A stretch of 64,000 nt of DNA from an uncultured delta proteobacterium (GCA_963696385.1 CAVOKF010000001.1:64001-128000), one strand, 5' to 3'. Shown: positions 1 to 64,000, counted from the stretch's first letter. Program-made: numbers and translations. Notes: a model not told the origin generated them from the sequence alone.

Positions 1-2
1 AC

Positions 3-3000
3 GGCAGTCTGGATCTCGGCCGCATGACCGTCGACGCGCGGGTGCAGGCTCGCGCCGCCCAACTCGCCCGGGGATCCACCCGCGCCGACCGCATCTCGCT
101 CGAAGCTCGAGTGCACGGCTTCGTGGCCGATCCCGACTTCGAAGTCACGTTGCACGGTGAAGGCCTCGTCGTCGGGGGGGAGCGCCTCACCGTGGGCGAC
201 GTCCGCGCCGTCGGTCGACCGACGGCTTGCCACGTCGTCGCCTCCGCGCACGGGCCGAACGTTGGGGAGGCGGATGCCCGCTTCGATGCGGAGGTCGACG
301 GCGGGCTCTCGCTCACGGCGATGCACGCGGCACTCGCTCGATCGGGCGAACGGGCCGTCGTCACCGCGAACCGCGTTCGGGTGGACGCCGAGGGCATCCG
401 CGTCGAGCAGGCGCGGATTCAAGGACTCGGCGCCCCGGTGACCGCCACGTTTGCGCTGTCGCGAGCCACTCTGCGCCTGCACGCGTCGACGGTCGGAATC
501 GATCTCGCGCGCGCCGGTCGGCTGGCGCATGTCGATAGCGTGCTCGAGGCCGGAACTCTCGCCTTCGATGCGGACATGGACGTGCGCCGAAGCGGCGGGG
601 CCCGCGGCCGCGCCACCGTCACGCTGAGCGGGGCCTCGCTCGGAGGCGTTCGGAATGTCGGCGCCGCGCTGGAGGTCCAGATCGCAGGGCGCACGATCGC
701 CGGCAAGGCCCACGCCGAAGTTCCCGGCGTCGGGTCCCTCGGGATCGATGTGCCCAAGCTCGACATCGCCGGCACGGCGCCGCTTTCGATCGCTTCGTGG
801 AGGCAGGCGTACGGATCCGTCGGCATCGACGCGCACGTCGATCTGGCCAAGGCGGCCTCGATCCTTCCCGCGGAGACCGCGTGGCTCGGCCAAGCTCGTG
901 GAGACGTCGTGCTCCGGGCGCACGGGCGGCGCGATCCGGCGTCGACGCCCGAGATCGGCATCTCGGTCGCGACGCACGACCTGGCTTACGCGCCCAGGAC
1001 GCCGACATCTCGTCAGATCGACGGGGTCCTGGTGATCGAACCGCCGCCTTGGCACCTCGATGGCGTCGACTTCGACGTCGACGGCACCGTCGACGCCCAG
1101 ACCGGCAGGGTCGACTTCGTGACCCGCATCCACGATCACGATGGGAATCTCGCCGAGGTGCATGCCTCTTCGCCGAACTTTCCGGTCGAGGATCTCATCG
1201 AGCAACCGGATCGCCTCGCATCCGATCTCCGACAAACGGCGTTCGACGTGCATGTCGACGTGCCGGAGCGAGAGCTGGGCGACCTACCGGACCTCTTGAA
1301 GCAGGACTTCGTCGACGGCACGCTCAAGGCCGATCTCCGTCTCAAGGGCACAGTGCTCGACCCCGAAGTCGTCCTCGCCGCGACGCTAAGGAACTCTCAC
1401 TTCTCGAGCGAACAAGCATCCGCGACTCCGATCGATTTCGACATCGCGGCGCACTACGACGGCCGTCACGGCACCGCGTCGGTGAAGGCCCGCGCCGACG
1501 GGCGGCCGATGCTCGACTTCGAGGGGCAGGGCGATTCCGCCGTGGGGTCGTGGCTCGATAGGACGGGCTCGCCGGCATGGAAGGCCTCGGCTCGAGCCCA
1601 CTTCTCCGACTTCCCGCTCGAGACGATCCCCGCCCTCGACGACAAGCTCGTCTCCGGTCGAGTGAGCGGCGACTGCTCTGTCGTCAACCTCCACGACGAC
1701 GCCCGTTTGGAGGGAACCCTCGATGTCGAAGCACTGCGGATCGGCAGTTACCGGTATCGCTCCGCCCAGATCAAGCTGGGTGCCGACGGTCACGATGTCG
1801 ACGCGGACGCTCGCATCGACCAAACCGACGGCTTTGCTCAGGTCAAGGCCCGTGCGGCGATGGCTTGGGGGTCCAGACCGATCCCGACGCTGGATCCCGG
1901 CCGGCCACTCGACGTCGACCTGACGACCAAGAATTTCCGCATTGGCGTGCTGCAGGTCTTTCTGGGCGGCACGTTCGACGAACTCGACGGACGGCTGGAC
2001 GGGGAAACGCACATCGAGCTCGACCCGAAAACGAGAGGCGCGAAGCTCTCGGGCAACCTGGCGTTGAGCCGTGGCGCGATCGAAGCCTCCGCGGGCGGTG
2101 GCGAGTTCCACGACATCGCCGCCCAAATTCGCTTCTCGCCGGACGGGACGGTGGCTCTTCAGTCGCTCACGGCCTCGGGCGTGACGGGACGGCTGCAAGC
2201 GACCGGGTCGGCGCAGCTGGACGGCACGCGCCTCCGGTCGGCCAAGGCGGTCATCGAGATCCCCCACGGTTCGGGGGTCCCGATCAGCGCGGCCGGCGCC
2301 GAAGTGGGGACGATCGACGGGCGGATCGAGGTCTCGGCGGTGACGTCGGATGAGGGACGCACGACGGGCGTCCGCGTGACGGTGCCCCATTTGCGGGTCG
2401 TATTGCCGGACGCAGCGACGAACGACGCGATCGCACTCGAACCGATGCCTCGTGTTCGCATCGGCGTGCATCGAGGGCAGCCCGACACGTTCGTTCTCGT
2501 TCCGATCGATCCCGTGCAGCCCGCCGCGGGATCGTCGCGGGCCCGGGCGCGTCTGAACATCGCCGCGAAGCTCGTCGACGTTCAGGTGGTCCGCGGCACC
2601 GACATCCGAGTCGACCTCGACGGCAGCCTGACGATCGAAGCCGGAGCGACCACCGACGTCACCGGACAGATCCATTTGAAGAGCGGCGGTCAGATCGCAT
2701 TTCAGGGCAAGAATTTCACGGTCGAAAGCGGGACGGTGACGATGGTCGGGCCGGATCCATCGAACCCGCAAGTCCTCCTCAAGGCCGGTTGGACGGCCCC
2801 GGACGGCACGATCGTGTACGCGAACTTCATCGGTCCGCTCAAGACCGGAAAGGTCACGCTCACCTCCGAGCCGCAGCTGCCGCAAGAGCAAATCGTCGAG
2901 CTCTTGGTCTTTGGGTCGGCGATCGGGCAGCAGGAGCAAGCGTCCTCGTCCTCGTCCTCGACCTCGACCTCGACCTCGGCCGCGACGACCGCGGTCGGGC

Positions 3001-3302
3001 CGGTCGGGGGTCAAGCCGCACAACCCTTGAACCACATACTGAATCAGTTCGGTCTCGGCGCCGTGACGACGACGGTCGACACGACCCAATCGGCGAACCC
3101 GAAACCCGAGGTGGCCGTCCGCATCGCACGCGACATCACGGTGCAGATCGCCTACGTGCTCGGAGTGCTTCCGTACGGCGTGAACCCGGATACGACGCTC
3201 GTGACCGTCGACTGGCGCTTCGTGACCCACTGGTCTCTCGCATCGACGGTCGGCAATGCGGGGTCGGCGATCTTCGACCTCTTGTGGAAGGCGAGCTACT
3301 GA
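3..3302 (+). CDS. tamB: TamB/AsmA-like translocation-assembly module protein, 5'-partial
   Basis: Frame is open from the window edge (GSLDLGR before Met at 24). Repeating amphipathic beta-strands. C-terminal DUF490-like region (G.I.FQGKNFTVESGTV...P.NP, LTSEPQLPQEQIVELLVFG) ending in WKASY. Confidence 0.8.
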   Translation, partial: GSLDLGRMTVDARVQARAAQLARGSTRADRISLEARVHGFVADPDFEVTLHGEGLVVGGERLTVGDVRAVGRPTACHVVASAHGPNVGEADARFDAEVDGGLSLTAMHAALARSGERAVVTANRVRVDAEGIRVEQARIQGLGAPVTATFALSRATLRLHASTVGIDLARAGRLAHVDSVLEAGTLAFDADMDVRRSGGARGRATVTLSGASLGGVRNVGAALEVQIAGRTIAGKAHAEVPGVGSLGIDVPKLDIAGTAPLSIASWRQAYGSVGIDAHVDLAKAASILPAETAWLGQARGDVVLRAHGRRDPASTPEIGISVATHDLAYAPRTPTSRQIDGVLVIEPPPWHLDGVDFDVDGTVDAQTGRVDFVTRIHDHDGNLAEVHASSPNFPVEDLIEQPDRLASDLRQTAFDVHVDVPERELGDLPDLLKQDFVDGTLKADLRLKGTVLDPEVVLAATLRNSHFSSEQASATPIDFDIAAHYDGRHGTASVKARADGRPMLDFEGQGDSAVGSWLDRTGSPAWKASARAHFSDFPLETIPALDDKLVSGRVSGDCSVVNLHDDARLEGTLDVEALRIGSYRYRSAQIKLGADGHDVDADARIDQTDGFAQVKARAAMAWGSRPIPTLDPGRPLDVDLTTKNFRIGVLQVFLGGTFDELDGRLDGETHIELDPKTRGAKLSGNLALSRGAIEASAGGGEFHDIAAQIRFSPDGTVALQSLTASGVTGRLQATGSAQLDGTRLRSAKAVIEIPHGSGVPISAAGAEVGTIDGRIEVSAVTSDEGRTTGVRVTVPHLRVVLPDAATNDAIALEPMPRVRIGVHRGQPDTFVLVPIDPVQPAAGSSRARARLNIAAKLVDVQVVRGTDIRVDLDGSLTIEAGATTDVTGQIHLKSGGQIAFQGKNFTVESGTVTMVGPDPSNPQVLLKAGWTAPDGTIVYANFIGPLKTGKVTLTSEPQLPQEQIVELLVFGSAIGQQEQASSSSSSTSTSTSAATTAVGPVGGQAAQPLNHILNQFGLGAVTTTVDTTQSANPKPEVAVRIARDITVQIAYVLGVLPYGVNPDTTLVTVDWRFVTHWSLASTVGNAGSAIFDLLWKASY

Positions 3303-3327
3303 CCCCGCGGTCCACGCGAGAGTGGGA

Positions 3328-4221
3328 TCACGCTCGGGAGCCGGTGAGCGCCTCGAAGCCGGAGATCACGTCGAACAGTTCCTCGTCGATGCCGCTCTGG
3401 CGCAGCCGGTGAAACGCGCCTTGCAAATGCTCGATCAACTCGTCGATGTTCTTGTCGGCTCGCTGCATCGCCGCCAGGCGGCTCGCGTTCTCGCTCGCAA
3501 GCGACTCGGCGCAGGCCCGGAAGAGCGAGATGAAAATATGCTCGCGAACCAGCGCGAGCAGCGTTGCGCCGCCGTGACCCAAGACCTCCGGCAGGGGGCC
3601 CTTCGGCCAGCGCATGCCGACGAGCTTGTTGCGCCACTCTTCGTCGAGCGGGAGCAGTCGTTGACCGACCGGCTCGTAGGCCGATCCGGCCGCGGGGCGG
3701 TTGTGGAACAGGTGCAGTTCGGTGACCTCACCCTTGCTGTGGCGAGTCTCGGTCTGAACGAGAATTTGCTGTACCAGAGGAGTGATGGCGGCGACACCGG
3801 TCGGCACGGTCAAAGGATCCATCAGCGGCAGGCCCGCGTCCGAAAAGCGCGCGCGAACGCGCGAACCGACGGCCCAAACCAGCGCCATTCCCGGAAGCGC
3901 TCGGATGGCCTGGATCGCATAATCCGCCACCACGTCATTGAACTGGCCGACGAGCCCCTGGTCCGAACCGAATACGACGGCACCGGTCACACCCCGATCG
4001 GTCCGTCCTTTCCCCTGCCGGGCCCGAGCCGCCGGTTCGGTGTTGCGAAAGCACGCGCCGAGACCAAGCTCCACGGTCCAGTAGTAGTCGGCAAGTGCCC
4101 GCACCGACTCCCTGTACTGTTCGATGCTCGACGAGGCCAAGACCTTCATCGTGCGGACGACGGATTGGAGCTCTCCAGCGCTCTCGATTTTTCGACGCAG
4201 ACTGGCGGTCGTTTCGCTCAC
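3328..4221 (-). CDS. atpG: N-ATPase gamma subunit
   Basis: [57 protein letters not shown] start at 4221 overlaps the atpA stop (GTGA). Confidence 0.95.
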
Positions 4222-5975
4222 GGTTTCGCCTTCGGCGCGGTCTTGGTATCCGCTGGGGGCGTGACTGCAGGGGCAACCTGGGGAGGGGTCTCGGGCTTGG
4301 GCGGATTCGGCGCGGTCTTGGTATCCGCTGGGGGCGTGACTGCAGGGGCAACCTGGGGTGGGGTCTCGGGCTTGGGCGGATTCGGCGCGGTCTTGGTATC
4401 CGCTGGGGGCGTGACTGCAGGGGCAACCTGGGGTGGGGTCTCGGGCTTGGGCTGAAAGGGCGCGAGTGCGGCGCGAGCCGTGTCCACCGTCGTCTTGCGA
4501 TCCGCATCGCTCAGCTTGGGTGCGGTCTCGAACCGGGCGAGCACCTCCGCCGAAATGCCGGCCGCCGCGGTTTGCACGGCGCGTTCGGCGTCGGTCATCC
4601 GGTCCATCGGTACCGCATCGAAGAGTTCGGCGGTCAGCGCGAGCAGGACGGCGATTTGCGCCGGGACCGATACCGGACTGAGCTCCGGCTGCTTGAGGCA
4701 CGCTCGGATTCGCCTTCCGTGCTCGATGGTCTTGCGCGTGCCGTCGTCCAAGCGGGCGCCGAAGCGCGCAAAGCTCTCGAGCTCTTCGAACTGCGCATAC
4801 GCGAGCTTCAGGTCGCCGGCGACCGATCGGAACGCCGCACGTTGCGCCTCGCCGCCGACACGCGAGACCGATTTGCCGACGTCGACCGCGGGCAGCACGC
4901 CCAATTCGAACAGAGACGGCGACAGGTAAATCTGTCCGTCCGTAATCGAGATCAGGTTGGTCGGAATGTAGGCGGAGATGTCCTGCGCTTCCGTTTCGAT
5001 GATCGGAATCGCGGTGAGCGAGCCGTTGCCGAGCTCCGCACGCAAGTGGGTGGCCCGTTCGAGCAGCCGCGAATGAATGTAGAAGATGTCGCCGGGAAAT
5101 GCCTCGCGGCCCGGAGGTCGTCGGAGCAAAAGGGAAATCTCCCGATAGGCCCGGGCGTGCTGGGTGAAGTCATCGAAAACGATGAGCACGTCCCGACCCG
5201 CTTCCATGAAGTGCTCCGCGATGCTGGTCGCGGCATACGGAGCGATGTAGATGAGCCCGGGTGGGTCGTTGCCTTCGGCCACGAGGACGACCGTGTGATC
5301 CATCGCGCCTCTCGCCCGGAGGGTCGCTACGGCTTTCGCCACCGCCGAGGCGCGCTGGCCGATCGCACAATAGACACACACGACGTTCTGGCCTTGCTGG
5401 TTGAGAATGGTGTCGAGGGCAATGGCCGTTTTTCCGGTCTGCCGATCGCCCAAAATCAACTCGCGCTGGCCGCGTCCGATGGGAATGAGCGCATCGATGA
5501 CCTTCAATCCGGTCTGCAGGGGCACGGTGACTGCCGCGCGGTCCATGATGGGCGTGGCGGGACGCTCGATCGGCAACCGATGGCTCGAGACCACCGGTCC
5601 CCGACCATCGAGGGGCTTTCCGAGCGGATCGATGACGCGTCCCAATAGTCCGTCGCCCACGGCCACATCCATGACGCGACCCGTGCGCTCCACCTCGTCG
5701 CCGGCGTGCAGGTGAGAATAGTCCCCGAGCAGCACGACGCCGACTTCGCTTTCGTCCACGTTGAAGGCGATGCCGAGCGTGCCATCGGGGAACCGAACCA
5801 ACTCCTCGAAACCGACGCTTGGAAGGCCCGAGATTTTGGCGATGCCGGTGAAGACGGCCGTCACCCGACCGACCTCGTGCGCCACGAGCCCCGCCGTGAA
5901 GCCCTCCCGCGCTCGGCCGAGATCCTCGAACGCGCCGTCGAGGACGCTGGCCAAGCTCTCAGGCGTGGGGTTCAT
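4218..5975 (-). CDS. atpA: N-ATPase alpha subunit with Pro-rich repeated C-terminal tail
   Basis: [52 protein letters not shown]. Confidence 0.97.
4231..4452. repeat. 75-bp in-frame tandem repeat x3 in the atpA 3' end ([25 protein letters not shown])
   Basis: Units begin at 4231, 4306 and 4381 and are near-identical at DNA level. Confidence 0.95.
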
Positions 5976-6765
5976 GGGCCTGGGTCGGCGGGGTGGGTGG
6001 ACTCTTGGCCTGCTGGTCGAGGATCTCGCCGACGCGCTCTTCGAGCGAACCGAGGTATCCCGCGAGGGTCCACGACAGTTTCTGGCCGTTCGTCGCGATT
6101 TCGACTCCGCTGATCAGCTCGGGCGCCGTCTCGAATCGAATGCGAACTTCGGCGGAGAAGGTCTCGTTGAGCGCATTCTGGATCGCGGCGCGCTGGTCCT
6201 CTGGCAGTCCGAACGCGCTGCGCACGATCGCCGGCTCGGACGCCGTTTTCAGAGCGTCGCCGAGCCGTGCCTTCCCCGGGCCGTCCATCTGTCGCAAGCG
6301 ACGTGTGAAGATTTCGCCCATGCGCTCTTCCAGACTCGTCGTGGCCAGATCGGTCAGCGCCTTGCGCGCAACGGCAAACACTTCCTGTTCGGTCCGGCGA
6401 GCGATGGCTTGATTGAGGTCGCGCGCCTCGCTTTTCAAACTTTCCTGTCGCTTGGCTCGCAGGGCGTCGGCCGCGTGCGTCGCTTCGCCGATCAGCCGCA
6501 GACGTTCGGCCTTGGCGTCCTCGGTCGCTTGACTCAAGAGCGCCGCTCGCTTTTGGTCGATCTCTTCGTTCTTCTTCGCGAACTCGTCTCGCTCTTTTTT
6601 GGCTTCGGCCTTCTTCGCATCGGCGTCCGCCATCTCCAGAGCGATCCGCTTCTCTCGGGCATCGATGGCGTGCAGGATCGGCTTGTAAAGAAAGCGCTTC
6701 ATCAACCACACGAGGATGACGAAGTTGAGCGCCTGCGCGCCTACGGTAAACCAGTCGATCAGCAT
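5959..6765 (-). CDS. atpF: N-ATPase b subunit (long b/delta-like form)
   Basis: [30 protein letters not shown], coiled coil, C-terminal delta-like segment ([13 protein letters not shown]). Confidence 0.93.
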
Positions 6766-6768
6766 GGG

Positions 6769-7044
6769 TTACTTTCCCGCGGCGATGACGTGGTTCCAGA
6801 ACGGATTGGCAAATAGGAGAATCATCGAGACCACGAAGCAGTAGATGGCCGTGGATTCGATCATCGCGAGGCCCACGAACAGGGTCCGGGTGATGGTGGC
6901 GGACGCATCGGGCTGCTGGGCCAGCGATGTCACGGCCGTGGCGACCGCTCGCCCTTCCGCCAGCGCGGGCCCCATCGTGCCGAAGGCGATCGTGATGCCG
7001 GAAATGACGATGGATGCGAGCGCGATGGTTGTCGTATTGTCCAT
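6769..7044 (-). CDS. atpE: N-ATPase c subunit, Na+-binding signature
   Basis: QQP loop; ESTAIY in helix 2 and a Glu in helix 1 (GPALAEGRA), the N-ATPase two-Glu signature. Confidence 0.96.
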   Translation of the reverse strand: MDNTTTIALASIVISGITIAFGTMGPALAEGRAVATAVTSLAQQPDASATITRTLFVGLAMIESTAIYCFVVSMILLFANPFWNHVIAAGK

Positions 7045-7075
7045 GATAAATCCTTTGGGGGGGTCGTCGGGCGTT

Positions 7076-7771
7076 TCAGGGTCGAGGCACGGGCTTTGGC
7101 TTGCGATCCCGCGTCCGCGTCGCGGCAGCGATGTAGACCGCGGCCAAAATGCTGAAAATGTAGGCTTGAACCATGCCGGTGAGCAGGCCGAGCACGGTCA
7201 TCACGATCGGAAAGAAGAATGGAGTGATCGTCAGTAAAATGCCGACAATCATCGCCCCGCTCATCATGTTGCCGAAGAGGCGGACGGCCAGCGCCAGCGT
7301 GCGCGAGGCTTCGCCGATGATGTTGAACGGCAGCATCATGGGGGTCGGCTCGACGTACGACTCGAGGTACCGGCCGAGCCCCTGTTCCTTGATGCCGTAG
7401 AGCGGCACGGCCACGAATACGCACAGGGCGAGTGCGACGGTGGTCGACAGCGAGCCCGTAGGGGGTTCGAAGCCGGGAATGACCGTGCAGAGGCTCGACG
7501 TGGCGACGAAGAGAAACAGCGTTCCCAGAAAGCCCACATACTTCTCGGGGTGGGCAAGGCCGACGTCTTCGATTTGGCTTTGGATGGCGGTGACGACGAT
7601 TTCCAGACCGTTCTGCCAGCGGGCACGCTCGAGGTCCGTGGAGAGTTTGCGCGTGATGAGTCTCAATCCGACGGCCAGGACGGCCATCAGACCCCATGTG
7701 AACGCAATCGTGGCGTTGATTTTGAACAACCCGTATCGCCAGAAGATCCATTCATCGGGGCTGAGGCGCAT
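7076..7771 (-). CDS. atpB: N-ATPase a subunit
   Basis: PPTGSLSTT, PFNIIGEASRTLALAVRLFGNM, QAYIFSILAAVYI. Confidence 0.96.
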   Translation of the reverse strand: MRLSPDEWIFWRYGLFKINATIAFTWGLMAVLAVGLRLITRKLSTDLERARWQNGLEIVVTAIQSQIEDVGLAHPEKYVGFLGTLFLFVATSSLCTVIPGFEPPTGSLSTTVALALCVFVAVPLYGIKEQGLGRYLESYVEPTPMMLPFNIIGEASRTLALAVRLFGNMMSGAMIVGILLTITPFFFPIVMTVLGLLTGMVQAYIFSILAAVYIAAATRTRDRKPKPVPRP

Positions 7772-8075
7772 GGCGGTCCTCCCGTCCCGGGCCGATCCGG
7801 TTTCGTCCCGACGGCTGCGTCAGCGCCGTTACGGCGGGACGCGCCAGAACGAATCCGAACAAGCAGAAAAGTAGCCGTGGCGCGTGCCCGCCGCCAACCC
7901 AGGTAAGGCCCGTCAACGCCACCGCCATTCGCACGACAAAGCTGAAAACCAGCCAAAGCGCCGGCCGCCGGGACGAGGCTGCGCAGAGAACCGTCCACCA
8001 CAGGCCGCCGAAGAACGTTGCACCCAAAAGGCCCCCGGCCACCCACGCGAGCATCCATGTCACCGCGTCACTCAT
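7752..8075 (-). CDS. atpR: N-ATPase AtpR subunit
   Basis: Three TM helices with FFGGLWWTV and intramembrane Arg residues (VVRM, LARP); lies between atpQ and atpB. Confidence 0.85.
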   Translation of the reverse strand: MSDAVTWMLAWVAGGLLGATFFGGLWWTVLCAASSRRPALWLVFSFVVRMAVALTGLTWVGGGHAPRLLFCLFGFVLARPAVTALTQPSGRNRIGPGREDRHAPQPR

Positions 8076-8476
8076 CGGGGTCTCCTCGTTGCTCGCGCCC
8101 GAGGGCCTCTTGCTCCTTGGCCACCCAGCGCCATGCATTCCAACAGCCGAGCGCGAGCCCTGCCATGAGCAGCGCGAGCGTCCAGGAAAACCGGCCGGGG
8201 TGCCTGGCGTCCAGCCACAGCCCGAGAGCCGTTCCGAGCAGGGTCGGAATCGCCACCGACCACCCGATGAGTCCCATCATGCCCAAACCGAACCAGGCGC
8301 CTTCGGAGCGACGCCCCGCTCGGATCTTGCGCGCCGCCTTGGCGCCGACCTGTTCGGCGAACGTCGGAGCGTGCTTCGCGGCTGTCCCGGTCGGCGCGTC
8401 CGTCTTGCGCGCCGGCTTGGCGCCGACCGGTTCGGCGAACGTCGGGGCGTGCTTCGCGGCTGTCCCGGTCGGCTCG

Positions 8477-8484
<8 letters not shown>
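8068..8484 (-). CDS. atpQ: N-ATPase AtpQ (AtpZ/AtpI family) with duplicated N-terminal segment
   Basis: WFGLGMMGLIGWSVAIPTLLG...WLD...SWTLALL..G...GCWNAWRWV. Confidence 0.88.
8326..8473. repeat. Two-copy direct repeat, 78-bp period, in atpQ (PTGTAAKHAPTFAE[PQ]VGAK[PA]ARK)
   Basis: Copies at about 8326-8395 and 8404-8473 differ at about 3 positions. Confidence 0.9.
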
Positions 8485-11858
<3,374 letters not shown>

Positions 11859-11971
11859 CGACGCGGCAAGTTAACCACGATCGAGGCGCGCCGCCTCGAC
11901 CCCGGTCCCCCCGGCTCTTGTGACCGTCCAGGTCGACCGGCACCGCGTCGAACGCCCCGCTTCGCGGGCCG

Positions 11972-12944
11972 TCAAAACGTGTCCTGCCACTCCGCCCCCT
12001 CTTCAGTGGTTGTGCCCCGCTCGGAGGTGTACCACGGCCCGCTTTCGTCGGAAGCCCTCGACGAGAGCGGCGTGCCGTACATCGTCCAGAACGCATCGCG
12101 CACGGCCACCCGCATCGCGCGTGCGTCCCGCCACCGGGCGGCGCGGTCGCGGCGGAGCGCCCGGTCGACGAGGACGACGATCGCTCGAATCGGCTCCCGG
12201 CAGCGCGGTCGACAGAGATCGAGCGGGGATGGCCGCGCTCGCCACGAGCAATTCCGGCACGGTCGTCTGCGGGTGCACGGCTTGACCGGAGAGCAGGGTG
12301 AATGCCGTCGCGCCGAGCGACCACAAATCGCTCTGTCCGTCCACCCAATCCCATCGCCCACGAGCTTGCTCGGGCGACATGAACCCGGGAGTTCCCATCG
12401 CGAACCCAAGGGGAGGCGCGGGAAGCGGCGCCGAGGTCGGCCCGCGCAGACCCGCGATGCCGAAGTCGAGAATTTTGACTTCCCCCTCGGTCGTGAGAAA
12501 TAAGTTCGCTGGTTTGATGTCGCGATGAACGATCCCCGCATCGTGCAGAGCGATGAGGCCCTCGAGCACTTGATCGAGGATGTAGAGGACTCGGTCGGCG
12601 GCAAGCCGGCCGCCCGCGGCGAACGCACACTCGCACAGCGTTGCCCCTTCGAGCAGCTCCATCACGACGCAAACATTGCCCTCGTCGTCGACGGCATCGT
12701 CCAGGACCCGCACCGTATGCGGGTGTTCTTCGCGCAGGAACGGGCACGCAATCTCCGGCGTCATCGACCAGTTTGGGTGCAGGATCTTGATCGCACTGCG
12801 CCTTCCATTCCGGTGGGTGGCGGCGTACACGGCGGCCATCGTGCCGACGTCGATGAGCTCGTCGTACCGCCATGTTCCGTGCAGCGTGCCTCCGACGCGC
12901 GCTGCGGCACGGGATTGATCGTCGGTCGTGAAGCTCTGCAGCAT
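11972..12944 (-). CDS. Hanks-type Ser/Thr protein kinase, single-base insertion at 12188/12189; possibly degenerate
   Basis: AIKILH, HRDIKPANLF, DFGIA, GTPGFMSPEQ, SDLWSLG. Subdomain XI (LVDRAL...RW.DARAM) lies in the other frame (ORF 11972..12628). Confidence 0.85.
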
Positions 12945-12964
12945 GGCCGGCGTAGGAGGCGTGT

Positions 12965-12980
12965 CGCACGTTCCATGCCG
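12965..12980 (-). promoter_or_regulatory. sigma54-like promoter upstream of the kinase
   Basis: Minus strand CGGCATGGAACGTGCG; overlaps no confident CDS. Confidence 0.5.
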
Positions 12981-12989
12981 AACGGTTGC

Positions 12990-15815
12990 CTAGGGCGGCG
13001 GAGTAGGCCTGCGTGTGGCGGCCTCGACACTTCCTCGCATTTTCCCAAAACCGGTTGGCTCTTCGCGAAAAGAACGTCCCACCGATCGCTCGTGCGTTCG
13101 GAGCGCCGCCGCCTGACGCGCGAACCAGCTCTCCGCGCCGAACAGCAAGAACTTCGGGCCATCGCCGGCAATCGTGAATCCCAGGCGCAGGCTGCCGGAG
13201 CTCACCAGCACCATGCCCTCCTTGTCGGCGTCGTGCTTGGCGTACTCGAGTCGAACGAGAGTCCCGCGGCTCCTGGCCACGACCGAACGCAGCTCGAGCG
13301 AGGAGGGCGTCTCCCGGATCTCCCCATCCGCGTGGAGGTCTTCGGTCGGGAAGGCGTCGAGCGCCCATCGCGGCACGGCGGTCACCCGGGCGAGCAGGGC
13401 TTGCACCGGCGAGGCGTTCTCGGCCGTCACATGGACGGTAGCCCGGAAGCGAGTTTCGCCGGCAAGCTGCAGTCCGGCATCGCGGAGCGAGACGCGGGCC
13501 CACCATGCCTCGGTGGACGGTGTTGCGCGGCTCGTGAAGGCCAACGTGCTGCCGGACAGAACGGTCATGTTGGGGTCGACCCCCCGGTTGTCGGCCCGGA
13601 GGGCCACGTCGAGCTCTCCCTGATACGTGTCGGTTCCCACTTGGACGCGAAGATTGCGCGCGACGAGGTCGGTGGTCCCAGCCGCCGAGAGCGAAGACAC
13701 GTCCGCCCGCACGTGCATGGATGCCGAGGCCTCGCCCCGCGTGATCTTGACGGCCTTGGAAAGATTCAACGAACCGGTGAGTGCGGCGATATCCGCGATT
13801 TCGGCGGCGGGTAGGTCGACCGAGATCGTTCCGCTCTTGCCTTGGGGACCCAAAGCGAGGCGAGGCGCGCGGACGAAGACCACGGGCGCGGTCATGAGGC
13901 CGGGTTCTCCACCGGGCGCCATCAAAGATACGTCGCGCAGGATGACCTCTGCGCTCGACAGGTCGACCAATCGAGGGCCCCAGTTCCACCGGGCGGTCGA
14001 AGCACGGGCGGTCAGGCGGCAAGAGACGGCCAGCGGGCCGCCGAGGCGCAGGACCAACCCCTCGGTCGCGATGCGTGCCGTCGCCGAGACCACGCGATCC
14101 CGGAGACGAAGGGACGCTTTTCCGGACACGCGCGCGCGGCCGCCGGCCACCCGGATGCCGCCGGACCACAGAGCGTTGAGGTCGCGCAGGTTCGTGACGG
14201 AGGCCTCCGGCAGATCGAGATCCACGTCGAGGTCCGGTGGCACGCCGCGCTGGATCACAGCGCGTTTCGCGTGCAGGGCAAGCGTTGGGGCTTGCACGCG
14301 GAGACCCCCCACCGAGGCGACCCCATCCGCGAGATCGACGTCACTGTCGGTCAGATCGACCTCACCGTCTCGCAGCGAACCAGATTCGATCCGGATCGTG
14401 GCTTGGACGTTTGCGCCGATTCGATTTGCGCCGCGCGCCACGGACAGGTCGCGAATGGAGAATCCGACCTGGCCGCGCGCGGTGGAGTCGTCCAGACGAC
14501 CTTCGAGGTGGGCCTCTGCGCGGACCGCGCCGGAATCGGCCATCACGCCCGTAGGAAGCAGGGGGCCCAGAAATGCCACAGTGGGCGCATGCGCCCCTTT
14601 CAACTCGACCGCAAAGGAGGCGGCCTCGACGGAAGGGTTCGCCAGATCGACGTCAGGACTCGTCAGCCGGAGCGAGATCGCACGGGCGCCGCCCACATCG
14701 ACGCCGCGCCGGGCGATGGAGAGGCTGGACACCTGGACCGCGAGTTGTGCGACGGGCGGGTCGCCGTCGACGTGCATTTCGGCCGCGACCCCGGCGCGCA
14801 AAGACCTGTTTGCGACAACGACGTGCGCCTCTTCCGACGACATGGTGGCGCGTGAACCCGATCGAAGCACACCGGTTTCGACGCGGAGCCCCAGGTCGAT
14901 CGGACCTTCGCCCTGTTCGACGCGCCACAACGGGCTGGGGCCCCATGCACGGGTCAGCTCTGCCGTGTCTGCGGATCCTTGGACGTCGGTGTTCGCGGAG
15001 ACGTAGCGCAGGATCTTCAGGCCATCGGCCTTCCTCAAGTCAAACGGATGCACGGTCGCCGCGACGCTGCCGTGCAGACCGGCCAAGAGCGGGCTCGTCA
15101 GCCCATAGGAGACGTCGAGCGTCTCGATGTCGATCGCGGCTGGCCCGATTTCGAGCCACCGCAGCGGACGAAAGACCCAGCGTCCGCGCACCCTGAGGTC
15201 GCCTGCGTACCGCAGCGTGTGGACCCAGATTTCGTGCACATGCTGGGCGTCGACGTCATCCAGGCGGACGCTCCAGAGTTTGTACGTGGCGTCTGTGAGC
15301 GGAGGCGTGGGCGGTCCCGTCTCCAAATAGGGCGGATCGGAAAATCCGGGAACGGGGGGCAGTGCGGCCACGACCCGGGGGTCGACCTCCGTCGGTTCGA
15401 GCCTCATCCGGATGCGCATCGAAAGGCCGGAACCTCGGACGTGGGTGGCGTGAAACTGTCGGTGCAGAAGATCCAAGAACTGCACGCGAAAGTCGCAGAC
15501 GTCAATCCTCAGAATCCACTGCACCGCGCCGTCGCTGCCCCGAATGCTCAAGCCGTCCACGTGAATCCTGCCGGGCCAAATCGAATACGCACGGGCGTAC
15601 TCGACCCGGATCTGGTCCGGCGAGAAGTTGATCGCGCTTCGAAACCAGCGCGTTCCGAGGAACCCATTCATCCCGACGAGGTACCCGAGAATCAGACCCG
15701 CACAGACTCCGAGCACGATCCGGAAGACTCTCCCACGGGGCCTTTGCGGGCGCGCATCCTTCGAGGTCTGAGGGCCAGGCCGCCGGTTCGACGGCGTGCA
15801 GTCGTGTAAGTCCAC
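12990..15815 (-). CDS. Large membrane-anchored beta-rich hypothetical protein (possibly AsmA-like)
   Basis: 941-aa ORF, single N-terminal TM helix (IVLGVCAGLILGYLVGM), then alternating amphipathic beta-strands throughout. Confidence 0.7.
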   Translation of the reverse strand: MDLHDCTPSNRRPGPQTSKDARPQRPRGRVFRIVLGVCAGLILGYLVGMNGFLGTRWFRSAINFSPDQIRVEYARAYSIWPGRIHVDGLSIRGSDGAVQWILRIDVCDFRVQFLDLLHRQFHATHVRGSGLSMRIRMRLEPTEVDPRVVAALPPVPGFSDPPYLETGPPTPPLTDATYKLWSVRLDDVDAQHVHEIWVHTLRYAGDLRVRGRWVFRPLRWLEIGPAAIDIETLDVSYGLTSPLLAGLHGSVAATVHPFDLRKADGLKILRYVSANTDVQGSADTAELTRAWGPSPLWRVEQGEGPIDLGLRVETGVLRSGSRATMSSEEAHVVVANRSLRAGVAAEMHVDGDPPVAQLAVQVSSLSIARRGVDVGGARAISLRLTSPDVDLANPSVEAASFAVELKGAHAPTVAFLGPLLPTGVMADSGAVRAEAHLEGRLDDSTARGQVGFSIRDLSVARGANRIGANVQATIRIESGSLRDGEVDLTDSDVDLADGVASVGGLRVQAPTLALHAKRAVIQRGVPPDLDVDLDLPEASVTNLRDLNALWSGGIRVAGGRARVSGKASLRLRDRVVSATARIATEGLVLRLGGPLAVSCRLTARASTARWNWGPRLVDLSSAEVILRDVSLMAPGGEPGLMTAPVVFVRAPRLALGPQGKSGTISVDLPAAEIADIAALTGSLNLSKAVKITRGEASASMHVRADVSSLSAAGTTDLVARNLRVQVGTDTYQGELDVALRADNRGVDPNMTVLSGSTLAFTSRATPSTEAWWARVSLRDAGLQLAGETRFRATVHVTAENASPVQALLARVTAVPRWALDAFPTEDLHADGEIRETPSSLELRSVVARSRGTLVRLEYAKHDADKEGMVLVSSGSLRLGFTIAGDGPKFLLFGAESWFARQAAALRTHERSVGRSFREEPTGFGKMRGSVEAATRRPTPPP

Positions 15816-16017
15816 CTCGTCGGGGGAGCACGAACCGGGCCGCGTTCAGGTCGCCTCACTCGCCGTCCAGTGCGACCGTCTCGGTCCCGCCCGGTGGGCG
15901 CCGCGAGGCAAAGTGCCAACGGCCACCTCGCCGAATGCAAAAGCGAATCGACGAATGGGGCCGACGTTCGTCGATAAGCAACGCCGGAAAGCTGCCCACA
16001 CGTCCGTACGGCCGCGC

Positions 16018-16033
16018 CGGCACGGACCTTGCG
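16018..16033 (+). promoter_or_regulatory. sigma54-type promoter
   Basis: CGGCACGGACCTTGCG, near-consensus; about 300 bp upstream of the DUF4398/OmpA pair. Confidence 0.6.
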
Positions 16034-16336
16034 CTCGTCGCCGTCGACGGAATTGAAAATGCAAATCATGTCTCGTCGCTCATTGGCCGCTTGCCGCAAG
16101 GGTCGATCCATCGCGACGAGCGCGCGTTTGCCGTCCTAACGCGCCTTGCCGACCGATCGAACGTGCGAGACAGAAAGACAGGATTGGACCATGAACTGGA
16201 ATGCAATGACGAAGGCGTGGCTTCGGGCCCGAGCGCTGATGGGATCGAAAGGCAGAGCCGTTTATCGGGCCATATCCGAAGAGTGGCTCGCCAAATTCAG
16301 GCTGAAGGCCCATTACACCAACCGAAGGAGTCCCTC

Positions 16337-16744
16337 ATGATCGCTTCGAACATTTCGCGATCGACGGCGTCGGCATTCGTGGTCGCATCCCTCGTCCTCG
16401 GCTGCGGGGCCGGCATGGCCGCTCCGACGCAGCGTTTGGCGAACGAGCAGTCCGCCGAACGCAGCGCGGTCGAGCTCGGGGCCCCCAATCTGCCGCAAGC
16501 CCAGTTGCATCTGCAGCTCGCCCGCGAGCAGACGGTGGAGGCCAACGGGGCGATTCGGGACGGCAACAACGAAATGGCCGATCGTCTGCTCGCCCGTGCG
16601 ACGTCGGACGCCGAGCTTGCCATCGCTCTGACGCGCGAAGAGAACGCGAAAGTCGCGGCGCAAAAGGCTTCGACTCAATCGAACAATCAACAAATCACCA
16701 ACGCGAATACGAACGCGAATGCGAACCTGGGAGCACAGCCATGA
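16337..16744 (+). CDS. DUF4398-family lipoprotein
   Basis: AAGGAG SD; lipobox VLGC; AQLHLQLAREQ...LARATSDAELAIAL; coupled to the OmpA gene by ATGA. Confidence 0.8.
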   Translation: MIASNISRSTASAFVVASLVLGCGAGMAAPTQRLANEQSAERSAVELGAPNLPQAQLHLQLAREQTVEANGAIRDGNNEMADRLLARATSDAELAIALTREENAKVAAQKASTQSNNQQITNANTNANANLGAQP

Positions 16745-17631
16745 CGACGCTTCGAAATTCGGGTTTCTTACTCGCGATCGCCACGACCGCCGGCTGTGCC
16801 GCGTCGATCCCGCCGCAAGATCTCGTCACGGCGCGCGCGGCCTATGCGCGCGCAAATCACGGTGTTGCGGCGACGTTCGACCCTGCCGACGTGCACGCGG
16901 CCGCCGAATCGCTCGATGCGGCCGAGCAGTCATTTGCCAAAAATGGCGCAAGTCCTCAGACCGTCGACCTCGCCTACGTCGCCGACCGCCGCGCCGAGAT
17001 CGCGGAGGCGCGCGGAGTCGCGCTGCAATCGGCGGCCGAGCAGCAGCAGACCGTCCGCAACATGCACGATGCGCAGACGGCGCAAGTGGCCGTGACCTCG
17101 GCGGAACTCGGTCGCGCGAATGTGAAGATCGCCCTTCAGGGCCAGGCGCTGCAGAATCAAGACCAACAGCTGCAAACCGAGCGTCAACGTCGCGCCGACG
17201 CCGACCAACGAGCGGCCAAAGCGGCCTCCGACCTCGCCGCGTTCGCGTCGGTCAAACAGGAGGCGCGCGGCATGGTGATCACCCTTTCGGGCAGTGTACT
17301 GTTCGCCTCGAATCGGTCGGATCTCCTGCCGAGTGCGCAGGCCAAGCTGAATGACGTCGCCCAGGCGCTCACCAAGCAGGACGCGGAATCGAAAATCATC
17401 GTGGAAGGTCATACCGATTCGCAAGGGGATGCCTCCTACAACCAGGAGCTGTCCCAGCGGCGCGCGCAAACCGTACGCGACTACCTCGTCTCCCAGGGCA
17501 TGGCCGCGGACCGAGTGACATCCCAAGGTTTCGGACTCACACGCCCGATTGCGGACAATTCATCGCCCGAGGGCCGCGCGAACAACCGGCGGGTCGAGAT
17601 CGTCGTGCAGCCTCCACGCCCGGCCCTCTAA
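16741..17631 (+). CDS. OmpA-family peptidoglycan-binding lipoprotein (DUF4398 + OmpA_C)
   Basis: Lipobox TAGC; RGMVITLSGSVLF, VEGHTDSQG, NQELSQRRAQTV, GRANNRRVEI. Confidence 0.93.
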   Translation: MTTLRNSGFLLAIATTAGCAASIPPQDLVTARAAYARANHGVAATFDPADVHAAAESLDAAEQSFAKNGASPQTVDLAYVADRRAEIAEARGVALQSAAEQQQTVRNMHDAQTAQVAVTSAELGRANVKIALQGQALQNQDQQLQTERQRRADADQRAAKAASDLAAFASVKQEARGMVITLSGSVLFASNRSDLLPSAQAKLNDVAQALTKQDAESKIIVEGHTDSQGDASYNQELSQRRAQTVRDYLVSQGMAADRVTSQGFGLTRPIADNSSPEGRANNRRVEIVVQPPRPAL

Positions 17632-17732
17632 CTCCTTCGCTGTTCGTCGTGCCGTCCAGCCGGCGATCGCACTCCTTACTATGCACCCTGTCCTCGGCCC
17701 CGTAACCACACGCTGCCATGCATGCCATGGCA

Positions 17733-17748
17733 CGGCATGCCCGTTGCT
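17733..17748 (+). promoter_or_regulatory. sigma54-type promoter
   Basis: CGGCATGCCCGTTGCT, 12 nt before the ATG at 17761. Confidence 0.6.
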
Positions 17749-17760
17749 ACTTCTCCGGTC

Positions 17761-18159
17761 ATGAGTATCCCGGCGCCGGCTCCCTCTTCGCTGCGCAAGA
17801 GCATCCTCGTCGTCGACGACGACGACGAGATGCGCGCCGCGCTCACGGCTCTTCTGTCCTGCACCTACGGCGTGACGGTCGCGGTCGACGGCATCGACGG
17901 CTGTGAAAAGGCGATCGAGCGGCAGCCGGACCTCATCATTGCGGATGTCCGGATGCCGCGGCTCGACGGCGTCGCCATGATTCGTCGCATCCGCGAGTCG
18001 GAATCGCTGCGCAGCGTGCCGGTCATCTTTCTCACCGGCCAGATGTCGGCGCAACAGGTCACCGAGGGATTGTCCGTAGCCCCGTTTGCGTACCTTCCGA
18101 AGCCGACCGACCCGTGCCTTCTCCAGAAGCGGGTGCAAAGGGCGCTCGGCGGAGACTGA
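17761..18159 (+). CDS. Single-domain response regulator (CheY-like receiver)
   Basis: ILVVDDD, PDLIIADVRMPRLDG, IFLTG, YLPKP. Confidence 0.92.
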   Translation: MSIPAPAPSSLRKSILVVDDDDEMRAALTALLSCTYGVTVAVDGIDGCEKAIERQPDLIIADVRMPRLDGVAMIRRIRESESLRSVPVIFLTGQMSAQQVTEGLSVAPFAYLPKPTDPCLLQKRVQRALGGD

Positions 18160-18216
18160 GTCCACCGGCGGCCGATTCGACCCATCTGCACTCCGCTTCA
18201 GGGATATATTGCGTTT

Positions 18217-19296
18217 ATGCTCCACGACTTTCTAGCTGGAAATAGGGGGGCGATCGTCGCGAGGACCCGTGCAAAGGTCTCCGCGAGGCTTTCGCCACGC
18301 GCGACGGAAGCCGAGCTCGCGAGCGGCATTCCGCTCTTTCTGGACCAGCTCACCGAGACGTTGCGGCTTCTCACACCGCACAGCCAGGCCATAGCCGAGA
18401 GCGCCAGCCTCGCGATGGCCGAGAGCGCCACGAGGCACGGTCGGGAGCTTCTGAGCCGGGGGTTTACCGTAGCCCAGGTCGTTCACGACTACGGCGACCT
18501 CTGCCAAGCCGTCACCGAGCTGGCTGCCGAGTCGAAGGCGGCGATCACGGTCGACGAGTTTCAGGTGTTCAATCGATGCCTCGACGATGCCATCGCCCGG
18601 GCCGTGACGGAATACACGCGCACCCGCGAACAGACGATCACCGACGAGGGCATGGAACGTCTGGGCAATCTCTCGCACGAACTTCGCAATTCGCTCGGCG
18701 CCGCGATGCTGGCGTTTCAGACTCTGAAAAACGGCAGTGTCGGCCTCGGGGGTAGCACGGCCGCCGTTCTCGACCGCAGCCTGCGTCGAGCCTGCGCCGT
18801 CATCGACTCCTCCGTGGCTCAGGTGCGCCTGGAATCGGGAACGCGGGCGGTGGAGCGGGTTTCGATGCGCGACTTCATCGAAGAGATCGAGGTGGGCGCT
18901 TCGATGGAGGCGAGTGCCCGGCATCTGACGCTCACGATCGCGCCCGTTGCGCCAGGGGTCGACGTGGCGGTCGACCGGCAGCTCCTTGCGGGGGCGCTCG
19001 TCAACATCCTTCAAAATGCGTTCAAGTTCACGCGTGCCGAGAGCCAGGTCTTGCTCACGACCTCGGCGACTGCGGAACGCGTCGCGATCGCGGTTTCGGA
19101 CGAGTGCGGAGGATTGCCGCCCGGCAAGGCCGACAGTCTGTTTCGACCGTTCGCGCAGCGAAGCGCGGACCGCAAGGGCCTGGGCCTCGGCCTGTCCATC
19201 AGTCGAAGGAGCGTCGAAGCCATTGGGGGCGCGCTCGGTGTGAAGGATATTCCCGGGACGGGATGTGTCTTCACCATCGACCTGCCCAGAGTCTGA
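18217..19296 (+). CDS. Cytoplasmic sensor histidine kinase with RsbRD_N-like helical N-terminal domain
   Basis: HG...GFTVAQVVHDYGDLCQAVTE; H-box SHELRN; NAFKFT; DECGG; GLGLGL; GCVFTIDLP; no TM helix. Confidence 0.9.
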   Translation: MLHDFLAGNRGAIVARTRAKVSARLSPRATEAELASGIPLFLDQLTETLRLLTPHSQAIAESASLAMAESATRHGRELLSRGFTVAQVVHDYGDLCQAVTELAAESKAAITVDEFQVFNRCLDDAIARAVTEYTRTREQTITDEGMERLGNLSHELRNSLGAAMLAFQTLKNGSVGLGGSTAAVLDRSLRRACAVIDSSVAQVRLESGTRAVERVSMRDFIEEIEVGASMEASARHLTLTIAPVAPGVDVAVDRQLLAGALVNILQNAFKFTRAESQVLLTTSATAERVAIAVSDECGGLPPGKADSLFRPFAQRSADRKGLGLGLSISRRSVEAIGGALGVKDIPGTGCVFTIDLPRV

Positions 19297-19561
19297 TCGA
19301 GAGCCACTTCACGTCGAAGCCCGAGTTCTGGAAGGCGCGCAGCGCTGTGTACGGCCTGAGTACACCGCCCCAGAGCAAGCTTCGGAACTGGCTCAGCCGG
19401 GCAACAGCAGCCACCGCAGCATACTTTTGAACGCGCTGCCGTGGGCGGGGAGCCAGAGCGGCGCGCCTGGCCCCATCCGGGACCGGTCGCGAAATCCTTC
19501 CGCGCGTCGTTGCTCGGCCTTACGCTGACGGTCCCATGCTTTCGGACTGGAGCCGTCCGTC

Positions 19562-19972
19562 ATGACCCTCGCCGACATCATGTCCACCCGCGTGGTGACC
19601 GTCGGTCCCGACCAAGACCTGCTCGCGATTCGCAAGCTCTTCGACTCGCACCGATTCCACCACGTTCTGGTGGTCGAACAGGGGTGCCTCGTCGGGGTCA
19701 TCTCCGATCGCGACGTGCTTCGTGCGGCGAGCCCGTTCGTCGACACGCTCGCCGAGCGGCCTCAAGACGTCGCGACGCTCCGAAGGAAGGCGCACCAGAT
19801 CATGTCGCGCAATCTGGTCGTGGCCCATCGCAACGACTCCGTCAAAGACGCGGCCGCCTCGATGCTGGCCCACGCTGTCTCGTGCCTGCCGGTCGTGACC
19901 CACGACGGCCGCATCGAAGGGATCGTGTCGTGGAAGGACCTGTTGCGCTCGCTTCTCGGAAGGCTGACCTGA
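19562..19972 (+). CDS. CBS-pair domain protein
   Basis: ADIMSTRVVTV, LVGVISDRD, IMSRNLVV, CLPVV...GIVSWKD. Confidence 0.9.
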   Translation: MTLADIMSTRVVTVGPDQDLLAIRKLFDSHRFHHVLVVEQGCLVGVISDRDVLRAASPFVDTLAERPQDVATLRRKAHQIMSRNLVVAHRNDSVKDAAASMLAHAVSCLPVVTHDGRIEGIVSWKDLLRSLLGRLT

Positions 19973-20273
19973 CGAGAGCTTGATCGAAGCCACCGCCGAG
20001 TGGTTCGGTCTTGAATAGGTTCGCTATAGGTGAAATATTGGCGCTATGGTTGAATTCCGCCGTGCCGCCCGTGCCCAACCGACGCGCTCGCTGCCTCATC
20101 CAAACGCGGTCGCGGTACAATTCCAGCGCCGAACGCGAAGGGGCTATTTCGCGCCAGGGTGAGTCGAGGGTGAGACGAACGTGTCGCTTTAGCCGCAGTG
20201 CCGGTCATTGAGCGCGGTAGCCGCGAAGACAGGGTGAGACGAGCGTGTCAGTTAACACCAGGATGTTGATATC

Positions 20274-21191
20274 ATGAAGAATTTTAGGGTTACTTATGCC
20301 GTCCTCTTCGGTGTGGTTGTGGCGGCGTGCGGGGGGAGTGAGAACGAGACCCCGACGCCGACCGAGGACGGCGGGGGCACGAGCTCGAGCTCGAGCGTGA
20401 CCACGGGAGCCAGCAGTTCCTCGGGCACGTCGTCCTCGGGCACGTCGTCCTCGGGCACGTCGTCCGCGACCTCCGCCGCGAGTTCGAGCGGCTCGGGAAC
20501 GTCGACGAGCACTCAGGCTTCTGAGGACGCTGGCGAGGACGCGACCCTGACCTCGAACCCGACCTCCACCGCAACGGGGTCCAATACGAGCACGCCCGAA
20601 GGCACGGGGACGGGGACCGGTACGGCAAGCAACACGGGGTCCGGCACCATGATGGCGACCGGGAGCGAAAGCAGCGTAGCCACCTACACCGAGACGGCCT
20701 TTGGCACCGTGACGCGAACGGACATCGTGACGGTCACCGAGACCGCCGCGGCCACCGGGACCCATACGGGCACAGTCACCGAAACCGCGACAGCCACCGG
20801 GACGCACACGGCCATCGGCACCGTCACCGTCACGGACACGGGTACGGGCACCTACACCCGCACTGAATTTGGAACCGTCACGCGCACCGCGATCGGGACC
20901 GTCACGCATACGGCCGAGGGCACCGGAACCAACACGGCGACCTTCACGGAGATCGGTACGGCCACGGAGACTCGGACGGCCCCCGGCACGGTCACCGGGA
21001 CGGCCATCGATACGGGGACCGGCACGGGCCGCGGCACGATGACGAGAACAGGGTTCGCCACGGACACCGTCACCCGGACGGCTCGCGGCACGGGGACCGA
21101 CACGGGGACGTTCACGCGAACCGGGTTCGGTACCGAGACCATCACCGAGACTGCCTTCGGCTTCGGTACGGGCCCCGTCATGGGACTTTAG
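20274..21191 (+). CDS. Thr/Gly/Ser-rich lipoprotein with long (T-x)n region
   Basis: Signal with lipobox VAAC-GG, Ser/Gly linker, C-terminal ~165 aa of alternating Thr. Confidence 0.75.
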   Translation: MKNFRVTYAVLFGVVVAACGGSENETPTPTEDGGGTSSSSSVTTGASSSSGTSSSGTSSSGTSSATSAASSSGSGTSTSTQASEDAGEDATLTSNPTSTATGSNTSTPEGTGTGTGTASNTGSGTMMATGSESSVATYTETAFGTVTRTDIVTVTETAAATGTHTGTVTETATATGTHTAIGTVTVTDTGTGTYTRTEFGTVTRTAIGTVTHTAEGTGTNTATFTEIGTATETRTAPGTVTGTAIDTGTGTGRGTMTRTGFATDTVTRTARGTGTDTGTFTRTGFGTETITETAFGFGTGPVMGL

Positions 21192-21262
21192 GCGACCGGA
21201 CCGCGACCGCGACCGCGGGGACCTCTAATTCGGCGACCGCGACCTCGACCGCGGGGACACTC
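21191..21262. repeat. (CGACCG/CGACCT)n hexamer repeats in two direct blocks, between convergent genes
   Basis: ggcgaccggaccgcgaccgcgaccgcggggacctc ... ggcgaccgcgacctcgaccgcggggacactc. Confidence 0.7.
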
Positions 21263-21289
21263 GCCGCGAGCGACGTCGGCCCCTTGGCC

Positions 21290-21784
21290 CTAATGAGTCT
21301 GCTTGTGCGGTTCGCGAAGAGCGTCTTGCTGGTCTACGGGAATGCGGACGGTGTCCCGCAGCGCTTGCGCCAACCCGCGCGCATCGACCTGGGTCATCTC
21401 TCGGTCGACTGTCGCCAGAAGGTGGCGCTGCAGTTCCGGCGTGAGCTCGCGCTTCATCAAGCCGAGGAAGTGAGGTGGCGCGACGAGCACCCATCGCCGA
21501 AAGCGCGCCGATCGCATCGCTTGGTCGAGCGTCTGGCCCAACGAGTGGGCGAAGCGGGCGTGCTCGACCTCTTTGGGCGATGACGCGGGTGCGAGGGCGT
21601 TATGGTGCACCGATCGCCCCTCGGAGGATCGGGTCCCCGAGTGATCGCTCACGAGGTCGCTCGCCTTGCTTCGGGATTCTTCGTGAGAGACCTCGCTCAC
21701 CAATTGCCACGACGAATCGGGCCCGCCCACCTCGAAAAACCTGGCTTTCGCCGAATCACAAACCAGAACCCAGACCGTATTCAT
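21290..21784 (-). CDS. Host-attachment family protein (bacterial aeRF1-like, baeRF12)
   Basis: WVLVCDSAKARFF, SDLVSDHSG, LVAPPHFLGLM, VDREMT. Confidence 0.85.
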   Translation of the reverse strand: MNTVWVLVCDSAKARFFEVGGPDSSWQLVSEVSHEESRSKASDLVSDHSGTRSSEGRSVHHNALAPASSPKEVEHARFAHSLGQTLDQAMRSARFRRWVLVAPPHFLGLMKRELTPELQRHLLATVDREMTQVDARGLAQALRDTVRIPVDQQDALREPHKQTH

Positions 21785-22032
21785 GGGCCACCTCTCGTGC
21801 GGGTCGTCGAAGTCCGGTTCGCCCGACCCTAATGATCCGAACTCGGATTCTGAGCTCTGCACCTTATCGCGCACCCTGGGCAATTCGCAAAACGGGATGC
21901 GCCCCCTAGGATCTGCCGCATCGCCGTTTCTTTTCGGCTGGTTTGGTTTCAGCCGTGCCATGAGGCCAAATCCCGACCCGGCTGCCCGGGTCGGCTTCGC
22001 GCGAAGCTCGAAGGACGCTCGTTCGACCTGAC

Positions 22033-22048
22033 CGGCACGGTGATTGCT
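22033..22048 (+). promoter_or_regulatory. sigma54-type promoter
   Basis: CGGCACGGTGATTGCT, near-perfect consensus, 16 nt before ATG 22065. Confidence 0.7.
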
Positions 22049-22064
22049 ATCCCTGTGCGCACCT

Positions 22065-22985
22065 ATGCACGTGAAAAATGGTTTTTCGATCCGCGCGGTA
22101 CGGTGCGGCAGTCTCGGCCTGGTCCTCGGCGCGGGCATCGGTCTCGTCGCGTGCGGCGGCAGTTCGGCCCATGGCGTTCCTGCGACGAGCGCAACGAGCT
22201 CCCCCGTGGACGACGAGACGACGGCCGATTTGACCGAGCACCACCGTTACCACCATCACGGCGGCATCACGCTCTTCATCGCGATGAGCCTCGATACCCT
22301 GGGTGTTTCACCCGAGCAGCAGGCCGCCGTCGAGAGAATTCGCAAGGACCTGCATGCTCGGATGCAACCCGCCCGGGCCGCCGAACAGAACCTCACGGCG
22401 GTGCTGGCCAACGGAATCGCGACGGGCAGCGTGGACACCGTGGCGGCGGACGCCGCCTTGGCGCAGCTGGTCGCCGCCGCGGCCGCCGTGCAGGACGCCT
22501 CCGCGGTTCCGCTGAACGATCTGCATGCCCTGCTCACGCCGCCGGAGCGAGTCGCACTCGTCGACAAGGTACAGGCGCATTGGGCGGTCTGGCAGAAGGC
22601 GAACGCGGATCAGGCCGGGCCGGCGCAGACCGAGGGCGGCTATTTCGACCGGCTCGCGACCGACCTCGGCCTTACGGCCGAGCAGGTGGGAAGGATCCGC
22701 GCGGGCCTCGCCGACGCGTCGAAGGCGGCGCCACCGTTCGACCCTCAAGAAGTCTCGGCGGTTCTGGCTGCGTTCGGCGATGCGTTCCGGAGCGACCACT
22801 TCGACGCCGTCGCGTTTACGACGGCGCGCAGCGCGAACGCCCATATGGTCGGCTCGGCCGCGGCGCACATGGCGCACTTCCTCGAAGCCGTGAGCCCCGT
22901 GTTGACCGCGGAGCAGCGCGCCGATTTCGCGCAAAGACTCCGCGAGCACGCGAGCCACAACCCGAGCGCCGAGGCGACCCCATGA
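22065..22985 (+). CDS. Spy/CpxP (LTXXQ)-like helical lipoprotein, tandem domains, His-rich
   Basis: Lipobox LVAC-GG; HHRYHHHGG; LGVSPEQ, LLTPPER, LGLTAEQ, VLTAEQR motifs. Confidence 0.7.
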   Translation: MHVKNGFSIRAVRCGSLGLVLGAGIGLVACGGSSAHGVPATSATSSPVDDETTADLTEHHRYHHHGGITLFIAMSLDTLGVSPEQQAAVERIRKDLHARMQPARAAEQNLTAVLANGIATGSVDTVAADAALAQLVAAAAAVQDASAVPLNDLHALLTPPERVALVDKVQAHWAVWQKANADQAGPAQTEGGYFDRLATDLGLTAEQVGRIRAGLADASKAAPPFDPQEVSAVLAAFGDAFRSDHFDAVAFTTARSANAHMVGSAAAHMAHFLEAVSPVLTAEQRADFAQRLREHASHNPSAEATP

Positions 22986-23359
22986 GCCGAATGAACCAGA
23001 TGCGAGTCGTACGGAGCGCCGCCTGCGCGTTCGCCCTCGGCGTGACGGTCCTCGGAACAGCGGGATGCGGCATGGAGGTGGGGGCCGACTATCCGGCCGG
23101 CTACTACGGCGACTACCCGCCGGACGCGTACATTGCGGAGACGGAACCATTCTACTACGGGGGGTACCCGACCTACTGGTACGGCGGCTACTGGTACTAC
23201 CGCAACGGCGGTCGATGGGGCCGTTACGACCGGGAACCGGCGGGCCTCTATCAGCGCCGTATGGCCGGCGCGCCGAGGCAGCACGGCTACGAAGGCGGGC
23301 GCTCTGCCGGTCACTTCGGGGGGGGCCATGCGGGCGGCCGCGCCGGCGGTCGCCGCTAA
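22982..23359 (+). CDS. Small Tyr/Gly-rich lipoprotein
   Basis: ATGA overlap with upstream gene; lipobox TAGC; YPPDAYIA..EPFYYGG.PTYWYGGYWYYR; Gly/Arg tail. Confidence 0.75.
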   Translation: MSRMNQMRVVRSAACAFALGVTVLGTAGCGMEVGADYPAGYYGDYPPDAYIAETEPFYYGGYPTYWYGGYWYYRNGGRWGRYDREPAGLYQRRMAGAPRQHGYEGGRSAGHFGGGHAGGRAGGRR

Positions 23360-23403
23360 ACGACGTTGCCCCGATCCGCGATCGCACCCCGGGACCCTGA
23401 CGG

Positions 23404-23470
23404 CGACGACCTCGACCTCGACCTCGACCTCGACCCCGACAACCCCGACCTCGACCCCGACCTCGACCCG
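23404..23470. repeat. (CGACCT/CGACCC)n hexamer microsatellite between convergent genes
   Basis: cgacctcgacctcgacctcgacctcgaccccgacaaccccgacctcgaccccgacctcgaccc. Confidence 0.85.
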
Positions 23471-23475
23471 CGATT

Positions 23476-24693
23476 TTACGGTCCACCCGAACTCGACGCG
23501 CTCGAAAACGACACGGCCGGCGCGTTCGCGCAGCACCGGAACCCGATCTGATAAAAGAAAAAGCCGTCTCCGTGAGCGCGCGTCGTTGCCCGGCACGTCG
23601 TGCGAACCGGGCCCCAGTAGCCGCCGTTGAGGATCGACGGGCGTTCGCCCGGAATGACGGACGTCGTCCACTCATCGACGTTGCCGATCGTGTCGTCCAC
23701 GCCGAACGGGCTCCGGCAAAGGGGGTGAGATCCAGACGGCTCTCCCTGCCAAAGCCGGTCGATCTCCGCAACGAAGCGGGCACCGCTTCGAACGTCGAAG
23801 AGGCTCATGTCGACTGGGCGGTACGGCCGGTCGATGACGCACGCCCCGGGGTCGCGCACGTAGCCGTTTGGAAAAGGGCGGGCTTGTTCGCCTTCGCAGG
23901 CGAAGGTCCACTCCTCTTCCGTGCACAGCCGCTTGTCTTCGCGCGCGCAGAGACTCTGCGCTTCGCCGAACGTGACCACGATCCAGGGATATGCGCCGCG
24001 CTGGTTCGGGTATTCGTAGCGATCGATGCAGTAATGCAACGGCACGCTCGGAAGGCCCGCGGACAGCGCGATCCACCGGTCGCGATCGTAGCGCGCGCAA
24101 CGTTCCGGATACTCGCGGCTGATCCAGTCGGTGCACATCGACTTTTGCAGCTCCTCCACGGGCTCGTGCTTGGCGGGGTCCTCGGTCTTCATCCGCCCGC
24201 GAATCTCGACCATCCCGGGCCGGCACGCCCCGGGAGCGCCTTCCGCGGCGTCCGTGACGTCGGCGTCGGGCCGGCACGCCCCGGGAGCGCCTTCCGCGGC
24301 GTCCGTGACGTCGGCGTCGGGCCGGCACGCCCCGGGAGCGCCTTCCGCGGCGTCCGTGACGTCGGCGTCGGGCCGGCACGCCCCGGGAGCGCCTTCCGCG
24401 GCGTCCGTGACGTCGGCGTCGGGCCGGCACGCCCCGGGAGCGCCTTCCGCGGCGTCCGCGACCTCGGCGTCCTCCGATCCGGGCGAAACAATCTGCCAGT
24501 ATTTTCCCTCTCGCTGCTGCCATTCGTGTTGCATGGGCGGATGCGCAAGCCCGACGCTCGCGATCATGCCGGCGAGTTCGGCCTCCCGCTCCTCCGGTGG
24601 ACTCTCCCAATGGGCCACCCCCATGGCGGCTAGGAAGACGAACGCAAGAGCCCCCCCGAACGCCTTACCCAGGCCTGCTCGGACGCCTCGCAT
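23476..24693 (-). CDS. FGE-sulfatase (SUMF1/EgtB/PvdO) domain exported protein
   Basis: CRPGMVEI, CIDRYEYPN, KRLCTEEEWTFAC, SPFGVDDTIGNVDEW, GGYW, QIGFRCC. Confidence 0.88.
   Translation of the reverse strand: MRGVRAGLGKAFGGALAFVFLAAMGVAHWESPPEEREAELAGMIASVGLAHPPMQHEWQQREGKYWQIVSPGSEDAEVADAAEGAPGACRPDADVTDAAEGAPGACRPDADVTDAAEGAPGACRPDADVTDAAEGAPGACRPDADVTDAAEGAPGACRPGMVEIRGRMKTEDPAKHEPVEELQKSMCTDWISREYPERCARYDRDRWIALSAGLPSVPLHYCIDRYEYPNQRGAYPWIVVTFGEAQSLCAREDKRLCTEEEWTFACEGEQARPFPNGYVRDPGACVIDRPYRPVDMSLFDVRSGARFVAEIDRLWQGEPSGSHPLCRSPFGVDDTIGNVDEWTTSVIPGERPSILNGGYWGPVRTTCRATTRAHGDGFFFYQIGFRCCANAPAVSFSSASSSGGP
24216..24470. repeat. 51-bp in-frame tandem repeat x5 (DADVTDAAEGAPGACRP)
   Basis: cggcacgccccgggagcgccttccgcggcgtcc recurs every 51 bp; near-perfect copies. 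Confidence 0.95.
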
Positions 24694-24754
24694 GCCTCGG
24701 AACGAAGTTTACATCACGGTGGCCGTGCCCGCCGCACAACGGGCGGAGCGCCGT

Positions 24755-24770
24755 TGGCGCCGGAATTGCG
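24755..24770 (+). promoter_or_regulatory. sigma54-type promoter
   Basis: TGGCGCCGGAATTGCG upstream of the SD/ATG at 24827. Confidence 0.6.
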
Positions 24771-24826
24771 TGAGCGAGTCCGAACGCAGAATTTTGTCCC
24801 ATCCACCTCCCGAGGAGGCCATCGCC

Positions 24827-25309
24827 ATGATTCGTTCTTCCATACTCGCCACGACCGTCCTCTCCCTCACGCTCGCCGCGGCGTGTGACAACGCGTCGAG
24901 CGACGCACAAAAAGCCGAGGTCGCGCAGACGGAGGCCAACGACAAGAGCGCGGGCGCCATGAAGGTGGCTGACGACGCGGTCAAGAGTGCCCAGGCCGAG
25001 GCCGACGAAAAAGTTGCGGCGGCGCAGGCGGACTTCCTAAAACTGAGGGAAGACTACCGGCACAAGGTCACCACCAACCTCGTGGAGCTCGACCGGAAGA
25101 CGGCGGACCTCACGGCCAAGTTGGACCAGTTGCGCGGCAAGGAGAGAGCCGAACTCGATGCCAGTTTGAGGCAGATTCACGCTGGGCGTGACGCGTTTGC
25201 CCGAGACTATCAGTCGCTCGAGGGCGATTCGGCGCGCACTTGGGACAACACGAAATTTCGACTCGACAAGGAGTGGGCCGATCTCAAAGCGCTCGTCGAC
25301 AAAGCCTAA
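24827..25309 (+). CDS. Helical/coiled-coil lipoprotein, hypothetical
   Basis: GAGGAGG SD; lipobox AAAC; Ala/Lys/Glu-rich helices, C-terminal W..TK.RLDKEW. Confidence 0.8.
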   Translation: MIRSSILATTVLSLTLAAACDNASSDAQKAEVAQTEANDKSAGAMKVADDAVKSAQAEADEKVAAAQADFLKLREDYRHKVTTNLVELDRKTADLTAKLDQLRGKERAELDASLRQIHAGRDAFARDYQSLEGDSARTWDNTKFRLDKEWADLKALVDKA

Positions 25310-25470
25310 AGCGGTCCGTCGCGGTCCCCCGAAGTCACTGCCTCCGGTCGCCGCCATGGCGCTTGGCAAGGTACCTCCGCCGGATCGGCACAACGCAAAA
25401 CTCCGCGTGCTTCGGGGCCTCTTCGTCGATCGGTCCAAGGCTCCGTCGCGGTCGCGCCCCAAAACTACAA

Positions 25471-25486
25471 TGGCATCGATTGTGCT
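25471..25486 (+). promoter_or_regulatory. sigma54-type promoter
   Basis: TGGCATCGATTGTGCT in an AT-richer intergenic patch. Confidence 0.55.
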
Positions 25487-25543
25487 TTTCGGTCGCGATC
25501 TCGAGGGACCGCTTGGGTCCCTCGTCGAAACCAAGGCCTCCCC

Positions 25544-25984
25544 ATGCCTCTTCCAGCCCTCGCGGGTCCTCGCACCACGGTGAGCATCGAAGCGGCCCCG
25601 GGCATTGCGCACCGCACTATGCGGATCGAACTCGCGTGTGCCCGCGCGCTCTTGGATGCTATCGAGATCATTCTCAACGTCCCGAGCAGCGCCCGATCGC
25701 GAAGCGACGTCGTCGCTCAGATCGCAGACCAGCTGTCGCGTGTGGCGATTATCATCCAACAGTGGCAAGACGGACCACACGACGACGAATTCCCGGAGGC
25801 GACTTCGGAGGAATCGAGTGAGCGCGCTTGTTGCATGTCCGGCGTCAACGACACGGCAACGCGCAACGAAAACGAGCCAAAGACGGCTTCCTGGCTCCGA
25901 TCTGAGCCAGTGACCGTGCGGATCCAGCAACGCGCGCCGTCGTTGGCGTCAGCCAGCGACAAGAGCGAGGACGACTCGCAATGA
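25544..25984 (+). CDS. Small hypothetical protein (start may be 25580 or 25619)
   Basis: Amphipathic helical core (ELACARALLDAIE...VVAQIADQLSRVA) with acidic tail; downstream of a sigma54-like site. Confidence 0.45.
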   Translation: MPLPALAGPRTTVSIEAAPGIAHRTMRIELACARALLDAIEIILNVPSSARSRSDVVAQIADQLSRVAIIIQQWQDGPHDDEFPEATSEESSERACCMSGVNDTATRNENEPKTASWLRSEPVTVRIQQRAPSLASASDKSEDDSQ

Positions 25985-26084
25985 TGAATGGGGCACTTTC
26001 ACTTGCAAGACGGTCGACGCAGGCCGACCGCCCAATGGCCCTGGCAGCGCGCCGCGGCCGTGCGACGACGCGTAGGAGGCCATC

Positions 26085-27761
26085 GTGCAGATCAGTCCTT
26101 TCGCAGGAAAGCCGGCCACCGCATCGGGGCTGGTCAACGTCCCGAGACTCGTGACCGCGTACTACACCGAAGTCCCGGACCCTTCGGTCCCGGCACAACG
26201 GGTCGCCTTCGGCACCTCGGGACATCGTGGATCCGCTTTCGACAAGGCGTTCAACGAATGGCACATCCTGGCCATCAGTCAGGCTATTTGCCAGCATCGC
26301 GAGCTGAACAAGGTCGATGGCCCGTTGTTTCTTGGAATGGACACGCACGCGTTGTCCGTGCCGGCTCTCGCGAGTGCGCTCGAGGTCCTGGCGGCAAACG
26401 GGGTCGAAGTCATGCTCGCCCAGGGCGACGAATACACGCCGACCCCCGCGGTCTCCCACGCGATTCTCACGTACAACCGTGGGCGCGATCGAGGGCTCGC
26501 AGACGGCATCGTCATCACGCCCTCGCACAATCCGCCCCACGACGGCGGGTTCAAATACAATCCTGCCAACGGGGGCCCGGCCGAGTCCTCCGTAACGGAC
26601 TGGATTGGGCACCAGGCGAACGCTTTTCTCGAGAAGGGTCTTGGAGGTGTCCGGCGAATTCCGTACGAACGAGCTCTGCGCGCCTCGACGACGCACCGTC
26701 ACGATTATCGCGAGGCCTACGTGGCCGATCTGGCCCATGTCATCGACATGGACGCCATTCGCGCAGCTCAGATCCCCATCGGAGTCGACCCGATGGGCGG
26801 CGCTGGAGTCCACTACTGGGAGCCGATTGCCGAACGCTACGGGCTGAACCTCACGGTCGTCGACGAGATCGTCGACCCCACGTTTCGCTTCATGACCGTC
26901 GACTGGGACGGCCAAATCCGCATGGATCCCTCGTCTGTTTACGCCATGCAGAGGCTCATCGCCTATAAGGATCGTTTCGCGATCGCCTTCGCTTGCGACA
27001 CCGACCACGACCGGCACGGGATTGTCACGAAAAGCGGCGGCTTGCTGGCTCCCAATCACTATCTCGCAGTCGCCATCTCGTTCCTGTTCCGGCATCGGCC
27101 GAAGTGGAGCGAGAAGGCGGCCATCGGCAAAACGGTCGTGAGCACCACGATGATCGATCGCGTCACGGCCGATCTCGGGCGCAAGCTTTACGAGGTGCCG
27201 GTCGGCTTCAAGTGGTTCGTCGACGGGTTGCTCGACGGCTCACTGGCCTTCGGTGGCGAAGAGAGCGCGGGGGCGACGTTCGTCCGCCAGGATGGCAGCG
27301 TTTGGACGACCGACAAGGACGGCATGGTGCCCGCGTTGCTCGCAGCGGAAATCACCGCGCGGATGGGCAAAGATCCCGGAGAACTCTACCAGGAACTCAC
27401 GCGCCATTTCGGTGAGCCGATCTACGACCGCGTGGAGGCGAAGGCCACCCCGTCCGAGAAGCAGGCGCTCGGCAGGCTTTCGGCCCGAGACATCCGCCTC
27501 ACGGACTTGGCAGGCGAGAAAGTGGAGGCCATCCTCACTCGCGCGCCGGGCAACGACGCGCCCATCGGCGGCGTGAAGGTCGTCGCAAAAAGCGGGTGGT
27601 TTGCGGCCCGTCCGTCCGGGACCGAGGCCGTGTACAAGATCTATGCGGAAAGCTTCCGTGGAGCGGACCATCTGCGCCGCCTGCTCGAGCAAGCCCAAGC
27701 CGTCGTCGGCGCGGCTTTGACCGTTGGGACCGAAGGGTCCTTATCGGGGAAACGGCCATGA
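26085..27761 (+). CDS. pgm: Phosphoglucomutase
   Basis: AGGAGG SD; FGTSGHRGS, ITPSHNPP, CDTDHDRH, GGEESAG, AARPSGTE. Confidence 0.97.
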   Translation: MQISPFAGKPATASGLVNVPRLVTAYYTEVPDPSVPAQRVAFGTSGHRGSAFDKAFNEWHILAISQAICQHRELNKVDGPLFLGMDTHALSVPALASALEVLAANGVEVMLAQGDEYTPTPAVSHAILTYNRGRDRGLADGIVITPSHNPPHDGGFKYNPANGGPAESSVTDWIGHQANAFLEKGLGGVRRIPYERALRASTTHRHDYREAYVADLAHVIDMDAIRAAQIPIGVDPMGGAGVHYWEPIAERYGLNLTVVDEIVDPTFRFMTVDWDGQIRMDPSSVYAMQRLIAYKDRFAIAFACDTDHDRHGIVTKSGGLLAPNHYLAVAISFLFRHRPKWSEKAAIGKTVVSTTMIDRVTADLGRKLYEVPVGFKWFVDGLLDGSLAFGGEESAGATFVRQDGSVWTTDKDGMVPALLAAEITARMGKDPGELYQELTRHFGEPIYDRVEAKATPSEKQALGRLSARDIRLTDLAGEKVEAILTRAPGNDAPIGGVKVVAKSGWFAARPSGTEAVYKIYAESFRGADHLRRLLEQAQAVVGAALTVGTEGSLSGKRP

Positions 27762-30304
27762 CAGACCCATTTCACATCGACCCCTCGGCGGTTCGTCCGC
27801 GGCTCAGCGGGTTCGAAGGGTTCGACGTTCTCGCGAAGCTGGCGCTCAACATGCGTTGGTCGTGGAACCACGCGACCGACGAAGTGTGGAGGAGGCTCGA
27901 CCCCGAATTGTGGGGCATCACGCACAACCCCTGGGTGGTTCTGCAGACTGCCTCGCGTGACCAAGTCGAGCGCGCGTGGGCCGATCCCGTGTTTCGCAGA
28001 GAGGTGGACGGCTTGGTGCAGACACGAAGGCAGGCCTTGGAGGCGCCGGCGTGGTTTCAGCAGAAGCATGCGCAGGGTCCGCTGACGTGCGCTGCGTATT
28101 TCAGCATGGAGTTCATGCTGAGCGAAGCCTTGCCGATCTATTCGGGAGGGCTCGGCAACGTCGCCGGCGATCAGCTCAAAGCCACGAGCGACCTCGGCGT
28201 GCCGGTCGTGGGCGTGGGTCTTCTGTACCAGCAAGGCTACTTTCGCCAGGTCATCGACAAGGACGGTTCGCAAGAGGCCCTTTTTCCGTACAACGACCCG
28301 GGCCAGTTGCCGATCACACCGCTCCGCCAATCGAACGGCGAGTGGTTGCGTTTGAAAATGGATCTGCCCGGTTACTCGGTGTGGCTGCGCGCCTGGCAGG
28401 TCCAGGTCGGCCGCGTCAAGCTTTACCTTTTGGACAGTAACGACGCGGCGAATCTTCCCGTTCATCGGGCGATCACGAGCGAGTTGTATGGGGGCGGGGC
28501 GGATCTGCGTCTGCAACAAGAGCTGGTTCTCGGAATCGGTGGATGGCGATTGCTCGAAGCGCTGGGCCTCGATCCCGAAGTCTGTCACTTGAACGAAGGC
28601 CACGCGGCATTTGCCGTGTTGGAGCGGGCCCTCGGCTTCATGCGAAAGACGGCGCAGCCGTTCGACGTCGCGCGGGCCGTCACGCGGGCGGGCAACGTCT
28701 TCACCACCCACACGGCCGTTGCGGCCGGCTTTGATTGCTTCCCGGCAGACCTCATCGCGCGGTACCTCGGTGCCTATGCGGAGCAGAAGCTCGGCATCGC
28801 GCAAAGCGACCTGCTGGCGCTCGGCCGGAGGGACCCGAACGATGCCTCGGAGAGTTTCAACATGGCCTACCTGGCCGTGCGCGGCAGCGGGTCGGTCAAT
28901 GCCGTGAGTCGCCTGCACGGCGAGGTGAGCCGGCGCATCTTTCGGCCGCTCTTTCCATCTTGGCCGGAAGACGAAGTGCCCGTCGGCTACGTGACCAACG
29001 GAATCCATACGCCGACCTGGGACTCCGCCCCGGCCGACGATCTCTGGACGGAGGCCTGCGGAAAGGACCGCTGGTTGGGGACGGCGACGACCTTGGCGGA
29101 AGACGTCCGCCGCATCTCCGACGAAAGGCTTTGGGGGTTTCGCGCCGCCGCCCGCAAGAATCTGGTCGAGTACACCCGGCAGCGATTGTCGCGGCAACTG
29201 ACCGCGGAGGGGGCCGCGGCCGAAATCGTGGACGAGGCCAGGCGTCGATTCGACCCGAACGCGTTGACGCTCGGTTTTGCGCGGCGCTTTGCGACGTACA
29301 AGAGACCCGACCTCCTGTTGCACGATCCCGCGCGGCTGCTGCGCCTCTTGTCGAACCCCGACCGCCCGGTGCAACTCATCCTTGCAGGCAAGGCCCATCC
29401 ACAGGACGAGGCGGGTCAAGCCTTGATCCACAGATGGATCGATTTCATCCGACAGCCGGCAAACCGTCCCCACGTCGTCTTTCTCAGCGATTACGACATG
29501 CGACTGACCGAGCACTTGGTTCAGGGCGTCGACGTTTGGGTCAACACTCCGCGGCGCCCGTGGGAGGCCTGTGGAACGAGCGGCATGAAGGTGCTCGTCA
29601 ACGGCGGGCTGAATCTTTCGGAATTGGACGGCTGGTGGGCCGAGGCGTATTCCCCCGAAGTGGGGTGGGCTTTGGGCGACGGCCGCCAGCACGACGACGA
29701 TGCGGCGTGGGACGCCGTCGAAGCCGACGCGCTCTACGACGTGCTCGAGCGCAAGGTGGCCCCGGAGTTTTATACCCGCGACCCGAGCGGCATTCCGACC
29801 GCATGGGTAAGGCGCATGCGGGAGAGCATGGCGCGGCTGACTCCGCAGTTTTCGGCCGACCGCGCCGTGCGCGAGTACGCCGAGCAGCACTACCTTCCGG
29901 CCGCCGCCGCTTACCGCACACGGTCGGCCGACAATGCCGCCCTTGGCCGAGAGTCGGTTCGCTGGCAAGAGACCGTCGAGCGAGCCTGGGCCTCGCTGCA
30001 CTTCGGCAACGTCAAATGCACCACCCGCGGCGACCAGCACGCGTTCGAGGTCGAGGTCCACTTGCAAGACCTCGATCCGAGCGCGGTGCGGGTCGAGCTC
30101 TATGCCGACGGCGCCGGGAGCGGCCCGCCCGTGCGCGTGGAAATGGCACGCGTTCGTCCCATGGCCGGCTCCTCCGGCGGCTCCGTGTACGGCGGTTCGG
30201 CGCCCGCGGCCCGCTCACCCGCGAGCTATACGGCGCGCCTGATGCCGCGCCGCGAGGGCGTGGCCGTGCCGCTCGAGGTCCATTCCATTCTCTGGCAGCG
30301 TTGA
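27758..30304 (+). CDS. glgP: alpha-glucan (glycogen) phosphorylase
   Basis: [36 protein letters not shown] (PLP lysine), DGWW. ATG at 27758 overlaps the pgm stop. Confidence 0.96.
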
Positions 30305-30318
30305 AGGCTCGCCGATCG

Positions 30319-31011
30319 ATGAAACAGCGATCCCCACGAGCCGACGTCCCGAATCGGATCGCCATGAAGCGAGCGATCCCGATCACGACGTTGTTTCTCG
30401 ACATCGGCGGGGTCGTGCTCACCGACGGGTGGGATCACCGCGCCCGCAAGCGGGCCGCGACCGCCTTCGATCTCGACTGGGCCGAGATGGAGGCACGGCA
30501 TCGCATGACGTTCGAGTTGGTCGAAGAAGGAGAGCTTGCGCTCGACGACTATCTGAGCCTCGTGGTTTTCTACCAGAAACGGTCCTTCACTCGATCCCGA
30601 TTCCGGCGTTTCATGTTCGCGCAATCCGAACCGTACCCGGACATGATCGACTTCATCTCCGGGCTCAGAGCGCGCCACGATCTCAAAGTCGTCGTCGTCA
30701 GCAACGAAGGGCGGGAACTGAATCGCCATCGCGTTCGAACGTTCCGACTCGACGACTTCGTGGACGTCTTCATTTCGTCGTCCTTCGTTCATCTTCGAAA
30801 GCCGAACCCGGACATCTTTCGGCTGGCGCTCGACGTCGCCCAAGTGGAAGCGTCCGAGGTCCTGTATCTGGACAATACCGCGATGTTCGTCCACATCGCC
30901 GAGGGGTTGGGCATTCGAAGCGTCCTGCATACCCATTTCGCGTCGACGCGCACGAAGCTTTTGGCCTTCGGCTTGCAGAGTGGTGGAGGGATCATCCAAA
31001 AAACCGGATGA
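30319..31011 (+). CDS. HAD-family phosphatase (start may be 30364)
   Basis: [29 protein letters not shown]. Confidence 0.88.
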
Positions 31012-31121
31012 GCCGCGCATGGGGATCATCCGTGCAGGCTCGTCGAGCCACCATTCACCAGGATGGATCCGCGGCCGCGTGTCCGTCTTCAATGTCCGCT
31101 CACCTTGGAAGGATTCGATCG

Positions 31122-33494
31122 ATGCAACCAAACCCGCTCTCGCCCGAAGAGTGCCGGCGAATGCACGCGTACTGGCGCGCCGCCAACTATCTGTCCGTTG
31201 GCCAGATCTATCTGTACGACAACCCTTTGTTGAAAGAGCCTCTGAAGCTGTCGCACGTGAAGCCGTTGGTCGTCGGGCATTGGGGCACGACACCGGGTCA
31301 GAACTTCATTTACGCGCATCTGAATCGGGTCATCAAAAAATACGACCTCGACATGTTCTACGTCGCCGGTCCCGGTCACGGGGGCCCGGCGCTCGTCGCC
31401 AACGTGTATCTCGAGGGCACCTACAGCGAAGTGTTTCCCAACATCGGCCGGGACGAGGCGGGACTGAAAAAACTCTTCACGCAGTTCTCGTTTCCCGGCG
31501 GGATCTCGAGCCACGTCGCGCCGACGACTCCGGGGTCGATTCATGAAGGGGGCGAGCTCGGGTATTCGCTGAGCCATGCCTTCGGTGCCGCTTTCGACAA
31601 CCCCGATCTGATCGTGGCGTGCGTGGTCGGCGACGGCGAAGCGGAAACGGGCCCGCTCGCCACCTCGTGGCAGTCCAACAAGTTTCTCGATCCGGTCACC
31701 GACGGCGCGGTCCTTCCGATTCTGCACCTCAACGGCTTCAAGATCAGCAACCCGACGGTCTTGGCTCGCATCGAGCGGGAAGAATTGGAGCAGTTTTTCC
31801 GCGGCTCGGGCTGGACGCCGCTCTTCGTCGAAGGCGATGACCCGCAAGAGATGCACCAACGCATGGCGGGTATCGTCGAGCAGGCCGTCGAGAGCATTCG
31901 CCACATCCAGCAGCAGGCGCGGCGCAAGAGCGACACCACGCGGCCACGCTGGCCCATGATCGTCCTGAGGTCGCCCAAAGGCTGGACGGGGCCGAAAGTC
32001 GTGGATGGACTGCAGGTCGAGGGCACGTTCCGAGCTCACCAGGTGCCGCTGCTGGTCGATTCCGATCATCCGGAGCACGTCGCCGAGCTCGAGCGGTGGA
32101 TGCACAGCTACAAGCCGGAAGAACTGTTCGATGAGTCGGGCCGACTCATCGCGGAGCTCGCCGATCTGGCACCGAAGGGCGACCGGCGGATGGGGGCCAA
32201 TCCCCACACCAACGGTGGCATTCTGCTGCGCGATCTGCGAATGCCCGACTTCCGCGTTCACGCGGTCGCCGTCCCTTCGCCGGGCGCTGTCAACGGTCAG
32301 GATACGCTCGTGCTGGGCAACTTCCTGCGCGACGTGGCCCGCCTGAATCAGGAGCCGCGCACGTTCCGTGTCTTCGGGCCCGACGAGACCCTTTCGAATC
32401 TTCTCGGGGCGGTCTTCGAAGTCACCAACCGCCAGTGGGACGCGCGAAAAGCGCACAATGACGAGTTTCTTGCGCCCGACGGGGGCGTGCTCGATTCGAT
32501 GTTGAGCGAGCACCAATGCGAGGGTTGGCTCGAAGGGTATCTTTTGACCGGGCGGCACGGAATCTTCAATAGCTACGAAGCCTTCATTCGAATCGTCGAC
32601 TCGATGTTCAGTCAGCACGCCAAGTGGCTCAAGGTCACGCTGGAGTTGCCCTGGCGCCGCAAGATCGCTTCGCTCAACTACCTGCTCGCGTCGCATGTCT
32701 GGCAGCAGGACCACAACGGCTTCACGCACCAGGATCCAGGTTTTCTCGACCACGTCATCAACAAGAAGGCCGACATCGTCCGGGTGTATCTACCGCCCGA
32801 CGGCAATTGCCTGCTGTCGGTCGTGGATCATTGCCTGCGCAGCCGTCACTACGTCAACGTGGTGGTGGCCGGCAAGCACGCCCTGCCGCAGTGGCTCGAC
32901 ATGGACGCCGCGATCGTCCACTGCGAGCAAGGCATCGGCATTTGGCAATGGGCCAGCAACGATCAAGGCGCCGATCCGGACGTGGTCATGGGCTGCTCCG
33001 GAGACACGCCCACGCTCGAGGTTCTGGCAGCGGTGTCGATTCTTCGGCAGCATCTGCCCGACCTGAAAGTCCGCGTGGTCAACGTCGTGGATCTGATGAA
33101 GCTACAGCCCCAATGCGAGCACCCGCACGGGCTGAGCGAACAAGATTACGACTCGCTCTTCACGAAAGACAAGCCCATCGTATTCGGATTTCACGGCTAC
33201 CCGTGGCTCGTCCATCGCCTGACCTACCGCCGGACCAACCGCAACCTGCACGTCCGCGGCTACAAGGAAGAGGGTACCATCACGACGGCCTTCGACATCA
33301 GGGTGCAGAACGAGTTGGACCGCTTTCATCTCGTGCAAGACGTGGTCGACCGCTTGCCGTCCGAATGGGGTACGAGAGGGGCCTATCTGAAGCAGATGGT
33401 GCAGGATAAGCTCGTCGAGCACAAGCAGTACATCGACCGACACGGTCAGGACATGCCCGAAATCCGAAATTGGAAGTGGGGCGAACGCCGATGA
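31122..33494 (+). CDS. xfp: Xylulose-5-P/fructose-6-P phosphoketolase
   Basis: [56 protein letters not shown]. Confidence 0.97.
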
Positions 33495-34531
33495 CCGTCG
33501 GACCGTCCTTGAACGTGCAGACGCTCGTCGACACCGCGAAAGAGCTCGTCGCCGGCGACAAGGGCCTGCTCGCGATCGACGAAAGTACCGGAACCTGCAA
33601 CAGGCGATTGGCCGAGCATGGCATCGCTCAAACCGAGGATATGCGGCGCGCTTATCGGGAGTGGATCATCACCGCGCCCCGCCTCGCCGAGAGCATCAGC
33701 GGCGTGATTCTGTACGACGAGACGATCCGCCAGCACAAGAGAGACGGCACGCCCTTCGTGGATGCCATCGCCGACGCGGGACTCGTCGCCGGCATCAAGG
33801 TGGATGCCGGTGCCAAGGACTTGGCCGGGCATCCCCGAGAGACCGTCACCGAGGGACTGGACGGCTTGCGGGATCGTCTGGCCGAGTACGGTCGAATGGG
33901 CGCGCGCTTTGCCAAGTGGCGTGCGGTGATCGCCGTGGGCGACGGCGTCCCGAGCCGCGGGTGCGTCGACGCCAACGCGCATGCTCTGGCTCGGTACGCG
34001 GCGTTGTGCCAAGAAGCGGGGCTGGTTCCGGTCGTCGAGGCCGAGGTGCTCATGGGCGGCGACGAGACGCTCGCTCGCTGCCGCGAAGTGACGGGTGAAG
34101 TCCTCCGTGCGGTGTTCGGTCAGCTGACCGGTCAGCGGGTCATGCTGGAGGGCATGCTTCTCAAGCCCAATATGGTGTTGCCGGGGCTTTCCTGCACCGA
34201 TCAGCGAAGTGTCGACGAAGTCGCCGACGCGACGGTGCGATGTCTCTTGCGCACGGTCCCTGCCGCCGTTCCCGGGATCCTGTTCCTGTCGGGAGGTCAA
34301 CCGGCCGAGTTGGCCTCGGCCCGCCTGAATGCCATGAACGTCCGCTTCAAGGGGCGATTGCCGTGGGCATTGTCGTTCTCGTTTGCCCGCGCCATCCAAC
34401 AGCCGGCGCTCGAAATCTGGGCGGGCAAGGAAGCTCACGTGGCCAGGGCGCAACTGGCTTTGGTGCATCGATCCGTGTGCAACCGGGCGGCGCGCCGTGG
34501 CGAGTACAGCGCGGCGATGGACGGGAGATGA
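33491..34531 (+). CDS. fba: Fructose-bisphosphate aldolase, class I (eukaryote-like)
   Basis: [28 protein letters not shown] (Schiff-base Lys), FLSGGQ, SFARA. Confidence 0.94.
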
Positions 34532-34553
34532 ACTGGCATTATCCTGGTGGGCC

Positions 34554-34979
34554 ATGAGCGTCCAAGTCGATGAACTCGTGCCGGTCGATTTTCACGATAT
34601 CGGCGGTGGACACGCGCTCGTTCGTGTGCGGTTGATCGGAGATACGACCCCCGCCTGGGCCAGTTTATGGGGCCAATCGGTTTCGGCGGCGAAGGCGCAG
34701 GCGGTCCATAGGCCGTTTCTGGAGCGTTCGGAGCCCGAGCTCAAGATGCAAAGCGGCAAGATCTTCCTCGAGTACAAGACGAAGGACGCCGAGCATGCGA
34801 CGGCCGTATTCAAGATTATCCGCGACGTTCTCGTGCCCGGCACGAGTCACCTTCTGGAAGAAGAAACCAAGCGCAACGCCGAGCAAGCGCGCCAGGGACA
34901 AGAGCGAGCGAGGCAGGCGAAGACCAACATCGACGCCATCACCGCCGCCGTGATCGAAGAAAGCAAGCGCAAGCCGTAA
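34554..34979 (+). CDS. Hypothetical protein with C-terminal coiled coil
   Basis: 141-aa ORF with protein-like composition following fba. Confidence 0.55.
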   Translation: MSVQVDELVPVDFHDIGGGHALVRVRLIGDTTPAWASLWGQSVSAAKAQAVHRPFLERSEPELKMQSGKIFLEYKTKDAEHATAVFKIIRDVLVPGTSHLLEEETKRNAEQARQGQERARQAKTNIDAITAAVIEESKRKP

Positions 34980-35258
34980 CGCGCTGCCGTAGCGCCCCGA
35001 TCGCGAACGCGCCGCCTCCACCTTCCAGTGGGGCTTCGGGTTGCCCGCAATGGACCCGGTGCCCGCGTGATCGGCGTCGCGATGCCTCGACCATCGCTCG
35101 GGCTGCATGCCGCGCCGCTCGGTAAGCCCGAGCACCTGCCGTAGCGCCCCGATGGCAAACCCGGACGCGCGCGTGATGCCCGGTCGCTCGAGGCGAATTG
35201 CACGCTGGGCAGGGTGCACGTCGCCTCGCAGCGGCTCGTCGATCCTCCTCTCGGGTCT

Positions 35259-35274
35259 TGGCGCGCTCGTTGCT
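35259..35274 (+). promoter_or_regulatory. sigma54-type promoter
   Basis: TGGCGCGCTCGTTGCT followed by GAGGAGG SD and ATG 35309. Confidence 0.68.
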
Positions 35275-35308
35275 TATGACCCATCCAACCTAACTCGAGG
35301 AGGACACC

Positions 35309-35821
35309 ATGAACGTCTCGGAGATCATGAGCAAAGCCGCCAAATCGTGCGGGACGAATGACAGTTTGCAGGAGGCTGCGCGGATCATGTGGGAGAGCGA
35401 CTGCGGCATGGTCCCGGTCGTCGACGATCAAACGCGCGTCGTCGGCATCATCACCGACCGCGATATTTGCATGGCGGCGTACACGCACGGCCAGCCGCTC
35501 TGGCAGATCCCCGTGTCCCAGGCGATGGCCAAGCAGGTGCACGGTGTGCGCGAGAACGACCCCCTCGAAGTGGTCGAAACGCTGATGCGGCGAGTTCGGG
35601 TGCGCCGCGTGCCGGTCCTCGACGCCGACGGACGCCTGAAGGGTATTCTGTCGATGAACGACCTGACGCGTCATGCGCATCGCGCCGTCGGCCGTTGGAA
35701 CAACGGCCTCAGCGTCGACGGCATCGTCAAAACCCTGGCCGCGATCTGCGAACCGCGCGCGCATTCGGCCAACGTTTCGAGCGCCCCGGCTGCCAACGGC
35801 AGCCATGCCCCCGCCCCGTGA
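35309..35821 (+). CDS. CBS-pair domain protein
   Basis: VSEIMS, AARIMWESDCGMVPVVD, GIITDRDIC, VRRVPV, GILSMND. Confidence 0.92.
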   Translation: MNVSEIMSKAAKSCGTNDSLQEAARIMWESDCGMVPVVDDQTRVVGIITDRDICMAAYTHGQPLWQIPVSQAMAKQVHGVRENDPLEVVETLMRRVRVRRVPVLDADGRLKGILSMNDLTRHAHRAVGRWNNGLSVDGIVKTLAAICEPRAHSANVSSAPAANGSHAPAP

Positions 35822-35835
35822 CGAGGGACCCAGCG

Positions 35836-37266
35836 TCAACCGGCTGCGGCCGGCGTCATCGGATGCCGGCTCACGCTGTCCCCATCTTCCTGGCGCAGCT
35901 CGGCAAATACCCCGGATGAGAGCACGGTCAGCCCTCCCAGCACGACGAACGCAAGGTGAATGCCGTGAATCATCTGCCGCGGGTCGGAGTGGAGTCGGTC
36001 GGGGATGAACACCGCGGTCGTGAGTGAAGCTGCCGCGACGCCGAAGCTCATCGACATCTGCTGCAACGTGCTGGCGATCGTGCTCGCCATGCTCGTGTCG
36101 GCCTCTTGGATGTCGGCATAGACCAGCGTATTCATGCTGGTGAACTGCAGCGAGGAAAGGAAACCGAAGGCGGTCGCTTGAAGGCAGATCACGACGACGG
36201 ACGTCTGCGCTCCGATGGTGGCGAATAGACCGATGAGCAAGCCGAGCAGCACCGTATTGGTCAGCAGCACGCGGCGGTAACCGAAGCGGGTCAGGATCAT
36301 CGGCATGGTCATCTTCAGACTGATGGCTGCGATCGACTGGGGCAGGATGAAAAGCCCTGACTGAATCGGCGAATAGCCGAGCCCGACCTGATAGAGCAGC
36401 GGCAGCAAGAACGGCATTCCGCCGACGCCCAGGCGTGTGACGAAGCTGCCGCTCACGGCCACGCGCAACGTGCGGATGCCGAAGAGCCCGATCCGCAGCA
36501 AGGGATGCGCCGCGCGGATCGCGTGGCGCACGTATCCGACGATGAGCGCGGTCGCAAGGGCCAGTAGAGCGCCGCTCTGCGCTGCGCTCAGGGTATGCTC
36601 TCCAAAGATCTCCAGCACGTACGACAGAAGCCCAACGCCCGAACCGAACAGCAACAGTCCCACCCAGTCCAGTCGATCCGTCCGTGCGGCGCGATAGTCG
36701 GGCAGGTGGCGGTAGACGAGAAACAGGCCCACGAGGCCGATGGGCAGGTTGACGAAAAAGATCACGCGCCAATGGGAAAACGCGACGATCAGCCCTCCGG
36801 CAAGCGGGCCGATCATCGGGCCGATCAGAGCCGGGATCGCGACGAAGCTCATCGCGCGAACCAGCTCGGACTTCGCGAAGGCGTGCACCATCGTCAGACG
36901 GCCCACCGGGACCATCATCGCGCCGCCGCAGCCCTGGAGGATGCGGCACCCGACCAGGACGTGAATGTCGTTCGACATGCCGCACAAGAGCGATCCCAGC
37001 ATGAAGATCCCAATGGCCGAGGAAAAGACGGCGCGGGTCCCGAAACGATCGGCCACCCAGCCGCTCAGCGGGATGAACACCGCCAGGCTCAGCGTGTAGC
37101 TCGTGAGCACCGACTTCATGCTGAGCGGAGCCACGTGCAGTGCGGCCGCCATGGCGGGCAGCGCGGTATTGAGAATCGTCGTGTCGAGCGATTCCATGAA
37201 GAACGCCACCGCCACGAGCCACGGCAGCATGCGTTTCACGGATTCGGCCGGGGCCGACTGGGTCAT
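35836..37266 (-). CDS. MFS transporter, DHA2 (EmrB/QacA, MdtD/HsrA-like)
   Basis: FFMESLDTTILNTALP, SGWVADRFG, RILQGCGGAMMVPVGR, WRVIFFVNLPIG. Confidence 0.93.
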   Translation of the reverse strand: MTQSAPAESVKRMLPWLVAVAFFMESLDTTILNTALPAMAAALHVAPLSMKSVLTSYTLSLAVFIPLSGWVADRFGTRAVFSSAIGIFMLGSLLCGMSNDIHVLVGCRILQGCGGAMMVPVGRLTMVHAFAKSELVRAMSFVAIPALIGPMIGPLAGGLIVAFSHWRVIFFVNLPIGLVGLFLVYRHLPDYRAARTDRLDWVGLLLFGSGVGLLSYVLEIFGEHTLSAAQSGALLALATALIVGYVRHAIRAAHPLLRIGLFGIRTLRVAVSGSFVTRLGVGGMPFLLPLLYQVGLGYSPIQSGLFILPQSIAAISLKMTMPMILTRFGYRRVLLTNTVLLGLLIGLFATIGAQTSVVVICLQATAFGFLSSLQFTSMNTLVYADIQEADTSMASTIASTLQQMSMSFGVAAASLTTAVFIPDRLHSDPRQMIHGIHLAFVVLGGLTVLSSGVFAELRQEDGDSVSRHPMTPAAAG

Positions 37267-37386
37267 GGTCGGGCCAGAGTACCGTCGCCCACGCGCGGCG
37301 GGCACGATCGACTACCCCACAGCGCAAGCGGCCCATGCGCGGCCTTGTGCACCCGCCGATTCGCGGTCACCCGACCGCATTCGGGC

Positions 37387-38028
37387 TCACGGGCCATGCT
37401 CCGGCGCTTCGTCCGCTACGGGCATCGCCCCCGACCCTTCGGCGCGAAGCTCGGCGGTGGCCTTGTCCGCCAGGATGTTCACGGCGTCGACGAGTGCCGT
37501 AGACAAGGCCATGACGATGGCATCGGCCTCGGCATCGCCCGTGGCCGGCGCGATCGCCCGCTCGATCGTGACGGACCGCGCGAATCGTACGACGCGGTGG
37601 TCGACCAGCGAATAATCGATCTGGACTCGACCTACGTGGGCGGGTGCGCGGACTTCCTCGAACGCCATGACGTCGACGTCGAGGGTGGTGCCGGCCCCAT
37701 ACAGGATCTGCCGAATACCGCGGCGGTCGAAGAGTGCGCGACCGAGCTCGCGTCGAACGTACGACTCGGGTTTGTCCGTCCACCGTCGCCCTTCGTAGTA
37801 TCCGATTTCGTAGACCGAGTTGCGAAACACAATCTCGTCTTTGAGGTAGGCCGCTGCCGTGACGCGCCCGAGCCTCAACTCCAACCCGCTCGGCGCGACC
37901 GGATCTGCAGGCGTCGCCGCGCTCTCCGGGGTGAAATAGCGAGATACGAACGGGTCGCTCTTGAAAAAGAGCGCACACCCGATCTGCGGCAACAGGGCCG
38001 CCATGCACCAGGCCCTTCCGATCTTCAT
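37387..38028 (-). CDS. PqiC-like ABC transport auxiliary lipoprotein
   Basis: Cys after signal (QIGC), RYFTP, RRWTDKP; last gene of the Mla-type operon. Confidence 0.8.
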   Translation of the reverse strand: MKIGRAWCMAALLPQIGCALFFKSDPFVSRYFTPESAATPADPVAPSGLELRLGRVTAAAYLKDEIVFRNSVYEIGYYEGRRWTDKPESYVRRELGRALFDRRGIRQILYGAGTTLDVDVMAFEEVRAPAHVGRVQIDYSLVDHRVVRFARSVTIERAIAPATGDAEADAIVMALSTALVDAVNILADKATAELRAEGSGAMPVADEAPEHGP

Positions 38029-38987
38029 CGGAGCGCCTTGGTCCGGCCCTTGAGCAGCATATCCGAGTCCCGGTCGAGCGCGTCGCCGAGCCTCTGGACC
38101 GCAGCCGCGGCCTCTTGCACATTGCGCAGGGTGTCCTCGAGGTTCTCCCCGAGCCCCGTCGCGCCGTGGGCGACGTCGCCCACGGCGGTCGACGCGCGTT
38201 CGACGCTGGCGATCAAGCCTTTCTTTCCTTGGAGACGTTCGATGAGCCCATCGACGTGCGCCACCGTTGCCTGCAACTGCACGAGCGTCGCTTGGGCTTC
38301 GTGCGATAGCTTTTCGACGTCCGCGCGCTCGATCACGCGCCGAACGTCGGCGAGCAGGGCGTCCACGTGGCCGAGCGTCGCGCCGGCCTTGTCGGCAATG
38401 TGCTCGGCCGTGACGTCCTCGAGCAAGGCACTGATTTTCGCCAGCAACGTCACGATTTGGTCGGCCACTTCCGGAAAGCGGTCGACCGCGTGAACGACCG
38501 AGTCTTCCAGATTTTTGATCGTCGATCGCGCCGACGGGATGTAGTTTTCCGGCACGGGGAACGGTAACGGCAGGACGGGATTGTCCTCGATTGGGAAGAA
38601 GTCGATCGAGATGAACATGACCCCCGTGAGACCCGAGGAGTCGAGTTGCACGCGCAAATCCGGCGGCACGGCCATCGTCGTTTTCGCCCTTGCAACCGAC
38701 GCGAGTCCCAGGGCCTTGAGATCGCCGACCCCGAGCTGGCTCGTGATCGCGACGCGGCGGTGATCGGGAGCAATGTTGATGACCGATACGCTGCCGATCG
38801 TGACGCCGCGGAATTTCACCGGCGATCCGACGTCCAGGCCTTGGACCGATTCGTCGAAGAACGACTGATAGCTCACGGTCTTCTTTTCCAGATTCCGCGC
38901 CCCCAGGGCGACGGCGCTGCCGATCGCCACGACGAAGCCGACCACGACGAAGAGGCCGAGCTTCCAGTGATTGGTCGGAGCGGGCAT
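38025..38987 (-). CDS. mlaD: MCE/MlaD-family protein
   Basis: KLGLFV TM helix, FDESVQGLDVGSPVKFRGVTIGSV, SGLTG, helical C-terminus. Confidence 0.9.
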   Translation of the reverse strand: MPAPTNHWKLGLFVVVGFVVAIGSAVALGARNLEKKTVSYQSFFDESVQGLDVGSPVKFRGVTIGSVSVINIAPDHRRVAITSQLGVGDLKALGLASVARAKTTMAVPPDLRVQLDSSGLTGVMFISIDFFPIEDNPVLPLPFPVPENYIPSARSTIKNLEDSVVHAVDRFPEVADQIVTLLAKISALLEDVTAEHIADKAGATLGHVDALLADVRRVIERADVEKLSHEAQATLVQLQATVAHVDGLIERLQGKKGLIASVERASTAVGDVAHGATGLGENLEDTLRNVQEAAAAVQRLGDALDRDSDMLLKGRTKALR

Positions 38988-38988
38988 T

Positions 38989-39744
38989 TCAGTGGGCTCT
39001 CGCTGCACGGTGAAAGAACCGCTGGACGCGTTCATCGGCACACGAGTCTCTGAGATCGGCCGGAATGCCGGAGGCGATGATGCTCTGGCTCTCCTTGTCC
39101 AGCATGATGCAACGCGAGACGATCTTGAAGATGCTCGCGAGCTCGTGGGTCACGACGACCACCGTCAATCCGAGAGCGCGATTGAGCACGAGAATCAGGT
39201 CATCGAGCTCGACGGCCGTGACCGGGTCGAGCCCAGCGGACGGCTCATCGAGAAAGAGAAGACGGGGCTCCAAGGCCATCGCTCGAGCAATCGCAGCGCG
39301 CTTGGTCATGCCCCCCGACAGCTCCGAAGGCAGCTTGTCCTCGACCCCGCGCAAGCCGACCAGGCACAGCTTGGCGCTGACGATGGCGCCCACCGCCTCG
39401 GGGGTGAGATCGGTCCACGTGTGAAGCGGCAGTCCGACATTTTCGCCGACGGTCATCGACGTGAAGAGGGCCCCGGATTGAAACACGACCCCGAACGGCG
39501 GCCGTCCGACTTCAAGGTGTTGGGCCGCCGCGCCCGCGACGACGACCGTGCCTTGCACCGGGGTCTCGAGGCCGACGAGATACCGCATCAGTGTGGACTT
39601 TCCGCATCCGCTCACGCCGAGAATCGCGAATATGTCTCCGCGTGCGACGTCGAAACTCATGTTCTTTTGCAGGGTGACGTCGTCCCAACCGATCGTGAGA
39701 TCGACGACGCGGATCATGGCTTCGTCGCTCATTTCCAGGATCAT
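38989..39744 (-). CDS. mlaF: MlaF-like ABC ATPase
   Basis: GVSGCGKS, FQSGALF, LSGGMTKRAAIARA, LDEPSAGLDP, VTHE. Confidence 0.93.
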   Translation of the reverse strand: MILEMSDEAMIRVVDLTIGWDDVTLQKNMSFDVARGDIFAILGVSGCGKSTLMRYLVGLETPVQGTVVVAGAAAQHLEVGRPPFGVVFQSGALFTSMTVGENVGLPLHTWTDLTPEAVGAIVSAKLCLVGLRGVEDKLPSELSGGMTKRAAIARAMALEPRLLFLDEPSAGLDPVTAVELDDLILVLNRALGLTVVVVTHELASIFKIVSRCIMLDKESQSIIASGIPADLRDSCADERVQRFFHRAARAH

Positions 39745-40889
39745 CGATGGATCGCGTGAAAAAAGACCGTGAAACCTGCGTCGAGCAGGACGATGACGAA
39801 CAGGGTGGTCACGACCGACGAGGTGGTGCGGCGCCCGACCCCTTCCGCGCCCCCTGTGGTCGCGAGTCCTTGCTGACACGAGATGAGTGCGATGGCGACA
39901 CCGAAGACGGCGCTCTTGAGGATGCCCGAATAGACGTCCCAGAGTGTCACGGCCTTTGCGGTCTCTCTCAGGTATCCGACGATCGTGAGATCGAGACTCA
40001 TCAAGCCGACCACGAGGCCCCCCAGAATGCCGACGGCATCGGCCAGCAGCGCTAGGATGGGGATCGCGAGGAAGAGCCCAACCGCGCGCGGCAAAACGAG
40101 ATACCGGATCGGGCCGAGTCCCATCGTACGCAGCGCGTCGACCTCCTCGGACACCTTCATGGATCCGAGCTCCGCTGCAAAGGCCGCGCCGGACCGGCCG
40201 CACAGGATGATGGCGGTCATCAGCGGTCCGAGCTCTCGCGTGACCGAGAGGCCGACGAGATCGGCGACGAAGATGTTCGCTCCGAACTGCTTCAGCTGGA
40301 CGGCGCCCTGGTAGGCCATCACGAAGCCGACGAGAAAGTTGATCAGCACCACGATGGGCACCGCGTCGGCCCCCACACGCTCCATGGTCGGCCAGACGTC
40401 GCTCCAGTTGCCGCTCCGGGGGGCTCGCAGCGTGGCCGCCGCCGATAGAATCATTTGGCCCAAGAACGCCAGAACGAGCTGCGTTTCGACGACCACGGTC
40501 AACGTGGCGCGTCCGATCTGAGCGAACGCCCCCTCCGGCCTCCGCTTGCTCACTGCGCGAAGGTGAGCGTCCCCTTCGTAGAGATGAACGATCTCTTGGA
40601 CGTTCGGACGGGCACCGACGAACTCGGACGCGATTCCCTGCGCACGCAGGCGATTGCGGAGATGAACGAGAAGGGCCATCGCTCCGCCGTCGACGGCTTC
40701 GACCTTGGAGAGATCGAAGTCCAGCCGCGGCGGCGAAGCCGAGACGAGGAGCTTTCGCGCCTCGGTCCAGAGCGCGCCGGCATCGACGAATTCGAGGCGC
40801 CCGCGCACATGGATGGTTCGGCAAGGTTCCCCCTCGACGGCGCGGTCGATCGAAAAGCCATGCCGATTCGGCGCTGCAAGCAGGCTCAC
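39741..40889 (-). CDS. mlaE: MlaE-like permease with N-terminal STAS domain (start uncertain; GTG 40889 preferred)
   Basis: DLSKVEAVDGG (STAS), RELGPLMTAI, GRSGAAFAAELGSMKVSEEVDAL, GAEGVGRRTT. Confidence 0.9.
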   Translation of the reverse strand: MSLLAAPNRHGFSIDRAVEGEPCRTIHVRGRLEFVDAGALWTEARKLLVSASPPRLDFDLSKVEAVDGGAMALLVHLRNRLRAQGIASEFVGARPNVQEIVHLYEGDAHLRAVSKRRPEGAFAQIGRATLTVVVETQLVLAFLGQMILSAAATLRAPRSGNWSDVWPTMERVGADAVPIVVLINFLVGFVMAYQGAVQLKQFGANIFVADLVGLSVTRELGPLMTAIILCGRSGAAFAAELGSMKVSEEVDALRTMGLGPIRYLVLPRAVGLFLAIPILALLADAVGILGGLVVGLMSLDLTIVGYLRETAKAVTLWDVYSGILKSAVFGVAIALISCQQGLATTGGAEGVGRRTTSSVVTTLFVIVLLDAGFTVFFHAIHR

Positions 40890-40900
40890 GACGAGGCTAC

Positions 40901-40916
40901 AGCAACAAGCATTCCC
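40901..40916 (-). promoter_or_regulatory. sigma54-like promoter for the mla operon
   Basis: Minus strand GGGAATGCTTGTTGCT, 11 nt before in-frame GTG 40889. Confidence 0.45.
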
Positions 40917-41140
40917 GCACGGGCTATCCGCGGTACCGGGCCGCGCGACGCCTCCTTGGGATCGCGTGTCCATGGGGCGTTTTCGCAATTTCCCCGGCAC
41001 CGTGGTGGTTTGCGAATCGCCCAGCAACGACGTACCCATCCGGCTGAGGTCACGTCGTTAGGCCGTGCCGCGGAGCGCCCCGTGAACGCGGAGGCTCGCC
41101 GAGATGAGACCCCGCCTCTTTTGGCGCCGCCTGTCTCGAT

Positions 41141-41156
41141 TGGCATGGGATTCGCA
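41141..41156 (+). promoter_or_regulatory. sigma54-like promoter
   Basis: TGGCATGGGATTCGCA upstream of ATG 41181. Confidence 0.5.
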
Positions 41157-41180
41157 TCCGCAATCGCGAGGTCGTCTGCC

Positions 41181-41753
41181 ATGCGATGCGAAGCGATTCT
41201 GACCCAACACGATCTGCGCGATCTGTTCGCGAAATTGGCACCGCTCGAGATTCGTGTCGGGGAGAGCGCCACGTTGGTTCTCGAATCGCCGACGGAGGTC
41301 TCGTTGGTCGCCCTCGAGGGGGTGAACGTCGTGTGCGACGCGACGCTCCACTGGCCGCTGCTCGGGGTGGACCTGCCGGTGCACATGCGCCAACTCACGG
41401 TCCGAATTCATCCCGCCGTGCGCCCGGGTCCGAATGGCAACAGCAGCGTGCTCGTATTCACCCTTCAGATCGAACGCACGGGTGTGTCGCTTCTGCCAGC
41501 CTCCTTCGACGACCGCGTGACCACTCTTTTGAACAAGGAGCTCGTCACCAAGCACGTCGAACTCGCGTGGAATTTCGGAAAAACGCTAACCCACGTGTTT
41601 TCGCTGCCGGCGGGCCTCGTGTCCGCCGCTGCCTTGGGTGTTCGTGTGGAATCCGGCACGACCCGGGTGACCGAGAACGACGTTCGGCTCGTCGTCGAGT
41701 TCGGAGCCGAAGTGCAAAAGCGCGTCGGGGCCACGGACCGACGGTCGGCGTGA
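41181..41753 (+). CDS. Hypothetical beta-rich protein
   Basis: 190-aa C-terminal part of ORF 40455..41753 with protein-like pattern (EAILT..DL, LHWP..G, LAWNFGKTL). Confidence 0.65.
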   Translation: MRCEAILTQHDLRDLFAKLAPLEIRVGESATLVLESPTEVSLVALEGVNVVCDATLHWPLLGVDLPVHMRQLTVRIHPAVRPGPNGNSSVLVFTLQIERTGVSLLPASFDDRVTTLLNKELVTKHVELAWNFGKTLTHVFSLPAGLVSAAALGVRVESGTTRVTENDVRLVVEFGAEVQKRVGATDRRSA

Positions 41754-41757
41754 GCGA

Positions 41758-42567
41758 TCAGCCGCTCACTTCATCGGTCCACACCCGGAAGCTTTCCAGC
41801 GTGTTGGGGCCGAACGTGGTCGCGATGGCCACGTCCGCCGCGTCGCGGCCTCGGGCGATGAGCACTCGGCCGATACGTGGGGTGTTGTTGCGCGGATCGA
41901 ACGTGTACCATTGCCCGCCCAGATACGCCTCGAACCATGCCGCAAAGTCCATCGGTGCGTACGGCGGCGGCAGCCCCATGTCCCCGAGATAGCCCGTGCA
42001 GTACCGCGCCGGAATGTTCATGCAACGGCAGAACGCGATCGCCAAATGCGCGTAGTCGCGGCAGACGCCCTTGCGTTCGTGGAAGGCATCCCATGCCGTT
42101 TTCGTCGGCCTGGCGTGTTCGTAGCCGAACGAAATGTGACGATGCACGAAGTCGCAGATGGCTTGCACGCGACCCCAGCCGGTCGGCGCGCCGGCAAACA
42201 GGGCCCAGGCCGTCTCCAACAGTCGGTCGGTTTCACAGTAACGACTCCCGAGCAAAAAGACCAACGAGTCCTCCGGCAACGAGGGCACGTCGGACTGCTG
42301 TGCCGCGGACGCCACCACGTCGGGCCATCCGGTATCGCTCACCACCGCATCGGACGTGATTCGCACCTGACCGGCGGGCGCCAATACCCGGCTGCACCAA
42401 TTGCCGAACATGTCTCGATACGCCGTGATCGGCGCACTCGGGCTGACGATGAGATAATCGGGTCTGACAATGTCCGATGCCCGACTGTAGTGAATGTTGA
42501 CCACCAAAATGAGTGGGGTCGGTTGAGGAAACTGGTAGAGCAACTCGTAGCCGACTCGGATTTGCAT
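41758..42567 (-). CDS. Transglutaminase-like protein
   Basis: MQIRVGYEL, FLLGSRYCETD, GVCRDYAH, IPARYCTGY, DFAAWFEAYLGG.WYTFD, GRDAADV. Confidence 0.92.
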   Translation of the reverse strand: MQIRVGYELLYQFPQPTPLILVVNIHYSRASDIVRPDYLIVSPSAPITAYRDMFGNWCSRVLAPAGQVRITSDAVVSDTGWPDVVASAAQQSDVPSLPEDSLVFLLGSRYCETDRLLETAWALFAGAPTGWGRVQAICDFVHRHISFGYEHARPTKTAWDAFHERKGVCRDYAHLAIAFCRCMNIPARYCTGYLGDMGLPPPYAPMDFAAWFEAYLGGQWYTFDPRNNTPRIGRVLIARGRDAADVAIATTFGPNTLESFRVWTDEVSG

Positions 42568-42868
42568 GGGGGCGGGCAGGTGGACGCACCGTAACGTGAT
42601 TATACCGTGGACCATACCAAAACGGTGCCAACGGTGGGACGATGCGCGATTCGGCATGGACTCGAAACGCGTGTGAAATGGATGCGACTCCGATCGGCCC
42701 ATCCGCGACCGTCCGACGACTCTCTTCCGATGCTCCTCGTGCCCTTATGGGCCTAAGACGCAAAGAGCCCGCGCCCATCGCAAAACGCCACCAAGGCCAT
42801 GGGGCAGTGAGCCCATGCGCAAAGGCGGATCGGCAGTCCAGCCGCCCCGAATGCGCGGAGTGGTTCGT

Positions 42869-42884
42869 GGGAGCGACTGTTGCA
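42869..42884 (+). promoter_or_regulatory. sigma54-like promoter
   Basis: GGGAGCGACTGTTGCA, 13 nt before ATG 42898. Confidence 0.4.
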
Positions 42885-42897
42885 TGGGAACACGCGC

Positions 42898-43983
42898 ATG
42901 GATCGAAATGTCGTGCTCAGCGACTTCATCGTCGCCCACCGCGATGAACTGATCGCGCTCACACGGGCGAAGGTCGCTCAACGACTGGCTCCAAGAGCCA
43001 CAGAACGGGAGCTTTTGTGCGGAGTGCCCTTGTTCTTGGATCAACTCGCCGAAACGCTTGATGGCGAGCCGACGTCGGTGGACAAGGCGATCGACCTCGG
43101 CGCGGTGGCGCACGGCGCGGCGTTGCTGAACCTCGGGTATACGGTGGCCCAGGTCGTTCACGACTACGGCGATGTCTGCCAGGCGATCACCGAGCTCGCC
43201 CTGAACAGCCACGCGCGGATCGCGACCGACGAATTTCACACGCTCAATCGATGCCTCGACAACGCCATCGCTCAGGCGGTGACGGAGTACACGCGGCTCC
43301 GGGAGCGATTGCTGGTCGATGGCGAAACGGAGCGATCGGGCCTCTTCGCGCACGAGCTACGAAACCGGATCTCGGCCGCGCAGTTTGCGTTCCAGGCGAT
43401 CAAGAACGGTCGCGCGCCCATCGCGGGGAGTGTCGCGTCGCTCATCACGCGAAACCTCCATGGGATGAAGGACCTCGTCGATCAAGCGCTGCTCGAGGTG
43501 CGTCTGGACTCCGGGACCGCGCGTCGGCAGCGCATTCATTTGCAAGAGCTTCTGGAAGAGGCGGAAGTCGACGGGATGATGGAGTCGGGGACGCATGGCG
43601 TTTCGCTCAGCGTCGCGGCGACCGATCGCCGCGTCGATGTGCACGCGGATCCCCATGTTCTCGCAGGAGCCGTCGGCAACCTGCTGCAAAACGCGTTCAA
43701 GTTCACGCCCGCGGGCGGGCATGTATCGATCAGGACCTCGGTCGCCGACGGGCACGTCGCGATCGAGATCGAAGACCAATGCGGGGGACTTCCTGAAGGC
43801 AAGGCGGAGGTGTTGCGGCGCGCCTTTGCGCAGTCCGGGAGCCAACGAAAGGGGTTGGGGCACGGCCTATTCATCAGCCTCAAGGGCGTCAAAGCAAGCG
43901 GGGGAGAGATCCGCGTGCGGGATGTTCCGGGAAGAGGCTGCGTCTTCGGAATTGACCTGCCGCTGATGCCCGCAACGGCATGA
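42898..43983 (+). CDS. Cytoplasmic histidine kinase, paralog of 18217..19296
   Basis: GYTVAQVVHDYGDVCQAITE, AHELRN, NAFKFT, DQCGG, GCVFGIDLP. Confidence 0.9.
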   Translation: MDRNVVLSDFIVAHRDELIALTRAKVAQRLAPRATERELLCGVPLFLDQLAETLDGEPTSVDKAIDLGAVAHGAALLNLGYTVAQVVHDYGDVCQAITELALNSHARIATDEFHTLNRCLDNAIAQAVTEYTRLRERLLVDGETERSGLFAHELRNRISAAQFAFQAIKNGRAPIAGSVASLITRNLHGMKDLVDQALLEVRLDSGTARRQRIHLQELLEEAEVDGMMESGTHGVSLSVAATDRRVDVHADPHVLAGAVGNLLQNAFKFTPAGGHVSIRTSVADGHVAIEIEDQCGGLPEGKAEVLRRAFAQSGSQRKGLGHGLFISLKGVKASGGEIRVRDVPGRGCVFGIDLPLMPATA

Positions 43984-45815
43984 CAGAGGCTTCGGCCTGG
44001 TCGCCAGTCGCGAGGGGCGGTCGCTCTCGCTCGGCGCATCGACGCGTGCTTCGAGGTCGCCGCGTGCGCGGCGCGATCGTCGGCTGGTTTGGAGCGATCG
44101 TCCTCTTGTCCGTTGTCACGGGACCTGCCCGCGCTCAGGGCAATGGCCTCTCCGCTCCGACGGGAGGGCGCTCGACTCTGATGGGCAACACGGGCGTAGC
44201 GCTCGCGCGCGACGGATCCGGGCCGTTTCTCAACCCGGCCACGATCGTCCGCATCGACGATCACTCCCTCGCGTTCTCCGTCAACTTCTACACGTTTGCC
44301 GCGACGCACTTCAGCGGCTGGCACCAGCAGGGGCCGGTCGACGCCTCGCTCTTCGGAAACGTGTCGCTCCGCGGGACCGGCGTCTGGTCGGACGGTCTCG
44401 ACATCTTGCCGTCGACGCTCTGCCTTTTCTTTACGATTCGGGGCGTGAGCTCGGAGGGATCGCACGACTCCGGCTTCCACCGCGGCCGTCATAAAGTGGC
44501 CTTCTGCTTCGGCAGCACCGAGTCGGCGGACGTCGGCTTGCCGGCGCTTCCTCTTCACGCAAGCACGCCGCTCGGCTCCACCGCGCAGGCGCAATCGGTC
44601 AGTCGCAGGTGGAACCGATTGTACGCGGGGCCGACCTACAGCTTCTCGCCGACCGACAGCCTTGCGCTGGGGGCCTCGATCCAGGGCGTCTACACCTCCG
44701 ACTCGTTCATCTTCGACAGCAGCAGCGTGACGTCGACGCTTTCGGGCAGCGCGATCGAGTCGTCGCTCGGGACGAGCGGCAACGGGCATGCGTTCGATCT
44801 GGCAGCCAGCCTCGGTGGCATCTACCACATCGGAAATTTCACGTTCGGCGCGAGCGTGCAACTGCCGGCCGTGCACCTTTTCGGCGTGTACGATGCGACA
44901 CTGCACGAGGAAAACGGAGATCCGGACAGCCACACGGCGACCCTTGCGACGGGACAGGGTTCGTTCAATGCCCCGCCGCCGGCGCGATTCGCCGTGGGTG
45001 CGGGGCTGGAACGGGGACGACTGGTGCTCGAACTCGACGAACGGCTCGACCTGCCCGTCGGCGCCATGTCGTCGACCATGACCGTGAGCGAGACGACGCT
45101 TGCAACCGGCGCTGCGCCTCTCGTGTCGCGCGCGTCGTACGTCGTCCCCGAGCGGCCCGTCTTGAACACGTCGGCCGGCTTCGAGTACCTGTTCTCGCCG
45201 ACGTTCAGCGTGCTCGGCGGAGCGTCGACCAATTTCACGACACTGTCGGCTCTCTTCCCGCAATCGTCGCTCGGCAACCTCGCGCCGGCCCGGACCAATA
45301 GCCTCGCCGTGTCTTTTGGAATCGGTTCGTACGGCGGCGGAACGGACCTGCTCATCGGGGCGCAGCTCGGGTACGGGTGGGGCCAGGCGATCGCGGTCAA
45401 TCCGTATGTCATCCCCAACCAGTGGGTCACGGTCGACCTCCAATCCTACAGTGCGATGATCGTCTTTGCGGGCGCCACGAGTTTCCGGTCGATCGGACGC
45501 GCTTTCGAAAAGATCGAGAATGCGGTCACGACCGGCAATCCGGATCGACCGAAGTCCGAGACGCCGACCGGCACGGCCGCCCCGGTAAGCCCGCTCGTGC
45601 CGGCTCCAGGCGTCCCCGGACCGGCCCCATCCAACGCGCCGACGGAGCTTCCGAGAACAGGCGAGTCGGATCCGCGCAACACCGGGGCGGACGGCGGAGT
45701 CGTCGAGCCTTTCGGTTCCCCAACGGCAGGCGACGGCGGGGCACCGCCGGCCCGGCCTTCCGATCTGCCATCGCCGCTCTTCGATCCACTCCATCGCGCG
45801 GTGCCGCCCGGGTGA
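43980..45815 (+). CDS. Outer-membrane beta-barrel, FadL/OmpP1/TodX-like, with Pro-rich C-terminal tail
   Basis: Signal peptide (ARA-Q); GGRSTLMGNTGVA...FLNPA hatch motif; amphipathic strands. Confidence 0.65.
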   Translation: MTEASAWSPVARGGRSRSAHRRVLRGRRVRGAIVGWFGAIVLLSVVTGPARAQGNGLSAPTGGRSTLMGNTGVALARDGSGPFLNPATIVRIDDHSLAFSVNFYTFAATHFSGWHQQGPVDASLFGNVSLRGTGVWSDGLDILPSTLCLFFTIRGVSSEGSHDSGFHRGRHKVAFCFGSTESADVGLPALPLHASTPLGSTAQAQSVSRRWNRLYAGPTYSFSPTDSLALGASIQGVYTSDSFIFDSSSVTSTLSGSAIESSLGTSGNGHAFDLAASLGGIYHIGNFTFGASVQLPAVHLFGVYDATLHEENGDPDSHTATLATGQGSFNAPPPARFAVGAGLERGRLVLELDERLDLPVGAMSSTMTVSETTLATGAAPLVSRASYVVPERPVLNTSAGFEYLFSPTFSVLGGASTNFTTLSALFPQSSLGNLAPARTNSLAVSFGIGSYGGGTDLLIGAQLGYGWGQAIAVNPYVIPNQWVTVDLQSYSAMIVFAGATSFRSIGRAFEKIENAVTTGNPDRPKSETPTGTAAPVSPLVPAPGVPGPAPSNAPTELPRTGESDPRNTGADGGVVEPFGSPTAGDGGAPPARPSDLPSPLFDPLHRAVPPG

Positions 45816-45872
45816 TCGCCCGGCCCCGATTTGGCGTACCATGCGTAGGCTCAGGAGTGAGCGCGAACTCCC

Positions 45873-46184
45873 TCAAACGGGGGCGGCCTTGGCCGGCTGC
45901 CGCGCCGCCTTTTCCATGGCGGTCGCCAGATCGAAATCGAGAGCGCTGATGCCGCCGGCATCGTGCGTCGTCAGATCCACGACGACACGATTGAAGACGT
46001 TGAACCACTCGGGGTGATGGTCCTGCTTCTGCGCGATGAGTGCACACGTGGCCATGAAGCCAAATGCGTCGGAAAAGTCGGCAAACGTGTAATCGCGGTG
46101 GAGCTTGCCGTCACGCACCACCCATCCGGGCAGCCTCTGCAATCTCTCTTTCAACTCGACCTCGGTCAACTTGGGCATTTTCAT
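45873..46184 (-). CDS. phhB: Pterin-4a-carbinolamine dehydratase
   Basis: LPGW, F.DFSDAFGFM, DHHPEWFNVFNRV.V.LTTHDAGGIS.LD. Confidence 0.93.
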   Translation of the reverse strand: MKMPKLTEVELKERLQRLPGWVVRDGKLHRDYTFADFSDAFGFMATCALIAQKQDHHPEWFNVFNRVVVDLTTHDAGGISALDFDLATAMEKAARQPAKAAPV

Positions 46185-46195
46185 GCCCGAATGCG

Positions 46196-46211
46196 AGCAC
46201 GGTCCATGCCG
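46196..46211 (-). promoter_or_regulatory. sigma54-like promoter for phhB
   Basis: Minus strand CGGCATGGACCGTGCT, 11 nt before ATG 46184. Confidence 0.55.
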
Positions 46212-46246
46212 AGGATCTCGTCCATGCCCTGACCGGGCGCGTTGCC

Positions 46247-47659
46247 TCATTTCGGCGCTGGGGTTCTCCGCGACGACAGAAAAAGGACCAGCTGCTCCAG
46301 CTCCTGAGGCGCGAGCGTCCCCGCAAAGCCCGGCATGTTCGTTCCACCGTTCGAAATTCGGATCGTGATGTCCTCTCGCGTCAGAAGATCGCCGATGGTG
46401 CTCAGGTTCGGTCCGCGCCGCCCGCCGTTGCCCGCGATGAGATGGCAGTTCAGGCAACCCTTGTCGTGAAAGAGCCGCGCGCCCTCCGCCACGGGCCCGT
46501 CGGTGGCACCCACGACCTCCGCGGTGAGCGGCGGCGCGTCGAAATTCGGCGACCAAGGCGAACGAGCGCCGAGGATCCAAAGGGACCCGATCATGACCAC
46601 CGTGAGCACCACCATCCCGATCGCCCACGGGCGACGCCGCGCGCTCCGCTCTCCCTTGTTGGAGATGAGCGGGGCAGAAATGAGCAGTCCGCCCACGGCG
46701 ATCGGCGCAAAGAGGATGATGGCGGTCTCGATCCTCGGCGGAGCGAGCGCGAGGACCGCGAAATACCAAAGAAGGTACCAATCCGGGCGCGGGTCGGAGG
46801 CAAGGAGACTCGGGTCGGGCGGAGCGCCGATCGGGACAGGACCGACGAAGATCGCGAGCAGAAGGATGCCCGTCGCCATCGCGACGCCGAACACGACGTC
46901 GCGCCAGGCGGCGTCCGGCCAGAAGGGGACGCCGTGCTTCGCGAGGTGCTCCTTGTAGCGGCTCCGGTACGTCTTGGGATCGACGAGATCGCCGGCCGTG
47001 GGCGGCTCGGAGATCCCGTGCCTCACCACGAGGAACACGTGCAGGGCCACTCCCGCGAAGAGCATCGCAGGGATCAGAAACACGTGGATGGCGAAAAAAC
47101 GACTGAGCGTGGCGCCCCCCACCGTGTCGCCTCCGAGGATGAAGCGGGCGATCCGGTCGCCGACCAGGGGCAGGCGCCCCGCCTGCTCCGCGCCGACCAC
47201 GACCGACCACGTCGCGTTTTGGTCCCAGCGAAGCAGCTGGCCGGTGAATCCCATGCCGAGCGTCAACGCGAGGAGCCCCACCCCCGAGAGCCAATTCATC
47301 TCGCGGGGAAACTTGTACGATCCGGAAATATAGACCTGCCCCATGTGGATGCCCACCATCAGCACCATCGCCGAGGCGCCGTAGTAGTGGAGCCCGCGCA
47401 GCGTGCGGCCGAACGGGGCGCTGTTCGTGATGAAGAGCAGGGTCTCGTACGCCTGCGAGGACGAGGCGATGTAGGAGAAGGCGAGCGTCACGCCGCTCAG
47501 GACTTGGATGGCGAGCGCGAACAGCGTGGCGCTCCCGAACACGTACCACCAGCGCGCGCCGCGCGGCACCGGGTGCTTGAGCAGCGGTCCGACGAGCGAC
47601 GAGATGCCCACGCGATCGTCGATCGTGGCCCAGGTGGTCTTCACGAGTCGCTTGATCAT
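46247..47659 (-). CDS. qcrB: Cytochrome b of a Rieske/bc complex fused to a C-terminal c-type cytochrome
   Basis: [47 protein letters not shown]-terminal CLNCH...NMP. Confidence 0.92.
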
Positions 47660-47661
47660 GT

Positions 47662-48204
47662 TCAGCCGATCGGGATGGGGTCCGCTCGGATCGCCACTTC
47701 GCCGTTTTGGATGCGGACCGGGTACCGGGTGAGAGGGTGAGGCGGCGGTCCAGCAGCGACGCGACCATCCTCGTAGTACACGCCGCCGTGGCAAGGGCAC
47801 ATGAAGAGAAGCGCTTCTCGGATCCAGCGAACGGGGCATCCGAGGTGCGAGCAGTTGACCGAGAATGCGACAAACTCGTCCTCGCTCAAGCGGCGGAGCC
47901 ACGCGGAGGTTTTCGCGGTGACGCCCGCCCAGGGCAAAGGCGATCCGTCGATGAACACGACGTTGACGGTCTCGCCCACTTTGAAATGTTCGACCTTGCC
48001 CACGGGGCGCCATTCGAGAGGAGCGTCGCGAAGGAGCGGCGCCACGACGAACCCCACCCCGGGGACCGAGATCGCGGCGCCGCAAGCGACGCCCAGGCCG
48101 ACCGTCATTTTGCCGAGGAGCTGGCGACGCGCGATCTCGTGAGCCGACTCGGGCGGCCTCTCGACGAGCGCGGGCTCGTCGTCGTCCCGCTTTTCATGGT
48201 TCAT
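47662..48204 (-). CDS. qcrA: Rieske 2Fe-2S subunit (Tat-exported)
   Basis: ARRQLL + TM helix; CSHLGC and [15 protein letters not shown]. Confidence 0.93.
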
Positions 48205-48418
48205 GGCGGATCTCTCCAATCCAGCCGATCAGGGATACGACGACGACCAGAGCCCCCCCGAACAGAACGACGGGCGACGTTGCGATTCCCCACAAGCCAA
48301 GGGTGATACCGAACGCCATCGAAGCGGGGAACACCGTGGGTCGAGCCATCCCCTCGAGCCTGACCTCGACCCCATCGGCGGCGTCCTCGGGCTTCGGACG
48401 GTCGGGATCGGACGTCAT
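48194..48418 (-). CDS. Small two-TM protein, probable oxidase subunit IV (CtaF-like)
   Basis: RPTVFP...GITLGLWG...GWIGEI; overlaps both neighbours in the cta-qcr operon. Confidence 0.65.
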   Translation of the reverse strand: MTSDPDRPKPEDAADGVEVRLEGMARPTVFPASMAFGITLGLWGIATSPVVLFGGALVVVVSLIGWIGEIRHEP

Positions 48419-49212
48419 GGCGCGCCTCCCGCCGCATGCGGCAGAGTCTGCTCCTCGCCGTAATAGCGGCCGATCGTCGCGAGGATCGCCGCCGCGTAGA
48501 CAAAGCAGGCCGGTACCCACATCATCAGGCCACCGATCTCCTGATCGGCCCGACACGACAGACCCCAGCCGTCGCGCAAGAGCGGAAGGACGCCGAGCGA
48601 GTCGACGGGGTGCGTGTACGCGCTGCAGACCTCGACGGGCGAGAGGGTGACCACGATGCCGAGAATCGTGCAGGCGACGCACGCGGCGAAAAGATACAGG
48701 ATGGCGGCGAATGCCGGCAGGCGATCCGCGACGCAAGGCGCGAGGATCGGTCGCCAGAACGCGTACCCCATCCCGAGCAGCGACGCGGTCTGAAAGGCCT
48801 GCACACTCGGGCTTACGGCGGCCGCGTTGCAGAGCGAGGGCGCATGCCAGAACCACATGGCTCCGACGCCTGCGACCCAAGGTCCCAGGTACCCGAACGC
48901 GCCTCGATCGCGCGGAGGAGACGCGCGCGGCGCGCGCTCGCGAGGCAGTCCCAGAAGCACGAGCGGCGGGACGACCAGCATCAGGAGCAGGTGCTGGAGC
49001 ATGTGCGCGCTGAACGAGTAGCCCCGCGCGAGAACGCCGATCGGCGACGCGAGCGCCACAAAGAAGATCGCGACCGCTAGACCAAAGAAGACCGCCCTTG
49101 CGTCGAGGCGACCGCGGTAGCGAAAACCGTACGCGCCGAGCGCGAGGATGCACGCGAGCGGGACTACGGTCCCCGGATCCCACGCCGAAAGCAGAAGCGA
49201 ACGTGTCGTCAC
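48415..49212 (-). CDS. ctaG: caa3-type cytochrome c oxidase assembly factor CtaG
   Basis: ALASPI, FSAHMLQHLLL..VVPPL, WFWHAP, DQEIGGLMMWVP. GTG start overlaps the ctaD stop. Confidence 0.9.
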   Translation of the reverse strand: MTTRSLLLSAWDPGTVVPLACILALGAYGFRYRGRLDARAVFFGLAVAIFFVALASPIGVLARGYSFSAHMLQHLLLMLVVPPLVLLGLPRERAPRASPPRDRGAFGYLGPWVAGVGAMWFWHAPSLCNAAAVSPSVQAFQTASLLGMGYAFWRPILAPCVADRLPAFAAILYLFAACVACTILGIVVTLSPVEVCSAYTHPVDSLGVLPLLRDGWGLSCRADQEIGGLMMWVPACFVYAAAILATIGRYYGEEQTLPHAAGGAP

Positions 49213-51422
49213 AGAACGATTCTTCCGTAGACGAGGGTGAACACGACGAGCCAAACCGCGTCGACGAAGTGCCAATAGAGCCCGACGGCCCGAAGCGCGC
49301 GAGACGACTTGTCCCGAAAGTCGCCCGTGGACGCGAGGCCCGCGAGGAATCCAAGCGCGACGAGCCCCAGCAAGACGTGGAGGCCATGAAATCCGGTGAG
49401 GGTGAAGAAGGTGGACGTGAACAGGCTGCTGTCCACCGCGAACCCGCGCTCGAAGAGCTTCGCGTACTCGCGGGCTTGCCCGCCCAGAAAGACGAGGCCG
49501 AGCGCGAGGGTCGCGGTCGACCACGCGCGGAAGGCGCGAATCGTGCCGCGCGCGAGGCCTCTTTCCGCGAAGTAAAGGGTGAGGCTGCTCGCGAGCAAAC
49601 ACACGGTCAGTACGCCGGCTTTCTTGACGTCGAGCGCGGCCGCCGCCGCCTTCGTCGACAGGTTGAAGAAGACATACGACAGGATGAGGACGACGAAGAA
49701 CGCCGCTTCCGAGACGATGAGCGCCCAGACCGCGACCACGGCCTTGTCGGGCGCGTGGCTCTCTGGCGCGGCGGTGCGGGCTGGCGTGCCCTCGGGCGCA
49801 ACGGGATCCCGAAGCGGACGCCGGCTGCGGACGGAAAGAGCGCGCTCGAAGTTGTGCGGAGGCGGTGGCGAAGTCGTTGCCCACTCGAGGGTCCACCCGT
49901 TCCACGGATTGTCGCCGGCGACATGGCCGCGACGCAGGCTCGTCGCCATGTTGATCCCGAAGACGGCGACCGACACGCCCATGACGAACGCGCCCACGGT
50001 CGAGGCCATGTTCAGCGCGCCCCACCCGGGCAAATCCGGATACGTGTACACGCGCCGGGGCATGCCCAGGATGCCCAGAAAGTGCTGCACGAAAAATGTC
50101 AGGTTGAAGCCGACGACCGTGAGCCAGAAGTGCGCCTTGCCCCACCGCTCGTCGAGAAGGCGGCCGGTCATCTTGGGAAACCAGTAATAGATCCCCGCGA
50201 AGATCGCGAAGGCCGTGCCCCCGAACAACACGTAGTGGAAATGCGCGACCAGATAATACGTGTCGGTGACCTGCCAGTCGATCGGTGCCGCGGCGAACGT
50301 GATGCCGCTCAGGCCGCCGATGACGAACTCGAGCAGAAACGCGACCGCGAACATCATCGCCGTCGTGAACCGGATCGCGCCCCCCCACATCGTCGCGATC
50401 CAGTTGAAGATCTTGACGCCGGTGGGCACGGCGATGGCCATGCTTCCCATCGCGAACGCCAGGTCGGCTCTGTGCCCGAGCCCCACCGCGAACATGTGGT
50501 GGGCCCAGACGCCGAAGCTCAGGATCGCGATGGCGACCGTCGAGGCCGCGACGAACTCGTAGCCGAAAATGGGCTTTCCGGAGAAGACGGGGATGACCTC
50601 GGAGATGATCCCGAACGCCGGCAGCGCCATGATGTAGACCTCCGGGTGCCCGAAGGTCCAAAAGAAGTGCTGCCACAAGATGGCCGAGCCGCCGCCGGTC
50701 GCCTGGAAAAAGTGAGCGTCGAGGCGGCGATCGACCAAAAGCATCACGAGCGACGCGTTCAGGACGGGCAACGCGAGGACGATGAGGCTGGCGGTGACGA
50801 ACGTCATCCACACGAACAGCGGCAGCCGCCGGATGGTGAGGCCGGGTGCGCGGAGCGTGATGACCGTGGCGATGAGGTTGATCGCCCCGCTGACCGAGCC
50901 GATTCCGAGCACCAGAAGCGCCAGGATCCAGTAGTCGATCCCTGCCGTGGAGCTGTAGGGTGTCTCGCTGAGCGGGGCGTAGCTGAACCAGCCGGCCGAA
51001 GGGGCGCCGCCGGCGAAGAGGCTGAAGTGAAGGAGCAGGCCGCCAAACGGGAATAGCCAATAGCTCAGTGCGTTCAGCCGCGGAAACGCCATGTCGCGGG
51101 CCCCAATCATCAGCGGCACGAAGTAGTTGCCCAGACCGACCAGCGCGGGCATCACGACGAGAAAGATCATCGTCGTGCCGTGCATCGTGAACATCTCGTT
51201 ATACGTCTCCGGCGAAAGAAAGTGCGCGTTCGGGCGCGCGAGCTGGATACGAATGAGGAGCGCTTCGACTCCTCCGACGGCGAAGAAGACGAGTGAGGTG
51301 AGCAGATAGAGCAGGCCGATGCGCTTGTGATCGACTGTGGCCACCCAGGCGAATGCGCCGAGTTCGTCTTGCCGCGCGCCGCGTTCCGGGACGACGGCGA
51401 CCTCGGGATTCGCGACGGTCAT
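49209..51422 (-). CDS. ctaD: Cytochrome c oxidase subunit I (type A1) fused to a subunit III domain
   Basis: DHKRIG, TMHGTTMIF, DMAFPRLN, FGHPEVY, VWAHHM, VAHFHY, GMPRR; then SEAAFF...LTGFHGLHV...YWHFVDAVW. Start MTVANP at 51422. Confidence 0.95.
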   Translation of the reverse strand: MTVANPEVAVVPERGARQDELGAFAWVATVDHKRIGLLYLLTSLVFFAVGGVEALLIRIQLARPNAHFLSPETYNEMFTMHGTTMIFLVVMPALVGLGNYFVPLMIGARDMAFPRLNALSYWLFPFGGLLLHFSLFAGGAPSAGWFSYAPLSETPYSSTAGIDYWILALLVLGIGSVSGAINLIATVITLRAPGLTIRRLPLFVWMTFVTASLIVLALPVLNASLVMLLVDRRLDAHFFQATGGGSAILWQHFFWTFGHPEVYIMALPAFGIISEVIPVFSGKPIFGYEFVAASTVAIAILSFGVWAHHMFAVGLGHRADLAFAMGSMAIAVPTGVKIFNWIATMWGGAIRFTTAMMFAVAFLLEFVIGGLSGITFAAAPIDWQVTDTYYLVAHFHYVLFGGTAFAIFAGIYYWFPKMTGRLLDERWGKAHFWLTVVGFNLTFFVQHFLGILGMPRRVYTYPDLPGWGALNMASTVGAFVMGVSVAVFGINMATSLRRGHVAGDNPWNGWTLEWATTSPPPPHNFERALSVRSRRPLRDPVAPEGTPARTAAPESHAPDKAVVAVWALIVSEAAFFVVLILSYVFFNLSTKAAAAALDVKKAGVLTVCLLASSLTLYFAERGLARGTIRAFRAWSTATLALGLVFLGGQAREYAKLFERGFAVDSSLFTSTFFTLTGFHGLHVLLGLVALGFLAGLASTGDFRDKSSRALRAVGLYWHFVDAVWLVVFTLVYGRIVL

Positions 51423-52363
51423 CGGAGTGTCTCCAGATACGCGACGAGGTCTTTGACCTGATGGTCGGGCAGCTGTGCGTTCGGCATGTGGCAGCCCTCC
51501 TTGATGTCTTGCGGATTCTCGAGCCATTGAGCCAAAGTCGCCGGGGTGTTGGGCAGGACCCCGGCGCCCAGCGTCGTGCGCTCTGCGAGGTGCGTCAGGT
51601 CGGGTGCGAACCGGGCGCTTTCTCCGTTGCCGCGGATCGAGTGACACGTGATGCACGTCATCGCTGCGAAGATCGTCGCACCTCGGAGCGCCGCCTCGTC
51701 TACCGGGTGAGCCGCCGGGGCGATCTGGTGACGCTCCCAGGTCGTGAATTGGTCCGGCGTGTCCATCACGACGAGGATGCGCATCCACGCGTGCTGGGCG
51801 CCGCAGTACTCGGCGCACGTGCCCGCGTACGTGCCGGGTTGATCCGCCTGCATCCAGAGGCTCGTGGGCCGTCCCGGAGTGGCGTCCATCTTGCGTCCGA
51901 GCTCGGGAACCCAGAAATCGTGCACGACGTCCGCCGACTCGAGGCGAACGACCAGCGGCTTGCCGGCAGGGAGGTGGATCTCGTTCGCGGTGACGGCGCC
52001 CGACGGGTACCTCGCCTCCCACCACCACTGGTGGGCGATGATCGTCACGTCCGGGGCCCGATCGACCGCGGGATCCGACGCCTGCATCGCTCGTCCGGTG
52101 AGGACCAGCAGCCAGGTGAGGAGCAACACGGGGGCGATCGTCCAGCCGATCTCGAGACGCGTATTGCCTTCGATGGGCTTCGGTTCGCGCGCACTCTTTG
52201 CGCGAAAGCGCAACACACAAACCGAGATCAGAGCCGTCACGAGGAAGAAGACGGCGCCGCAAAGGAGCAGCGTGGTCGCGAAGAGGTTGGCGATCGCGGC
52301 CGCCTGGGGCGAGTGGGGATGGAACGGCCCTGCGACGAGGCCCGTCAATGCCTTGGCGCTCAC
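51419..52363 (-). CDS. ctaC: Cytochrome c oxidase subunit II with fused cytochrome c (caa3 type)
   Basis: LEIGWT, HQWWWE, DVVHDFWVP, CAEYCGAQHAWM (CuA), CITCH...HMP. Start inferred at GTG 52363. Confidence 0.93.
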   Translation of the reverse strand: MSAKALTGLVAGPFHPHSPQAAAIANLFATTLLLCGAVFFLVTALISVCVLRFRAKSAREPKPIEGNTRLEIGWTIAPVLLLTWLLVLTGRAMQASDPAVDRAPDVTIIAHQWWWEARYPSGAVTANEIHLPAGKPLVVRLESADVVHDFWVPELGRKMDATPGRPTSLWMQADQPGTYAGTCAEYCGAQHAWMRILVVMDTPDQFTTWERHQIAPAAHPVDEAALRGATIFAAMTCITCHSIRGNGESARFAPDLTHLAERTTLGAGVLPNTPATLAQWLENPQDIKEGCHMPNAQLPDHQVKDLVAYLETLR

Positions 52364-52589
52364 CGCCGCAAGGCTATCTGCGACCCCCGGAACCGACAAA
52401 CGCGAAGCGGCAAAAGCCCTGAGCCACGAGCTCGCTTGCAATTTGCAAAGTGCCTTGGCAAGGTGCAAAGGATGGCATGCGCCAGGGTGGTTGACCGACG
52501 CCTCTCTCTGCGCGGGAGGCGGGGTAGGTTCACTTTTCTTTCGAGGGGTTGCCGACTCGGCCCCACCCGGACCGGGGAGCCACGATTCC

Positions 52590-52605
52590 GGGAACGCATC
52601 GTGCA
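52590..52605 (+). promoter_or_regulatory. sigma54-like promoter for the multiheme lipoprotein genes
   Basis: GGGAACGCATCGTGCA, 15 nt before ATG 52621. Confidence 0.4.
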
Positions 52606-52620
52606 CGTGGCCGCGGATCC

Positions 52621-53976
52621 ATGAGCCGATCGCCTTTCCTCGCCCTCGTCGCTGGACTTTGGTTTCTCGGCCTGGCGGGCTGCGCAGGCCCGGTCGGTCC
52701 GGAAGGCGCGACTGGAGACGCCGGTCCACCGGGGCCTCAGGGCGCCACCGGCACGGCCGGGCCTGCCGGGCCCGCCGGTCCGGCGGGTCCTGCCGGCTCG
52801 GTGGGTGAAGCCGGAGCCGTTTCGATCTCGGTGTCGTGCTTGTCGCCGTGCCATGGCTTCAATGGGGTCATCACGCAGTACCAGGGAAGCACGCACTACC
52901 AGGTGTACCTGGCGAACGTGGATACGACGACCGCGGCGGAGTGGGTCGCTCCGGGCGACGCGTGCGGCAACTGCCACGCCATCGATGCCCTTCAGCAACG
53001 CGTCGCGGGAAACGTCATGACCGATGGCGACGCCGGCGTCGTCAACCTCGCTGGCGGCGAGCTTCAATACTGGGATACGACCAAGGATCCGGCCGCGCCG
53101 AACTACGCCAACTACGCCGGGACCGCCACGGTGGCGCAAGTTTATTGCACCACCTGCCATAACGTGACACCCGCCAACGATCCGCACGTCACGGGGATCC
53201 CGTGGACGCCGGGGTCCTTCCCGCTCAATGTCGCGCCCGACGGGGGCACCGTATTTCTCGAGAAAAGCCCCTCGGTCGGTGCGGTCACGGGCACGGCGAC
53301 CCCTCGCGACTACGGCCCGAGCGACACGTGCATTTGGTGCCACAAGTCGCGTGTCGACGTGACCAACTACATCGCCGCGGACGCGGGCAACCGGATCACG
53401 AGCGTCTACTGGGGACCGCACGAGGGGCCGATGGCCGACGTCTTCACGGGGCAAGGGGGCTATCAGTATCCGAACGTCACCTATTCCGAGGACTCCCACG
53501 AAGTGGTGCTCGGGTGTGTCGACTGCCACATGCCCAACGTCACGAGCAACGCCAACGTCCCCGACCACTCCTTCAATCCTCAGCTGAGTGTGTGCGCGAG
53601 TTGCCACATGCCGGCGCCGACGAACTTTGACGTGGGGGGTGGCGAGACGGTCATCAAGAGCGCGATGACCGACCTCCAACGGGCTTTGAACAACCAGGGC
53701 TGGCTGACGCGCGCGACCGCTCCGCCCTACACCCCGCTGACCGATCCGGACGGCGGGGCCGGCCAGGTCGGCGACGGGAACTGGGCCGACGACAATCCGC
53801 TGCCGGGCGTGACCCTCACGGCGGCTCAGGCCGGGGCGCTCTACAACTATCTGATCATCTCCCGCGGCGGAGCCTACGGCGTGCACGCTCCGCTCTACGA
53901 AGGGCAGCTCCTCTACGATTCGTACGAGGCCGTGACCGGTGGCGCGCCGCCCACCTACTCGGCCGGCCGCCCGTAG
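52621..53976 (+). CDS. Hexaheme c-type cytochrome lipoprotein with N-terminal collagen-like stalk
   Basis: Lipobox LAGC; 15 Gly-X-Y triplets; CLSPCH, CGNCH, CTTCH, CIWCH, CVDCH, CASCH. Confidence 0.88.
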   Translation: MSRSPFLALVAGLWFLGLAGCAGPVGPEGATGDAGPPGPQGATGTAGPAGPAGPAGPAGSVGEAGAVSISVSCLSPCHGFNGVITQYQGSTHYQVYLANVDTTTAAEWVAPGDACGNCHAIDALQQRVAGNVMTDGDAGVVNLAGGELQYWDTTKDPAAPNYANYAGTATVAQVYCTTCHNVTPANDPHVTGIPWTPGSFPLNVAPDGGTVFLEKSPSVGAVTGTATPRDYGPSDTCIWCHKSRVDVTNYIAADAGNRITSVYWGPHEGPMADVFTGQGGYQYPNVTYSEDSHEVVLGCVDCHMPNVTSNANVPDHSFNPQLSVCASCHMPAPTNFDVGGGETVIKSAMTDLQRALNNQGWLTRATAPPYTPLTDPDGGAGQVGDGNWADDNPLPGVTLTAAQAGALYNYLIISRGGAYGVHAPLYEGQLLYDSYEAVTGGAPPTYSAGRP

Positions 53977-53984
53977 TCGCGGCG

Positions 53985-55529
53985 GTGAACTCGGCGATCG
54001 CTCGAACGATCGGCATCCTCTGCCTTTTGGCGTCGTGCCAAGAGGACCGGGCGACCGAGTCGCAGCCGCCGGGCTTCGACGTCGACGTGGGGGTGCCGAT
54101 CCTGCAGGCGCACTGCGTCTCCTGCCACGGGAATACGAACCCGGCCGCGGGCTGGAGCGCCACGTCGTATTTGGCCGCGATCGGCTGCGTCGCGCCTTCC
54201 GGCGCGCCGGCCACGCTCCCGGCGAGCGGGGCCGCTCCGATTCTCGCCGCGCTCGACACGGCACCGCACGTAGGGCTGCTTTCGGACTCCGATCGCTCGA
54301 CGCTCTTGGGATGGGTGGTCGCGGGCACCCCGGACGTCGTGGACGGGGTGCACGATCCAGGGTTTGCCGATCCGCGGTCGATCGCGTTCCACGGGACGAC
54401 CTTACGCGCTGTGCGCTGGGCCCCGATGCTCGACGCCGACGATCCGAACGCGTGCGGGCGCTGCCACGCGGGAGCGCCCTCGACCCCCGCCGGCGTCACA
54501 TCGCCTGCACCGGGCGCGCCCGCCTGTACGAGCTGCCACGACCAGCCCGGGGGAGCGCTGGCGTGCAGCACCTGCCACGGATCCGGTACGATCGCCTACC
54601 CCCCGCGGGATCCTTGCTTTTTCCCGGGTGACGCGGTCAACGCCGGGGCCCATGCGGCGCACGTCCAGCCCTCGGAGGCTTTGCCGACGGGAGTCGCGTG
54701 CTCGACGTGCCATCCGGTGCCCGGCAATCCGGTCATCGGGGGCTATCACGGCGACGGGACCGTCGAGATCCTCTTTGATCCGACGGTCGTGGCCGGCGAA
54801 GCCAGCTACGACCGCGCGACGCAGACCTGTGCGGTTTATTGCCACGACCAGGGCGGCGCCCGGCCGCGACCGACCTGGAGCGAGACCACGCCGATGGCGT
54901 GCGGCGACTGCCACGGCTCGCCACCGAGCGGTCACTACGTGGGGCCGTGCAGCAATTGCCACGCGGAGGCGAATGCCACGGGCACGGCGCTGACCGGTGG
55001 GCCGCTGCACCTGAACGGCAAGGTCGACCTCGGCAACGGCAGCGGCCTCTGCGGCGCGTGCCACGGCAGCGGCAGTAGCCCGTGGCCGAGCACGGCCGCG
55101 CACCCGGCGCATCAGAATCCGACGATCACGGTGCCGCTCGATTGCACGAATTGCCACGTGGTGCCGAGCACGATCCTGGATCCCGTTCACCTGGATGGCA
55201 CGGTGCATGTCACGCTCTCGGGGCTCGCCATGGCGCGCGGATCGCTGCCAGCATGGGACGGCACCCAGTGCACGAACGTCGCGTGCCATGGGGCCAACCT
55301 GGCCGGCCCTGCGGCCGCCCCGGCCTGGAACGACACGTCGGGGGCGCAGGCCAAGTGCGGGGCATGTCACGGAATTCCACCCTCCGATCACACCCCCGCG
55401 ACGGACTGCAACCGCTCGGATTGCCACGGCTCGGAGGTGTCGATCGATGCCAACGGCACTCCGTCGATTGCCGCGATCGGCTTATCCCGCCACATCGACG
55501 GCATCATCGAGTTCGCCGGCTCCGAGTGA
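53985..55529 (+). CDS. Multiheme cytochrome lipoprotein, CxxxxCH/CxxCH-domain type (~13 heme motifs)
   Basis: Lipobox LASC; 10 CxxCH plus CAVYCH, CTNVACH, CNRSDCH; repeated H..H / H.DG.V / P.W / CG.CHG.PP units. Confidence 0.88.
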   Translation: MNSAIARTIGILCLLASCQEDRATESQPPGFDVDVGVPILQAHCVSCHGNTNPAAGWSATSYLAAIGCVAPSGAPATLPASGAAPILAALDTAPHVGLLSDSDRSTLLGWVVAGTPDVVDGVHDPGFADPRSIAFHGTTLRAVRWAPMLDADDPNACGRCHAGAPSTPAGVTSPAPGAPACTSCHDQPGGALACSTCHGSGTIAYPPRDPCFFPGDAVNAGAHAAHVQPSEALPTGVACSTCHPVPGNPVIGGYHGDGTVEILFDPTVVAGEASYDRATQTCAVYCHDQGGARPRPTWSETTPMACGDCHGSPPSGHYVGPCSNCHAEANATGTALTGGPLHLNGKVDLGNGSGLCGACHGSGSSPWPSTAAHPAHQNPTITVPLDCTNCHVVPSTILDPVHLDGTVHVTLSGLAMARGSLPAWDGTQCTNVACHGANLAGPAAAPAWNDTSGAQAKCGACHGIPPSDHTPATDCNRSDCHGSEVSIDANGTPSIAAIGLSRHIDGIIEFAGSE

Positions 55530-55551
55530 TCGTGCGCTGAGCCCCTCCGGG

Positions 55552-57112
55552 TCACGGGCTCGAAGCCCGGAACACGTGGCAACCGGTGCACACCGATACG
55601 CCGGGCTCGTGGTCGCCCCGGTCGGTGTGGCAACTTGCCGTGCACGTGGCGCGATCGTCGCGTGGCGGCTCGTGGGGCGACACGTGGCAGCTGGCGCACG
55701 CCGCGTGGCCCGGCACGGCATGGAGCCCCGGTAACGTGGCCGGCGCATGGCACGTCGTGCAAGCGGGGGGCGCGGCGATGCCGCCGGGGCCGTGGGGGCG
55801 ATGGCAGTTCCCGCAGCCTCCCGGGATCGCCCCGTGCGGCTCGCGGGTCTTGTCCGCATGGCACGAGGCGCACGGGGGCGTGGGCTGCCCGCCGTGGGGC
55901 TCGTGGCAACCGATGCAGCGCTGGTGGCCCGCGGGCGCGGACTTCTGTTCGACGGCATGGCAGGTGCCGCAAGGCGCCGGCGCCGCAATCGCATGCACGA
56001 CCGATGCGCCGTGGCACGACACGCAGTCGGCATGGCCGGGGTTCGATGCGACGAGCGTGGTCTCGTGGACGTGACAGTCTCGGCACAGGGTCTTTTCGTC
56101 CAGCCCCTCGAAGGCGTGCGGCTTGTGGCACGCCTCGCAGACGATGGCTCCGCTGTGCGCGCCGGTGTCGGTGGAGGCCACCTTCTCGTGACAGCTCGTG
56201 CACGTGGCCGCGACCGCGGTCGGATCGTCCGTGTGGGGCCGATGGCACGTGACACACGCGGCCGCGTTCCCGTGACTCACCTGGACGTCCTGGTGGCATC
56301 GCGCACAAGCGGCCGCGGCCGCGCCGGGAGCGTGCGGATTGTGGCAGTTCACGCAAACGGCGTGGGCCGGGACCTCGCTGGCGACCAGCGTGGTCTTGGG
56401 GCCGTGGCAGCTGACGCACACGCTGGCTTTCGCGACGAAGCTGTGAGGCTCGTGACAATTGAGGCACGCGTCGTGGGCGCTCGGGTGCGGTTCTGACCCC
56501 TGCGCATGGCAGCTCGCGCAGGCGGCCTTCGCCGCGGACGCAGGCTCGTGGGGGCGGTGGCAGTCGAGGCAACCCTTCGAATCCGGCGTGCTCGCCGTGC
56601 TCGGGCGCGCGCTCGCGGTGGCAACTCGTGCAATCCGCCGGGACGATGGAAGGGGTCTCGTGCAGGCGGTGGCACGTCGTGCAGTCGACGGTCGCGTGTT
56701 GCACCACGGCCGGCAGAAGGCCCTCCGGCCTCGCGTGGCAGTCGATGCATGTCGGCTCGGCACGCCCGATCGCGAACGCATGGCAGGTCAGGCAGTCGGT
56801 CGAGCGGGACGGACTGCCGTGGTGGGCGACGCCGGTTTCCCTCGCATGGCATTTCGTGCAGACCGCCGTGCCGGGGTTTTTGAACCCGTCGCGCTCGAAG
56901 TCGTGGCAGTCGTGGCACTCGGCCTTCGCCGCGCCCACGTGCGTCCGGTGACCGGGAGTCGTGCGCGCCTGGGCCCACGACGCGGGCACGAAGTCGGGCG
57001 TCACGCTCTTCGCCCTGTGCCGCCCGATCAGGACCCGCACCGCGAGGCATGCGGCCACGATCACGACCGCGCCGGCGAGGCCAAAGAGGACTCGTCGGAC
57101 CCCCCGGGTCAT
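55552..57112 (-). CDS. ~25-heme c-type cytochrome, single-base insertion at 56580/56581
   Basis: 6 CxxCH in ORF 55388..57139, then 18 CxxCH + CTASCH in ORF 55552..56781. One-base removal gives 519 aa. ATGA-coupled to the upstream gene. Confidence 0.88.
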
Positions 57113-58146
57113 GGACCGACCCCGTGACACAGACGACACGGCACGTCGCGGTGAACGTCCTTGTGGCTCGTGAAGCCGGGACCGTGAGGGTTGCCGCCCG
57201 GTCCGCCGACGCGATGGCAGCCGACGCAGAGGGTCTCGCCGGCGCCTCCGTGGCAGCCCGCGCAGGACACCGGATCGATGCGGGCCTGCACCCCGTGCTC
57301 GCCGTTCGCCCAGCCCGGCGGGTGGGGGCTAGGCGCCGCGGAGCCGGCGACGTTCTCACGAGTGTGGCAGTCGACGCACGAGCTTTCCGTGTGGCACGTC
57401 GTGCAGACCCCCGGATCGGCCCTCGCTTCCTCGGGGTGACGAGCCATGAATCCGGCGCGATGAATGCCGGACAGGCTCACCTCGCCCAAGGCGAGCTTCC
57501 AGGGCAGGGCAGGGACCGTGCCCTCACCATGGCACGACGCGCACTGCCGCTCGGTGTGGCAGCTCGCGCAGAGGTCGCGCGCGCTGGCCGCTCGTACACC
57601 ATGCTCGCGGACGAAGTCAGCGTCGTGAACGAGGTGATCGTCGGGCGGTACTCCCTCGTCGCGCAAATCGACGTGGCAGCCGTTGCAGTCGCGCATCGCC
57701 CACTGGTCGCGGTGCTCGTGGCATCCGAAGCAGGTGGCCATCTTCGGCAAGACGGTCTCCGGACGCGCTTCGGCCACGTCGGAATGGCACCGAACGCAAT
57801 CGCCGTGGACCGCACCCATGTGGCGTGGGTGATCGAATCGAAGCTGCGCGCGTGCGAGCTCCGCCACTTGGCGTACGTACGGTTCGCCGTGACACAGCAT
57901 GCACGGTCGATCGTCGTGGGGCTTCTCGTGGCATCGCCGGCAGACGGCGTCGGACGGAAAATGGATCGGCCCCGTGTCTCCAGCGAGCGCGACCCCTACA
58001 TGGCATTCGACGCAGTTGATGCCCTTGAGCACGTGGGCGCGGTGCTCGAACGGGTGCGACGGCAGATCATGACGAAGGCCGAGCACGCTGGCGCACGCCG
58101 CGAGCGCGATCGACACGACCATCCCGAGCGTGAAACGCATCCTCAT
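57109..58146 (-). CDS. 13-heme c-type cytochrome lipoprotein (c3/c7-like N-terminal repeats)
   Basis: Lipobox LAAC; F.H..H motifs; 13 CxxCH. Confidence 0.9.
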   Translation of the reverse strand: MRMRFTLGMVVSIALAACASVLGLRHDLPSHPFEHRAHVLKGINCVECHVGVALAGDTGPIHFPSDAVCRRCHEKPHDDRPCMLCHGEPYVRQVAELARAQLRFDHPRHMGAVHGDCVRCHSDVAEARPETVLPKMATCFGCHEHRDQWAMRDCNGCHVDLRDEGVPPDDHLVHDADFVREHGVRAASARDLCASCHTERQCASCHGEGTVPALPWKLALGEVSLSGIHRAGFMARHPEEARADPGVCTTCHTESSCVDCHTRENVAGSAAPSPHPPGWANGEHGVQARIDPVSCAGCHGGAGETLCVGCHRVGGPGGNPHGPGFTSHKDVHRDVPCRLCHGVGP

Positions 58147-59402
58147 CGGGTTCCCGAGGAGGGGCCGGGTGGCGCCGCGGTTTCGGGCCCGCCCAGCGCG
58201 TACGAGAGACGCACCAGGGCATCGGCCTCGTAGCGGAGCTGGGGCGTCGCAGAGGCTTCCAGAGCGCCCGCGACCTGCCAGCCGTTAGGGGACCGCCACG
58301 ACAGCGCCGACAGGCCCCACGGCCACGCGACGCCGCGTCCGTCGGGGTGGTCGGCCGCGACAATCTCGATCTCCGACGAGTAGCAAAAGCCCTTGCCCAA
58401 GGGCACGGCACCGATGGCGCGCACCCCCGTCCACCGCGCTCCGGGCAGATCGACGCGGCGCAGCTCGATTCCGAGGTTGCCGTTGCCCCGGTCGTCGAGG
58501 CGCAGCGTCGCGCGCACCCACCCGTTGCCGCCGAGATCGCCCGCGACGTCCTGACCGGCGCCGCTCGCGAGCAGGTCGAGCCGTGGGGCCGCTCGCCACC
58601 GAACGGTCGCCCCAATCGTCTGCGACGGCAGGTCGCCGAGCACGGAGAACAGCGACGTCGCGGGCAGCAGCCTGCCGGGCGACAGCTGCGACCCGAATAG
58701 CTCGAAGCGCCAATCGTTCCATCGTGCGGCGGCCGACGCGCGAGCCTCCGCGATCCCGGGGTTCTCGAGGTCGTACGCGCCGAACGCTGCGACGTCGAGC
58801 CAACGAGCCGGAGCCGCCGCAAGGTCGGCCCCCACCTCTTCACTCGAGATCTCCCCGTCCTCGCGCCGCTGCACGTAGGAGACGCCCAGTGTCACGGTGT
58901 CGGCGACCCTTTGGGCGACCCGACCCCCGGCGATCCAGTCGTAGCTGCGCGCCCCGAAGCGCGGGACCACCGGAAGCCCGCCGAAGGTCTCCACCGTGGA
59001 TCCCCACGGGGCACGTCCGATCACATGCACTCCGTCGATTTGCACCGGGTGCACCGCACCTGTGGCGATCACGAAGCGTCCGGCGAGGGCTTCGACATAC
59101 CCGTGCGGCTCGCGGAGCCGGACGGTCAGCACCAGGACATCGCCGGTGAAATGCGGCGAACGCGCACCGGCCCAGACCAGCGCTTCGGCGCTGATCCATG
59201 GGCGCATCGCGTCCTGCCCCTGAAGGACGACAAGTCCCGCCGGGGATGACGTCCCCTGCGTCTCGGCGAGAGCGTCGGCCCGAAGCCGCAGGGGGTCCGC
59301 CCCCGCCCCCGACCCGAGTCCCATGGCACCGGCGACGGTCGTCGCCGCACACGCCACAAAGCGTCGCCGCGGGGGACGACTGGCCGTTGTCTTGCAAGAC
59401 AT
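58143..59402 (-). CDS. Putative outer-membrane beta-barrel (porin of a porin-cytochrome complex)
   Basis: Signal peptide (AGA-DP); amphipathic strands (AGRF...IDGV, LGVSY, RLSY); first gene of the multiheme operon. Confidence 0.7.
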   Translation of the reverse strand: MSCKTTASRPPRRRFVACAATTVAGAMGLGSGAGADPLRLRADALAETQGTSSPAGLVVLQGQDAMRPWISAEALVWAGARSPHFTGDVLVLTVRLREPHGYVEALAGRFVIATGAVHPVQIDGVHVIGRAPWGSTVETFGGLPVVPRFGARSYDWIAGGRVAQRVADTVTLGVSYVQRREDGEISSEEVGADLAAAPARWLDVAAFGAYDLENPGIAEARASAAARWNDWRFELFGSQLSPGRLLPATSLFSVLGDLPSQTIGATVRWRAAPRLDLLASGAGQDVAGDLGGNGWVRATLRLDDRGNGNLGIELRRVDLPGARWTGVRAIGAVPLGKGFCYSSEIEIVAADHPDGRGVAWPWGLSALSWRSPNGWQVAGALEASATPQLRYEADALVRLSYALGGPETAAPPGPSSGTR

Positions 59403-59453
59403 GGTCGGCGTGGGCCCCGTGCAAGTCCCAGGCGCGCGTCGCGAGGCCATCGG

Positions 59454-60107
59454 GTGACCCTGCTGGCGTCGTCGCCCTTGGCGGTGGTCGAGTGCGCGAG
59501 CGCGGCGTTGTCGGCGACCATCCTGGTCGGCTACCTCGTCTTGCGTCCGCCACTGATGCGCGCCACCAAGCTGTGGCTGCTTCTCGGGCTCGGTGTGTTC
59601 CCCATCGGCGCGGCTTTTGCGGGCAACGTGCAGGGCTTCGAGGCGACCAAAGATCGCGTGTTTTGCGGGTCATGCCACGTCATGGCGCTGCACCGTGCCG
59701 ATTCCGACGACCGCGCAAGCGGATCGCTCGCATCGCGGCACGCTCGCAATGCCATGTTCGGTAACGAAAACTGTTACGTGTGCCATGCCGACTACGGGAT
59801 GTTTGGCACGATCCTGACCAAGGCCGGCGGCCTGAGACACGTATGGTTGTACTTGACCGAATACCGACAGACGCCTGTCGAAGAGGCCAAAAAGACGATC
59901 CATCTGCGCGAGCCCTCGAAGATGAACGGAAACTGCATGCAGTGCCATTCGACCGACGACACGCTTTGGCTCAAAGTGCCCGACCATAGGGCGTCGCTCG
60001 ACGACACCCGGGCCGGGCGTTTGGGCTGCGCGAGCGAAGGCTGCCATGGGCTCGCCCACCCGTTCTTTCAGGCTCCCGGGGCGGCCGACAAGGCGGGAAA
60101 GCCTTGA
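59454..60107 (+). CDS. NapC/NirT-family membrane-anchored tetraheme cytochrome
   Basis: Two N-terminal TM segments; T...FCGSCH.M, CYVCH, K..GLRH, CMQCH, CASEGCH..AH. Confidence 0.85.
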   Translation: MTLLASSPLAVVECASAALSATILVGYLVLRPPLMRATKLWLLLGLGVFPIGAAFAGNVQGFEATKDRVFCGSCHVMALHRADSDDRASGSLASRHARNAMFGNENCYVCHADYGMFGTILTKAGGLRHVWLYLTEYRQTPVEEAKKTIHLREPSKMNGNCMQCHSTDDTLWLKVPDHRASLDDTRAGRLGCASEGCHGLAHPFFQAPGAADKAGKP

Positions 60108-60343
60108 GCGCACGACCTGTCGACGTACGGTGGTTAATCGTTTCGTGCGTGTGCGCGCTCGCCGCGCTGGCGCTCATGACGTGGCAGGTCTTCAACCCGA
60201 CGGTCTGGCCCGTCATCGTCGCCATGTCGCTCGGGCAGGTGCTCGGCACCGCGTCTTTCGCCGCGTTCGGGTACGTCGTCTTCGCCGACTTCCGGGCCCA
60301 ACGTCGAGCCGACAGGGTATCGAGGTCGATCCCGCCGACGTGA
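60104..60343 (+). CDS. Small two-TM membrane protein
   Basis: TTG start overlaps the NapC stop; two hydrophobic segments, GQ..GT motif. Confidence 0.65.
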   Translation: MSARPVDVRWLIVSCVCALAALALMTWQVFNPTVWPVIVAMSLGQVLGTASFAAFGYVVFADFRAQRRADRVSRSIPPT

Positions 60344-60614
60344 TCCTCGTTCAACTCGAGCTCGCTGGCTCGATCCTTCGGGCCCTGGCCGCGCTTTGGG
60401 CAAAATGCGAAAGGCACTGTGGCGAATCGCGAATGTTCCTTGCTGATTCGGATCGGCTGCTTTGCGCATCCGGGCAGGCGAGCGCCCTTGTGCTTGAAAC
60501 CGGCCCCGACCGTTCCATCCGCGTCGCGCTCGCAGCGGCCGTTCAACCTCCGGTGCGCACGCGCGTTTTCGGAGTCGAATCGGGGCGCGCTGCCTCCGCA
60601 CGCCTTGCGCAGAC

Positions 60615-60630
60615 CGGCACGGTTTGCGCA
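60615..60630 (+). promoter_or_regulatory. sigma54-like promoter
   Basis: CGGCACGGTTTGCGCA, 15 nt before ATG 60646. Confidence 0.5.
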
Positions 60631-60645
60631 TGATAAGCCCCGTCC

Positions 60646-61491
60646 ATGTCGATCCGGATCGCATCGCTGGCGGTGATTCCGGCGGTCCTGCTCGCGGGCG
60701 GCCTGGCGCTCTACGGCGTGGAGCGCGAACCAGACGCGACCGCTGCCGCTCACGGGATCTCCGCGCCGCCGGCCGCCGAGGGTGAGGCGCTGCCCTTCGG
60801 AAGCGACGAGCCCCCCCTTCCGCCCGACCACCCGCCCATTGGATCGGCGAACTCGCCGTTCGAGCAAGGCGAAGCCCTGCCACCCAACCACCCGCCCATT
60901 GGATCGGCGAACTCGCCGTTCGAACAAGGCGAAGCGCTGCCACCCAACCACCCGCCCATCGGATCGGCGAACTCGCCGTTCGAACAAGGCGAAGCGCTGC
61001 CACCCAACCACCCGCCCATCGGATCGGCGAACTCGCAGCTCGGGTCGCTGGCCCGTGCTTCCGACGATCCCTCTGCGATCGTCTGGAAAATGCCAAAAGG
61101 CTGGCAGGAGACGCCGAGCCCGAATGCGATGCGACTAGCGACGTACCGCGTTGCCGGTTCGGTGGAGGTGATCGTGTTGCGCGCCGGGGGCGCGACGCAG
61201 GCCAACATCGACCGATGGGTCGCGCAGTTCGACGACGTCGGCCACCAGGGACGCGTGGACAAGACGGTGCACGGCCTGCACGCCGTCACGGTCGACGTCT
61301 CCGGCACCTACGTCGGCGGCGGCATGACGATGGGGGCACCGGCCGATCCGAAGCGCGACTGGGCGATGGTGGGCGCCATCGTCGAGAGCCAGAGCCCTTC
61401 GTATTTCTTCAAGATGACGGGACCGGCAGCGGCGGTTCGCGCGGCGCGTCCCGCGTTCGACCGCATGATCGACAGCATCGCACCCCTTTGA
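60646..61491 (+). CDS. Exported/anchored protein with LPPxHPPI repeats and a conserved C-terminal globular domain
   Basis: N-terminal hydrophobic segment; W..P.GW, MRLATY, GG...NIDRW..QF, FFKMTGP. Confidence 0.75.
   Translation: MSIRIASLAVIPAVLLAGGLALYGVEREPDATAAAHGISAPPAAEGEALPFGSDEPPLPPDHPPIGSANSPFEQGEALPPNHPPIGSANSPFEQGEALPPNHPPIGSANSPFEQGEALPPNHPPIGSANSQLGSLARASDDPSAIVWKMPKGWQETPSPNAMRLATYRVAGSVEVIVLRAGGATQANIDRWVAQFDDVGHQGRVDKTVHGLHAVTVDVSGTYVGGGMTMGAPADPKRDWAMVGAIVESQSPSYFFKMTGPAAAVRAARPAFDRMIDSIAPL
60815..61036. repeat. 60-bp in-frame tandem repeat, ~4 copies (LPPNHPPIGSANSPFEQGEA)
   Basis: ggatcggcgaactcgc at 60841, 60901, 60961 and 61021. Confidence 0.95.
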
Positions 61492-61754
61492 CCGACGCGC
61501 CGCGGAGGCGCGATCGCGACCCCATCCGCAACCGGACGGGCGAACGTGGCACTGCCGCACGGAGTCGAAGCCGCGGTGTGCGTCCTTCGAAACGCAACAC
61601 CGGCCCGGCCAATGGCAAGGATGCCACCGGGTCCGTTGCGTCGGCGGCGCGTTCAGCCCCATCAAACTCCTATTCTTTGGGGACGACCCCATGTGTGCGG
61701 CCAAAGTGTTGAATGGCATAGGACGTGTTTTTCGGATTCAGTCGAATGATCGGA

Positions 61755-62084
61755 ATGCTCAGAAACCAGCCCACTCCTTCGATGGTCGTTGCTGCTGCGC
61801 TCGCCTTCTCGATCGCGCCGAGCGTCGCCGCCGGAGAGAGCGACGCGGCCAGCGCGTGCATCTCGTTTTGGGGCGAGACGCGGTTTGGAGGCGTTGGGTT
61901 CACCCATGTCGTCCACGTCGCCAACAAGTGCGCGGCGAGCGCGGTGTGCGCCGTCAGCACCGACACAGAACCGACTCCTCAGGCTGTCACCGTGGGCGGA
62001 AAACAAGCTGTGGAGGTCGTCACCTACCTTGAATCGCCGGCGTCAAAGTTCACGCCGCGCGTGACGTGCTCGATGCAGCGCTAG
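61755..62084 (+). CDS. Small secreted protein with four Cys (start uncertain)
   Basis: Signal-like segment; C...ETRF...GF.H.V...N.C.....C.VSTD..P...SPA..F.P.V.C. Confidence 0.6.
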   Translation: MLRNQPTPSMVVAAALAFSIAPSVAAGESDAASACISFWGETRFGGVGFTHVVHVANKCAASAVCAVSTDTEPTPQAVTVGGKQAVEVVTYLESPASKFTPRVTCSMQR

Positions 62085-62331
62085 CGCCTCGCACGTCGAG
62101 GCGTCGCTCGCAGGCTCAGATGGGAGCGCCGGTCGTGGATTGAGGTCAACGAACCCGGAACTCGGGGTGATTGTTCAACTGGCCACTGGCTGACCGCCAT
62201 CTTGAGCGGGCTCGTCATCTCCTCGTCGTTGCGTTTCCGAAAGAAGCTTCTCTGACAGCGGGCCGGGGTCATCGGGTCGAGCTGCCCGTGTGCGCGCAAC
62301 AAAGAGAGGCCCCATCGAGGACCGAACCGCA

Positions 62332-63966
62332 TTAGCCGTGCCGACCACCGCTCACGACCACTTCGCCTGCCCCGCTGTGGCGCACGCGGACGAGGAATCC
62401 GCCGGAGCCGAGAGGGCGCTCCGTGTAGCCGTCGGCATCCAGCGCTTCGCGCCTCGGTACGGCAACGCCGGCCAGCCGGACGCTTTTCGGCCGAAACGTC
62501 AGTCGCAGGGTGTCGGTCGCGTCCGGATCGAAGTCGGTCCAGGCGACGCGCGCGGCAGCGTAGTCGACATGGGTGACGAGCGAGGTGGAGCGCAGCAAGT
62601 GATCTTGCCCATGGGGAGCCCAATCCGGCACGGCCGCCATGGCCACGAGGAAGTGGCGAATGTAATCCCCGTATCCGTCGCTGAACCAAAAGCCTTCGAT
62701 CGGGTCCTCGGCGACCGCCACGATTCCGTCGTCTCGGCACGCGTACGTGGCCCAGTTGAGTGAACGGCCCGCACGTTCGCGAGCCGCGGGATTGCCGGTG
62801 GCTTCGTACCAGAGGGCCATCGTTGCGCCAAAGCGGGCGGTATGGCTGGCCATCTTCGTCGTGTCGTCTCCCTGCTCGCTCAACACCGTGGCGCCCCACT
62901 GGACACCCCGGTCGAGCCCGGTGTCTCCACCGAACTTCTCGACCGTCCACGACAGCACGTGGCTCACGTGCTCGCGCCAGGAAGGATCGGAGTCCCGGTG
63001 CGACATCAGCCAACTTGCGGTGCGCAGAGCCGAATACTGATTGGGGTTGGTGGCGACGTCCGGATGAATGTCGACATCCTCGAAGTAGCCGCTCCAGGAA
63101 TCGCGGACGATCGGCACGCCCAAAAGCCAAGTCAAGGCGATCTGCCGAGCGCGCGCGTACCCTTCGAGATGGCCGAGCTTCAACCGTTCGAGCTCGTCGA
63201 ACAGCATGATCGCTCCCACCACGTTGGAGGAATAGTCCTCGCGCACCTCGTTCGTCTTGGCGTGGACGCGAAACGGCCATGGCGACGCGACTTCGCTCCC
63301 CGCACGAACATGCTTCGCCAAGGCGTCGGCGCAAGCGACCGCGCCGTCACGAAAGAGGACGTCGCCGGTGATCTCGAACATCTGCAGGTACGCAAACCCG
63401 AGCTCTCCGACTTTGTCGGGCTCAATCACGCCGATGCCGTCGCCACGCCCGCAGAAATCGCACCAGGCATCGTCGGCGCCCCCGTATTCCACGGCGCCGG
63501 CGGCGGCGCTGGCGAAGGGGACGCGAGCCCAGTCCCAATCGGCGGGGGTCGTGCCGTGGGCGAGCTGATGCGAGAGCGCCTTGCGCGCTACCCGAATCGC
63601 GGCGGCGTCGCCGCTGAACGCGTACCAGAGTAGGGCCGAGTCCGTCAGCGCAGCATAGAAGCTCGCGGGATTGTGGGGCCAAGCGATCCCCTCGAACGTC
63701 TGCGGATCGAACCGCGAATACGCGAGCCATGTTTCGAGCCCATTGTCTTGAATGGGAAACTTCGTTTCGAGAGCGTTCCACGCGAGCTCTGCGACGTGCG
63801 CGTAGGGCGAGTCCTGGGTCGACCACGAGAGCAACGTTCGATACCGGTCCAGGCGGACCGGGCGACCGAAGAGAGACTGCGGGTTGGCAAGCCCCGGACC
63901 GGGCTCGACAACGGTCGATGCTGCCACCGCGATGCACGCGAGAACAAGCACGCGGCGCGGCACCAC
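62332..63966 (-). CDS. Secreted hypothetical protein, possibly alpha/alpha-toroid (six-hairpin glycosidase-like)
   Basis: Signal peptide; repeated helical hairpins (WYAFSGD, MFEITGD..F, WYEATGN); Trp/Tyr/Asp-rich loops; beta-rich C-terminus. Confidence 0.6.
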   Translation of the reverse strand: MVPRRVLVLACIAVAASTVVEPGPGLANPQSLFGRPVRLDRYRTLLSWSTQDSPYAHVAELAWNALETKFPIQDNGLETWLAYSRFDPQTFEGIAWPHNPASFYAALTDSALLWYAFSGDAAAIRVARKALSHQLAHGTTPADWDWARVPFASAAAGAVEYGGADDAWCDFCGRGDGIGVIEPDKVGELGFAYLQMFEITGDVLFRDGAVACADALAKHVRAGSEVASPWPFRVHAKTNEVREDYSSNVVGAIMLFDELERLKLGHLEGYARARQIALTWLLGVPIVRDSWSGYFEDVDIHPDVATNPNQYSALRTASWLMSHRDSDPSWREHVSHVLSWTVEKFGGDTGLDRGVQWGATVLSEQGDDTTKMASHTARFGATMALWYEATGNPAARERAGRSLNWATYACRDDGIVAVAEDPIEGFWFSDGYGDYIRHFLVAMAAVPDWAPHGQDHLLRSTSLVTHVDYAAARVAWTDFDPDATDTLRLTFRPKSVRLAGVAVPRREALDADGYTERPLGSGGFLVRVRHSGAGEVVVSGGRHG

Positions 63967-64000
63967 TCGCTCAGGTTAGCCGCTCGTCTTACCCGAGTCA

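What the first reader, a model, noticed from the sequence alone, without database searches (positions are those of the whole stretch)
52621..60343. Candidate trans-envelope electron conduit (porin + ~61 hemes + NapC/NirT) back-to-back with an aerobic caa3/bc operon
Seen: three tightly packed transcription units encode a beta-barrel-like protein and cytochromes with 6, 13, ~25, 13 and 4 heme motifs (55 CxxCH + 6 CX3-4CH). Porin, 13-heme and 25-heme genes are coupled by ATGA overlaps. The NapC/NirT gene is divergent from the porin across only ~50 bp. Established: porin + periplasmic multiheme + outer lipoprotein cytochrome + NapC/CymA-type quinol oxidoreductase is the parts list of Mtr/Mto/Pcc extracellular electron transfer. 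Inference: heme counts do not fit MtrAB/C (10+10), so this looks like a distinct architecture in a likely Polyangiaceae-type myxobacterium. It could serve metal/humic respiration. Because it abuts complex III-IV, it could instead serve electron uptake coupled to O2 reduction. Direction cannot be read from sequence.
Basis: partly seen in the sequence, partly recalled or inferred. Interest (0 to 1): 0.9.

Follow-up and report, generated by a model that had tools for sequence, protein, structure and literature searches.

The report
Myxobacterial porin-cytochrome electron conduit, 61 hemes
A peat-soil myxobacterium carries a conserved, unannotated gene cluster that most likely builds a heme wire from the inner membrane through an outer-membrane barrel to the cell surface, a new variant of the known porin-cytochrome electron conduits.

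Summary
Window 52621-60107 encodes five c-type cytochromes carrying 55 CxxCH and 6 CX3-4CH motifs, plus an unannotated outer-membrane protein. The two ATGA overlaps and the neighbouring caa3/bc operon are also there.

- **Frameshift:** the 25-heme gene is frameshifted in this assembly by one extra base (56580/56581). Contigs of 4 of 4 public runs lack that base, so the gene is probably intact.
- **Barrel:** the "porin" models as a 22-strand barrel without a plug (pLDDT 85.9). It resembles usher, TonB-receptor and MtrB barrels.
- **Complex model:** the model puts the C-terminal eight heme motifs of the adjacent 13-heme lipoprotein inside the lumen (score 0.76, best control 0.00).
- **Conservation:** the core NapC | barrel - 13-heme - 25-heme is syntenic across Myxococcota, including the cultured Labilithrix luteola.
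- **Oxidase neighbour:** caa3 adjacency is not conserved (0 of 80 loci).
- **New features:** the 25-heme protein has an N-terminal membrane anchor. The 6-heme OcwA/NrfA-like lipoprotein sits on a collagen-like stalk.

Best reading: a Pcc-type trans-envelope conduit. It probably carries quinol electrons outward to humic matter or Fe(III). The direction is inferred, not shown.

Verdict: a new variant of a known kind. Interest 0.68.

The parts
52621..53976 (+). 6-heme lipoprotein cytochrome ('hex6'). It has a lipobox Cys21, then about 14 collagen-like G-X-Y triplets, then a domain with 1 CxxxCH + 5 CxxCH. Its C-terminal half is distantly like OcwA/NrfA.
   Evidence: Pfam Collagen PF01391 scores 33.8 bits against a cut-off of 27.2. 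The lipobox Cys and 11 Gly positions in register are invariant in 41 of 41 homologs. G-X-Y runs of 11-17 triplets occur in 39 of 41. Profile against PDB: BclA E 1e-6, NrfA 3ubr E 3.2e-5. VIA: OcwA 6i5b Z 7.8, rmsd 4.6, 139 aligned, on a poor model of pLDDT 54.9.
53985..55529 (+). 13-heme-motif lipoprotein cytochrome ('h13a') with 10 CxxCH + 3 CX3-4CH and a CxxxxCH/CxxCH domain.
   Evidence: NCBIfam TIGR01904 scores 90.7 bits against a cut-off of 27. Lipobox-type N-termini appear in the relatives inspected. Present in 62 of 80 related loci.
55552..56580 (-). 25-heme cytochrome ('h25'), the part after the frameshift (18 CxxCH + 1 CxxxCH).
   Evidence: The intact homolog in L009 (8408-9964, minus strand) has 519 aa and 24 + 1 motifs spaced 15-22 residues apart, with 54 His.
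56581..56581 (-). Extra base (one T of TT on the coding strand) that breaks the h25 frame in this assembly.
   Evidence: Alignment to L009. One base is left out at 56580 in the contigs of 4 of 4 runs laid.
56582..57112 (-). h25, N-terminal part: a hydrophobic membrane anchor, the conserved VPxxW motif and 6 CxxCH.
   Evidence: A hydrophobic 18-residue window with KD above 1.6 occurs in 61 of 64 homologs, and a lipobox-like motif in 11 of 64.
57109..58146 (-). 13-heme lipoprotein cytochrome ('h13b'), the predicted insert of the barrel. Its start overlaps the barrel's stop, and its stop overlaps the h25 start (ATGA in both cases).
   Evidence: 13 CxxCH. The lipobox Cys18 is invariant in 33 of 33. 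Overlaps read. Complex score 0.76 against a best control of 0.00.
58143..59402 (-). Outer-membrane beta-barrel of 22 strands with no plug and short loops. No Pfam or NCBIfam family.
   Evidence: AF2 model: pLDDT 85.9, pTM 0.76, 22 strands. VIA: FimD Z 19.3, FyuA 18.3, BtuB 17.7, MtrB 6r2q_B Z 16.5 (rmsd 4.6, 329 aligned). Zero Pfam families at E up to 10.
59403..59453 (.). 51-bp divergent intergenic region between the barrel and NapC.
   Evidence: Starts inferred from conservation of the N-termini. Sequence. No sigma-70-like site was found.
59454..60107 (+). NapC/NirT-family tetraheme cytochrome (3 CxxCH + 1 CxxxCH) with two conserved hydrophobic N-terminal segments. It is the only NapC/NirT gene in the genome.
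   Evidence: Pfam PF03264 scores 42.9 bits against a cut-off of 24.1. Single genomic match. N-terminal conservation. Present in 66 of 80 related loci.
60646..61491 (+). Co-conserved protein of unknown function ('d1'): a membrane anchor, four 20-residue repeats holding PP(N/D)HPPIG, and an unassigned C-terminal domain of about 150 aa.
   Evidence: sequence. The 60-nt tandem repeat is family D1. Found in 24 of 80 related loci and in 11 of 14 loci of close relatives. No Pfam match.

Best explanation
The cluster encodes a porin-cytochrome (Pcc-type) trans-envelope electron conduit.

Proposed path:
1. The NapC/NirT tetraheme protein in the inner membrane exchanges electrons with the quinone pool.
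2. It passes them to the 25-heme protein. That protein is tethered to the inner membrane by its N-terminal anchor. Its roughly 18-residue-per-heme, all bis-His chain is long enough in principle to bridge the periplasm.
3. The chain hands electrons to the 13-heme lipoprotein. The C-terminal eight heme motifs of that lipoprotein sit inside the 22-strand outer-membrane barrel.
4. Two further lipoprotein cytochromes act as outer or terminal modules. One is a 13-motif CxxxxCH type. The other is a 6-heme OcwA/NrfA-like domain on a collagen-like, presumably trimeric, stalk.

Most likely use: outward transfer of respiratory electrons to extracellular humic or particulate organic matter, or to Fe(III), when O2 is lacking in peat or soil.

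Shown by computation: the gene content, the motifs, the barrel fold, the predicted barrel-cytochrome fit and the conservation.

Inferred: the locations of the lipoproteins, the periplasm-spanning role of the 25-heme protein, trimerisation of the stalk, and the direction of flow.
For: Barrel and insert:
- The barrel model has 22 strands with pLDDT 85.9. It resembles large empty or plugged barrels, including MtrB (Z 16.5), and has no plug or other domain.
- The complex runs scored 0.76, 0.24 and 0.77. The best of 3 controls scored 0.00. The mark was reached by 116 of 157 solved complexes and 2 of 215 mismatched pairs. Run agreement was at least 46% of contacts, and partner pLDDT at least 62.
- Confident contacts fall on every one of the 22 strands with an i/i+2 pattern. 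So h13b residues 146-339 lie in the lumen.
- The least-error contacts involve the barrel's invariant G108/R109 region.

Operon structure: ATGA coupling joins barrel, h13b and h25.

Synteny:
- Barrel, h13b and h25 are contiguous in 14 of 14 loci of relatives, and NapC is also present in 13 of 14.
- In 80 GTDB loci found with h13b, the barrel is in 73, h25 in 75 and NapC in 66.
- The barrel and h13b are adjacent in 4 of 5 distant Myxococcota families.

The 25-heme protein: 25 motifs spaced 15-22 residues apart, 54 His and 1 Met. A hydrophobic anchor occurs in 61 of 64 homologs.

NapC: it passes Pfam's cut-off and is the genome's only NapC/NirT gene.

The stalked cytochrome: the best structural neighbours of hex6 are the surface metal reductases OcwA (Z 7.8) and 6qvm (Z 6.9).

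Habitat: the sequence is held by runs of 15 studies labelled peat, bog, soil or permafrost.

Genome context: the genome has few other multiheme genes. Of 11 frames with at least 4 CxxCH, 5 are here.

Published range: Pcc barrels have 18-22 strands, periplasmic partners have 5-14 hemes, and atypical motifs are typical of the outer cytochromes (passages of PMC4245776).
Against: - No experiment and no expression data were seen. All runs found were DNA.
- One of the three complex runs scored only 0.24. The solved MtrAB complex may have taught the model this arrangement.
- Hemes were not modelled.
- h13b carries an invariant lipobox, unlike the soluble MtrA or OmaB.
- No cytochrome is shown to be surface-exposed.
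- The hex6 model is poor (pLDDT 54.9), so its fold matches are weak.
- hex6 is present in only 42 of 80 loci and h13a in 62 of 80.
- The genome looks aerobic. It has caa3, and no class III ribonucleotide reductase or bd oxidase was found at 96% completeness. This leaves the direction open.
- Homology to the Geobacter or Anaeromyxobacter Pcc proteins was not tested.
Confidence: 0.7

Rival explanations
1. The structure is the same conduit but it runs inward. It would take electrons from Fe(II) or reduced humics outside the cell and deliver them to the aerobic chain (caa3/bc), as MtoAB-CymA is thought to do in iron oxidisers.
For: The caa3/bc operon is back-to-back with the cluster in this genome. 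The genome shows no class III RNR, no bd oxidase and only one molybdopterin-enzyme match, so it looks like an aerobe. From my own recall, not from any call, the cultured carrier Labilithrix luteola (L058) is described as aerobic.
Against: The oxidase adjacency is not conserved. coxI and coxII lie within 8 kb in 0 of 80 loci. Homology to the 94% relative stops at 52388. The conserved partner is a NapC/NirT quinol dehydrogenase (66 of 80 loci), which ties the conduit to the quinone pool rather than to a cytochrome c oxidase. If the quinone is menaquinone (recalled for myxobacteria, not tested), uptake from Fe(II) into it would be uphill.
Confidence: 0.2
2. It is not a trans-outer-membrane conduit. 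The cytochromes would form a periplasmic NrfH/NrfA-like reductase chain for a soluble substrate (nitrite, sulfite, hydroxylamine, tetrathionate), and the barrel would be an ordinary porin for that substrate.
For: NapC resembles NrfH (TIGR03153, E 3.7e-8). The hex6 profile matches NrfA (E 3.2e-5). Some homologs are named nitrite reductase c552 by their source. MccA (Z 6.4) and NrfA (Z 4.7) are among the fold hits.
Against: All these scores lie below the curated cut-offs: PF02335 17.4 against 24.1 and TIGR03153 33.5 against 134.2. hex6 has no CxxCK motif and is absent from 38 of 80 loci, while the barrel-h13b-h25 core persists. A plugless 22-strand barrel with short loops is far wider than substrate porins. 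The model fills it with h13b.
Confidence: 0.07
3. The cluster is decaying. The frameshift in the 25-heme gene would make it a pseudogene and the system non-functional in this organism.
For: The window's frame is broken at 56580/56581.
Against: Contigs of 4 of 4 public runs (4 studies; two of them at least 99% identical over the stretch and possibly the source) lack the extra base. The 94% relative is intact. Both halves keep all their heme motifs.
Confidence: 0.03

Closest known systems
Pcc porin-cytochrome complexes (Geobacter OmbB-OmaB-OmcB and relatives, including the two-gene Anaeromyxobacter clusters; Shi et al. 2014, PMC4245776, passages read)
   Same: The gene order is barrel, inserted multiheme, then larger multiheme. 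The barrel has 22 strands (published range 18-22). The partner has 13 hemes (range 5-14; 12 in Anaeromyxobacter). The lipoprotein cytochromes carry atypical CX3-4CH motifs.
   Different: No sequence relationship was tested. The inserted cytochrome is itself a lipoprotein. A NapC/NirT gene is part of the cluster. The third gene is a 25-heme protein with an inner-membrane anchor rather than an outer-membrane lipoprotein. An extra 6-heme lipoprotein has a collagen-like stalk. The carriers are Polyangia-type, apparently aerobic myxobacteria.
MtrCAB / MtoAB-CymA / PioAB (Shewanella, Sideroxydans, Rhodopseudomonas)
   Same: The logic is the same: a NapC/NirT-type quinol dehydrogenase plus a cytochrome sheathed by a barrel. 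The barrel model aligns with MtrB (6r2q_B, Z 16.5, rmsd 4.6, 329 residues).
   Different: There is no MtrB_PioB Pfam match in the protein or the genome. The barrel has 22 strands and about 385 mature residues, against the 649-residue MtrB chain. There are 13 hemes where MtrA has 10. DmsE/MtrA and OmcA/MtrC NCBIfam scores lie far below their cut-offs.
OcwA of Thermincola potens and the S-layer undecaheme of Carboxydothermus ferrireducens (6i5b, 6qvm), surface terminal reductases of the NrfA superfamily
   Same: They are the best structural neighbours of the C-terminal half of hex6 (Z 7.8 and 6.9). NrfA-family sequence signal is also present.
   Different: hex6 has 6 heme motifs, not 9 or 11. 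It comes from a diderm, is a lipoprotein and has a collagen-like stalk. The similarity is weak and the model is poor.
Peat EET clusters EET1-4 of Acidobacteriota and Verrucomicrobiota (bioRxiv 10.64898/2026.05.27.727921; abstract, section 9 and a term search read)
   Same: The habitat is the same (peat). The finding is of the same kind: syntenic, sequence-divergent porin-multiheme clusters modelled as Mtr-like conduits.
   Different: That paper's main text never mentions Myxococcota, Polyangi-, NapC or collagen (0 occurrences). Its cytochromes carry 8-13 hemes. Its supplements could not be seen.
Bacterial collagen-like surface proteins (BclA, Scl1/Scl2)
   Same: The N-terminal G-X-Y run matches BclA (E 1e-6) and the SclB/SclA models. 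Like them, it precedes a globular C-terminal domain.
   Different: Here the globular domain is a multiheme cytochrome and the anchor is a lipobox, not LPXTG or an exosporium. No paper in the library holds both 'collagen-like' and 'multiheme cytochrome'.

Membership tests
Pcc porin-cytochrome class (as delimited in PMC4245776) | [quoted passage not shown] | tested here: met
   22 strands in the AF2 model, pLDDT 85.9. Barrel fold matches.
Pcc porin-cytochrome class (as delimited in PMC4245776) | Adjacent multiheme c-type cytochrome (5-14 hemes) predicted to insert in the barrel | tested here: met
   13 CxxCH, ATGA-coupled to the barrel. Complex score 0.76 against a best control of 0.00, with contacts on all 22 strands. 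This is a prediction only.
Pcc porin-cytochrome class (as delimited in PMC4245776) | Sequence similarity (BLAST E < 0.01) to OmaB/OmbB/OmcB or their listed homologs | not tested
MtrB/PioB barrels | Match to Pfam PF11854 MtrB_PioB | tested here: not met
   Zero Pfam families for the barrel at E up to 10. No match in the whole genome.
MtrA/DmsE decaheme and OmcA/MtrC decaheme families | NCBIfam TIGR03508 / TIGR03507 above the curated cut-off | tested here: not met
   TIGR03508 scores 23.5 bits against 192.2 for h25. TIGR03507 scores 18.1 against 209.3 for hex6.
NapC/NirT family | Pfam PF03264 above cut-off, four heme motifs, N-terminal membrane anchor | tested here: met
   42.9 bits against 24.1. 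3 CxxCH + 1 CxxxCH. Conserved hydrophobic N-terminal segments. The equivalogs NrfH, TorC and napC_nirT all score below cut-off.
NrfA (cytochrome c552 nitrite reductase), for hex6 | PF02335 above cut-off and a CxxCK active-site heme motif | tested here: not met
   17.4 bits against 24.1. The motifs are CLSPCH plus five CxxCH, with no CxxCK.
Collagen triple-helix repeat | Uninterrupted G-X-Y repeats; Pfam PF01391 above cut-off | tested here: met
   33.8 bits against 27.2. Runs of 11-17 triplets in 39 of 41 homologs. Triple-helix formation itself is not testable here.
TonB-dependent transporters | 22-strand barrel plus N-terminal plug domain and TonB box | tested here: not met
   The barrel part aligns (FyuA Z 18.3, BtuB Z 17.7). 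The protein has only about 35 residues before strand 1 and no Pfam plug or receptor match.
CxxxxCH/CxxCH domain cytochromes (TIGR01904), for h13a | NCBIfam domain model above cut-off | tested here: met
   90.7 bits against 27, two stretches.

The most novel reading that the evidence does not exclude
The system would be a fully hard-wired, shuttle-free conduit. A single inner-membrane-anchored 25-heme polypeptide bridges the whole periplasm from NapC to the barrel insert. At the outer face, a trimeric 6-heme reductase is held about 12 nm off the cell on a collagen triple helix. That reductase would act as a tethered, swinging terminal reductase that reaches particulate organic matter or mineral surfaces. 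In an otherwise aerobic, polymer-degrading myxobacterium this could serve anoxic survival. It could also drive extracellular quinone/Fe redox cycling (Fenton-type chemistry) under air.
Probability: 0.2. Interest if true: 0.85.

Novelty: new variant of a known kind. Interest (0 to 1): 0.68.

Why it matters
Who reduces peat humic and particulate organic matter, and with what machinery, is an open question for carbon and methane budgets.

- **Spread:** this unannotated family is widespread. Barrel relatives were found in 100 of 401 sampled Myxococcota genomes. The stretch is held by peat, bog, soil and permafrost runs of 15 studies.
- **A cultured carrier:** the strain Labilithrix luteola DSM 27648 (L058) has all seven genes. 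That would make the system genetically testable.
- **Two untested design solutions:** a membrane-anchored 25-heme chain may show how electrons cross the periplasm. A collagen-stalked cytochrome may show how they reach solids.

Tried and rejected
- **Barrel profile against solved structures:** only chance-level hits (MutH, E 0.6).
- **The search for related loci with barrel alignments A1 and A4:** both failed because no conserved 7-10-column stretch exists. The h13b alignment A2 was used instead.
- **The listing of cluster members on 10 distant barrel relatives:** no taxon names came back.
- **Earlier findings of the scan:** none by place, by sequence or by words.
- **Promoter and terminator scan:** nothing above the shuffles.
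- **Terminal repeats:** a search for repeats that would mark the 52388-61499 block as a mobile element found only heme-motif repeats and the tandem repeat in d1.
- **LPMO idea:** the thought that the conduit feeds lytic polysaccharide monooxygenases got no support from an AA10 search. No PF03067 match turned up in the genome.
- **Atlas search of the d1 C-domain:** only unnamed clusters came back, commonest in Verrucomicrobiota and Acidobacteriota, plus weak DcrB/PsbP-like leads.
- **Literature searches with no result:** Polyangiaceae + multiheme + extracellular electron transfer (0 papers); Labilithrix + multiheme (0); collagen-like + multiheme cytochrome (0).
- **Other literature search:** porin-cytochrome + Myxococcota listed 7 papers. 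Only the search listing was seen, and none is on this cluster by title or abstract start.
- **RNA evidence:** not sought.

Full report
**What is there**

The region is about 67-72% G+C, so open frames alone are unreliable. Genes were called from heme motifs, Pfam and conservation.

On the plus strand:
- 52621-53976 encodes a 451-aa protein with 5 CxxCH and one CxxxCH.
- 53985-55529 encodes a 514-aa protein with 10 CxxCH and 3 CX3-4CH.

On the minus strand, three genes follow one another with ATGA overlaps:
- 59402-58143, with no family match.
- 58146-57109, with 13 CxxCH.
- A gene starting at 57112 that carries 24 CxxCH + 1 CxxxCH.

Divergent from the first of these across 51 bp, 59454-60107 encodes a NapC/NirT protein with 3 CxxCH + 1 CxxxCH.

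Below 52400 on the minus strand lie CoxII-cyt c, CoxI-III, CtaG, Rieske and a cytochrome b-c fusion.

**The frameshift**

The 25-heme gene is split between two frames. Against the 94%-identical relative, the window has one extra T (GGATTCG against GGATCG) at 56580/56581.

The stretch is held by 20 run rows of 15 studies labelled peat, bog, soil or permafrost metagenomes. I laid four runs from four studies. In all four the contig leaves out exactly one base at 56580.

Two of these contigs are at least 99% identical and may be the window's own source. The other two are 95-99% relatives. I therefore read the break as a consensus error of the assembly, not a pseudogene. The intact homolog (L009 8408-9964, minus strand) has 519 aa.

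**The barrel**

The 419-aa product has no Pfam or NCBIfam match, even at E 10, and no sequence relative among solved structures.

It has more than 1,315 relatives in the large protein collection. All are 'hypothetical', and the named ones are Polyangiaceae MAGs. It matches 441 clusters at 50% identity with E up to 0.001.

An AlphaFold2 model built on 52 sequences has pLDDT 85.9 and pTM 0.76. It shows 22 strands between residues 38 and 401, short loops on both sides and nothing that could be a plug.

- Foldseek returns outer-membrane barrels.
- VIA-align ranks the 24-strand ushers FimD and PapC first (Z 19.3 and 18.8). The 22-strand TonB-dependent transporters follow (FyuA 18.3, BtuB 17.7).
- MtrB of the solved Mtr complex is at rank 13 (Z 16.5, rmsd 4.6, 329 residues aligned).

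A 22-strand barrel with no plug has to be filled by something.

**The insert**

- The three runs scored 0.76, 0.24 and 0.77, and the best of three controls scored 0.00.
- The mark was reached by 116 of 157 solved complexes and 2 of 215 mismatched pairs.
- The runs agree in at least 46% of contacts, and partner pLDDT is at least 62.

Laid on the strand list, the confident contact residues fall on every one of the 22 strands, mostly at i/i+2. That is the signature of lumen-facing side chains.

On the cytochrome, the contacts are residues 21-25 and 146-339. So the last eight heme motifs are inside the barrel and the first five are outside.

The lowest-error contacts join heme motif 8 of the cytochrome to barrel residues 90-91, 109-111 and 119-121. 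These adjoin the barrel's invariant G108, R109, G115, D123.

Caveats: hemes were not modelled, one run was weak, and the solved MtrAB complex may have taught the model this arrangement.

**Anchors**

- **h13b:** the lipobox Cys is invariant (33 of 33). h13b is therefore a lipoprotein, unlike MtrA.
- **h13a:** lipobox-type N-termini appear in the relatives inspected.
- **hex6:** the lipobox Cys and the first eleven Gly of a G-X-Y run that starts two residues later are invariant in 41 of 41. The run is 11-17 triplets long in 39 of 41 and passes Pfam's Collagen cut-off.
- **h25:** the N-terminus is a hydrophobic segment of about 20 residues, in most homologs without a Cys. It is followed by basic residues and a conserved VPxxW. 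A strongly hydrophobic window is present in 61 of 64, and a lipobox-like motif in 11 of 64.
- **h25 body:** the 25 motifs are spaced 15-22 residues apart. There are 54 His and a single Met, which fits bis-His ligation throughout. I infer an inner-membrane tether with the heme chain in the periplasm.
- **NapC:** it has two conserved hydrophobic segments upstream of its first heme motif.

**The outer modules**

h13a passes the TIGR01904 CxxxxCH/CxxCH domain model (90.7 bits).

The hex6 fold model is poor (pLDDT 54.9; only the last 110 or so residues are confident). Even so, its C-terminal half finds four multiheme proteins first:
- OcwA (Z 7.8, rmsd 4.6, 139 aligned).
- The Carboxydothermus S-layer undecaheme (Z 6.9).
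- MccA (Z 6.4).
- NrfA (Z 4.7).

Its profile also finds NrfA by sequence (E 3.2e-5) and BclA over the collagen part (E 1e-6). It is not an NrfA. PF02335 scores below cut-off and there is no CxxCK.

**Conservation**

- **Close relatives, barrel alone:** among 41 genomes of relatives, 23 have the barrel, counting the window's own. Within the genus, 19 of 24 others have it.
- **Close relatives, synteny:** in 14 loci fetched from them, barrel-h13b-h25 are contiguous in 14 and NapC is also present in 13.
- **Species-representative genomes:** a scan with the h13b profile confirmed 147 stretches and kept the best 80. All bear myxobacterial or unclassified MAG titles, except one labelled Coxiellaceae. 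The chromosome of Labilithrix luteola DSM 27648 is among them.
- **Tally over those 80:** at tblastn E up to 1e-10 and at least 40% query coverage, with several loci cut by contig ends, the counts are barrel 73, h25 75 (N part), NapC 66, h13a 62, hex6 42, d1 24, coxI and coxII 0, cytochrome b 3.
- **Phylum sample:** across 401 sampled Myxococcota genomes the barrel profile matches in 100, in 57 of 254 genera.
- **Distant families:** in 4 of 5 distant families checked, the h13b relative lies next to the barrel.

The window and its 94% relative share DNA only from 52388 to 61499. So the block of seven genes sits in different surroundings even within the genus. I found no terminal repeats.

**Direction**

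Nothing in the sequence fixes the direction.

For outward flow:
- The conserved partner is a quinol dehydrogenase of the NapC/NirT family, the only one in the genome.
- The habitat is rich in humic acceptors.
- The genome has few other alternatives to O2. There is one molybdopterin-enzyme match and few other multiheme genes.

For inward flow:
- The organism looks aerobic. It has caa3, and no class III ribonucleotide reductase or bd oxidase was found at 96% completeness.
- Here the oxidase operon is adjacent. That adjacency, however, is not conserved.

I put outward flow at roughly three to one over inward.

**Comparison with what is known**

By sequence this is not an Mtr system.

It matches the published description of the Pcc class. 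Pcc barrels have 18-22 strands, the inserted cytochrome has 5-14 hemes, and atypical motifs are typical of the outer cytochromes. Anaeromyxobacter, also a myxobacterium, carries a two-gene barrel + 12-heme form (passages of PMC4245776). I could not test homology to those proteins.

A 2026 preprint reports four comparable clusters in peat Acidobacteriota and Verrucomicrobiota. Its main text does not mention Myxococcota, NapC or collagen (abstract, section 9 and a term search read; supplements closed).

My searches for Polyangiaceae or Labilithrix with multiheme terms, and for collagen-like with multiheme cytochrome, found no paper.

**Verdict**

This is a real, conserved, unannotated porin-cytochrome conduit, and a new variant of a known kind. 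Three features appear undescribed:
- A membrane-anchored 25-heme chain.
- A lipidated barrel insert.
- A collagen-stalked OcwA/NrfA-like cytochrome.

A cultured carrier is available in which to test all of it.

Noticed in passing
window 60646-61491 (+): A co-conserved gene of unknown function. It has a membrane anchor, four tandem 20-residue repeats (each holding PP(N/D)HPPIG, from a 60-nt DNA repeat at 60817-61042) and an unassigned C-terminal domain of about 150 aa. The nearest Atlas clusters of that domain are unnamed proteins, commonest in Verrucomicrobiota and Acidobacteriota. The His-Pro repeats might bind a metal or heme.
   Followed up: partly
window 52388 and 61499; L009 5239-14262: DNA homology to the 94%-identical relative covers only the seven-gene block and stops on both sides. 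The block therefore sits in different genomic surroundings within one genus. No flanking repeats were found.
   Followed up: partly
L062, L069, L071 (about 11900-12500, minus strand): In three distant loci that lack hex6, a cytochrome b homolog (36-37% identical to the window's bc-complex cytochrome b) lies just downstream of the 25-heme gene. It may be an alternative quinone-coupling module.
   Followed up: no
L085-L102 (loci with Kofleriaceae and other titles): In 8 of the 18 loci (L086, L087, L089, L094, L095, L098, L101, L102) NapC lies on the same strand as the 13-heme gene. In 7 of these it is directly upstream of the barrel. An h13a-like gene (29-34% identity) sits further upstream. This suggests a single five-gene operon instead of the divergent layout.
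   Followed up: no
L018, L019 (G034) and L057: Here the 25-heme protein starts with a lipobox followed by Asp (AAC-D) instead of a Cys-free hydrophobic anchor. It may be an alternative way of holding it at the inner membrane. The +2 rule is recalled from enterobacteria and was not tested.
   Followed up: no
L022 (G012:C48) 7641-9054: In the second copy of the cluster in one relative, the 25-heme gene matches in several separate pieces. This could mean frameshifts in that assembly too.
   Followed up: no
window 45873-46170 (-): A pterin-4a-carbinolamine dehydratase domain (PF01329, E 5.7e-30) lies directly downstream of the cytochrome b-c gene, at the end of the bc/caa3 operon.
   Followed up: no
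window 58143-59402 (-), N-terminus: The barrel's signal region has a long basic n-region (conserved MxCKTTA...RRR) before the hydrophobic core. This is unusual for an outer-membrane protein and faintly Tat-like.
   Followed up: no
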